Positions 1 through 64,000 of a stretch of DNA of 64,000 bases are shown here, piece by piece (position 1 is the stretch's first letter; each line of letters starts with the position of its first letter). The stretch comes from Amoeboaphelidium protococcarum X5 (taxonomy: Eukaryota; Fungi; Aphelidiomycota). Location: the NCBI GenBank assembly GCA_023515725.1, contig JALDTO010000251.1:62001-126000 (forward strand). The letters are read 5' to 3'. A program made the position numbers and the translations under genes. The notes under the pieces were generated by a model. That model saw only the letters and a program-made list of their open reading frames with translations, had not been told where the DNA came from and did not search any database.

Positions 1-424
1 CAACATACATGTGAGGCAGTGGATAGATCTTCTGAGGCTTGTCACTGTCCACTTTAATGCGAGAGAGACAGGCCAGAGTATTACGACCATCAATGTTCAT
101 GGCACAACTACCACAGATTCCCTCTCTGCATGAGCGCCTGAATGTCAGCGATGGATCATCTTCATTCTTGATCTTGATCAGAGCATCCAGGACCATGGGG
201 CCACAGTTGGCAGTGTCCACCTCATAAGTCTGCATGTGCGGCTTCTTTTCCGGCTCATGTGGATTCCAGCGGTAGATTTCAAACTTTTTTATTTTTGGAG
301 CCTTGGTGGCAGTGTCTGGACGAGTGTCCTTACTAGTGGCTAGTGCTCTATTCAAGACTAGATTACTAGTTTTTATTAGTTGATTCTTGGCAATGGTTTT
401 GCTAATAGCTGATTTTATCATCAT
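1..424 (-). CDS. SDH2: Succinate dehydrogenase iron-sulfur subunit (5' part; runs off window start)
   Basis: Manual translation gives a presequence then KFEIYRWNP...[46 protein letters not shown], the SDHB 2Fe-2S motif. Confidence 0.97.
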
Positions 425-1061
425 GACGTAAGTGACTGGTTGGTCGGTAGGAAAAGATTGTGAGGAAAGAAGGCTGATTGGAGCTGATGATTTCTTTTCA
501 CGCGGTTTATACTGAATTCTGAAAAAATTTGATCAATCGCTTGGTTGAAACGTGTATGTTGGTTGATCATCAATGTCCAGAGACGCTGATGAACCACTTG
601 TCAAATTTCCAAAAACTTATAGGATACTTAAAGATTTCTGCTTCTTAATGTAGATCATATTGAAAAATATCATTTTTACGTGGAGAAAAACTTTTAATCA
701 AAGCACCATTGTATCATTGTGAGATGGAACATCAATCAGCTTACCACATCAAATCACTAAGTGTTAAAAACGCATTATTAACAAACTGTTCTATTACAGA
801 CAATATTCATAAGAAGGCAGTATATGAAAGTGCTTCAATTACGCAAGTTCTCCAATATCTTATATACCTCCAGTAATCACGATCAATCAACACAATCAGT
901 AGAATCCATCAGTTAAAAGCCTCTTGTGCTAATTCTACATATCAAAGGTGAATATTCAAATTCTTAACATAGAGCGTCACAACGACAATCGTAGACTTAA
1001 TCACTACGAAAGAAAGGACCAACACTTAATCCCATAATAGGCCTTGAGTAGCACAAAATTT

Positions 1062-2537
1062 TCAGATTTCAAGAGGAAGAAAATACTTAAAAGCCCCTAT
1101 CAAAATCGTCAATACAGCAAATTTACCGGCTCCGACTACCTTACTTGACTCGCATAATAAACCCCAGACATATAATAAAAGAACTAATCCAGCTAATATG
1201 AAGGAAAAGACTAAAATCTAGCCCCTACTCGGTCTCATAGCGCAGAGAAAGAGCAGAATCAACCCAGCTATGTTGTAAAATAAACCATACACTATCATCT
1301 ATTCATTTCGTCCTAAATTAAGTGATTGTAGCATATACATAGCTTCTACCAAAAAAGCAAAACTCATTCCAAAACCAATCCACGAGGCAATATTGCCAGA
1401 CACCTCATTCTATTGTTGTGACGCATTAGTCGAGAAATAAGCAAATAAGCCAGTGCTAACGAACAGTAGACCAGTCTTACATAAAGACACTACATTCTAG
1501 AATACTGGAACACAAAAAACTACGATAAATGAGGTTATTGCCAGAAAGAGACAAAAATCGCGCAACAAACTGACAGCAACCTATTAATTCCATGACACGC
1601 AGAGATTTTAGAATTTAAGTCTGCGATATATTTCAAGCCGAACTTTAGCAATATAGCACAGATAAACCCCGAATAACACAAACAAGTCCACAAATAATCC
1701 TTTAAAGACACAAAGCCCAAAGACATGCAATAACTTCACCAGCATAAAACACAATTAGACTAATAGTGACACAAATACAACCAAACAGAAACGTTATGGT
1801 GACAAAGACATGCCGATTATTATTGCAAATATGTCGACAAAATAATGCGGCTGCAAATAGAAGAGAATGCCAATCAAGGTTACTTGCCGTGATAACACCG
1901 CCTCTATGTAACCAAGACCTATGAACAACAGCGATATATAGACGCAACAACATAATAGAAGAGCGTTTTAATACAGCTTTAAATATCTTATGTCAGGACT
2001 ATTCAAATAAATCAGACCAAAAGCAAGCATTAAGACTAACTAAGCTACGCCAATTGGCAGAGACATTGATAAAGCGCCTCCAAAGAAAATGTTAGTAAGA
2101 TTCCCTCCGAGTAATAAGCATATGACGAAGACGTCAGACTTAAGATTTTTCTATAAGGTGTCAGTTAAAAAATACTATTCCATCGCAGGGTCTATAAACT
2201 TTCCTCTAGCATAGTCAATGAGCGCATCAGCTTCCTTCTACTACTCAGGAGCAACACTGACCAGACTACGCACAATCCTTCCAACATATCTCATGACAAA
2301 GTTGTCACCCTCAACTCCATTATACTAATACTAAGACTTCTTCGCCTTCTCCAACTCTACTGTATCCACTTTAGAACTCAAAGTTATAGTCTTCTAATTC
2401 AGCAGACTAATAAGACTCTCATCAGACACCACCTCATCTACTTCAAAATCAATCTAATCCTACTAATCACTTCCATTTCCAGATTGCAACACAGCTTCAT
2501 CCATCGTCACAGACTTGACAATACTCTAATCAGTCAT
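1062..2537 (-). CDS. Multi-pass membrane protein, about 491 aa, unknown function
   Basis: Open from ATG 2537 to TGA 1062 when TAA/TAG=Gln; acidic N-terminus followed by about 10-12 hydrophobic segments. Confidence 0.7.
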
Positions 2538-2843
2538 TCTTCAAACAAACACTTTTTCTAATCTATACTATTGTTATAAAGAATACAAATCCCAATCGAT
2601 ATATAAACCATCTAGAGTAGAGTAATCAGAAAGTTCCACCGTCATGCTGCCTGTCGAAACTCATTGCGATCCAATCACTGGCGTTGGAAATGGCGATCTT
2701 TCAATTTGGAAGAAAAGAAATTCCGCGGATCGCTCAAAGATGATCGAAGCTACTAATTTACTTGACGTTCAGAGCTCTGCTATAATAAAACAAGAAAGCT
2801 TAATTTTAAATTCAAATCTATTAATTTTGTAATGTGAGTTTAA

Positions 2844-3875
2844 TCACATATTCAAGTCTCGGATATCGATTAATAGTTTAAGACCCTTCGGCTATAATGG
2901 GGTAGATTCCTATTAAGTAGAATGAAAGCCAAAACGAGTCTACACTTCCAACTTTTCCAAGTACTTGCGCTATTTCCCCTTCTTGGATGATTTCAAGTGA
3001 TCAATGAACGCGACACAGTTTTCATAAATCTACTCTGCCGCCATCTTGCCATCATCAGATCGATCCAGATCAAATCTGCCCAACAACACGCTCAGAAAAG
3101 AGTTATGATCAACCTTGTACACAACCACATCCATCTATTATTTCAAACTACGAGCTATGGCTTCAACAACATTTTCGCTCATTGTCTCTGTACGACGCTG
3201 AGATGGCATCAAGTTCAAAGGACCGAGAACACGCGCGTATCCACCACGTTAAGTCTACTCTTCTGCAGGCAATGGCTCTCCATTAGCATCTATTTAAGGT
3301 GATAGCAGTAGAGTTTTCATAAAATCGGGATGACAAATAACCTTATTAAATCGCGCCAATTTTCCAACATTGGAACCAGAAATGAGCCGATCCAACTCCT
3401 ACCTAGATGTGATGATCAACGCGTCACCACTGTCCAATTACTTCTTCACCAGGGATGCATCTAACGCATCACATCCGCTGAATGACTAGTCCAGGATCTC
3501 TTTAGAAGGTGTAAACGCCAAAATACGCGTCTTCATAAATCTATGAGGCATAACTACGGACCCTTTTAAGTCTTTCACATTGGAATCGGATGATGAGAAG
3601 TAGAAATTGAGCGCCACGTCCATCAACTTTTCTTCATCCAAGGTCTTTTGCTGTGGAGTACTCTTATATGTGACTGGATTAAATACTGAAGGTGGTTAGT
3701 GCTAAAGAGATAAGGCTTATAACATGTTGATTGCCTTTTACAACGGAATAGCACATTCTTCAATCATATCTACCGCACTTTCATCCTTGACCACAATCTT
3801 CTAGTTCGCCATAGACATCCATCTACTTCTTCCTACTCTTCCAGATATTTAAGACTTGATCGCTGTCCTTAACAT
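2844..3875 (-). CDS. MRPL1: Mitochondrial ribosomal protein uL1m (L1 family)
   Basis: 343-aa ORF under TAR=Gln with an Arg-rich presequence and L1 motifs LKGSVVMPH, FNKVICHPDFM and ARVLGPLNLMPS. Confidence 0.8.
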
Positions 3876-4084
3876 CTTTGGATTAATTTTTTAGATTCTA
3901 GATACTATTCTTTGATATAATAGTCAAGGGATAATTTGGTTCTACGCGTCAAGCAATCGTTAAAAATTTTAACAAAGTTCTAGGCGATTTCGCTAGAAAA
4001 GAGGCGAGTAAGCGATTAAAGCACAGTAGTACAGATAATGTAAAGATACGAACTAAATAAATAATATATTGGGGAGAATATAAT

Positions 4085-5247
4085 TCAACAAAACTTCCAT
4101 CTATTGCCGCAATTGACACAAGTGACAAAGGTGGTCATTGGTTCCTACAGCCATTAAAAATATACATATATAGATGATAAATAATGATCTGGATAAAAGA
4201 AAACGTAATACTTACGTCAGCTGAGCGCGTCTACAACTAATAATACTTGGTCTTGCGCTGTTTACACTTGCCACATTTAAATTAGTCAGTCTCAGCCTCG
4301 TTCTTGCCAGAGAGAAGATTCTTGGCTTCATTCAAAAGAGCTTCTTTAATCGCCTTGTTCTCAGCACGCACTGAAGGTTACAGTTCATCTGCTGATAGGG
4401 AGCACAGAGATTCTGGTGCATACTTGCCCTCTTTGTTTATAATCTGCATGAAAATACTATCTTCACTGTTTGCATCATCCGATTTACTGGCCTGTTTGAT
4501 ATTCAGGAATAGCATTCTGATTTTAGCAGAGTAAGACTCCTTCATTTGAGGATCTGAGAATGGATACTAGGCATTCACAGCGGCTTCAATCTCTTCACAT
4601 AGACTTTGTAGATATTCCACCGACTTTTCACATTAAGATGAGCCTTTAAACGCGTTAAATAATAGATTTAAAGATTTCAATCTTATAGGATCTTCCACGC
4701 GACTGAATTGCGGCTTTGTCTCGCTAAATTATGCAGACTCTTTATTGTCATTTTTAATCTCAGGCGGAGTTTATTGTCCACTTTACTTAGTCCTCTCTAT
4801 AGAAACATCAGTTGACGATTCTCTTTTCACCTTCTTAGTGACTACTATGGCGGTAGAGGAGCTATCATCTCCTGGCTCAGATTTCACACTGACGCGCTTC
4901 CTCTGAACATCCACCGTCCTGGTAGTTCCACTACCGTTACTCGGTGGCTTCTGATAATTAATGTCATTCTTCCACTTATCTACCAGGCTCTTACATTATG
5001 CACTTATGTCTTTTCCCTCTGCCACTTGCCACGATGTACTGACTTTTCTGAGTTTCCCAACCGCCAGACCTATGCCAGTCTTAGCCAAAAATTCTGTCGA
5101 CACTTGGAACTCACCAAGCTGATTTAGGATGTACTTGATGCTATTCAATTAATCTGCACTAATAGCTTTACCGCTATCACTAGAGATCTAAGATGTAACA
5201 TTTTCCAACTAGCTCTTGAAATCTATAGCGCGTTATACGTCGTCCAT
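4085..5247 (-). CDS. DST1: Transcription elongation factor TFIIS; one intron 4145-4215
   Basis: C-terminal Zn ribbon CGKCK...YYQLQTRSAD|EPMTTFVTCVNCGNRWKFC; both conserved Gln are TAG; GT..TGTAG intron. Confidence 0.96.
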
Positions 5248-5255
5248 TACTGTAT

Positions 5256-5293
5256 GATGAAGTTTAAATTGGATGAAGTTTAAATTGGATGAA
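5256..5293. repeat. Tandem 16-bp direct repeat (GATGAAGTTTAAATTG x2.4) just upstream of TFIIS
   Basis: Visible at 5256-5271, 5272-5287 and partially at 5288-5293. Confidence 0.85.
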
Positions 5294-5851
5294 TTTACCC
5301 GCCAGAATTGTTGGTAGTGGAGAATGACTTTGAAAGAAAACTAGCGAGGCAAATAACATTCTAAGACAACTTTGTGTGAGAAGTCTATGAATGCAATAAA
5401 AAAATTACGCGTATATGAGGATGAGTACGTCGTAAAAGAATCGGTATTTTTAATAAACTTATCAATGTGCCCATAAATGCAATTTAATCGCACAAGCATC
5501 ACGTTCAGGAATCAGCAGCGGCTGTGGTATGAATTGATGTAAGGAGTTGCTCGATTTATTTCATGCGTGATTAGGCAGAGATACTTTCTTTTTCAATCTG
5601 AGTATTCCACGGGAAGTAATTCTCGGCAAATGGGCCTTGGAACTGTGTATCGGTATTGTCAGTTTGTCACGTGATGAAAGTGTGCACAACCCCTTAACTT
5701 TTAAATGATAATCATTTTGGACGTGATTTCATTGTCGGTTTTCGCACAACATCCGTCATTCCACATCACCTCTCTATCTTTTTCATTAACTGAATTTTGA
5801 ATTAATAAAACCACAAATAATATACACAATAGCCTAATTTGATTTTTTGAA

Positions 5852-6112
5852 ATGAAATCCTTTGCCGTATTGCTAGCATGTCTGGTGTTGTTTGTTGCGT
5901 CTGCTTTGGCTCGTCCGGTGGGTGAGAGCACCAAGGCAGATGAAGAGTTGAGCGTGTTAGAGAAGGTCTACCATGGGTAATGCCGAAAGTACGTTTGCTG
6001 CTGTTCCAGTTATAAAAAAGATGAACGTACCAACACCTAGCTTTAGGTTGTCTTCCCTGTCCCTTATGATAAATGCTACAATTTTCTAGATGAGGTTATA
6101 TGCGACGAATGA
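5852..6112 (+). CDS. Small secreted cysteine-rich protein, 86 aa (paralog A)
   Basis: MKSFAVLLACLVLFVASALARP... signal peptide; HGQCRKYVCCC...DKCYNFLDEVICDE then TGA; aligns by eye with the 6439 gene. Absent from the ORF track because of TAA/TAG codons. Confidence 0.85.
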
Positions 6113-6438
6113 AGCGATCTATATGCGTTGATCCCACGGCTTGAATATTGAATAAATTTAAAGAAATTTGATTTTTATTATGAAATGTAATTGAGTCTCT
6201 TTCAATACAGTACCTTTACGAAAGCTGTTGCGCTTATTCTCTTTCTATCGCGATTTGGTCCCGCTAAGTTGTGTCTGCTTGCGGTATGATGGAAGCAATT
6301 TTAAGGGAGATTCTAGCAATGTTGTTTTGACGTGATTTATGGCTCACTTGTCACAAAACGCGCCATCTTTTTTTCATAATTACAAGTTTTGATGTAAAGC
6401 TGAGATTTTAGAATCTACTGAAATTTTCTATTATTGCA

Positions 6439-6714
6439 ATGAAATTTATAGTAATTTGTGCGTTCCTTGTCGCGCTGGTGGCTGCTCATCCTGTGATTGA
6501 AAGTAAGATGGGAGATGAAGACTTTAGCGTGACAAAGTTAGTCAACCATGGAGACTGCCCGAGATACATTTGCTGCTGTAAAGGGTGGAAAGGCACTCCA
6601 ACGTATCCCATGCCTTCGACAGACTTTTTAACGTATCCGGTGCCATAAGTTGTTTTTACCGCCGCTAAAGATACGTGCTACGGGTTTGGGGATCTGATAA
6701 TATGCGATGAATGA
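6439..6714 (+). CDS. Small secreted cysteine-rich protein, 91 aa (paralog B)
   Basis: MKFIVICAFLVALVAAHP... signal peptide; HGDCPRYICCC...DTCYGFGDLIICDE then TGA (TAA at 6646 read as Gln). Confidence 0.87.
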
Positions 6715-6778
6715 GCTGTATGACATGAAAGAAAGTTTAATAATAAATCGATTTCCTTTATTACCAAATTTGGCCACA

Positions 6779-8092
6779 TCACTTCTTACCATATTCCAAA
6801 GCGACTAGTTTAGCAATAGTGTTCAACTAGATGTTGCTAGTACCTTCGTAAATAGCACCAATCTTACAATCACGGTAAAACTTTTCAATACCCAAATCCT
6901 TAGTGAATCCAACACCACCCATCCACTCAATTGCAAGAGAGGCAGCTTTCTGTGCAACCTGAGAAGAGTATAGCTTAGCCATGGCAGCCTGCTTGACAAA
7001 GTTCTTTTGCATGTCTGGATCCAAGATACCGACTACAGTTCCACCGCTGGTGGACTACTTCTTATCCTGACTCAATGCATCCAACTGCTCCTTCAATCTG
7101 GCAGCATTATAAGTCAATAGACGCGCAGCCTCGATCTCAGTGGCAACTTGAGCATATTGATGCTGTAATCCCTAAAAGTGACCAATCTTCTGTCCAAATT
7201 GCTCCCTCTCATACAAGTATGGAATAGTCTAATCACATACACCTTGAGCTAGACCAATCATTTGGGCAGAGATACCAATTCTACCTTCATTCAAAATCTC
7301 AATAGCATACTTGTACCCCTAGCCAACTTGACCGAGAATATTAGAAGCAGGAACTTTGACATTATCCAGATTGATGGTACACGTACTGCTAGCTCTGATA
7401 CCCAGCTTATCCTCCTTCTTGCCGATAGACAAGCCCGAATGAGTCTTGTCCACCACAAAGCAAGTGATTCCCTTATAGCCCTTATTAAAGTCAGTATTGG
7501 CAAAGATCAAGTAAATTGACGCCTCTCCCGAATTGGTGATCCACATCTTGGATCCATTCAGAACGTAATAATCGCCCTTCTTATCAGCACGAGTCTTTAG
7601 AGCAAATGCATCACTACCGGAACTGCTTTCACTCAGACCAAAACATCCAACAGCGTTACTTGCCAACTGAGGTAGATACTTTTACTTCAAATCAGGAGAT
7701 CCATACTTTAGGAAGAGAGTGTTCACCAGAGTGTTCTGGACATCACATGCTACAGACACTGCAGGATCAATCTTGGCCAGCTCCTCAACAGTCAAGATGG
7801 TGGACATGAACGACATATCACTACCACCATACTCACTAGGAATCTCAACACCCATGAGGCCCATTTCAAATAATTGCGGAAAGATGGATGCATCCAATTG
7901 AGAGTTCTTATCCATCTCATGCACCAACGGCTTCACCTTCTCCTGCGCATATCTCTGCACCATGCTCTTCAACTGCAACTCTTCCTCAGTAAAAGTGTAC
8001 AGAGAAGGGACATTACTCATAGCCAATCTTGACTATATAAATCTCTAACCACTGCGACCGACAGCATTTCTAACAGCACTAACTCTGAGCAT
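6779..8092 (-). CDS. ACADSB: Short/branched-chain acyl-CoA dehydrogenase, mitochondrial
   Basis: [42 protein letters not shown] and [13 protein letters not shown] motifs; track fragments join in one frame under TAR=Gln. Confidence 0.95.
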
Positions 8093-8918
8093 GACGTTTG
8101 TATTTTCACACGCTCAATTCCTTTTTTCCTCTCTCTGTGCAAAGAAACAGAAAGGAAACTGGCAAACTGAAAGAGAAAATTGTTCGCTGTGATCGTTTCA
8201 ACGTGCGCGATCACTTCGGTTTAAAGAGAATGTTCCCTTGACATTGTGGTGGATCTAACACTGTAGGACAGACTGAGAGTGTCGCGTCTACTGTATCTGT
8301 GTGCCAACTTGCTTCTACTTTGCTCACACTCTCTCTTTCTCTCTCTCGAAGCATTAAATATGTGAGACAATTGTCCAACCATTTTAAAAGATCTTCCAAA
8401 TGATACATATGTATTTTTCTGATCTAATTATTATATTCGCCGGATACTATCACAGACATAACTTTTATTGTTCTGCACATATGTACATCATTTAGAAACG
8501 TGATATCTCACTCTAAATGATTGAAAGATTGACTGAGAACACCTATTCGACAGAATTAGCTTAATTAGTAGTATCTTCTGTCTCATATCAGTAACACAAG
8601 GAGCACTTACAAAGAAATACCATCTGATCTGACTAGACGGCGTTTCAGCAATGCACACTGTCTCTTCTTCTTGTCTGTCGTAGTGATCAATGCACTTTTG
8701 ATGAGGCGACGACATCGGTCGCGCTAGCTCGCTCTTTTCGCGTTTCTCTCATTTTTCGAAACTCTTCTCGTCGCTTTGGACACTATCTCTCTTAGTCTCT
8801 CTCTTTCTACTGCTGCTTTGGAGACCACTCATTGTCATCCTAATCTGAATATTTAAAGCCTTTCCTCTATTATTATATTTGAATTTCCTTAATTATAATT
8901 ATCCAGTATTGGTCAATA

Positions 8919-11246
8919 ATGTTGAATCAAGGATCTGCGTTTTAAGCTTAGATGCAAGAGTTCTAGAGACTGGCCATGAAGGAGGATTGGTTTCTGAATG
9001 ATCTCCTCTTAACACAGTAGCATCAGTAATAGTAATAGTAGAATTAAAATCTACCAGTAAATCTGTCTATACATAGAAATCGGATATTTTAGTCTTTGAG
9101 GAGTACTCTACCTAATGAGATTGAGTGGGCTTTGAACAAGTTGCTACTGCTCTCTTGGTATGGGACTGCAGAGGGATTCAGTCCATAGACTGGCGGATTG
9201 ATTCTACTGGCCGACCTGTGGCGTGCATTGCTGGAACTGGATGTTATTGTTAAATTTGCATCTGGCCTGTAATTATCACATCAGATGTCTAAACACAAGA
9301 TGGATTCTGCAGCTAGCAGCAAGTAAAAGCTAGCCAAGTATTCGTTATCGCCACAGGAGAAAGAGTAGGTGCTGAATGTGATGCAAATCCTGAGAAATTT
9401 CACATTTGTTGATGGTAATGTTCGTCAGATGCTGTAGCCTAATGCTTACATGTTATTTGATGATAGAGCGTTTGGTGTGCTTGACTTGATTAATCTGGTT
9501 CTTCAAGTTACTTCTTCAGGTCCTAAGCGGCGTACTACTTCATCTGCAAAGATTGATGGTGATAACATGGGGGATGATGGTTTCTATACGGAATTATCAC
9601 TTTAGGCGTTGGATGCTATTGAGAACTTTGGTATTTATATAAAGTTGAATCATGGTGGTGGCAGTGTCAATGTAAGTGCCGAGTAGAGACATCATACGAA
9701 CTAGCTGGTATTGTCTCTGTTCAACTCTTGCAAGTACATGCTCATTCACAGTGTGGATAGATATGTCATATTGGCAAGTATTAGATATTTAAGTCGGTAG
9801 TGCATCCATGAACATAATCATCCATTGTTCTGTACTGATCGCATTCAGCTTTAACAGTCGCAATGGGACAATGATACGGATGAGGATGAGCTTGATATCG
9901 TATATAATAACAGCCAATAATAAGATCATGTTGTGCATAATGCTGATGTTTTGAGAAAGTTGGCGTCTCTTCTTTATGTATGGGATGAAGAGATTAATAT
10001 TGCTGTGCTAGAGTTGCTGTACTGGTGGAGTGCAATCTATCATTATAATGGCAAGTCAACCGGTGTGGATCTATTTAACTATGAGAAGGGTTTGCGTTAG
10101 AGGTATCATACAGATATGGCCCATTGTATTCTAACGTGGTTGTCGAGTAATAATGGATCGGCGGACACTAAATTAAAGTAATTCCGCATTGGCGCCAACG
10201 ATGGTGGATTTACATTTATCAAGACGATTTTCAAGTTTTTAGAATGGAGAAGCCCGGTGAAAGCTCAGCAGTAGCAATAGTAATTATAACTGCAGGCTGC
10301 TTAGATGCAGCAAATGAAGTTGTAATAGTAACAATAATTACAGTTATAGTAGCAGCAACAATAGTAGTTGCTTATGTAACAAAAGCAGTAGCAGTAGTAG
10401 TAGTAGTAATAGAAATAGAGTATTCTTGATAAATCTGATTTTTAGGATTGTCTGAATTGGTGGAAGAGTAACTTTGTATTGGAGCATGGTTCTGCTATTA
10501 ATGCAGATGATAAGCCACAGCCAATATAATAGATGGAAGCTTTCGCTTAGTACGTAACTTATTGTAAGTAGAAGAATCAAATGGCATTGCCGTTGTCAGA
10601 GTTTATGAAGATGATACCTCTTGCTTTCTCATCTCCTCCTGTATATACTACTACTGCTCCACAATAAGGTAGAATTGGAGCAGTTGAAGTGATTTAATCC
10701 AATGGCAAGTAAATTCTGATTATCAAGGGAATAAGAAGGAAGCCATTGAGTGTTGTTGATAACTAGTCAACTACGTAAACAGAGGACAATCAGATGGAAG
10801 TTGACCAACCTCCGCAGCGGTCTTTAAAGGAAGAAAGCGCATCTACTTTGGATTCTATCAAGACGAACGCTGGTTCTACAGAGTCTCTACCAGAGCAACC
10901 TCTATCATAGCCTAGTGCTGAGTAATCATCGTCTTCTTCGTAGCCTTAGTAGTAAAGCAGATCCAGCGCTGACGGTGCGTCACGAAAGTTTGCAGTTCCT
11001 CCACCTGCACCGTATGTTCCACCTATGCAGTACAAAGACGACAATAACATTCCATTGATGTCAGCACTAATTCTGCGTAATCTTTCGTATTCAAAAGCTA
11101 ATCATGGTGTTATGAAGTAGTTTGAAGATGATATTGTGCGTTACATGGCTCATCGTGGTCCGATGGCAAATGAGACTGTTATTCGTGCTCTCTGTGGGAT
11201 ATTACATGAGATTGCAGACAAGAAACCATAATTGGAAGATGATTGA
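8919..11246 (+). CDS. RSC9/ARID2-like chromatin-remodelling subunit with poly-Gln/Asn tracts, about 775 aa
   Basis: RIFQSLRSTLPNEIEWALNKLLLLS resembles the Rsc9/ARID2 SLxSGLPNEVDWA motif; C-terminal IPLMSALILRNLS; one open frame under TAR=Gln. Confidence 0.7.
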
Positions 11247-11356
11247 TTAAGTTGAAAATTGAACGAGTTGATTGAGGTTAACAATAAAGATATCTACTGT
11301 ATTGATTTATTACTTTTTCACGCTGATAGTCTAACTATACTATAATTATGTCCCAC

Positions 11357-13060
11357 TCAGTCATCAAAAGTGACCTTGGTTCCTTTAAACTCGGCAATGT
11401 TTCCCTTGGCCTTGTTCACACCGCCAAAACCACCTCTGCTGCCACCTCTTCCACCACGACCTCCTCTGAATCCTCCTCTGGCACCACCTCTACCTCCTCT
11501 TCCACCTCTGCCACCACCAGCATTATCACCAGCTGGTTTCTGGCCGGCATAATCCAGGCGCAAGCTTCTGCCATCAACCTCCATTCCCTGGCAACTCTCC
11601 AGAGCCTTCTTGGCCTCATCAACACTGCCGAACTCGACATAAGCGAATCCCTTCACCTGACCAGTCTCGCGATCAGTAGGGACTCTGATGTGCACTGGCT
11701 CAGCGTGAGCACTGAAAGCATCACGCAACATATCCTAAGTACCATTGAAAGACATATTACCGACGAACAGAGTGGAAGAAGGCTCAGATAGCGGACGATC
11801 ACTTGCTCTTGGCTTCTGCTATTTCTAACCTCTAGCTGGAGAGTCCATCGCGTAATGCAGATTAACACTGCGGCCATCAACTTCCTGCTGGTCACACTTC
11901 TCGATTGCCGCGGTAGCATCATCCACAGAGGCAAACTCGATAAATCCAAAGCCACGACTCCTGCCAGATTCGCGATCCATGATGATACGAATACTCTAAG
12001 CCTCAACACCAGCAATTTCTTTCACAGCCTCGTACAAAGAATCTTCAGTGGAGTTGTAGCTCAACCCAACAATTCTAACGGTAGAAGATGGGGCATTTTG
12101 CTGATCCTGAATAACCTTTGACTTCTTAGCTGGGCTCTCAACATTGGATACTTCCTTCACGTTCTCCTTCTCTTCAGCCTTACGCTTAGCAGGAGAGGAT
12201 TTCTCCACAACTTTACTCTCTTCATCACTCTCGGAATCGGATGATGATGATGATGCACTATCATCGCTACTAGATGACGCGCTATCACCAGAGTCGGATG
12301 CCTCACTGTCTGAAGAAGATGACGCGGAGCTGTCACTGTCAACGTCCATCTTATCTTCAACGGCAGCTACTTTGGTACTTTTGCTTACAGAAGCAGCCTT
12401 CTCATCATCAGAAGAAGAGTCGCCTGATGAGGAAGAGCTATCAGAATCACTCTGAGCCTTCACAGCAACTGGAGCAGACTTTGACTTCTTGGTCTCAGTA
12501 GCAACTGGAGCAGCAACAACTTGCTCATCTTCGCTCTCGCTAGAAGAAGAATCTGAAGAAGATGACACGCTATCCTCACTATCAGACTCGGACTCGGAGC
12601 TGCTAGACTCAGCAGTCACCTTCACTTTCTCGCTGGTGGCGGTGGTGGTAGCCTTCTTGTCAGCACCTTTGACAGGTCCAACACTAGTAGCCTTAGCTTT
12701 TACAACAGGAGCCTCAGCCTCAGATTCAGACGCGCTACTTTCGCTATCACTACTACTTGAAGAATCGGAGCTTGACGCGTCAGACACAGCCTTCACAGGA
12801 GCGGCAACAGACTTGACCTTCTTTGCCACTGGCTCGGCTTCACTTTCACTATCGGATGATGATGATGATGAATCGCTGCTAGAATCTTCCTTAACTGGCT
12901 AGACAATCTTTTTCACTTTTGCACTCTTGCCAGACATGACTTCAGTATCTTTGACCTTCTTGCCATCCTTCTTACTACCACTGCTCTTCTTGGATACAGA
13001 CTTACTAGGAGTCTTCGCTGCCACAACGGCAGTATCAGCTGCGATCTACTTCTTTCCCAT
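11357..13060 (-). CDS. NSR1: Nucleolin-like nucleolar protein (Ser/acidic repeats, 2 RRMs, GAR tail)
   Basis: Ser/Asp/Glu-rich N-terminus; RNP1 motifs RGFGFIEF and KGFAYVEF; RGG box; ends FKGTKVTFDD. Confidence 0.93.
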
Positions 13061-13299
13061 CTTGATAATTAAAATATATATCACTACTTTTTTATACAAA
13101 CACTTCACCTTAGATAATGTTCCGATGATGATGAAAAGGAGCGAAAGGTTCATTTTATAAATTGATCAGTTTTCACCAACCGAACACTTTCGCCCCTGGA
13201 CGCGTTACTTTGCCATTTTAAAAGGTTGATTAAAGACTTTCGCTGTTCTTGTTACATAATCAGATCTTTCTTATATCCTCATATTTCATCAAGATCAAG

Positions 13300-14337
13300 A
13301 TGTAATCAAACTATTGGAAAAGCGTTTCTTTTGCGCTGCCCGCTGGTAGAGCCATCGCTGGCAAGTAAATCACTTCTGCAAATAGAGTTTAAAGTGGTAA
13401 GATAAATATTTTGGCATTACATGGTTGGTTGGATAACGCTAGCTCTTTTGACTTTATTGCACCTGCCCTCATTGAAACTCATACAGAGTAGAACATTGAT
13501 TTGATTGCTCTAGATTTTGCGGGGCATGGATAAAGTTCACATAACCCACCTGGACAAGATTACAGTTTAGTGTCTCATGTCAGAGATATTCTTCAAGTTT
13601 TGAAAAGTTAACAATGGAAATCTGTGTATCTACTGGCTCATTCTATGGGAGGAGCGGTCGCATCTCTGCTATCTGCTGCATATCCAGAATTAATCAAAGG
13701 ATGCTGCCTGATTGAAAGTCTTGGCCCTTTGACTCGGCCTGTCGATCACACAACCCGAGGCTTAAGGCAACACTTGTAACAGCGACTGAAGTTGTTGGAA
13801 TCTACCGATCCTCTTCTAGGGATGCCCGTTTATCGATCAATTGAAGATGTTACTATTGCTAGACAGAAGGGAACTTCTAATGGCACAATCAGTTTGGAAG
13901 GTGCAAGATTGCTCACAGAGCGCGGCATTAAACAATTGCCTTATGGTACGTTCACTTGGAGAACTGATAGAGTTCTAACAACGGCAAGCGGAATGTCGTA
14001 CGATGAACCGTAGATTCTTAATATCATGGCTGGAATTTAATGTCCCGTTTTCGCTGTGTATGGACGTCAGGGATTTGCGATGATTTTAGACAGTGACGCC
14101 ACCAACAGCAGAGACTAAAGTGCTGAAGATCAAACGGACGCCTTCTCTCACATTGATTGGTCCGCGAGATGGCGCGTACTCGCAAAGAGCACTGGAAACA
14201 GGCTTGAGCGACATTTGCTTGATGGAGGACATCATTTACACATGGACAAAGATGGCGCTGTCCCTGAGCTGGCCAAATTGATCTCCTCATGGCTATCCAA
14301 TTGTGAAAATTAATTTTCTGCTATTTCCAAGCTGTGA
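13300..14337 (+). CDS. Serine hydrolase-like alpha/beta hydrolase (SERHL family) with peroxisomal PTS1
   Basis: LAIHGWLDNASSF-type motif, DFAGHG, nucleophile AHSMGG, GGHHLHMD; ends SKL then TGA. Confidence 0.9.
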
Positions 14338-14447
14338 TCTAATGAAGTGGTTAAACGATCTTTCGTTCGGCTTTCCTCTTCTTTTGTTTCATTTTGAAAG
14401 TGATCAAGATTTTAAGCATATTCACTCTATTTTGATCATAAATCAAT

Positions 14448-15302
14448 ATGTAATTGTCATAAGACTCAGATTTTGAAGAATTGCATTGTGAAGATTTAGA
14501 GGACCGCGCAAGTATTAGTAGTCTGCCTCGCGATGAATAAAGAGGAAATAAGAATCATGACTAGGAGTAAGATGATAATGATGATAAGACTTGTAGAATA
14601 TGCTTCGGTGGTAGTGATGATATACCGACACTTGGGCGATTTCTTAGTCCATGCAAGTGTAAAGGATCTATGAAATATGTTCATTTGGAGTGCTTACAAC
14701 AATGGCGTGCAACTAGTCCAAATGCTTATTATTATAAATGCCCATAATGCTAGTATAACTACAGACTAAGTAGAATTAATGCTTTTAAATTGCTCACTCA
14801 TGAACTAACATTCACCATCATCACATTGATTATATTTTTCATTATTGTAATACTCGCTGGATTCGTCAGTAAATGGTTCATGTCGCTGCTTCTATCAGCA
14901 TTTATAGATGCTGACGTGTAGACTACTATTCTAAAGGAAGACGGAGATCGCGTGTAAGAAAAGTAAACTTTGGCTATTCGACTCGGTGATGATAGTGCAG
15001 ATCAACTAATGCTAGATACCAACTCTTGGACGTATCACCTCATTTCAGGAACAACTCTAATCGGTCTTTTATCCTTTGCCGGAATTGGAATAATTGGAAA
15101 TTTCAACTTTCGACTTGGAGGGAATAATTTTGGTGGCAATGTAGACAGATCTGCTTCATTAATCATATTGATCGTTGTCGTTCTTATCGGCGTGTTGAGA
15201 AGTTTTTGGTTCATTTACAGAAATGTGAAACGACGCGTCAAAGCATATGGAATTTTTGCGATGGAACAAGCAGTTCTAGACGTACCTGAAGATGTAGATT
15301 GA
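14448..15302 (+). CDS. RING-CH (MARCH-type) membrane E3 ubiquitin ligase
   Basis: CRIC...FLSPCKCKGSMKYVHLECLQQW...CPQC followed by hydrophobic helices. Confidence 0.9.
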
Positions 15303-15542
15303 TTTAGATGCTTAAATCTATTGCCATATTATATATAAGCTTATTGATTTTAATTGTATTCTTTATATTTTATGCTGTTTTATTGCTGCTTAGCTTCATT
15401 AATGATCGTCGATGGTTATAAGGGGCCATTTTAAGGGGATCAATTCGATTGCTTAATGGGGTCTCCTGAAACATTGCTATGCTGTTATCTTCATTATAAT
15501 TCGTTGTTGCTCAATTACAATTAGTAGTTATTATTCACTATC

Positions 15543-17012
15543 ATGTCTGGTAAGATGGGACTATTTGACCTCCCGCTGGAATTACTAAACTCCATTATGG
15601 GTCATTTGGATATGAAGGATCTGGCGCGTCTGCAGATGGTCAACACTAGCGCGTATCATTACATTATGATGAACCGCCAATTTACGATGTACAACACGTC
15701 TAAATTCTTCACTTTGTATTATAAGCATCGTCTGTTTGCAATGTTCTTGTTCCCTTTTGTTCATCCTCGATTCTAGCTGATGGCCTTAGATGGTAATGCT
15801 CAAGGCGAAGATGATGACCAGACCATGATAGTATTGGATCAGTCGGATGAGAAGCTGCCTAATGATTGTACAACTGGTAACACCGCACTACACATTGCTG
15901 CATCCAATGGTCAACTGAATGTCATTGATAAGATGCTCGAGATGGAGCGGGATGGTATGTATGATATCGTTGATTTTCCTGACACCGCTTATAATCAAGA
16001 TGCTCTCAAGTAACTGAAATTGACGGATCATAATCGCAACTGTGCCTTGACTGATTTACTAAATGACGAGCCTAATACCCCCTTGCATTACATTAGTATT
16101 TTACCCAATGATGAAGATAGTGCACAGTCTGTCTTAAATGCTGCAGTGTTCTTGATCAGATCTGGTGCTGATCTGTGGAAAAAAGGTCGAGCTGGTAACA
16201 CTTGTCTGGCAGAAGCTGCCTAGCACGGCTAACTTGAGATGGTCAAGCTGTTTATTGACGCGTTCAAAGCACTTTATAACGGCCCTGATGACTTGGCTCT
16301 TTATATTAACGAGTACAATGATTATCACGAGAATGCCGTAATTATGGCTGCAAGATCAAGCCCCGATGTTTTGGAATTGCTTCTCTAAAATGGAGGAGAT
16401 CCTAATAGTATGCGTCGCGGGTATCCTATACTTTCTATTGCTGCTTCAAGATTCTGTCTTGATCGTCGTGATCCTCTGAATATTGCGCTCTATCACCGCT
16501 AAATAACCATGCGCTGGTCTATTCCGGTTCCTCATCTGAATCTTCATGACTTTGTACCAGAGAATATTCCCGTCAATCGCTTTATTTTGGTGATGAAATT
16601 ACTGCTTCAATATGGTGCAGACGCGTCCTTGGCTGAAAATTCCACAGGAATGAAGCCGATGCATATCGCCTCAATGTGGGGAGTCACTGAGGCTATTGAG
16701 ATCCTCTTGAAGAATGGCAACATCAACCCGAATGAAGAGCTTAATGAACTGAACGGCTGGCTCCCTGTTCATTACGTCTGTCGCTTGGGCCATATCGACT
16801 CTCTCCAGTCTCTAATTTTGAACGGCGCACACGCCTGGGATGGAGACAGCATTTAAATGCAAGACAATGAGAATCCACAGGTATCTACTCTCGCCCGCAT
16901 GAATGTACCTGCACCGTTGGATATTTTGTACATTGATGCAATTAAGGCCAACATCCGCGACTTGATCTCACATCGTCGATCGTCTTCCTCATCTCGCCGT
17001 CTATCTCAATGA
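15543..17012 (+). CDS. F-box and ankyrin-repeat protein, about 489 aa
   Basis: N-terminal LFDLPLELLNSIMGHLDMKDL F-box; ankyrin starts GNTALHIAA, NTPLHY, GNTCLAEAA, GMKPMHIA, GWLPVHYV. Confidence 0.88.
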
Positions 17013-17308
17013 TTTCCATCATTATCTGTCACATTTAGTCATGAAAGTTTTGATAAAGTATTACATGTGTTTTATATCTTCAGCTGAGATTTCCTATATT
17101 CTCTCATTTCACTTTTTGAATCTCTGCGCGCGGACACAGTTGATGTCACGCGCTTCTCTAAAATGTGAAAACAAACACTCTCTGAAACACAAGCTGAAAC
17201 AGGAAATTCAGAGATTACGTTTCAGTATGTCACTTTAATACGATGCTCTTTCTATATATCATTTCGATTTATTACGTTTTCCTTGATATTTTCATAATTT
17301 TAGTGCAA

Positions 17309-18401
17309 ATGAATTCTAGCAATAGGAAAAGAAAAGCTGATGCTACTGGAATGGATGTTGGTGTTGGTTAGATAGGAGCATAGTAAAGACTGGCCTATCA
17401 TTCTGGTAGACACCTGGTTACGCCAACTGCTGATAAATGGTTCGCTTCGCTGGAGCCTCCAATGAAATCCTATGATACTCGTTAATTTGGCCAGTGTATG
17501 TCGTTGCTTCCCACCTCATAGATACCAACTCCTCCCTCAAAGTTACGCAGCTCTGGTAAGGCTCAACTCATGCACACTCCAGCAAAGTCAGATTTGGGTG
17601 ATAAGAATGGTGATATGCCTGAATACGCTTCAGGGACTGCTGAATTTGTTATGAGATAATATGCTTACACGAATGATAGGCCTCCGTTTTCATATGCCGG
17701 TATGGTTGCTCAAGCCATCATATTAAGCCAAGACTGTAAACTCACGCTCAAAGATATCTACGCTTGGATCAACACGACATATCCGCATTATCAATTCAAT
17801 GAAGGCAACTGGCAGGTAAGTTTTGTTCATTTATTGCTTAGAGTAACTTTGTATTTAGTTTACGGTAAAGTATATGTAGAACTCAGTAAGACATAATTTA
17901 TCATTGAATCCATCATTTATCCGCGTTCCCAAGGAGAGCGGTAAAGGGGCGTATTGGACTCTGTCTGAAGACAAGATTGACGTTTGGCTTCATAAGAATG
18001 TCGTCTCCTCCAGGATGGTCCAAGACTTTCTGCAACGCGTCAAGGAACGACCAGTGTTAATATTTCATCCTGTGACAAAGCATTGTCCAACGGTAACTCT
18101 GGCCGACTAGGACACATACGATGTTATTGAAGATCTATAAAAGATTGAGTCGCTTGAACAGCGTCATGAAAACACGTCTCCGATTATCAACCAGCCTCAA
18201 TTTGGGTCCATCGACAATGCAGTATTCCAGAATGACCTGGACGACTTCCTTAACGACTTCAATGCAACCGACATGCTCAAAGGCTTCTAGTTCGTTTAAA
18301 GCTCTCCAAAGTTGGGCGATACCTCCTTCAATTCACTCCTCGATTTTGACTCGTTCATTAATGATGAAAGCAATTTTGACATGCAGAATATCTAGCAATG
18401 A
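17309..18401 (+). CDS. Forkhead transcription factor 1; intron 17816-17879
   Basis: [14 protein letters not shown]...[10 protein letters not shown]...YPHY...WQ|[26 protein letters not shown]. Confidence 0.93.
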
Positions 18402-18437
18402 TGATGAATGAACACGCTATACTGAATTAATTTAAAA

Positions 18438-19949
18438 TCATATCATTTCTACAACATTTTCATTTTTAAGAATCAGAGGACTAGTATCTTCTACATCAGA
18501 AACTTCTTCATCATGACCATTAAGTAGCTCAGCTGCAGCTGCAGCTTACCCACCCTCTTGCATACTAATCGGCATGGTGAACGCAACAATGGAACCCAAT
18601 GCAAAACAAGAAGCATAAGTTATAAGAAGCCATGTGATTTAAATTTGACGATCTAGAAAATATCCACCGAGAGGCCCAGCTAGACTACCGGCAACTGTGG
18701 ATCCGATTGAGCAAAGACTAAACGACAAACTTCGGACTTGAACAGGGAAGCTCTATGGAGTTAAAATGTACAACGAACACCAAGCACCAACAACAAAAAA
18801 ATAGATAAAGCAGTTAGCCACAATGACACCAACACTTGATGTCACGAATCCAAATCCGACAATGGATGCTGTACAGCAAATTAGGGAGAACATCAGGGAC
18901 CTCTAGAGTCCGCATTTTGTTATAAACACGACAATCAGGGCGAGACCAGGAAGCTCTGCTGCAGAGATCAGCATGAGACTATCATACAATTGCTAAGAGG
19001 CTATTCCTCGCTATTCAAAATACTTGCTCAGCCAAATAGTTACACCATAGTATCCAAAAGTGATCGCGAACCAAATCACGATAAATCGCCCTAGCACTAA
19101 AAGACTTTACATTGAATAAAACTTCCAAAACTATACGGTATATCTGTTGGACGCCTATTCATCTAATTCACTTTAGGATTAATGAATGAGCTCGTACGGT
19201 TCAAGCGACTTTCTGTTAAATCGCGCCATCTTCTGCAATACACTAAGACCTTCAGTTTTCCGACCTTTGGCAGCGAGAAATGCTGGACTCTCCCACTTCC
19301 ATGCAATCCGCAGCACTGCTATGAGAATGCTTATACTCGAGACAACAATTATATAAACTCGCCACCCACCCGACTCTATTACCAAATAACCCAGTGCTCC
19401 CGTAAGAAAGACACCCAACACACCAAACGCGGTGATTACTGCTTGGGTCTGATGAGATCGTAAACTTTGTGGGCAAAACTCCATAAACATTACGAATGGT
19501 ATGCTCAGACTTCCACCTTGAGCAATTCCGCAAATGAACCGAAATATGAGCAAGACGCCAAATGAAGGGCTTATGGCCGAGATGAGACCGATTAACCCAG
19601 ATATTAATGGCGCATACATGAACACGATTCTCCTCCCATACAAATCACTGATTAGTCCCCAAATGAATGACCCGAGTAGAGATCCAACAAATAATACAGT
19701 TTAGTAGAGCCCAAGAGTGCTTTAAAGATTTAAACGCTCCGATTGACAATCCTCATGATCCTCTGCAATAAATCCAATAGGAAATTTACACGATTAAAGC
19801 TGTTTACTCAGTTATGGCAATAACACAGTCGCACTCAACAACTCCATAGTGCCCACCGTGTATCCAATTCCACATAGAAATAGTAGAATAATTTGCGAAT
19901 AGCCAAAGCCAATCTCAGAAATCACCTGCTCCACTCGTAAATTTCTCAT
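18438..19949 (-). CDS. MFS transporter, SVOP/organic-cation-like
   Basis: IGFGYSQ N-terminus, SDLYGRR motif A, GWR, WESPAFL, ESFPVQVRS; 12-TM pattern. Confidence 0.9.
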
Positions 19950-20140
19950 AACAATTATCTCTTTAATTAATTAATTAATCGACGTGAAGCAAGATCAGTA
20001 TACAAACAAGAGTCGGTAAGGGGTGATCATCTATTTGAGCTAAATTTAGATCGACATAATCAATGTAATACAATCATATAAAAACAAATAGATTTAATTA
20101 GTTCAGATAAACATCATTCACAGATATGGCTTTAGTAATA

Positions 20141-21201
20141 TCACGCTTTATTGTCTGGATTGCACGCGACATTCCCAGACGCCTGATGCAGCTGTTAACT
20201 CTCCATTAATTGAGTGTCATTCAACAGGACGGAACTCTAAAATATCGAATTTTGGTTGTGATATTACTATTACTACTATTGCTACTGCTACGGATGTTAT
20301 TATTACTACTACGCAAATCCATTGCAGAATATAGTCATATACGGAGGAATGGAGCGAGTACTGAAAGTTGGCATTGAAAATTGCTAATGTCCACCAGAAT
20401 GATAAGGATTCTGTTACACCTCTTGTCCATATCCATCATCAAAGCTATCGTCACCAAAATCTGAATCCACAGCAACTTCGTAATCTTCACCGAAGCAGTG
20501 ACCAATAACTTGATAATTTTGTGGAGCATCATATTATTATAGAGGCATCGGATTCAGTTTCTAAGGCTATTACTGATACTAATATTATGACATCGCTTGC
20601 TTATGCCTCATCATCGGCAGTCCAACTTCTTAGTATTGATAAGCAGGCATTGAGCTATTGACAATATTCTATTGGTTCTGGAGCTACATCTAACTAGAAG
20701 ACAAAGACTTGCTGCTAGTACTACCCATTGAAGATCGACTATTATGAATCTTGTGATATCTCTTCTTACTATCCTGAGCCGCTGCCCTGACAGCATCATA
20801 CTCTTCATTGATGAATAAGTCCAAATACTTGGGAGAGATGGTCCAGAATACACCTTTTCCAGATGGATCAGTATCGCGAATGTCCTTTTAAAAACAGTCT
20901 TGCACAGTTAGATTATGTCTTATGGAGTTCTACAAATGTTTAAAGACATTAATATAATGAAAAGAATGTATAGTAGATTCAACCGATAGAGTATACACAA
21001 ACGTACCTGCCAACTAGCATCACCCTTCTTGAAATAGGGAAATCTCTCATATATCCACTGATAAATGGTAGCCAGTCTAGCTCTACGCTCTGGCTACTCT
21101 AAAATAGCTTTGCCAATAAGAGTGGCGTACGACTGTGAAGGCTTTCCCTTGAAAAAATCCATATCGCTATGTCGTCTATACGAAGTCTAGACTTTGGTCA
21201 T
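20141..21201 (-). CDS. Forkhead transcription factor 2; intron 20930-21006
   Basis: KPSQSYATLIGKAI...LATIYQWIYERFPYF...WQ|NSIRHNLTVQDCF...GKGVFW; Gln/Ser-rich tail. Confidence 0.92.
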
Positions 21202-21638
21202 TTCGCTAGGCTCAGATATCAGATTTAATTAGCAGCGGTAGTTACCAAAGTCACAAATACAGTATATACAGAGATGCCAACTTGAATATTACAGGAAGCA
21301 CCAGAGAGCACAATATAGACTGAAAATCCGAAAGGGATGGTGGGAACGACGAGCGGAACGGATTGTCTTTCTGTGATTGAGAGAGGAGAGAGAAACGGTT
21401 TCGCGCGCGCTCGGAGATTCTCGCATTGTTTGTTTGTTTTACGACGCTTCCTCAAGTAAGGTGAGTACGAACGATATGCATTGAATTACTTTTGCGTTTA
21501 AAAAATCAGAGAAGTATTACCGGTTGAGAAGAATGATACACTGTGTTATAAAAAACCAATTAACATTTCGCGTTTCAAAATAATTCTGGTACTTAAATTA
21601 GCAATAATGTATGAGTGTATAAAATTTCATTCGATCAA

Positions 21639-22190
21639 TCAATCAAGCAAGTCAAAGTCGTCTAATTTATCGTTGTATTTCATGATCTTGCGCTTGTATG
21701 CAGATGTGTTGACCCAAGTGACAAAGTCTTCCATGTTACGGTCGACGAGGAATGCCGGATCTGTGACACAATGAGGACCGACGCGTATGTGGCCCTGTTC
21801 AATCATACGCGTGGCATCGCGAATATTTTCTGCCATCTTGAGGCGAAGCATTACTACAGGTAGACGACGTCTGCAGAATGCGGACACTGATACCTTTTCA
21901 CATAGACTCAGAGCGTGTTTTTAATTAATGACGCCAATGAAATATAATTTATCCAGCAGCTATGTCTCCATATCACTTCTAAATGGATCTTTTGGATCTA
22001 AGAGTGATATCTTGTTCGCCAACTGCCTGATCTGACCGCATATGCGATTATACTTGGTGTAATCTTCTCGTGACTGGAGGTGATAGCGTCTAATTACCTC
22101 TGACTCTCTCAACGTACTATCACTCTTCCAATTTACAAAGTCAACCTTTTTCAATAGCTTTTCCTCATGAAATTTTAATTTACGGACCAT
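21639..22190 (-). CDS. IMP3: U3 snoRNP protein Imp3
   Basis: [18 protein letters not shown]...[11 protein letters not shown]...GHIRVGP...EDFVTW...DDFDLL; the two track fragments join via TAG/TAA. Confidence 0.97.
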
Positions 22191-22396
22191 TTTGCTTTAA
22201 TTTGAGTGATTTTCGTCTCATACAGAAGAAAGCAATTACGCTGTGGTGCCGTAGCGCCCGGCTTCACGTGTCGGATAATTAGACAAAATTACCATACTGT
22301 ATATAAAAAAAAGTAGAATAAAAGTGTCAGAAAACTCTAATTTATTATTAACGGAATCAACTTTAGCAAATTCCTCTTAATTTGTTTCTCTGAATC

Positions 22397-23041
22397 TCAA
22401 TTTGCGCAACAGCTAAACGCAGCAGCACAACCAAAGCCACAACAAGCCGCACATGCACCAACCAGACTAGCAGCAAAACCTACTCCCATTAGAGCAAGGA
22501 GAATTATGCCAAACACGATCAGCGCCTTGGTAAACGCGACACTGCCAAATATGATCCAAACAACATCGCGTTTGAACAAGCGAGAGGGTCTGACCATTTC
22601 CATTTCGCGAGTAGGAGCATCAATGGGACTGTAATCGCTCTATGGATCACGAAAAGTATTAGGATTTGGCAGCCTCTTCAATTACTAGCTAACCTTATGA
22701 TTCTAAAAGTAAACAGCCATATACTCAATCAGCCCATCAGCAGAGTCGGCAAACTGTTCCAGACCACGGATTTGAGGAGCATATCCTTATTAAACCATTT
22801 GCTGATACTTTTCGATCATGCTGCCGTCAATCGCTTGCTCAAGTTCGGCGACATACGGCTCTAATCTTCTAAATGCAGCAGCGCTTGCAGACTGATAGTG
22901 AGCAGCAGCACGCAAGAATTTAACCACTTTCATGGCTCCAGACTCCTCGCAGATATTCCTGTTAGCAGGGTTATCACAATACGTGTTCAAATCAAACGCT
23001 TGAGCAAGAGCAATCAATGCAACGACGACAACCAAAATCAT
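22397..23041 (-). CDS. Signal-peptide protein, 214 aa, with a KR site before a hydrophobic Cys-rich C-terminus
   Basis: Track ORFs 22790-23041 and 22397-22603 are one frame under TAR=Gln. Confidence 0.8.
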
Positions 23042-23564
23042 ATTGATATATAAGCAAAGCTTTCAAATTTATATCGAGATTAAAGAGGTGATAAGACGAT
23101 AAAGAGATTTGCGTGTTTTTTATTCAGGGGGATGTGCCACCCTCATTTTTGGTATCTTAACGTGGACGTGGCAAGCTATTAAACTTCTCAAACAACCATC
23201 CTGATGATTACCAGGCGTAAAATATATAAAGAAATAACAATGTGCATATGTTACGCTGTAAGATATCAATCTGCGCATCTTGTTATTTTCTCAACCACGC
23301 AAACTAGGCACACTTCCACGGTTGAGTATTGCCAATAAGCTATCGAACCATTTACGGTAGTTATACTGAATATCTCCCTAATATTTATGCAAATGATTGA
23401 AATAATAGGCCACATCTAATATTAAACGCGTTAAAGATACACTAATCGTCAATGGATTGAGCTTAGAAAAGTTAAAGCTGATCTTTGCATACTACACTAA
23501 ACTGTTTCATCGTTCTAAACTCTCTCTCTCTCTAACAGTATTCCTAAAATAAGACTGTTATAAA

Positions 23565-24318
23565 ATGTCTTATTTTGATATTGATGAGATTATTGCTCAA
23601 CAAGAGGTAAGATTCAGGTTAATTAAATTTGACTATATAAGTAGTATGATGCATCAATTAAATTGTAGAAGCTCATATGCAAAATCCAAGTGCCAGATTT
23701 GACCATTGCTGGTGTCAATTGCTTACAGCACACACGGACTGAAATGCCGTTCTGGATTGCTTGTATCCTTGCCAGATATGGTCTAGTCACTCTCGAAGAA
23801 CTGCCCAGATGTTTAAAAGATAATGTTCTGTAAGATTTGGACTCTGTACCCGAGATTCTGAATCTGCGTGAGTTGTCTACATATTTTTACCGCTTCGCTA
23901 TCATTATACTTGAAACGTAGGAGTTCCCTGACTGAATGAAAGGACAATTATAGTATAAGAAGATATTGTATATCATGACTTGATATGTGTAGAATTGAAA
24001 CATCTCCTCAGCTGAAACGCGTCCTGGTGTAAAGCTTCCAAAAGCGTATTGCTCATATACTTCAACGTGCTTATGCATCCAGGTGTAATGAGAAGATGGC
24101 CGGTGTCCTGCATGAATACGTGGATAGTCTGGAAGAAATGGAGAAACAGAGTAAGTGTATATGTACATTTATGCCTTTTTAATGTACTAATTGTCCATTT
24201 ACATCAAAGTGTAGTGTATCTGTGTGCAATTTAATCCTTCAAACAAGCCGACCAGTGGTGGAACAGAGACGGCGACAATGGGAAAGTGAAGTTAAACGAT
24301 CAACTGATCAAGATGTGA
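23565..24318 (+). CDS. PSF3: GINS complex subunit Psf3; introns 23607-23668, 23917-23992, 24151-24214
   Basis: MSYFDIDEIIAQQE|K..., EMPFWIA, LNLRELSTYFY, LEEMEKQMY...W; three GT..TGTAG introns restore the frame. Confidence 0.85.
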
Positions 24319-24378
24319 TAATATTGTTTCATTTTATAGTACAAGACACAAATATTATCCTAAAAGCATATAATTTAT

Positions 24379-25620
24379 TCACATTTTCAATACAGAATAG
24401 TCAAAAGAGTCTCCAGCCTTGGCAGCGACATTGAGAAAAAGTCTGGTGCGCTTTTACAAGTTACGTTCCGATGCCAACTCATACAGTGTGACCAAGTTGA
24501 AGAGTACAGACTCATTTATAATACTGGCTGATACAGACTCCAATAATGAGATAGATTCCTGCAACTTGCCATTGTACAGCATACAGATACACAGATTGTT
24601 AATAGCCACCATATTCTCTGGTGACGCGCTCATCAGAGTAGTAAGAATGGTCTGAGCACTGTTCCAATCTCCCTCCGCCATAGCAAGCAATGATCGATTT
24701 ATCATGAGTGTATCGTGGCTATTAACATCTCCAAGCTGCTATGAATGATCCTAAGATTTTAATAAAACTTCAATCTGATTGAAAACCTTCCTCGCCTGCA
24801 GTATATTACCCATGAACAGAAGAGATTTGGCAGACATTGAGAGCGCACTGAGGTCACTGCTAAAATCTACCAGGATCTAATTTACAATCAAGTTGGCATT
24901 GAAGTAATCATTTATCGCGATAAAACTGTGTATGAGGTACTAATCAACTTGGAGCAGGTCAGATTTGGTCAGAAATACAGACTGCCGCTGCTATTATTAT
25001 TGATCATTTTGCTCACTCATAGCATCAGAAAAACTATTCAAGCTCTTCAACTGCAATAGACGCACGATAGCTTCAGGGTGGTTACCAAGTAGTGCCGGTA
25101 AATGAGCATTGTACAGGCGCAATGAGAACGATAAGTTTGGATACTCTAATAATTATTACAATTCCTCAAGAGCTTCTGAATAACACTTGAGCTTCATAAG
25201 CGCATGTATTCTCCACTTCCAACACTCCATTGCATCATATTAATCAGCGTTACTTTAAGTCAATAATTACTACTTGGCTAAATTAGCCATCTACTGATAG
25301 GCCTGCTTTTCGTCTAGCTTTAGAAAGTCGCGCATGTCTAGCAACTAATTATCAGGAATTCTCTAACTCTCACGCAGTTGTTACTCCTTCATATCAATAC
25401 TATATTTCTAAGCAATCGATTGCATCTAAGCAAGTGGTTGGCTCAAGTCGGCATTAGAAAACTTCCACGCATGCATGTCTTGAGCACCAACTTGTAATCT
25501 ACTAACCTGAGAAGTTATACTCTGAGGGCTTAATTCCACAGACACTTCGTTCGAATTACTTATCAATGTAGGCGCAGATACATTCTACAGACTGTTATTA
25601 ATAATCTCTTATTTATCCAT
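24379..25620 (-). CDS. TRAPPC12: TRAPP complex subunit 12 (TPR protein)
   Basis: C-terminal TPRs with AINNLCICMLYNGKL and LFNLVTLYELASER; FSLRLYNAHLP motif. Confidence 0.82.
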
Positions 25621-25960
25621 CTTTTACGCTAATTAAGACGTTGCTTACACTACAGTAAATCTGTAGCCTGTGGCTGGGAACACTCGCATGAAAAGACAGC
25701 AAAATTGATCAGTGATCTTTTATTCAATAGATTCATAATAAGTTTCTTCGTTTTACTTGATCGTATCCTACAAAATCAATTGGTAGAAGTAAAAGAATTT
25801 CTAAAGAAATGAAATTTAATCCCATAAAAGTGAAATGCAATCATTTGAAGATCAGAAAGATATTTCTCAAGAGCCGAACAACAATAATAAGAAATAATAA
25901 TATATGGTACAATAATATGTTCATAAGTCTTTAGTACGCGTTACGCCATACAGCTTTGAA

Positions 25961-28717
25961 TCAATGGAAACCAGGATAGTAAAACTGAGACAAGTCTTGA
26001 TCCTTCACCATTACCTGACGCTGCGCGGTGGAGATTTTGTACGTGAGACGATGACGAGTAGGATAGAGCGTGGAATCAATTTTTCTTACAAGCAACAGTG
26101 GTAAACTGAATGATGTAGAGGAGCCCAATTCATTCATTTGAATCGAGGCAAGTTACGAAGGAAATCCTTTCGGAGTTTTATCAGACACATTACCACGAAG
26201 CATCGACTGAGGATCAATCGATGTCACAGCATTAGTATTATCGCCCCTTTGACCAGCTTGCATAATAATAGATTATAAATGAAGATTTGGTACATTTTAA
26301 GCCAGATTCTCTAGCCATAAGCCACGGTGAACGCAGTCAGAGATGGTCGGTACAACAACGATCTAACGAAGCTTAACTTCTAACGCAGGCTATTGTAACG
26401 CAATAGAATTTTCAGATAGTAGAGACACCAATGGAACGACAGTCAAATTATCAGTAGTGACAAAGTACTCAGCATGTAAAGTATTACATTGAACATTACC
26501 CAGGTATAACGCAAAATCACACAATCTAAGAGCTTCCTTGACGCTGACGTTACGACGCTTTGATATCTCATGAAGTATAAGGGCGAAGCTATACACATCA
26601 AATTTGATATCAAATACAGCAACCGTCCTTCCACCACGAACACCGCTGGCAACTTGATTAAGCGACGTGAATTCCATAAATTGCATATCATAGCCTTAGA
26701 TCTATGGGACAGGACTGAAAGGAAGCTACATAGCCGCAGATTATAACTACTGATACCAGCTATACTGAACTTGTTTAACATTAACTATGGTCCAAGTAGA
26801 AATTTCTGTGATTGCATTGTCTTTTGAGTAGACCGCGGTGGCCTCGCCACTATCCATATTGATAGAAAGGTAATATCCGGGTCTATCTGCAAACTCAAAA
26901 GATAAATGTTGCAATTAAGTCAGAGGCGCAGGTACAGCTGAGTCTACATCGGTGCTTCCATGAGTTTATGCAGCAGCTCTGCCTGATTTACTTACATCAG
27001 CTGTTCGCACTATCAATCGAGGTGATCTAAAGTCAGGATTAGTGCTGCAGATACGAACAATCTGTCCATCAAAGATGACTCGTTCTTGATTATCTTCAAA
27101 TGAATGAGTACCACTGATCTAAAGCTAGAAGGGATGCCAAGCAACATTCTTACCAACCAATACTCGTCGCCCTTCTCTGGCATTGAACTCAAGTGCAAGA
27201 CAACGCGTAGAAATATTCTAATTCTTGACGCGATTAAACAGCGCAATAGCAGAACCAGCAACTATAATGTCCGGTCCAAATGCTGCCTGGCTTGTGAGAG
27301 GAGACAGCGGTTTCTTTGCCAATTTTGAACTGAATTTCCTCTTGGAAGGCTTGGAGATGAGACTCATTGGCTGCGATTGGAAAGTCCCCAAGTGACCTTA
27401 TTTCTAATCTGATAATCTAAAATTGAGAACAAAATCCTTCTTTTGCTAATCTGCCACTAGTGATGGACCCAAAATCTGACCAACATGCTCTCTAACATCC
27501 TATTCTTCCTAATTTATGCCCATCTTGAGTTGACTGACATCGTTCATGTGCATATTCCGAAAGACTGCCAGTACGCTCTGCTCATCAGGTATCTACAGAT
27601 CCATCTGATGAAGTAAAAGCGATGGCTATCCTCCACAACTGTCCGCATTTAACTAACCGGTGTGATGCGGAGAAGTTGTCACACTGGGAACCTCTTTAGC
27701 ATCTTACTCCTCTCCAGCTGCTTTAGATCCGCTATTATCAGCATTATCATTCACACTACGTAACAGTTATGAGGACATGCTGATCATTGGAGGTGGGCAA
27801 AAGAAGCGCTTCTCTGTTCCATAGGACTTTTAAGCTATACAAGGAGTCATAACGGTAACTTTGCATACTTTACGATGCCCCGTATCATGGCAGAAATCAT
27901 CAACCACTTTCTAATGATCAGAGTGCCAGAGCTTAGCACCGGGCTCTTCCAATCTACAAATCACCGCGCGCGATTTTAAAAGAAATTCGTGCAAGTCATG
28001 ACTAATTGAATTTTGGGTGGAAGAAGCAAGAGCATCCTTTATAGAAACTTGAACCTGAGCACCTAAATTAGGATCCAACACGAGAGTAGACGGATCACTA
28101 GACGGCGCTCTATCCAACTCTTACACACTTTATCCACCACGAAGGTCCGATTTTCCCGCATTGAAGGGGTCACAATTAGAGTTCAGCGCCAGACGAGACG
28201 CAGCAGCAGATTCAACAGTACTGGTGGATTCATAGCATTACGGAGATCTAGAGGATAGAGACCGATTCTGACTATCGCTATACAAATTCACAGCAGCATT
28301 AGAAGGCGTGACACCCGTGGCAACTCTTTTATTGCTGTTATACAAAATTGCCAGATCATCGTTGGAACTTTGAATCAGGCGATGAGGTCTCTTGTTGTTG
28401 AGCGAAGAACTCTCGTTAGCCCCACTTCTATCCTAGACATTCAAAACTGGCGCCGAGATGGATTAAGGAATCGAAGGTATTAATTGATCATTAATAGAAG
28501 TTTCCTGCCACTGCAAAATGCTATTGCCACCATAATAAGGGAATTCCCCAGTAAACCATGTACTTGAATCGTTGGATGGATATGCGGCGTCAAAACTGTC
28601 CTGGCCGAATATCCCTTCACTCTGGTCAAACAGCTTCTATTGTTCCAGAATATTCTTCAAAATATCATTGATGTCTGTATTATAAGTATCATTATTATTA
28701 TTTGTCATTATAAGCAT
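25961..28717 (-). CDS. CSL / Su(H) / LAG-1 family transcription factor, about 918 aa
   Basis: Signature CIAQKSYGTEKRFFCPPP (Q=TAA), LHISSADK-type motif, beta-trefoil region, C-terminal PLLLVRKIDSTLYPT; long low-complexity N-terminus as in fungal CSLs. Confidence 0.9.
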
Positions 28718-28787
28718 CTAATATTTATATATGATTGAATTATAATATACTACTGCAATAATTGTGTAAGAGTCTATTTCAAATCAC

Positions 28788-28807
28788 CGTGGGAATGAGC
28801 GTGAGAA
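28788..28807 (+). promoter_or_regulatory. Tandem CSL-binding consensus sites CGTGGGAA (28788-28795) and CGTGAGAA (28800-28807)
   Basis: Exact matches to the established CSL consensus YGTGRGAA, about 70-90 bp upstream of the CSL ATG. Function is inferred. Confidence 0.65.
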
Positions 28808-29494
28808 AATTTCTCAAAACTCTTTGCGACTACGCCACATTGTTTTGCTCCAACTCAGCTGATTTGGTTTCCCCGTTCCGGCAATATATTTAGTCAGTGA
28901 CGTAACTAGCTTTCAATTCCAGGTACTCACACCACATTAAAAAAGTTTATCCCAACAATTGTCTAGAAACAGGTAGGAAATTTGCTAGTAAAAGTGCCTA
29001 ATCTCAAATTTTGGGTACGCTGCGCGTCCCCTTGCGTACCGCTAGATACGCCACTGATACTGCCTAATAATTATTTTATTTACTTATTTCTGGTATAAGT
29101 ATCAATATGCTGTACGACCCTTAAATAGCAATAGTTATCATTATCATTCTTTGAGTGTGCTCGTTAATGTTATCACAAGTAGTGGTGGCCTCTTTTCTTG
29201 CTCTTTCTGTGATGAAGCGTTAAAGCATAGTTGATGGTATTTATCAATTGATATCACTTTAACGTGTAGTTTACACAATTAATGGATCATGAACATAACG
29301 TACAGTAAATTAACAATGTACATGGCAGTTTTGCTATGAAGGCCGTTCTCATTCGTCTTTAACAGAGTTTGCATAACACCGAGTCAAAGCATAAAAATTG
29401 CCGCGTTCAAAAAAAGGCTATCCGCTCTAAGTTCTTCCGGTTAAAGTTGAACATAGATGAAAATGTTCAGTTACGCCGGTAGTAAAGCCAACTC

Positions 29495-29502
29495 TTCTCA
29501 CG
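29495..29502 (-). promoter_or_regulatory. Third CSL consensus site CGTGAGAA in the CSL/GMPPA divergent intergenic region
   Basis: TTCTCACG on the + strand. Confidence 0.45.
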
Positions 29503-29829
29503 GCAGGAATAACATCGTACGACACTTCCCCCAAAAATATGCGTTTCAAGCATGGTTGCCCTCTAAATGATCCTTAGTAAGAGATTCGCTGATGATAAAA
29601 TATCCGGCCGAAGCAACTTAACTGACTCATATAAAAATTGAACCCAATCAAGCGAGTCGAAGTGTAGAGATTTTTATATAAACGATAGTAGCATTGCGCA
29701 CTCAAAATCGCGCGTGGTGATCTTGAACAGCGAAATTCTTTCAAAGCGCGTTCTGAGTCAGCAGTTTTAAATATTTTTAAACCTCCGCGTCAACTGCTCA
29801 GAATACCAGCTAAAATAAACATCTGTAAG

Positions 29830-31191
29830 ATGCACAAGGCGGTCATCCTAGTCGGAGGTCCGAGTAGAGGTACAAGATTCCGTCCGCTATCTCTTACAGT
29901 TCCAAAGCCGTTGTTTCCCATTGCTGGTCTGCCTATAGTGTACCACCATGTTCAAGCTCTTGCCAAAGTCCCTGACATGAAGGAGATTCTGTTGATTGGA
30001 TTTTTTGAGCCAAGTGAATTTGCCCAGTTCTTGTAGTAGGTGGCTACCGACTTTCCATCTATTAACGTTAGGTAGGTTTGTCTATGCTCTGAGTAAAATT
30101 GACTTTTAAAAAGTTCTACGACGGTGTGTAGGTATTTGAGAGAGTTCTAATCATTGGGAACTGGTGGTGGTCTTTATCACTTTAGAGATTAGATTCTGCG
30201 TGGATCGCCAGAGTTCATCTTTGTTCTACACGCTGATGTATGCTCTGCATTCCCTCTGCAGAGTATGGTACAGTTTCATAAATAGAAGGGTGCCACTGCT
30301 GCTGGTACTATACTTGGTACCAAAGTCCCGAAAGAGTTGTCACACAAGTACGGATGTATTGTAGCTGAATCAGAATCTGACAAGGTGCTTCATTACGTGG
30401 AGAAGCCAGAGACATTTGTATCTGACCTCATCAGTTGTGGTGTTTACGTCTTCAGCCCGGTGATTTTCAAACTGATGGAGAAGACGTTGGATAGCGCCGC
30501 CTCTATTAGCACCGGTGTAGATCACTCTGAACACTTGAGTCTTGAACAGGATATCCTACGTCCACTAGCTCAAAGCGGTCAGTTATTTGTATATTAAACG
30601 AATGAGTTTTGGCGTCAGATCAAGTCTGCTGGATCCGCTCTTCCATCTAACAAGTTGTACTTGTATTAGTATCGTCATTGCAGTCCAACTAAGTTGGTCC
30701 CTTAGAAGAAGGAGTCAAGTGGTGAGGGTGGTCCTACCATCATTGGCGATGTGTTCATTCATCCATCTGCTCACGTTGATCCATCAGCTAAAATTGGGCC
30801 TAATGTGAGCATCGGTCCAAAGTGTAATATCGGAAAAGGTGTGTGTATTAAAGAGAGCATCATACTGGATAATGTTGAGATTGGTGCAAGCTCTTGCATT
30901 TTGTACTCTATTGTCGGCTGGAATTGCAAGATTGGCTAGTGGGTTAGAATTGAAGGCACGCCTCAGTATGCGGGTGAGAACGTCAGTCCAGCTGCCAATA
31001 TCTCTGATCTGGGTGCTAATGTTTCCACGTCTCCAATGACTGATTTGATGCTCCCAAATGGAGTCAAGAATTAGAGCGTCACGATTCTAGGTGACTCTGT
31101 CAGTGTGGCGAGTGAATAGATCATTCGCAACTGCATCGTCTTGCCGCACAAAGACTTGAACAGCTCTTACAAGAATGAGATTTTAATGTGA
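29830..31191 (+). CDS. GMPPA: Mannose-1-phosphate guanylyltransferase alpha-like; intron 30072-30131
   Basis: [50 protein letters not shown], hexapeptide repeats. Confidence 0.95.
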
Positions 31192-31289
31192 ATTGATATG
31201 CGCAATGTGAGAAAATATAATGATTAGCATTTCTATAAAACAACATTATATTTGTTCAGAATCTTGTGATCCCTTACGCTTGACTGACA

Positions 31290-31997
31290 TCAATAGTAGT
31301 CTGCAATCCTTGCATTGGTGTGTATAGCTTCGCGCTTCTTATCCTGCTTGTGGGTCCGGTAACTATGACAAAAATAGAACACGGTAGAGAGTAGCATCAG
31401 CGCAACTGAAGTAGACGAAAGCCATGCACTGGTGTCTAAACTGACAAAATTTGCCTCAGCATTGGCATTACCCGGATTAGAAGGATCAGTGAAAAATTGT
31501 TCAAGATCAGTTTTAATCCAGTCATTATAATATAGAGCTGTTCCAAACGCGGCAACCTGAGTCAGACACGCCACCATAGCCAAAGAGCTGACAATGATGT
31601 GTCGGAAGCGCAGTAGTGATATAAAAAGAGTGAGGAGTAGAACAGCGGCTGCAGCGATGTGAACGTACGGCAAGGCTTTACTATACACATCAGCTATTGG
31701 AGATGATTTACCAGAAGTGAGCGAGTACACCTGTGCATCTGCCAGAGCAGAGCATTGTGGGAAAGCAGACTGTGGAGATACAAAACAAAACTCCCATAAA
31801 CTCATCCAAAATGAGATTATGTAAAATTGACCCACTTCTTGCGCGTTTATATCGTATGCAATGGCGCCCTTGAGCCATGGTAACTCTTTCAGTGTACCAG
31901 CGTTAATTCCACCAATAGTAGCCACTACTGTGAGAACCAACGCGAACAGATTCAATACTCTGGCAATTAACAAATTTATTGTAAAGCTTTCGTACAT
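31290..31997 (-). CDS. SUR7/PalI-like four-TM membrane protein
   Basis: Complete 235-aa ORF with TM1, a loop containing SLWEFC..C (claudin/SUR7-like GLW-C-C), then three TMs. Confidence 0.7.
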   Translation of the reverse strand: MYESFTINLLIARVLNLFALVLTVVATIGGINAGTLKELPWLKGAIAYDINAQEVGQFYIISFWMSLWEFCFVSPQSAFPQCSALADAQVYSLTSGKSSPIADVYSKALPYVHIAAAAVLLLTLFISLLRFRHIIVSSLAMVACLTQVAAFGTALYYNDWIKTDLEQFFTDPSNPGNANAEANFVSLDTSAWLSSTSVALMLLSTVFYFCHSYRTHKQDKKREAIHTNARIADYY

Positions 31998-32376
31998 ACT
32001 AAGCGGATTATTTACATGAAATTTTCAAAGGAGAAGTAGATTAACGCACCTGAAAATAGGTGGTAGTCTGGGTGTGTTCATAATACCTCACATGCTTCAC
32101 ATAGTATAAAGGAGTAGAATACTGAAAGGTGTAAACTGTAACAAACTTAAAGATATACAAACCATTAAATGCTACAGTATATAAGCACGTGATAAAGAGT
32201 AGGCCTCATATACTGGTGAATAGCCTGCGATGACTACTTTGGCCATATTTTCACAAATTTTCCATGATCGTCCTCTCAATTCCACGAACGTGCCCCTGAC
32301 ATTTCTCAGGTGACTTATCAAGTGACTCTATATATAAATTTTACATATTAACAGGGGAACAGGCAAGTATATATAT

Positions 32377-32400
32377 TGAACCTATTGGCGACGCACCGGT
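32377..32400 (+). repeat. Left terminal inverted repeat (24 bp)
   Basis: Exact reverse complement of 34741-34764. Confidence 0.95.
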
Positions 32401-32472
32401 TCACATAGAGTGTTTTAGTGAAAACAGGCAATTAATTATTTTTTTTTTCGCCGCGAACTTGAGTTTCAAAAA

Positions 32473-34503
32473 ATGACCACCTAGCGCTCAACTGGTGGGT
32501 CTGCGAACTTGAAATAGACCAGAAACGTTCAAAAAAAGACTGAAGAGTAGAAGAGGGATGGGTAGATGAAGTGTATCTTCGAGAGACTGGGTGGTGAGTA
32601 AGCTGCTATGGCTTACAAAGATGGCTATTTGAAAGCTAATGAAGTTCAGTCCAAAGAGAGTAAAAGAATCGCTGACGGAATGATAGTTGCTCTTTTCCAC
32701 TTGCATTTAAGTTAAGGCTAGATTAGATTGTTGCTTGGAGCTGGGAGTTCTCGTATCTAAAAGCTGTATAAAGTTCGAGATAATTTTCAAGAGTTGGCAC
32801 AGAAGGCTCCTCAAGTACCTAAACATGCATTCAAAAGTAATGATATTCAGATTATGAAAGACTTTATTCAGTCATTAGAAGTGGAAGATGGTTATCCATG
32901 CGCACATAGACGGGCTCGTACGTTTTTGAAGACTGAAGGAAGTGTGAAAACTACTTGGGAGTCTTTATACCAGTAGTATGTAGCATTCGCTAAAGAGAAG
33001 TCTGAAATTTACGTTGAGAATGAGTCCAAGATCATGGCCTAATCTACATTTAGCTAGAGAGTCTAATATCACTTTCCTGGGTTTCGCTTAGATCGCTCTG
33101 CGGAGGACGTTTGCAACCATTGCAGTGAATTGGAAATTGCCTTGCTTAATCCTGATTTAAGCGATCTTGAGCGTCAAGAGCTTCTACGTTAGCAAACTAT
33201 GCATCTCAATGAAGCCGCTATTTAACGTAGATTTATGAAGGCTTTTATTCTAGAGTATTCCGCCAAAAATGGATCTGTTGTCAGTGTGCCGGAGGAGCAA
33301 TTTGAGCACTCTTTAGAGGAGAATTCTGTGTCTGACATGCCTGTTCAATCTGGTAGTAATTGTACGACTGTAGATGATACACCAGTCAACGGTAGTCCAA
33401 AGGTTCTAATATGCGCTGAAGATTTTGGCGGATCTCTCACACTTCCGCATTACGGGTATCAGAGACCGTAGGTGGATTACTTTAATTCTAACCTTATTTT
33501 ATAGAATTTCATCATCTCTGACATAACGACTGGCATGAACAACATTGTCTTTTACGATGAAAGATTAATGGGAAAGGATGGGAACGCTATGTGCAATTTA
33601 AGAATAAATTACCACTTGTAGCGTAAAGGTTAGTACGACACGTTATTATGTATCATGGACAACTGTGTAGGATAAAATAAAAGTCAGGTCACCATGCGTT
33701 TTGCTGCGATGCTTTCTATTATACTCTACAAGAGAGTTGCTTTGCTTTTCTTACAACCTGGGCATAGTCACATGATGGCTGATAGAGCGGTTGCGTGGAT
33801 GAAGTCGAAGATAAGAAACAAAAATTTGTACGTTCCTGAGCAATTCGTCGCTGAGGTGTCGCAGTGTGAAAGCTTGGTGCCTACATTCTTGGATCATCGC
33901 AAGGATGACGCCCCTTGCTTTACTGATTGGAAAGATGTACTGGATAAGTATTTTAAAAGATTGCCCGATGGATTCACTGGCAATTATTTTTTTGAGTTTG
34001 TAGATGGCGTATGTACGTACAGAAGATTATGCTCTGATGAAGATTGTGTGGAGCTTGACTTGAAGAAGATGGCATCGAACTTAATCAGATAGTACTTACC
34101 AACTCAGCTGTTTGGCTCGCCTGATATCAATTAATGGACTATTGATCAAATTAAACTGCCAAAGCAACCTATCGGTGTTCTTAAGGGTACTAAATTGAAG
34201 TCGCTTGCTGAAAAGTACTTCTCTATTCCTATTCAGTTTCGCGGTTATTATCCATAGTTGACTCCTGATCTGATCAAGGCTGGCAAGGAAGCCGCTGTTC
34301 AAAATAGAGGTATCTTGAAAGTGGCTGATTAAGCTATTGTTAAAGTTTCGATTTCTTCTGACAATAAAGTTGAAGACGCTTAGGCTACTGAACGTCTGAT
34401 AGCAGTAAAGAAACCGGTTGGACGTCCATCTAAGCCGGTAGTGGTGGATAAAAGACAGACTTCTATACTTAGCTTTGTTGCTAAAAAGGTCAGATTGGAT
34501 TGA
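32473..34503 (+). CDS. DDD transposase, Sola-like, 676 aa
   Basis: Single frame under TAR=Gln; EDVCNHC, AEDFGGSLTLP, MDNCVGQNK (Q=TAA), FLQPGHSHMMAD. Confidence 0.88.
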
Positions 34504-34740
34504 GCACTCTTGTTTTGTGATTTAAACTATGAATGAGCGATGAATTGTATGTTTTGACTGAGTTTTAACGCTAGTGTTATAAGGGAAACCACTGTTTGCT
34601 TAGCGACGCCTACGTCTTTCTTACAACTTAGGTGATTGCATTTTTGGAAACAACGTACGGCCAAACCTCGAAAAATGGCCTTAGATTTTGAACTGCATTA
34701 TTTTGAAAAATTTCTACGATACCCGGTGTTCGTCTAACAC

Positions 34741-34764
34741 ACCGGTGCGTCGCCAATAGGTTCA
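34741..34764 (-). repeat. Right terminal inverted repeat (24 bp)
   Basis: Exact reverse complement of 32377-32400. Confidence 0.95.
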
Positions 34765-35113
34765 TATGAATCAAGTGTAAACTTCAATACAGTTAAAATG
34801 TCTCATACAATACCATGATCAACTGAAATATAAAGAGGTGTGAGTCAATCAATCATTCAAACCATCGTCAGGTGAAACTGAAACAGAAACGACCACATGT
34901 GTGTTTCTAAGGTTAGTCGCACGGAGAAACGAAGCGAAACTAACGAGCGAGCGAGCGACGCCTCATTTAACAAACAAGCGCCTCCTCAAACAGCGCCGCC
35001 GCCAACTCTGACCATCTCCGCAACTACGCCGTTTCCCTCTTCTCTTCTCTCTTCTTCGTTCAACAACAACAACAAACAATCTCTGTTTAGTTAACACAAA
35101 CTCTTGATAATAA

Positions 35114-36247
<1,134 letters not shown>

Positions 36248-36545
36248 GCATCTATTTTGGTAATATTTGGAGGATTTAGGATAATGATAATTGGAAATGA
36301 GGTGAATAAAAATGTGAACTGACTTTAATTTTCTTGACTTTATCTCTTTTTAATAAGTGGTTGATTCTTAATATCAACTTATGTTGCCTTCACGTATTGA
36401 ATGGTGCACACCTTCGTCATATTTGAAACGCCCGTCTTTGAATGATTTTTCATGGATCTCTTTAATCGAACACTAAGCAACGCAAGATAGAATAAAAATC
36501 AAGTCGAACCTATTATAATAATGAAGTTTTATCAAGTCAGGCATG

Positions 36546-37130
36546 TCATGCTTCCTTTTGCACAGCCACCGCTTCAATTTCAAATAACACATCTTTGGGC
36601 AAGCGCGCAACTTCAATCGCTGAGCGTGCAGGCTTATTAGGAAAGTACTACACAGTTAAAACTTAAGATATGTATCCATTCTATGTATAGTTATAGAATT
36701 AAGAGACATTACCGTGGCGTAAACTTCATTAACGCGAGCAAAATCGTTCATGTCCTTCAAAAACACCGTGGTCTTTAGAACATGGTCCAGATCAGAGTTT
36801 GACGCTTCTAACACATTCTTCAAGTTGTCAATGGCCAATCTCTACATCTAATGTAATACAAAAATGATAATTAGGCGGATTTAAAGGTCATCTTAGTATC
36901 ACAGATATTCTTACCGCTTAATCTGTAACATCACCACTCAAAATTTCGCCATTCAACTTCAATGGAATCTGACCGGAACAGAACACCATGCCGTTGTAAA
37001 CTTTAGCCTGAGAGTAAGGTCCTATAGCTTTAGGTGCCTTTTCAGTGTTAGTAGTTTAAATCTTGGTCATTTTAAATCCTGATGCTACTTGACGTGTTGT
37101 GCTAAAGAGACGTTGATTTACGCTGAACAT
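36546..37130 (-). CDS. RidA/YjgF/UK114 enamine deaminase; introns 36842-36914 and 36648-36712
   Basis: [52 protein letters not shown]. Confidence 0.94.
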
Positions 37131-37240
37131 TAATTTGTGAGAGTCGCGTCAGAACTGAAAAGCCTTCACAAGAAGGTTATGTGAGTTCAAAGAGTATTAA
37201 AATTATCGCAATCAGAGTAAATTAAAGTTTACTATAATCA

Positions 37241-38443
37241 TCACAGGGAAGATGTTAGATATTGCACTATCTGCTAGAGAATCTGATTACCACCCAGTTC
37301 ATTAATTGCCTTGATAGACTGCTGAGCAATGTTGTGTATGTATTGACGCGTATATTCAAAAGTCCCAGTCTGCTCCATCAATGACACCGCGTACTCCTTC
37401 ACTTCCACCTATTGAGGTTTAGACTTGAGTATATCTACAATCACTTGGTATGCAATCAAATACAATGTAAAGGATATGGTATGTTCTTACTTAACAATTT
37501 AGAGTCGTTTGGTGTTTAGGAGATTGAGTGTATGATGGGGAAGGAGAACTTGCCTTCACTCAGATCCTCGCAGAAGGACTTGTTCTTATGATAATCCTTG
37601 TTCACCAGATTTATATAATCATCTCTGATCTGATACAGTTCGCCAAGTAAATTGACTAAGGGGACAAAGTCAATGTCTTTGTCAGAGCAGCACTGCATCA
37701 ATTTAACCGCTAATCTCAACAACCCGCCCGTTTCTACACACACGTCAATCATTTAACGAACGCGTTACAAATCGTTATAAACTGGTTTAATTAAACGTGG
37801 ATAAACTCACTATTCCGAATCATCTCCAGGTATAGTTACTCTGAAGGACATTTAGCATTATCACGCCAGTAAATGTCCATGCCTTGGCCCTTGTGAAGAT
37901 TTACCATTTCATCTACACAGAGTGATTGACATTACAAAGTTCCCCAGCACTGTGCACGTACAATATACTTACCAGAATATATTCGAATCACTGCAGCCTG
38001 ATTCCTGCTCAGTGTAAGCAACTTTTATAAGGCTAAAAAGTAGACGTAATTGGCGCAATTTATAGTCTAAGCCGTGCCATAGATCTTGTGTGCCACAGGC
38101 TTGCCTCTCCTCAACAGGGAATCATCTTCAACATCATCAACTCTACAATACATTGAAAATTTACTTTCAAGATAATATAACACGAACGGTGTATATTTTA
38201 ATAGAGATTACAGAAGCGATGCATTATGAAGCATTTCAACGACAGATTTTATAACTTCAAGATCTCCAGCAGGCACCCTCAGCCAGTGATCAAACGCCTC
38301 AATCAACTGACTGCGAATCTCTTTACCCGGATGTGAACATAAGTACAAGAACGGCTCCAGCAAGCACTACATATACAGATGATTTTAACTAATCTTCAAG
38401 TAAGCAAGTTAAGTTATACCTTCTCGCTGGTTTCGCTGTCCAT
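37241..38443 (-). CDS. GGPS1: Geranylgeranyl diphosphate synthase; introns 38367-38419, 38143-38211, 37913-37972, 37734-37810, 37435-37490
   Basis: [57 protein letters not shown]. Confidence 0.95.
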
Positions 38444-38824
38444 TTTAAATATAAGCCTTTGAAGTTATGGCAGAAAAACACCAACTCTCAAGTAAGGGGG
38501 TGTGGATGATGTAGTCAAGTCGCGCTTATTCAACCTATGTCGCAGTTAAACGCGTAAATGGAAAATGATATAGAAATTTATTATGGCCACTTCGATAAAC
38601 TTTTGAATTTAAAGTGTTTAATAACTGTAGGCAATAGTTTGATACTTCAAACCATAACTTTCTTCATAGGAAGGTTTGAGTATGGTCCAATCACAAGCTT
38701 ACTCGATATAAAGAGCCTTCTGCGACTGATCTCCTTGATCTTGAAATCCTCTTCTTTATATCTTTTCCCAAAGGATAGATTATTACACTGATATTAAATT
38801 TAAGATCAAGACAGTATTTGTAAA

Positions 38825-40402
38825 ATGACCAAGTATCATCTGATCAATAACTATCATAATGATAGCATGACTAAATTCATGTTGCGCGCCGGCAGTTTAA
38901 TGACTGCAGCTGTTGTGGCTACTTTACTTATCAGTGTCGTCACACTGTATAACCGCTTGGATAATTTGTCATTTTCAATAGGCTCGTGTGATGGTAATCG
39001 CGATTACTTGCCTGATAATGTTCATATCGACAATATCATGAAGCATATGCAGGCGCTGGAGACTATCGCGCTGACTCATCCCAATAGATCACGCTCCGTC
39101 ATGAATGGTTATGCCAAGTCTGCGGAGTATGTAATGCACTAGCTGAAAACCAAGACTGAATGTGATGTATCCATCCAAAAATTCAAGGTGCCTGTATGGA
39201 CCAAGTATTCATCATCGCTTGCGTTAGCTAAGCCTCTTAAAATTTAATTTCAGGATGGAGTTGATTTTAATTTGATGCGTTATGGAGGTGTATCGTCGTC
39301 TGTGGAGTCTGCTTCACTGTTTGTCGTGCCTGAGGGTAAATCTGGTTGTGATATGGCAGATTTTGATGGAATCGGGAAGCATTAAATTGCTTTACTGCCG
39401 TATGATCCTGCCACCTGTCCGTTGTTCAACTCTTCATTCAACGCTGAGTAATCAGGAGCTTCTGCTGTAATTTACACTTTGTAGTAGAAGCGTCAGACGT
39501 TGCCTAATAGTCGCGTCCGTTTGGAGAAGTGGTTTGAAGGTGATCCGTTGGTTCACATCCCAACTCTGGTGGTGTCATACTCCAATGGCTAGTTGTTAAG
39601 ACGCCAATCTGATAGTGTGGCGTTGAACTTGACAACTGTGACTGATCTGACCGTGTTTGAGACTTTTAATGTGATCTGTTAGACTAAAGAAGGTAATCAA
39701 GACGATGTTGCCATGATGGGTGCCCATCTTGACTCTGTGCCAGTGGAAGGTGATACGGGTATGTCCGATAACGCGTCTGGCTCAAGTGCTCTGCTCGAAG
39801 TTGTACTTGAACTATACAAGACGGGAATGAACAAATCTTTGAAGAATGGTATGAGATTTGCTTGGTGGGGAGCTGAAGAAATTGGCTTGATGGGGTCGCG
39901 TTATTATGTCAAGACGTTGCAGGAGAATCCTACCGAGCATCGCAAGGTATTGGTTTATGGTAATCACGACATGTTGGGTAGTCCGAATTATGTGCCATTT
40001 ATTTATGAGGGAAGTTCTGCTCCTTCTGATAATTTGAGAAAGTCATCCACTCAGTTGTAGCTTCTGTATGAAGATTTCTATGCCTCACTCCCAATGGATA
40101 GTAAGTTTCATCGCAATTTCGCATACTCTGCAATGACTGGTGGCTCTGACTTTTACTCCTTCCTGGAGGGTGGTATTGCCTCTGGTGGATTAGCCACTGG
40201 AGCGGGTGGCCTAAAGACTGTAGAGTAGAGGGAGAAGTTTGGTGGTCTAGCTAATGCTCCTCTTGATCCGTGCTACCATCAGTATTGTGATACATTGTTG
40301 AACATTGACCGCCAAGTTCTTGAGTTAAATGCAAAGGCGGTGGCTTTTGTCACTCAGAGATTGGGATAAATGGACAACTTGAGATTGGTATTTGGCGCTT
40401 GA
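38825..40402 (+). CDS. M28 family aminopeptidase with PA domain (aminopeptidase Y-like) and N-terminal membrane anchor
   Basis: GAHLDSV, DNASGS, WWGAEEIGL, NHDMLGS, GSDFYSF, DPCYHQYCD. Confidence 0.93.
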
Positions 40403-40502
40403 TCGCATAGTTGAAATAATACGAGTCCGGTATAATTATAGTAAACTGATTATCTTTAAATTGAGTTTATTTACCACTTTTAATTAGTTTTTTATATGAA
40501 AT

Positions 40503-43049
40503 TCACTTCTTTTGAGTTTCGATGTGCTTTCTCAACTTCTTCTGCTTATCTCTCAAGGACATTTTCTTCTTTGACGCGATACTCCTCTTGTGCACCATCA
40601 TCATAAAGTTCTTGGACTTCTTCTTCTGCTTGTTCGTCTTACTGCCCTTCTCCAAATTATGCTACCCCTTCCTGCTGCCATGTTTCTTCGTATCCTCGTT
40701 CTGATCTTGCTTCATATGAGCAACACGTTCTTCCTTGGTCTGCTTACGGCGCCTCTGATATCCGAGAATATCTGCAGTTGATACCACGTTGGTGTTGACC
40801 CTCTTATATCCATCCTATTCATCGAGATCGCCAGCCATGTTATTACTCTTTCTTTTGCGCGCCGCAGGACCTTCCACCAGTCGTTTAGCCTCCTTCTCAG
40901 CTTGAATCTATCGAATCTTTTCAAAATCTTCCTAAGTAAGGATTCTTTCAGTTTCCACTCTCGAGAACATACTTGTAGCAGTGACTGACTTGGTTTGGAC
41001 TGCTTCTTCCTCGACACTGTCATTACCTTCAGAGTCTGAGCCAAAGTCGAAATCGAAATCATCTCCCCCATCATCTTCAATCTCAAGATCAGATTCATCG
41101 TCCTCTTCTTCAAAAGATGGATCTTATCCACCAACAATATCACCTTCGACATCAGAACCTTCTCCCTCACCAGCAATCTCATTACCGGCATCATCTTCCT
41201 CGTCACCACTACCCTGATGAAGTGCCAGACCAAGATGAAGCTGCTTACGGCGCCTGCCTTTACCTGATTCTATGTCTTGATTATCTTCCGACTCATTACC
41301 ACTGACACCATCCAAACCACCAAAATCCTCGCCATCACTTCCGGCAAGATCCAAATCTTGATCCAATAACTCAGTACCATCAATACCATCGATAACTTTC
41401 TACTCACCAAATCTGACACCACTTTGTGCTCCAGAATCTCCATGGATGAGCTCCATTTGAGCCAACTTACCACGCTCTTTACGAGGCAACAAATCTGGCT
41501 GCACCTCACGGAACAAGTTGATCAGTCCTCTGCATGCCATCTGAACACCCTTCTCACGATGACTCTTGAATGTGCACAAGTAATGCAGAATCTCTTTATC
41601 CATTGCAAGAGAATTACGACTGCATACCTCTCTGATTGAATTAATACCTGCTTGAATAACCTCGCCACTGAAACTGTCGGTACAGAAATTGTTAACCAAA
41701 GTCTTGACCAACGGCTGCAGGCACTCTTCCGGTGGTACGAGAGAGTGCACAGACTGAGCGAGTATAACCAGTATAGATGTAATATCCTACTGCTTAGGAC
41801 GCAGATACTTCATCATATATGGATAGAAATTGAGTACCAACAACTGATGCAACCCAATCAATCGCGACATTAAATTCATCACCATCAACTTGAGTTCAAA
41901 CTTTAACTCAGTATGACTTTTCATTGCAGATTACTACTACTATTACTGATTCTTCTAAGACTAAACGCCAGTAGATTGTCCCTTAGTAAGAAGTTTAAAC
42001 AGCCGCTCACATAACGTCTAGGGATCATTCAGCAAATGCAGAGCAGAAAAGTTGAAGCTTTCAGCCTTAGACTGCGCGTTCTGCTTCCTCTTGACCACCT
42101 TCATCGCCTTCTATAAAGCTTTCTTATTACCTTTAGCCTTCTTGGATACGACACTTCTAAATTTGAGCTGCTTAATATCAGGCAGACTATTTCCACCATC
42201 AGAATCCTCATCATCGCTGTCATCGTCTTCAGAGTCTGTACCTAGAAAGAACTTTAGAGCCTGTACCAGCACCTTCTTATGAGGAGAAAATAGAGCATCT
42301 GCAATAACATTCACAGTCTTGGCATCATTCCATATCTACTTCTTGTACAACTCTACACAAATATCCAGCGAGTACTTGGCTGCAATGTCACTAGCATCTC
42401 CACTTTCAATCGCTCCATATTGTGCCAGTAACGCGTCTGACTAATTACCACCATTCTAAGACTTGGCAATAATCTGTTGCTAATGACTGGCTGCATCCTC
42501 TGAGATCATTGAGAACATAAAACTCTGCAGCGTTCTATTGACTTTATTATTCTTACCCGAGGAGTTGAGTTACTTGATATCATTGATAATGTACTTCTTC
42601 AACACTTCTCGAAGATTCTTATCGCGGCACTTGAGCAAAAAGAAGGCCAGAGAAAGTAGTGGAGTAGCATCTTGCATCAGACCTTTGCCACGCTGTGGAC
42701 CATTGGATTAGCCACCCGCACCTCTCACAGTCGATTTACTCCTGATCAACATCAAAGATGAGACTAGAGATTTACGCGTCATTGGGTGCATAGTAGTATA
42801 ATTATTTTTCAATAAAGATATTATTTTATCAACAAACCCATCTTTAATCAAATCCTGCGAGTAACAACTACTAACGTGGGCCAGAAAGTGTACAATTTCA
42901 GTGAACAGATCATTCTCCTGCGATGGATCAATCTTGACCAGCGATAAGAGATTGTTAAAATGAGACAGTTATCTCAAGAAATCATCCTTATATCCCTCAG
43001 GATCTCTCTTTACAAGATTCTACAATTACTAAATGGTGAGTTCTGTCAT
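40503..43049 (-). CDS. SDA1: 60S biogenesis factor Sda1
   Basis: [18 protein letters not shown]-terminus, [16 protein letters not shown]; acidic C-terminal region and basic tail. Confidence 0.95.
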
Positions 43050-43318
43050 ACTTTTTATCGATTCAGTTTTGCGTTATTTTCAGAATCAGACTGATCTACT
43101 TGAGTTTTTACCTTTTCCGCTTTCTCTCTGTTTGCTCTTTCTCTCTTTCTCGCTTTGACAGAAACGCGCCTCTGTGCTTCACCTATCACGCGTGTTTCAC
43201 CTCTAGAACGCGTGTCCATGTGCTTGATGAGACTTTAGTGCAGCTATAAATAGTAAAGTAAGGCAGAAATTTCAATTCGAACTATGCAAAAGACTTGTTA
43301 AAGTGCTTCATCATTCAT

Positions 43319-43930
43319 TCATAAGAGACGTACAAAACATCCTAGCGTGCCTTGACCATCCCATTGATGAGGCACTAAATCAAACTACAAAGTATCAGTG
43401 TTCCTCACCACGGTCACTTGGATTATTTGGTCTTAATTGTCGCGAACCAGGTCGGCAATCTTCTTCAGTTTATCACCACTTGACTACTACTTGATATCTC
43501 CAAAAGACACAATTTTGTCACCATCTCTTAGTCCACATTCCCACGCAGGAGAGTCAAAAACTACTCGCTCAATTACAGCAAAAGTTGCGTTAATGTTTTC
43601 TGATGAAGCATTCCCTCCAGCATTTTTGTTGTTATCCTTGTCGTTGATTTATCCCGACTGAGTTCCCACTCGAGTAGTAAAATGCATTTACAGAGCCAGA
43701 TCAATCTATTTCATTAGAGTCCGTAAATCATTCTATAGCTCGATAGTCTACACACGCATCTATCTGATTTGCATGATATCCATATCTGCACGTGGATATC
43801 CATCCCTGTCTATGAGTGGTTCGTGCATCCCAATTTGCTCGCCATCCACTGTCACCATTTGCTGTTGCAACAATCTCAACTAAGATTCTAGTTACTCCTT
43901 CTATCTCAAAAGAACATCCATCTAAGTCAT
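43319..43930 (-). CDS. PSMD9: 26S proteasome assembly chaperone Nas2/p27 (PDZ)
   Basis: IGMHEPLIDRDGYPRADMD...LQND; ends WSRHAR-frame-corrected GQGTLGCFV. Not present in the ORF track. Confidence 0.9.
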
Positions 43931-44099
43931 AATGGTAATGATAGCTCTTTCAACTGAACTAAAATAATATATTCAGGTGATAGATAATTGTTTTAAGAAC
44001 GACTGTTTAAATAGGAAAGAAACGCGTCAATAAGAAACTAAAGAGCTTTCAATAGAGAGAGAGCACTGAACATATATGTACAGTATATATTTAAGACAA

Positions 44100-45137
44100 T
44101 CAAGCCATGTTTAACAAATAGTCAAGTTCAAACATCTCAGTCTCCTTGGCATAGTGGAAGCTGATGGGCCGAGATGAGAAAAAGATCGATTCCATCTTGT
44201 CCCAGCCGCGCCATTCGTTTATACTGCGAGGCAGGTACGGATTTAGTCCTTAGTTATTGGTCAAAGTAACATTGTAATGATAGTAGAGACACCAGGAGAG
44301 GAGTACATCTTCACCCCAGGACTCGTCAGCGCGTGCTCCATTTATTTCATCACACCTGGACATGTTGGCGGCGAACATATTCAACATCTGTGAGGAGAAG
44401 AGATATCCGGCACCACCAGACGCCAGAGGGACAGGTTCATCATCGCGCGACTTGATCTACCTGCCGACGAGGTATGGTGTCTTCATGGGATCCTGATATT
44501 GCCGCAATGATTTTACAAGATTAGGAATTAGCACAAATGTATCATCATCTACTTTGAAAAACCATTTATACTTCTTCTTATTCTTGTTATTGCTACTCTG
44601 TTTTACATTAATACTCTTGAAATCTGATAGCGATTAATGTTCATACAAATACCGCCATGCAGCGAGAGTCTTTTTAGTTATATGATGAGTATTACCCTCT
44701 GCCACATCCAATTAAATCACCTCATCCAGAGCAGGACTAGTCAAATTAAGATCTAGGAAGGGATGTTTAATAGTTTTCGCCTATTACTATAGAATAAAAC
44801 TAGTCAAATTAAAATCCTAATTCTAAGATTTTCCAATCATATAGCGAATGGTTGACCGAGATTTGTTCGGATTTCCCCAGGTGTTGTGAATATTCCATAT
44901 CCTGTTAATAGTCTACGGCGATGTAATGACAGCTATGAATATATCATCCTCAAGGACGTGACTCCTCTAACGAAAGGAGAGGGACAGCGAAGAGTCTTCA
45001 TTAGGCACGAGTGATGATGGATCGGCGTCTGTTCGGTACCAGCGCACAAGAATATACAGATTGATCATCACCAGCAAGAAAGCCAGCATTTTGGCCACAT
45101 TACCAGATAATAGACTCATTAATTAGAATCGCTTCAT
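44100..45137 (-). CDS. Glycosyltransferase family 31 (C1GALT1/Fringe-like), type II membrane protein
   Basis: N-terminal TM; WFFKVDDDTFV, ASGGAGYLFS, EDVLLSWCL, ISFHY. Confidence 0.88.
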
Positions 45138-45449
45138 TATCCAGCTTATGCTTTTCTGTCTTGTAATAATGAGCGCAGGCTAAAGCGATAATATTTTTAT
45201 GCTACTGACAGAGAAAGAGGGTGAGCTGCTGGTTACAGATGAGGAGAAAACACGGGTGAGGAAGAGAACAAATGCGACAATCATTTGAGGCCAAGCTTCT
45301 AACAAAAGCAATGAAAAGAGGGGAAATGTAAAACTATAATATTTATTTATCTTTAGGCATTTATAACTCTTTATGTATCGCTTTAATATATTTTATATAG
45401 TACAATTACCAACCCATGACAAAGTAAGGACGGTACGCGTAATCCTCTA

Positions 45450-47909
45450 TCAACTTCTCGTCTACTTCACCTGGACATTGTTGCGTCCATTGCCACCAGT
45501 ATTCTTCTCCTGATTCAAGTCTGAATAAACATTGAAACTATTGCCGCCATTCAGAGACTCAATTTAATGTTAGTCTAAAGCAAAATTCAACTCTTACTAC
45601 TTCACGAGTGCATCAGCACCATCAGAACTTATACCAAGATCTTTATGCAACTGACGAACAAACTTTTCGCGATGATGAGCACGCTAGTTCTATCTTGATT
45701 GCTAATCTTCCATCTAGCCAGGATCACCAGACGCTCCATTGCCTCCATTCAGCACATTTGTAAAAGGTCCACTATGGCTGGTGGGCTTCACGTTGTCTTT
45801 ATCCACACAATACATCCAGATGCGCGTGCGATAAATCTGATACAAATCCCTGACCAGAGTACGGAAGTCAATTCTCGGCGCTGGTTGATTAGGATAAAAT
45901 GTTGGTAGAGTAACGGTGAAGAAGTACGTCAACTTTCTTCGATCCCATTAGTACTCGGCATCAATAATAGCCATTGGTAGTTTCCACTCTTGCACCTTGT
46001 ACTACCCAACTGCGATTGCATTCAATTCATCGCGAATCTTGGACTGCAGTGATTCGATTTCCACAGCCGAGGCAAGTCTATAAATCTTCTTTGGCATGCC
46101 ATTGTTACCACCATTGCCGCTACCAGACTACGCACCCTACTAACCACCAAACATTTACATACCGCCACCTGGATAGTTGAAGTCATATTAGTCATCCATA
46201 CCCAATCCTAGACCAAAATGCTGCATCTAGCTGTGTTATAACATCTGATTATTCTTCTATCCGCCATGTCCACTTGAATTCTTTCTAGGCAAAGGAACAT
46301 TAATATTGTCCATCAAAACTCGGCCCAAATCTTCACCGCGATCAGCTTCCACCACAACATAGTCGCCAATTTTGATTTTAAGGTTAGATGGTTCTTCGTA
46401 CCCATATACATTTATTGAGGGAGCTATGTAAAACGTGTCAGTACGGCCACTGGTAAACTGAACTAGGTAACAAGTCAATGACTAAGGAGTACCGCCATAA
46501 GGAATACTCGACTGGGCATCAAAGTAATTACCACTCCCTGCACCATATTGAGACGATAAACCGATACCATTGCCGCAATTCATTAAAGACCCGGTATGCG
46601 CATGAGCTGCGGCAACATTTTAAGATGAACTGCTACTAGGCATAAATACAGGCGCATTCAACAGAGAACGATCAAACATCAAAGACTTCTAATCATTGAG
46701 TCCATACGAAGAATTGAGGGCATCTTCGACTTGTTACGGATACTAGTAAATGGAATCAGTTCTACCACCAGTTGGATAAGATTCCTCTTCAATCGGAGTC
46801 TATTAACGGAAATTAAAAGAGTCACCTCCAAATAAAGACTAACTGCCAAAAGTGCTAGGAAGCGAGAACTTGCGCTGTGATGGATGACTGTTCTACGCCG
46901 CCGGTTTCCAATCAATAGGATTCTAAAATTCATCAACTCCAGATTAGTTCAAAGACGACGCAAGGTTGCCGCGTGAACTAGCAGATCTTAAACCAGAGAA
47001 AGCATTGAACGCACTACCGCCTGCGGGAAATAACTGACTAGTGTTAAGAGAAGACGAGCTCTGTGCAATATCAGAATTGGACGAGCTGATGTTAGAGTCA
47101 CAGATGGCACTCAGATTAGCATTGGACGACTATGCGCTACTTCCAATTACGGACAGCTTCTCAAAAGCAGAATTAAAAGGACTGTCAGTGAATAGAGAAT
47201 TGGAGACGGTGTGGCGTCTAGCTTTAGTTCTACTATTCGCACCATGACCGCTTGTCTTTTCATCACCGGCAGGAGAGCTGTGGACAGACTTTCCAATCGG
47301 ACCCACAGCCAGATTTCTTACAGACATTGAGCTAGGCAGAGTGGATGTTTTAACAGGACCGCTCTTGCTAACACCGCTGACCATACTAGCGTTTTGATTG
47401 CTTTGAGTTAAAGAAGACGCCGGTCTTGTCTCTGTAGGCCCCATAGACTAAATGTCAGACATTAAGCTCCTAATCATGTCTGCAGCATTGACATACGGCG
47501 CACCGCCATCGCAGCTATCCACTTATTGACTGCGTACACCAGACTTATCTTCATCACGGCTAGAGCTGACTTAAGAGCCATTTTATGAATCATTCGGATG
47601 GTAAGACTTGTTGCTGGAACGTGTAGACACGGACTAGTTCATAGAATGCTCAGGAGTTGGTGTTGTTGAATCTACAGGTGTGGCCTCATTGGACTACGAC
47701 TGGGGAGGAGTGAATAGACGGTCTTCATCATCTTTACGATCGCCACCCAATCTGTCAGATTTATCAGAAGTGATGAGCTAATCAGCACTCAGTGGCCCAT
47801 CAATGTCCATGCTAATACTCTACGACTGCATCTCAGCAGATTTCTATTTCTAATCTTATTCATCTCTCTTTTACGCCAGAATCGACGCATATGTCTTACT
47901 CGTTTCCAT
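45450..47909 (-). CDS. PSP1 C-terminal domain protein with long Ser/Gln-rich N-terminus
   Basis: GDYVVVEADRGEDLG, DAEYQWDRRKLTYFF, RIDFRTLVRDLYQIYRTRIWM. Confidence 0.9.
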
Positions 47910-48805
47910 CTCTTATACAGTAATCTTTATATTATTCAATCTATCTATCTACAAGCGCGAATATTTCAATAAACAATGATTAAATTTGATAATGAGTTAA
48001 ATACATACATGCAATATACACACACACTTTATCCAACAAGACGTATAATCTGATTAACTGATGTATTTATTACAAATGATCTCGCCGATGACAAGAACAG
48101 CAGACGCAGACGTGTACAATTTATTTAGTGTAAATACGGTCTAGATGAGATCTATATATACAGTATATACAATGAAAAGTGACACCAACAGAGACGCCCT
48201 ATACAGAAACAAAGTGTGACTGAATGTGGAGAGTGAAATATGTGGCTTTTTCCCGTTCGTTGTTCTTCTTCTGCGCACACACAAAAGAGCGGAAGGGAAG
48301 TGAGAGAGAGAAAGGGGTCGCTCAAGCGGCGTTTATTTCAAGTGTGGCTGAGTATCCGCGCGTCGTTTCAGTTACCTCGCTGTTCCGAAAAGGGAAATTC
48401 CGTCTCTATTGCTGCTGATTAACACTTTATGTCATGCACATGATTCCTTGAAGATAGCATTGTGGTACCTAAGTTTATGGGCTTCTAGTATCTGAAGCGG
48501 TTCAATATTTTTGACTCGCAATATGCATGGCGCAGCAAATGACTTTTTGCAATTTTCTCCAGCAGATAAATGCTCCGTGCTGTGTATAACGAAGACTGTA
48601 ATTAAGATGGCTCACTGCGGACGAGTCTCTCAGACACCGTGTTTCAGTCATAACCATTGTTCTTTCGCTTTAGTGTTAGCTTTTTCGAATTAATTCTTGA
48701 ATGGCTTGTTTAAGCACCTAGTTATCTCCATAGCTTTAATTCTTCAAACTTCGACTCGCGTTCTATTTTCCACACTACATTCAAATCGATCAAAGGTGGG
48801 AAATA

Positions 48806-51800
48806 ATGAAGCACGTCGATTTGAGAGAGTATTCACGTCTGCAGAAGTTGTATATCGCGTAAGTTCGCAGTCAGACGCGTAATATATAAAGTTTGGATCT
48901 TTGTGATGTTTAGGAGCTGCTTGACACGTTAGTCAAATATTATATACAAGCCATATTACCTGGTCTTTTGATATTGTATTATAAGCTTATTGCAGTGTTC
49001 CTATCCAGAAGTTTCAATCAAGATATAAATGATGATATTATGACTTAATTGCGGTAGGCTTGGGACACTGATCATCATAAATAGGATGTGTATTTTAGAT
49101 TGGTATAGATACTTGTGGAACGTGATATTAAGCAGAATTTTGGCTGCAATTATGAGGAATTTGATATTCTCGTTAGTTTATTTGAATAGTTGGACGTGTT
49201 TGAATTTAAAGAGCTTTGGACTGAGTTGTTCATTAGATTGGACTTGTCTGTAATTGGATCCTCTGACATGTAAGCATTATTGGTGATTCTGATAGAGCAG
49301 GTGTAATGCGAATCTTCTTCAGTGACTCGCCAGTTGTTTGCAAGATGTCTCGGCCATGTTTTGAATTATCTTGATATATCTGGACTGATGCTTGTTCAGG
49401 ATTGTATCAACCGAATGCCAGTTGGGCATAAGAGCCGCTTATAGTTTAAAGTTTTAACTATAAAGCGCGCATAGATATTGAATGTTGAAGTTAAATTGGA
49501 GGATTTCTAGGAGGTTCTCACTGAAGTTGCCAACTCTCTTTAAACTGATGTTAATGCCATTAATGCCGCTTCGGATTATCTGCTCACAGTGATAGATGTT
49601 ATTCAGTAGTAGCAGCTGTAACTGTAAGACAAAGTTTAGAATATTTAAGAGTACTGGAATGAGCTGTACAATCGTTTATTAGAATTGGTATGTGGCATTG
49701 TTGATGATGATCATTTATAGCGTATATCTTCTAATGTTTTGAAAAGACTGGTCGAAGCGTATTCCGGATTCTGGATGTTCATGGTCCAAGAATTTGCGTC
49801 GAGTCCATCATCGCTAGGAATAGACAGGGCTTTACTCCTCGTCTTGGTATGCAGCCATTTGACTTTGAATGATTTCAATCATCTTGTTGCATGCAAAGTC
49901 TTTAGAGAAGATTGTATCAAATGTCTAGTTGAAAAGTGTGTCGTTCTGCTTAGGCATGACTTCTTTTTCGTGAGACAAGCTGCACTTAAGGTTATTTTAA
50001 CGTGTACATCAGTAATATAATGTGCGATTATTGAAAAACAATGTCAGGCTGCTATAATCACGAGCATTAAGCTTAATGGACGGGTTAGTGATAGTAAGAT
50101 TTAAAAGTTCATTCGTTTGCTTTAAGAACATTTTATCCCAAGTAATCGCACCATTGGAAAGTTGGGGAGTAAATTTGCAATTGGAGGGAACACTAATTCA
50201 TTAAATGAAGAGCTACTATGCGAGATATTGGAGGTCCTATCTCCCTTTATGCTTCCTGGCGCACTTTAATCGTAGACTCTACTTGCGCTCAAGTTGTTGC
50301 TGCTTTTGAATTCCATTTCGCGTTAGAATCTCATGGAAGCTTTATCATCAATGAAGTTAAACATAAGCTACATCTTGGAATTTGCAGATAGAGAGCTTTG
50401 GGCATTGTCGTAGGAAACTCGATCAACTGCTGCATAGCTTTATGGTAAATTCATCTCTGCGGAATCTTTAACAGTGAATGAACTCGTGCGTTAACAATCA
50501 GAAAATTAAAGGCCAAATAAAGTCGAGTCCTATATGGTCAAATTGTCTTTGTTGCAAACTCAACAGCCTAATACGGTGTAAAAGTGCATTATTGATTGCT
50601 TTGTCGATACAGTTAAACGTTATGATTCTAAGGACTATAAGCACAGTATTCTGCAGTAACCGTTGTTTGGTATAATTATGGCCTTGGAAAAGTTTTGTGA
50701 TAAGATGGACTTGATTGCAGTAAAGCATTAAATTTGGATGTATTTATAATTTGCTGAATAGTGTCTTATGGAAGTAGAGTCAAGTTATAAACCGGATGAA
50801 TAGTCGAATCTGCTGTCTTCCAATTAGTTATCGCTTCTCAAGGATGATTAAGAGCGAGTCGCCTGGCGCTGTGTTGAATAAGCGTTGAAATTGATAGTGT
50901 CTCTGTGCAGCTTTGAACTATCGTGTCTTTCGATCGGTATCGCTGAAGTTTCTAAAGTTTAGTAAGAATTGATGAAAGTGTCAACTGTGTTCTCTCATTG
51001 GGGCGTAGCACAAGTTAGTGCTCAGCTACTATCACAATTAACGACGTCTTGTCTCTCTTAGCAAATGTATTCCCATATACCACAGGAGTGGATTGAGCAG
51101 ATTATTTACGGCGTTTTGTCTGGGTAGTATTAATTTCTTAAAATTGATGGCCGATTTTCAGGAATACCTGGCTAGATCAAAGCTATTTTGAATTCGTTTA
51201 ATGGTGATGAAAAGAGAGTGATTTTGATTTCATTAGTACGTCGTCTCAGCGCGGAACTTAAGTGTGGACAATACGCGTCTGATGCTGCCTTTGTCCTCAG
51301 ATACATTTATGAAGATTATTCGCTGTCTGAAATGGTTCAGTATTTTGTGCCCGAAATTACATGCTCCATCATAAAAATGAAATTATCTGACTTGAGCGCA
51401 ATGGCAAGAAATACAATGCAAAGTCTATTTTCATTGCTGTGCAAAGAGTTAGTCAACCGGTATACTACCTTGAAGAATCTCAAAGCTCATCAATCTTATC
51501 TGTACGCTTTATTGCTTGAATCTTTGGAGGCCGACAATTAGTATCTGTGTATGCTCGTGATCAAAGACTTGTTAGATAGCGATGTGTAAAGACAATTTGG
51601 ATATCGATATGAAGAATTAGAAGCTGCTCTGATCAGAAAATTAGGATCATTTATGTGGCATGTGCGTTCTGCTGCGGTACATTGCCTTACAATGATGAAC
51701 GTCAGTGCTGAACGCGTCAAAAGTGTTTTATAGTCTTCTGGTTGCAAATAATCTACTAATTTTAAGCATGGATTGCTTTGCTTGAACAGATCCACTTATC

Positions 51801-52636
51801 GGGTGAACCCCCATTAGAATTACAGTTCACTTATGAACAGTTTGAGCGAAGGATCTCAAGATGAGATGGGTATATTTATTAATTCTGCTTTACTTGGCGA
51901 TGAAGCCAGTAATGGATTTGATGAAGGTGCCAAAATTGCATTGTAGGAACTATCAATTGTCGAGTATTTGCGAATGTCCTCCTGTAAAAAGAAAGTCATC
52001 CTTTCTGCTTTACTAAATAATCTTTAAGTATAGTAGGACAAGTTGAACGATATATTGCTGAATGATTTGACCCTTTCCAGCGGAAATGAGGATTTATCAT
52101 TGGCCACGGTTTAATTAGCGAGCAAATGTTACCATTCCACGTTCTTGAGCTAGTGCGTATCGCCTCTTCTTGTGATACTGAGTGCTCTACTCTCTGCTGA
52201 TGTGCGTCTATAAAATGCTGCAATTTAAGGTTTACAAATTAAGACTGGCATTCCAAAGTAGGTCGATTTGCTTATCTCTGACATATTCTGCTAATTAAGG
52301 TAGTATCCGCTCAATGACGATAGCTTGGTGATCTTTAAGAAGTATATAACAAAAATTCTCGGCGATGGATTACTTTGCCTTGACTCGATAAAGATGCAAG
52401 ATATGCTTAGGAATCCAGATTCCTACAATTAGCCTATTGAAGTTAATTGGCATTTGATCTTGTCAGAAATTGTCAGATTGATTAATGATCGCTCCCTGAA
52501 ACTAGAGGTTACGCATGTTGATAAATATCGACAAATGCTTTCGGTTATTAGGGACTATACTGCGTAAAATGAGCAAATATTGTCGTATGCGCACGTCTAT
52601 ATAATGCGCGAAAGGCTTTAGTTACTATGCCGGTGA
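48806..52636 (+). CDS. Large ARM/HEAT-like helical-repeat protein, about 1276 aa, unidentified
   Basis: Track fragments, start and stop share one frame under TAR=Gln (spot-checked, not every codon); Leu-rich helices with HEAT-like FFVRQAALKVI and WHVRSAAVHCL. Confidence 0.75.
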
Positions 52637-53007
52637 TTTCAAGAGTTTGAAGATACTCATGATTAGATTCTCTATAGACTATAAGTATACTATTTTCTTA
52701 CCTCTTTTGACTGCTTTTGATGGGTGTCAGCACTATTCTCGTGTTAGCTTGAGGCGAAAGTGCGCGCGCAAAAGATTTCTAGTTGATAATGTGACCATAA
52801 ACTCCAACTTACCATCATGTTACCACCAATCAACAGATCTTAAAGTGCCGTGTCATATCACACGCGAGTTTCTACCAGCGAATCACATAACATTCTCAGC
52901 CGTGGGAATTCAGGAGGCGTAAACGCGTGCTTTTTATCACAATTATGGACTGAATATTTTTGATCTTCGTCATTCCAATAAAAAATAACAAGATATAATA
53001 TTTGGAA

Positions 53008-55416
53008 ATGGCTTATATTACGTAGACTTTTATTGGGGCATTTCTAGTGTCTCTATTTTTGGGATGGACAGCTGCAATGAAGAATCCTTTCGCTAGGAAG
53101 CAATCGAAGAGCCCCAGCCACGGAGACATTTACTCTCTGTACCAGACTGCGATGCCTTTAGATGAAGACATGCATGTCGATGACGACACTGTGTAATACT
53201 CTCCGCTCGGTTCGCTGATTGACGCTGAGAATGTGCAGCAGGTGCCACCAGGTTTTAAGATTGCAATGATCGCAGACACTGGTCTTAATGTCTACTCCGA
53301 GAGATTATGGCTGAAACTAAGATCTGAAAAGGTGGATCTGGTGCTCCATCCGGGCGATTTCGCGTACAGATTCGACGAGGCGCGAAACTTCGCCAGCAAG
53401 ATCAATCAAATATTTCCACCTGATTAGATTCCATATGTTACAACTACGGGCGATCATGACATTAGAGAATTTTTGGTTTATCGTAATCTGCTGGTAAAGA
53501 GAGATTTGCAGAACAAGGAGTTGTAATGTGAAGGTAAGTGGGGATATTTCCATGTTTGCACGTACCGCGGCATTGTTATGGTTGGTGCTGGTCTGGCGCT
53601 GAAGGATATTCCCAAGAAGGTTGGCGAGAACTATGTTGCTCTATTTCATTAGCAATTGAAGCGATTTGAGAAATGGTAGTGGAAATTCTGCTTTTGGCAC
53701 AGAAATGCGAATAGATTCCAGGTTGGTGGTAAGAAAGATGGTATAAGCGAGATTTTCTATGATGTTTGCAAGGAACATGGTGCCACTATAGTCACTGGTC
53801 ATCAGCATACTTACTCGAGAACTCTTCCGCTGACCGATTTCAAGAATGGAATTGTATCTAAAGATGTCACCATGAATCCTCTTAATCGTTATGGTCAAAT
53901 TACTCGCGTCTTTCCGGGGTAATCATTCTGTATTGTGACTGGTCTGAGTGGAGCTTAACCTCGCCATTGGATAGCACCTAGAATCAAGGATGATTTCTGG
54001 GTCTCTGTGCTGGCAAAGTAAAACTTTTAGTCTGTCGGTGGGCTAACATGCACTCTCAATGATGACCAATAGTTTGATTGTGATTATAGAGATCTGGAGA
54101 ATGTTCTCGTGGATAAGTTTACAATCGTGTCTGAAAATTCCGCTGCTCTGTCTGGATACTCTCAGCTAGATCCTAATGATGTACCTCGTGTGTCCAGAGT
54201 TAAGCACACATACTGGTGGAGTCAGGCCACTGGTATATTTGCTAGTAGCTATCATTACCTAATCAAAATGATTATGGCTTTGAGATTTCGTACTTATGCA
54301 ATTCAGCCGTAACAGAATTTACAGTAAGAGAATCTAGACATGTCTGTGAAGATTGATGCGGCTTATCGCTCCTATTTGATTGAAGCCAATTTCCAACTAT
54401 TGTCTTCTGGAGATGAGATTGAGGGCTCTCACGGTAACAAGATTCATAAGTTACAGGTGGATATACCTGGTTTCACTGTGCCAGAGAATGTGGATTTCTT
54501 TAGATTGCGTCTGTAGCTGACTGGTCCTGATGCAAGGACGATAGGAAAGATGGATCAGCTGATGTCTGGCAGAAGAACGTGGCCAAAGTCGGTTCACTTT
54601 GTATTCAGAAATCAGAATATCCAACGGTCAACGTCTCCATTGAGCAAGATCATGGGAAAATCTACTGCATATTTTAGATCTCTGAGCATCAACAACCCCG
54701 CGAGAGATGGTTATCGCAGAGTGTTAAGCGACTCAGATTTCTCTTACGATGGTGATCAAGATTAGGCGTCTCCTCTCAAGGGGAATCAACGTCCAAAGCA
54801 AGGCTTCAGTACTAGGATGAAGAATGCAAAGACTTAGTTGCGTTAAATGTTTGATAAAACATAGTCCAAGTTCAAGTAGATGTTTACTCCTAAATAGAGA
54901 TAGTAGAAGCCAAAGTTACAGCGCGTCGATAGTAATAACAAGAGATCGTCGTGGAGTCTTGATTACGATCATGTCAAGGAGGCATCGACTAAAGTTGTCT
55001 GGGTGTCCAAAAACTTGGTGCAGCTCTCTAAGGAGTGTTTGAATAAGAGGAGACAGCAGCGTAGCAAGACTTTATCCACGGATAGAAGAGGTCATACTGA
55101 GATTGGTTTCTATAGAAGTGATGAGGCGGAACCATGCTCCATCTATCTGTATACTGATGAAGTTGGCAAACTGATGCTCGAGTCTGCAACCAGCAGTGAC
55201 ACTAGATTGGCACCGCGATGGATCATTGAGTACTAATACACCGACTACTTTACGCCTATGAATAACAACAAGAAGAATAATATTAATTAGAAGCAAGATA
55301 ACGCTGAAGAATCATAAGGATTAGGTAGACGTTAATCATTTTTGGGTTTGGAAGCTCTTCGTTAGTCTCTCAAGAAGAGTCCGGATTAGTCATTTAGCAG
55401 CAAGAGGGAGTTATGA
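53008..55416 (+). CDS. Secreted calcineurin-like metallophosphoesterase with C-terminal extension, about 802 aa
   Basis: Signal peptide; IADTG, HPGDFAY, TGDHD, FWH, TGHQHTYSRT. Confidence 0.85.
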
Positions 55417-55521
55417 TTTCCATTATTTTGATTTAGTAAAGATGTTTTAACTATACTCTTTTATTTTAAGGCTTAGGCCATCTTGAGAACTTGAGAGAGA
55501 GTGTGTGTGTCTGTGCGATCA

Positions 55522-56571
55522 TCAAATTGTATCCTATTCAGATGAAGAATTCCAGTACTTTGGGTTAGAGCGCAGCCAGTCTTAAGTCAACCTCAACCCC
55601 TCTTCAAATAAATATCGTGGTCTATATCCCAGATCTTTTAAAGCTTAGCCATCAATATAATAGCTAGAATCATTTACAACTCTATCTTAAACAAATTATA
55701 GTTTGAGCGTATGATCAGACATAAGCGCTGATATTCGATTGATCACTTCTAGATTAGAAAATTCAAAATTGCTTGCAACATTGAACACTTTAACTCCACC
55801 ATCAGTTTAGTTTTAAGATTATCCCATAATTAAGAGGATAGCATCAATATAATCTTGGATGTAAATGTATCTCCTTTTGCATGAACCATCGCCGTGTACA
55901 GGTACCGGTTAACCAGCGAGTAGACGCGTAATAGTCATTGGAATCAGTTTATCAGTGGATTATCGAGGCCCATATATATTGTTAGATCGCACTATGGTGT
56001 ATGAATTCATCTATGATATAGCGGCGTAAGAGCGAACAATTATCTCGCACTAAGCCTTACTCGCAGCGTATGGATTGGTGGGATTAAACACAGCCGGATT
56101 GTTTGATGATGATAATGGAGAGCCAGGTCCTAACACTTCATCCGTAGATATATGAATCAAATGTACAAATTGACGAAATGGATGTTCAGCTAGAGTCTAT
56201 AGGAGATTCAGAGTGGAGTCCACATTATTCTTCATTGTCTCATACGGGTGGGTGAAAGAGTAATCAACAGACGCCAATGCAGCCGCATGAATAACATATT
56301 CCAACCGAGTAATTCGTATCAACTACGCTTTCAAGTCTTTTAAATCAACCATATCACACTATAGTAGTTTTATGTTCTTATACAGCGTAGAACACTCTAA
56401 TTAATACGTGAGCGGAAACGAGACCTTGTCCAATGCTACAATGCTCATGTGAGGATACTGCGCAGCGAGTCTTAATACCAGATTAGATCCAACAAACCCA
56501 GCAGCTCCAGTTACGACTATAGATGCATTTTTAATATTTTAGAGATTGAAATTATCTTTGACTTCATTCAT
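55522..56571 (-). CDS. NDP-glucose 4,6-dehydratase-like extended SDR (RmlB/TGDS family)
   Basis: VTGAAGFVGSNL, HISTDEV, NPTNPYAASK, RSNNIYGPRQ, VHGDGS. Confidence 0.9.
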
Positions 56572-56795
56572 TTAGTCGGCGTATACATTAAAGTTGAATG
56601 TTTAAATTCTGCTGATCAAATTGACGTGAAGAATCGCGGGGGATTGCTCTTTGTTCGCTTAACGGTGCCTTCAGTATACAGACCGTGTAAAGGCTCATCT
56701 ATCTATTATTCAATTTTAGAAAGATGGGCGATAATTGGACAATAATTCAAACTTTAAAGTATTTATTCAGATATAAATTAATCTCTGTATTGTAT

Positions 56796-59756
56796 TCATC
56801 TATTCAATTAAGTGCCATCTTCTAATATGAAATCGCGCAGGAGATAATCAACGCAGTAAACGTCAGTGATCATACTATCAATGCGCGTAAAATGCTTCTA
56901 AGTATAAGGTATCAATGCTGCGAGTAGGTTCCTAATACCAGGCAGCTTGCATACTGATTCAACACTTTTCATGTCAAGTATACTGCAAAGCACTGCCTGA
57001 GCCACTTGGACGTAATGAATATTTGTATTCCAGTCGCGAATAAATGTAAGCATCTTGACCACATCCTGGTCAGTGTCGAGGGATTAAACAATCTCACTCA
57101 ATACCTTCTGATATGAATCTCCATTCTGAGCAATTAGACTTCTTAAAACTTGCGCACACTTTACATTCTTATCCATGCTGAACGCCAATCTGAATGCCTT
57201 GAGCCAATCTTGATTGTGCAAGTGATTACTCAGCGCCTACTCTTCCACCAACAACTGTTCAGCTTTGGCGTGCTCAGCCTCCAGCTATTCCGCAGTTTGA
57301 TCTATAAGCAGACTGATGGACGCATCGGAACTGCCTAGTGCAATTATACACTTCTTCCCACCTAGTTCATCCTCACCGAGCACAGAGTTGGCCCATATCT
57401 TGTCCTGATGCTCATCCAAAGTCAGTGCACAATCGCCAGTCTTGACGTTCCATAACTTTGACAAACCATCAGATCCACTAGATAATAACTACTAACCATT
57501 AGATAAGAAATTAAGTTTAAGTACCGAACCAGAATGACCTTCCAATGTTCTCACACAGCTGTAATCTCTCATGGACCATATGCGAACTGTTTTATCACCA
57601 GATGCAGAGGCCATCAGTAACTCGCCATTCGCCTAATGCGATTGGAATGTTATGTTCCATACACCACGTCGATGACCTTTTAGAGTTGCAATGTTAGTGC
57701 CCAGCTCTGAATTCCAAATTTTTATAGTCTTATCCTGACTTCCCGTGGCAAAGACTTTGCCATCATTAAGCGGGCATATTCTAACGCAGTTTACATCTTT
57801 ATCATGAGTCTTTACCGTATATAAGGAACTTAGTTATTGGGGTGCACTATTATTAGAAGAGTCGATGCCAATGCTAAAATTCCATCTCTTTACAGTGCGG
57901 TCATCACTGGCAGTAAGCAGGAAGCCTTTAATTGATTTTTAAGACTAATCAATAGATAAGCAGGTACTCAGAGATACAGACACAACAGCACCGGCATGAC
58001 CAACGCATTTACCGCATAATCTATACTTACCCGTGGAATGATCAATAAGCCATACAAGAGCCACATTATCTTTAGAACCAGTTGCAAACAAAGTATAATC
58101 ACCAACTTACTACTGATCAATACACAAGATTGGCTTCCTATGTCCCTAAAGCAATTCAACTTAACCCATAGCCATAAGCTTTTACTACTATTACTTGGTC
58201 CAAGAACGTTAAGTATCATCCTCTTCTACATCTTCTTTTAGATTTAAATCTTAAGATTTCACGTTCAACAGCACCAGGTCATTGCTAGATCCACAGGCAA
58301 CCAGCATTTAATGCTCCTCATTGCCATCTGAACAGATTTACCGAGGCAACAGAGCCAAATCAACTATTTCATCCCAAGCGCCAATCCATCTAGACTGTAG
58401 ACTGAGAGCTAAGGTTGATCTTGTACGTACATGATCCAAATTTATTTAATAAACATTCAACAGTGTGTTGGTCACTATAAAATGCTAATTCAGCTAGTCA
58501 AAGAACACATTATTAATCATAGTATCCCCATCCTGATCATTATCACCAGCATTCAGCGAGTAACTATTAACCTTCTCAAAGCTATCCATAGACCAAATGG
58601 AAACCTCATTCTTTGAACCGGCAATGTACATGTAAAGCTGACCATTACCCATTCGAAATAGTCCGCCACATTCAACAGAGTCCATTACGGCAAAAGAGTG
58701 TACATGTTCCAACTGACTATTACTGCCATTGACAGCGCTGCGATCCAACTCATCATCGGCATTGAACTTCAACAATGATACTGTCTAATCCCTACTACCA
58801 GTAAGCAGCCACTAGCCACACGGACTCCATGCCAAAGTCCGGATAATAGATGAATGAAGCCCGTCAATATGAGCAACTAAGCACTAAGCATCATTTCCCT
58901 TCTTTTTGCTTTTACTCTTATTCTTCTACTTTGCTTATTAACCTATAGAGGAAGATTATTAAAGCTAATCACCACCCATAAATGCTTCAGAGGATCCATC
59001 ACCTCTATGTACTCTCTAATTCATCCCAGTATCACTCTTTAATACAGCCGCTAGATCCCAAACTCTAACATTGCCATATTCATCAGCAGTCGCCACTACC
59101 CAGTCACTCTACGCATAATCATCAATGCTATCGGTATCCATATCATTGGACAAAGATGGCATAAACTTTACAGCAGTCACTAATCCTCGATGTCCTTTAA
59201 ACTAATGAGTACAAAACGGCATTGATTACACTTGAGGGGAAGACACAGCTTTGGATATATCCCAGCATTTGACAGTAGAATCTGCACTGCCCGTACATAG
59301 AATCACGCTTGTACCTACTCTCTTTACGTCCATACACAGCACCGGTGCTTCGTGACTCTTCCACTTACATACGGTCTTCTATGTTCTAAGACTGAATAGA
59401 CGCGTCCAGCATGATCTATATGACACCACCACTATCCCATTATGATGATTTAAAGGACTTGCACTAGATGTATTCATAGCGATATCCTCTTCACTCTCAA
59501 CATCAGACTCTGCACTACATGGAATATAATGAAGAGCGGCGATAGAGTCATCCTCATCTACATCGAGGTTGATGTTGTCCCCATCCGCAGCATCCAAATT
59601 ATCCATCTCATAATACAGTCCTGCAGCGGTATCACATATTGAGACATTCGCACCATTCGCTGCCAATAACAATCCATTAGAATCAGAATAGTGGGCAGCA
59701 TATCCATTATACCAACTCTTGACCTTTGTACTAACCTTGAAGGAACTCTTCAACAT
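56796..59756 (-). CDS. UTP13: U3 snoRNP WD40 protein Utp13/TBL3
   Basis: WD40 repeats (HDKDVNCV, GSQDKTIKIW, LKGHRRGVW) and a Utp13 C-terminus (WNTN..HYVQVAQ, YTQKHFTR). Confidence 0.93.
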
Positions 59757-60068
59757 TTTATTTCACGCGCTTCTTCAATATAATTCCTCTACTCTATTAA
59801 ACCAAATTGGAAGCGACTAATACAAAATTTTATGAATAGTATAGATGATAATAATCGTAAAGCCTTTATATGGCGTTTCTATCTATCACTATCTCCTCTA
59901 TTGATGGTGTTGTTGATGAAAACGAAGCAAAAGTCAATGAGGGAGAGAAACGCGCTTAGAATTTGACGCGTTTTCACTAACTGTCTCTTCACTTGTTAAG
60001 AAAGGAGATTGTAATCTAAAGTATATTATCTTGAATAATATAAAAGTGCCATATAGCAAAGTAATAGA

Positions 60069-62024
60069 ATGATTAGTACATTAGCTTGGGTTGGGAAAGG
60101 TGTCGCGAATGAGAGAGCGGTAAAGTAGGAGCTGGATGATGAAGAATATTAGAGAATATGTGAATTGACCAGTATGAATTTGGAAGATGCCAAGCAGTAG
60201 ATGGAGCAATCCATGAATTAGATAGCAGATGAGGATGGAGATGACAATATGGCTTAAGGTGATGATACATCTATGGTTAGTGATGGTGCTGAGTAGAGTG
60301 ACAGCGATATCAGTGTGCGCGATACCGACGATGTTGAAGAGCTGTTCGATATGAAGAATTACGATCAGGAAGTGACAACCGTGGAGGATCAGCTATTCAA
60401 TCCAATGGGCCAGGATCTTAAAGTATTTCGCCCGGATGGTGAAGATCCTTATATTAAGCTGGATGATCAGATGGCGGATAGCGATGAAGAAGAGGATCTG
60501 GTGATTGATTAGAAGGAGGATAATCTGATTTTGGTCGGCAAGACTGAGGATGATATATCAGTGTTGGAGTGTTATGTTTATAATGCTCACAGCGATTCTC
60601 TCTATGTCCATCACGATCTTATGCTTCCCTCATTTCCACTCTGTATTGAGCCTGTTAATTTTGCTGGTATAAAGAGTTAAGTTGGCTAAGAGAGTGCACT
60701 CGGTGTAGCTGGCGCTTGTAGAAACTATTGTGCTGTGGGTACGTTCAACTCTGAAGTTGAGATTTGGGATTTGAATGTTATCGATGCCATGTATCCTCAG
60801 ATGATACTCGGTGGATAATAGTAGTAGAAGTAGGTGGCTGAATAGTTGAGCAAGTCCAAGAAGAAAAATAGCAATAAAAGTGCTAAATCTAAGTAAAGTA
60901 CAAAGGTAAGTGAATAAGTCAGTGGACATTCAGATGCTGTATTGTCCATTTCGTGGAATAGATATGCACAGAATTTCCTAGTTACTGGATCTGCTGATGG
61001 TCGTATCATCTTATGGAATCTAGCGGGTGATGAAAACTAAGCTGGCGGTAAAGTTTTGAATGTATATGAACGCGTGCATGGTGGTGATAAAGTGTCATGT
61101 GTCAGGTTCAAGGATGGTTGGTACATGAAGTAGGCTGGTGGTGATAATAATAATAATTAAAAGCATCTATCTGACGCGTCATTGCTCCTCACTGGTGGAT
61201 ATGATGGTCGTGTATGCCTGTTGGATGTTCAGAAGCCCGTTGATAGTTGCCTATTATGTTCTTATGATCTCAAGTCTGATGTAGAAAGTATAAGTTGGGA
61301 TCCGTTCTATCCACAGAGATTTGTGGTTGGTTGTGATAATGGTAGAATCTATGTCTTTGACATTGATATGAAGAGTGGTAATGGTGGTTACAAGTTTGGT
61401 GCACCAAGTCTCACTATCGATGCTCACTCTAGTTCCATAACTAGTGTGGACTTTAATCAGCATATACCAGGTATGATTCTTACTTCATCAGCGGTTAGTA
61501 GTGCGGATGGTGCACTCAAGATTTGGGATATCGGAGCATGTATTGAGGATAATAATGGTGACGGTGCTGAAGTCTTATACGTGTCTGGCAAAAAGAAAAC
61601 AGCGTACCTGGCCAGTAGAGATACCGGTGCTGGTAAAGTGTTGAGTGCCAGCTTCTGTCCAGATAATCCATTCATGATTGCCGTCGGTGGATCTAGTGGA
61701 TAACTGTCTCTTTGGAATGTCAGTGAAAGTAAAGCGGTGAGAGAACACTTTCATAGACGCCGACTACCATCTTATCTTAGCCGTGATGATTAAATAGATG
61801 TTTAGGTGGTGAATATGAACAATGAGTTTAGCGTTACTATGAGCAGCGGAAATGAGGAGAATGACGACAAGTAGGAAGTGTCGGGGTTATCATCAACATA
61901 GTAATAGTAGTAGATTGAAAGTGACGATGACGAAGACGACGATGGTTATGACGATGAAGCTGAACTAGAAGAGACCATAATGGAGATGAAAGGCGTCGTT
62001 GTAGGTGATAGGTAAAAGGATTGA
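60069..62024 (+). CDS. PWP1: Periodic tryptophan protein 1
   Basis: MISTLAWVGKG start; DNLIL..KTEDDISVLECYVY; LYVHHDLMLPSFPLCIE; NYCAVGTF..EVEIWDL; WD40 repeats. Confidence 0.95.
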
Positions 62025-62072
62025 GATTAATATATATTTAGAAGTAGTACTCTCGTATAATCACAGCATAGT

Positions 62073-64000
62073 TCATGCATTTTACTTTTTCCATTGCTTG
62101 GCTTTAGAGAGCAGAGCAGCTAGGCCAGTACCACCAGAGATTGACGGCCTTTCAGGATCTTCTTTAACAGCTTCTGTCACCACAACAGTGTCCTCAGGAA
62201 ACTCATAATCATAATACTCAAGCATGGTGTAGTCAGCGTCATCATCTGGATTCTAACGCCTCCGCTTCTTGACTTGCTGAGGCATATTCTTCTAAAGTGT
62301 GCTGCGTATATCTTCCACTCTAGTACTGGCATCCAGTTCATCATAAAACTACTGCTCAAAATCCAGCCAAGTGATATAAAGCAATCTCCTCTCTTCACTT
62401 TGGCCGCTCTATTTGAACGACTCACAGCCTCTCTTAAACGTGGATCTTGCATTCTAGTAAGCCTTCTCTTATGGTGTGAGATCCGTATCGTTTTATTAGT
62501 CATGAGCAAGCAAGCACTAATGTTCAAATTCTGCCAGAGACACCCAAACTTTCGGATGACTGCTTCTCTGTAATAATCTCTCATACAAAGCACGAACTCT
62601 GTCCACACTCTTTACATCATCTGGCAGGATATTATCAACTTCGAAATCAATATAAGCCTTCCACAACACCTCAAGCATGTCCAAGTACTCTTATCTAATC
62701 CCCAGTTCATATATACCACGAGCGCGTTCAGTCTCACCTAGTAAAGATTCAAGCTCGGCATATTTGCACCATCCATAGACATTGGCAGCATCGTGTTGAA
62801 TAAACTTCTCGTACAATTTTCTACAGCGAGAGAACTCACGCAGAGACAGCTCAAGTTCAATGTAGCCCTTGAACAACTTTGGCGTCGGATGAACACCCAG
62901 CGCTTTGCCCAACAATTTCCTCGCATCAACCAAAGTTCCATGACGGATTTCGAATTTGGCAGCCAGTAACCAAATTTTGGCAAATGTAAAGTGCTAATGT
63001 GGAATCAATTTAAGACACGTATGATATACCTATCTTGCACGGTCATAATCTTTTACCATAAGCTCTTCAAAAATAGCATACTTGATCCACAAATATATAT
63101 AACGTCTCCACTATCTCTTATCCTCAGAAGATGACGGTACCTGGGCAATTGCGCGCTCATACACCTCTCTACATCTATCAACAACTTGCTTGAACTGAGC
63201 ATTGTTAACCATCGAGGACTACTTCATGTGAGACGATGCAGATTAAACATCTCGAGACAAAGACTGTAGAATACCCTCTTCCAAGTTGATATAATCAAAC
63301 CACACATCATAGTCTTATTGTTACAGCATGGCACTAGAATTTGTTGATATATCTTTAATCTACTACTCATACTCTTGACGCTTTTTCAGAATAATAACAG
63401 ATTCTATGTCCTCCTTATCACCATGCTATTATTCAAATAGAACATAATCAGATTACAACAACTACAATGACTTTTTATAATCATTCAGTAATTAGAGAGC
63501 CTTTTCATCAAACCGCTGAGCCAACAACTAATCCACCTCAGCAATTCTACGCTCTATATCCTCAATACCATACTTGAAGATGAATCTGGCACGTTCAATC
63601 TCTTTAAGACTAGATTCAAATTTAGCAAATTAGGAGCACAGCTTTACAGAATCAGAGCTATAATACTCATCAAATAGCAGTTCCATTGCATTAGTGTATA
63701 CTGCTCTAGCATTACCAACCTACTTACTCTCTATCTCCCACTGCGCCCACTGGATCCAGCACTCAACCACACAATGCACTCTACACATATCACTGTATAT
63801 TTACCTAATCTTTCCGGTATTCTTTAATCTACTTTCAAAACTAATGTACAGATTATAGGCATTAATAGATGGCTCCCATTTCATCCAGCGATCGAATATA
63901 AGACGCGCACTGCTCACATTACCCAGAGACTCTTCCATAAACGCATACTTGTAGCAGAAATCATCCACTCGAGGTAGAAGAGCAATGACGCGTTCATACA
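62073..64000 (-). CDS. CLF1: Pre-mRNA splicing factor Clf1/crooked neck (HAT repeats; 5' end beyond window)
   Basis: [61 protein letters not shown]-frame-corrected KAKQWK tail. Confidence 0.95.

Follow-up and report, generated by a model that had tools for sequence, protein, structure and literature searches.

Conserved CSL-type octamers upstream of two CSL genes suggest an auto- or cross-regulatory circuit in the aphelid Amoeboaphelidium protococcarum

Results

The window, a stretch of 64,000 nucleotides, was taken from the genome assembly of Amoeboaphelidium protococcarum X5, which comprises 23.6 Mb (23,646,343 bp) in 346 contigs. TGA is the sole terminator of genes in this assembly and both TAA and TAG are translated as glutamine; this UAR=Gln code is on record for A. 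protococcarum (PMC5304391). Read with this code, a single-exon gene (CSL-A) is found on the minus strand at 25961..28717, which starts with the ATG at 28717, ends with the TGA at 25961-25963 and contains 918 codons plus TGA. Its open reading frame includes 33 in-frame TAA or TAG codons that are read as glutamine, and one such codon interrupts the CSL hallmark CIA-Q-KSYGTEKRFFCPPP. Divergently transcribed from CSL-A and separated from it by a spacer of 1112 bp (28718..29829), a gene encoding an NTP_transferase (GDP-mannose pyrophosphorylase-like) is located on the plus strand at 29830..31191 and is interrupted by one 60-nt GT..AG intron (30069-30128).

The assignment of CSL-A was based on domain searches and on signature motifs of its translation. 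In a six-frame read-through search, PF09271 (LAG1-DNAbind, the N-terminal Rel-like domain) matched CSL-A with 45.8 and 25.3 bits at a cut-off of 25, the match being split by an insertion, and a 20-aa piece beginning with KSYGTEKRFFCPPP scored 38.2 bits against the same model. The translation has a long N-terminus as well as insertions and carries the signatures AQKSYGTEKRFFCPPP, ISKPSKRK and FNR..Q..STR; ISKPSKRK and ALFNRVKNQNISTR, which was also found, are candidate motifs of the BTD. For the BTD itself (PF09270), one sub-threshold Pfam match with a single stop-free piece of CSL-A was obtained (E 0.048), while searching all contigs with the Pfam BTD model returned no candidates, a result that is uninformative as the control genomes equally returned none. 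Residues 255-673 of CSL-A were aligned with environmental CSL genes by local tblastn (E 1e-26), and a PDB sequence search with stop-free pieces gave weak matches only (E 0.06-0.8), all of which were RBPJ, Su(H) or LAG-1 chains. The translation runs for ~245 aa past the BTD, and CTD-like stretches were recognised there by eye.

The genome-wide PF09271 search revealed another CSL gene of very divergent sequence (CSL-B) on contig C146, a homeolog of which is present on contig C207. CSL-B has 509 codons and lies on the minus strand at C146:330531-332057 (L014:3531-5057); its homeolog on C207 (L015:3552-5078) is likewise encoded on the minus strand. Both paralogs exceed the PF09271 cut-off and both keep the KSYG.EKRF.CPPP, ISKPSK and FNR..Q..TR signatures, including the FNR arginine of the BTD, which we take to be R218 of the mouse RBPJ sequence. 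For Cbf11 and Cbf12 of S. pombe, binding to the canonical metazoan element was described, and mutation of a conserved BTD arginine led to loss of binding (PMC3598750). In both homeologs of CSL-B a conserved TGA follows a few residues past the beta-trefoil WTI motif, and the next gene is Tim10-like. As this TGA is found right after the BTD in both homeologs, CSL-B appears to consist of the NTD and BTD only, without a C-terminal domain.

Three CSL-type octamers are present in the spacer upstream of CSL-A, and their positions and strands, which had been reported in an earlier note on this DNA, were confirmed in the sequence. Site 1 (CGTGGGAA, 28788..28795) lies on the plus strand, antisense relative to CSL-A, and is followed on the same strand by site 2 (CGTGAGAA, 28800..28807), a direct repeat of site 1 after a 4-bp spacer (TGAG). 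Site 1 begins 71 bp and site 2 begins 83 bp before the ATG of CSL-A, 12 bp apart from start to start, and together they span 71-90 bp upstream of it. The third octamer (CGTGAGAA) is found on the minus strand at 29495..29502. The proximal pair matches YGTGRGAA, which is defined as the high-affinity CSL response element in PMC3598750, as well as the broader YGTGDGAA, the definition of Su(H) sites that includes CGTGTGAA and leaves out TGTGTGAA (PMC3390367). Elsewhere in the window four further perfect CGTGRGAA sites were found, one of which, at 35465, had been missed by the earlier count of about three. An Rfam scan of the CSL-A spacer yielded no match.

The spacer had also been described as unusually long. 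It does measure 1112 bp, but 162 bp of it (28895..29056) are a MITE-like insertion that is absent from the homeologous locus. This element is bounded by terminal inverted repeats (CAGTGRCGTAACTAGC...) of ~16 bp (CAGTGGCGTAACTAGC), and at least eight more copies with 72-93% identity are present in the genome. Clean 8-bp target-site duplications, as in hAT-like elements, were seen in five aligned copies, but not in the copy of the window.

Transcript evidence was available from the only public run that covers the region. For the NTP_transferase gene a spliced contig was obtained, in which 29421-30068 is joined to 30129-31240, confirming the intron. As this contig begins at or before 29421, the leader of the gene upstream of its ATG is no shorter than 409 nt, and the third octamer lies underneath this contig. 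For CSL-A, the RNA contigs are short pieces of the 3' two-thirds of the gene and none of them extends over 27273-28848, so that the CSL-A sites could fall inside a 5' leader. The pair is located in the proximal promoter or the 5' leader of CSL-A.

The whole CSL-A locus is duplicated as a homeolog on contig C98, in which the gene together with the adjoining 170 bp of upstream sequence is 91% identical and the distal spacer 84% identical. At 4-fold degenerate sites the divergence between homeologs is 0.17 for CSL-A and 0.175 for CSL-B. In the alignment of the two CSL-A loci, no difference is seen in the proximal pair or in the 4 bp between its sites, which together stand at the start of a homeolog-identical block of 58 bp (28783..28840). 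No other perfect non-coding run of the spacer is as long, and only the coding start of the neighbouring gene matches this block in length. Between the pair and the ATG, the C98 homeolog differs by a 13-bp indel, which indicates that the stretch adjoining the pair is free to change. The probability that the 20-mer of the pair survived by chance is 0.83^20, or ~0.02, although in homeologs that are ~9-17% diverged a conserved stretch of 20 bp is by itself modest evidence. Conservation between the homeologs holds for the pair and fails for the third octamer, which reads TTCCTCACTGCAG on C98 and is broken. Being lost in the homeolog and lying under the transcript of the neighbour, the third octamer is probably a chance match or lineage-specific, and it was rejected as part of a CSL-A module.

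Upstream of CSL-B a spacer of 696 bp extends up to the stop codon of a palmitoyl-protein thioesterase gene, and no divergent neighbour is present. This spacer contains 8-9 CSL-type sites, eight of which are common to the homeologs on C146 and C207. On contig C146, where the cluster falls within 332160-332650, the site closest to the gene, counted upstream of the ATG, is AGTGGGAA at 107 bp, followed by CGTGTGAA at 130 bp, CGTGGGAA at 205 bp, TGTGAGAA at 387 bp and CGTGGGAA at 405 bp; further CGTGTGAA sites are found at 437, 473 and 487 bp, and the most distal one at 588 bp lies within a tandem duplication specific to C146. The eight common sites are embedded in homeolog-perfect runs of 148, 46 and 37 bp. 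For seven or more YGTGDGAA sites in this spacer a Poisson probability of ~3e-11 was calculated (lambda 0.11). Around the sites, the sequences of the CSL-A and CSL-B promoters are unrelated and, judged by this, the two are not one promoter copied twice. We regard the CSL-B cluster as an independent replicate and as the strongest new evidence for a putative CSL circuit.

The tandem duplication in the C146 promoter of CSL-B is ~100 bp in size (C146:332539-332739; L014:5540-5740), is absent in C207 and adds one CGTGTGAA.

The abundance of the motif was determined in the whole genome. CGTGRGAA occurs 918 times in 23,646,343 bp compared with 1163 occurrences of the reversed control, and for YGTGDGAA 3671 occurrences (one per 6.4 kb) compare with 3861 of its control. 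With the reversed control being more frequent than CGTGRGAA itself, the CSL octamer is not generally common in the genome. The 1112-bp spacer of CSL-A is expected to contain 0.043 CGTGRGAA sites (lambda), close to the earlier rough estimate of ~0.05 per 1.1 kb, and the probabilities of finding at least two or at least three are ~9e-4 and ~1.3e-5, respectively.

Pairs of YGTGDGAA sites with a gap of <=60 bp were subsequently searched in the whole genome, using the reversed motif as control. For direct pairs 52 were observed (reversed control 24; ~17 expected by chance), for convergent pairs 14 (control 8) and for divergent pairs 4 (control 8), these genome-wide counts being inflated because several of the direct pairs derive from repeat families. 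The four CSL promoters, i.e. those of CSL-A, CSL-B and both homeologs, account for 11 of the ~70 tight pairs. Chains of more than two sites were found only in the CSL-B promoter, and the 20-mer of the CSL-A pair has two genomic occurrences only, both of them homeologous.

A pair of perfect CSL octamers is a fixed component of two repeat families, each of which is present in 6-7 near-identical copies. Copies of one family are found at C146:455859, 460786 and 915223, C192:698303, and C206:124234 and 129160, and the other family (CGTGGGAAACATCGG...) is present on C13, C192, C207 and C233. Mobile elements might thus be able to spread CSL sites.

Several other YGTGDGAA pairs are kept between homeologs with changes confined to the spacer. 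One of these, a CGTGGGAA ... CGTGAGAA pair, lies 200-270 bp upstream of a gene for GTP-type PEPCK (C98:1687981-1688031; L073:2982-3032, and C264:1002440-1002491); each homeolog retains both octamers intact, and three changes fall within the 35-bp spacer. We consider the PEPCK gene a candidate target of CSL. Another pair, CGTGGGAA / CGTGTGAA in convergent orientation, is located where a gene for a formate-tetrahydrofolate ligase (C1-THF synthase-like) begins (C98:13212-13243; L078:3013-3044, and C244:373346-373377) and is identical in the homeologs. The conservation of such pairs with spacer-only changes suggests that the motif may be a functioning element elsewhere in the genome too, with the pair search itself being biased toward retained pairs. 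At the ACC and nine desaturase loci, orthologs of the lipid targets of S. pombe Cbf11, scattered single sites or TGTGTGAA were found, which are unconvincing, and an S. pombe-like lipid regulon in the aphelid was rejected on these grounds.

Conservation in relatives had been proposed as a check. Upstream of 45 distant environmental CSL loci the motif was not enriched (10 sites compared with 11 of the control in 92 kb); these loci are all <=33% identical to CSL-A and CSL-B, many of their contigs are short or possibly transcripts, and aphelid relatives are not among them.

Discussion

In Notch signalling, DNA is bound by CSL, which is nevertheless older than Notch. To our knowledge, the aphelid lineage is without Notch, and experiments on the pre-Notch role of CSL have so far been performed in fission yeast only.

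We propose that the octamers at 28788 and 28800 are most likely functional CSL response elements of CSL-A, to which CSL-A and/or CSL-B would bind and thereby act on the CSL genes themselves. Such binding is suggested by the conserved CSL DNA-binding signatures of the proteins and by the GTG[G/A]GAA core that is common to the CSLs of yeast and animals. The two CSL factors would then constitute an auto- and/or cross-regulatory circuit that operates without Notch. The octamers match the motif, are rare, are closely associated with the two CSL genes and are more conserved than expected under neutrality, and a CSL circuit of auto- or cross-regulation is thereby well supported in cis. Since motif matches are found at both CSL genes, the CSL factors probably regulate the genes that encode them, as they do in fission yeast and animals, and we consider it reasonably likely that the 28788/28800 octamers and the CSL-B cluster are a real auto- or cross-regulatory module. 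The earlier note had put forward a CSL loop based on the gene's own three sites. Of this proposal, the proximal pair stands as non-random and conserved and is now accompanied by the denser, conserved CSL-B cluster, whereas the third site drops out, being neither conserved nor outside the leader of the neighbour. As the pair is non-random and conserved and the CSL-B cluster is independent and denser, self- or cross-regulation is the best reading of the data.

With 12 bp from centre to centre, two CSL cores may not fit together on the CSL-A pair, and simultaneous occupation of both sites may not be possible. The two sites could instead be used as alternative registers, or factors could compete for them.

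Among the alternatives, the one that survives best, though we think it unlikely, is that the conserved blocks are regulatory but are used by another factor (e.g. another GGAA/TTCC reader), represent the core promoter or 5' leader, or are kept as transcript sequence. It would account for the fact that the CSL-A pair fills only 20 of the 58 bases of its conserved block and that the 148-bp perfect block of CSL-B contains more than motifs, and it is helped by the RNA contigs of CSL-A stopping short of a transcription start. It is difficult to reconcile with the recurrence of the same 8-mer family, 2 and 8-9 times, at two unrelated-looking promoters that have as their sole common feature the CSL gene they drive, and with a motif that is rare genome-wide and has its clusters concentrated at CSL genes.

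That the CSL-A pair is random and was kept in the homeolog merely through recent divergence is very unlikely. Two CGTGRGAA sites in this particular 1.1-kb spacer have a probability of ~9e-4, the CSL-B cluster one of ~3e-11, and the pair resides within the 58-bp block, which exceeds every other perfect non-coding run of that spacer. These values have to be set against the ~17 direct pairs expected by chance genome-wide (24 in the reversed control), the decay of one of the three sites in the homeolog, and the survival rate of ~2% for the 20-mer, which is higher near genes. Least probable of all is that the elements serve the divergent NTP_transferase gene, for although one spacer is common to both genes and the third site lies inside the neighbour's transcribed leader, the pair is 71-90 bp from the ATG of CSL-A, whereas >600 bp separate it from the 5' end of the transcript contig and ~1 kb from the ATG of the neighbour, the non-conserved site is the one closer to the neighbour, and the CSL-B cluster has no divergent neighbour, with the upstream palmitoyl-protein thioesterase gene ending there.

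Regulation of the CSL genes by CSL factors, the reading that we prefer, could be extended to a two-gene switch wired through the motif of the factors, in which the full-length CSL-A would have a minimal promoter of two sites and the CTD-less CSL-B, with its eight-site promoter, could be a dedicated competitor or repressor at sites common to both. If S. pombe cbf12 and the animal genes Su(H) and lag-1 are considered as well, such a switch would point to CSL self-regulation as ancestral in opisthokonts, with Notch having been grafted onto it later. This combined scenario is speculative and we regard it as doubtful. The earlier idea that CSL self-regulation predates Notch gains one data point from the aphelid, but it is neither new (PMC3516552) nor shown, and no motif enrichment accompanies it at the 45 environmental loci. 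Notch-independent CSL autoregulation has already been published for S. pombe cbf12, and no new principle is added here. What is new is that a second holomycotan lineage is involved, that each of the two paralogs has sites, and that one cluster equals the fly enhancer in density. Both CSL genes of a lineage near the base of Fungi have conserved motif clusters, which backs a recurrent, possibly ancestral, feedback on CSL genes. The loci also provide short, defined DNA probes and, with CSL-A and CSL-B, a pair of proteins for a simple in-vitro test.

Four known arrangements can be compared with the aphelid loci. In the SPS of animal Notch targets, two CSL sites are oriented head-to-head with a spacer of ~15-17 bp, which permits cooperative dimers of the Notch complex. 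The CSL-A pair resembles it in that two CSL sites are close together, and differs from it, as had been pointed out before, in being a same-strand direct repeat with a 4-bp spacer; it is thus not an SPS in either orientation or spacing. In C. elegans, LAG-1 sites are clustered in the lag-1 locus itself and mediate positive feedback. This autoregulation depends on LIN-12/GLP-1 (Notch) and the sites are largely intronic, whereas the aphelid CSL genes are free of introns in the region examined.

In Drosophila, the Su(H) ASE5 element contains five YGTGDGAA sites in 0.4 kb adjoining the Su(H) gene (PMC3390367). It is similar to the aphelid loci in that high-affinity YGTGDGAA sites form a homotypic cluster beside a CSL gene, with 7-8 sites in ~0.5 kb at CSL-B and two at CSL-A. 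ASE5 differs in that it lies downstream of its gene, integrates inputs from Notch, Vvl and the A-motif and is active in one cell type, while the aphelid sites are upstream. In S. pombe, ChIP-chip located Cbf12 at its own promoter, and native Cbf12-GFP rose more than 3-fold when cbf12 was expressed ectopically (PMC3516552). The cbf12 gene, which encodes a fungal CSL of class F2, shares with the aphelid genes the Notch-less holomycotan background, the presence of two CSL paralogs and, as proposed for the aphelid, the action of a CSL factor on its own gene. Compared with cbf12, the aphelid evidence is in cis only, consisting of motifs, statistics and homeolog conservation, and it places sites at both paralogs, with one dense cluster of 8-9 sites.
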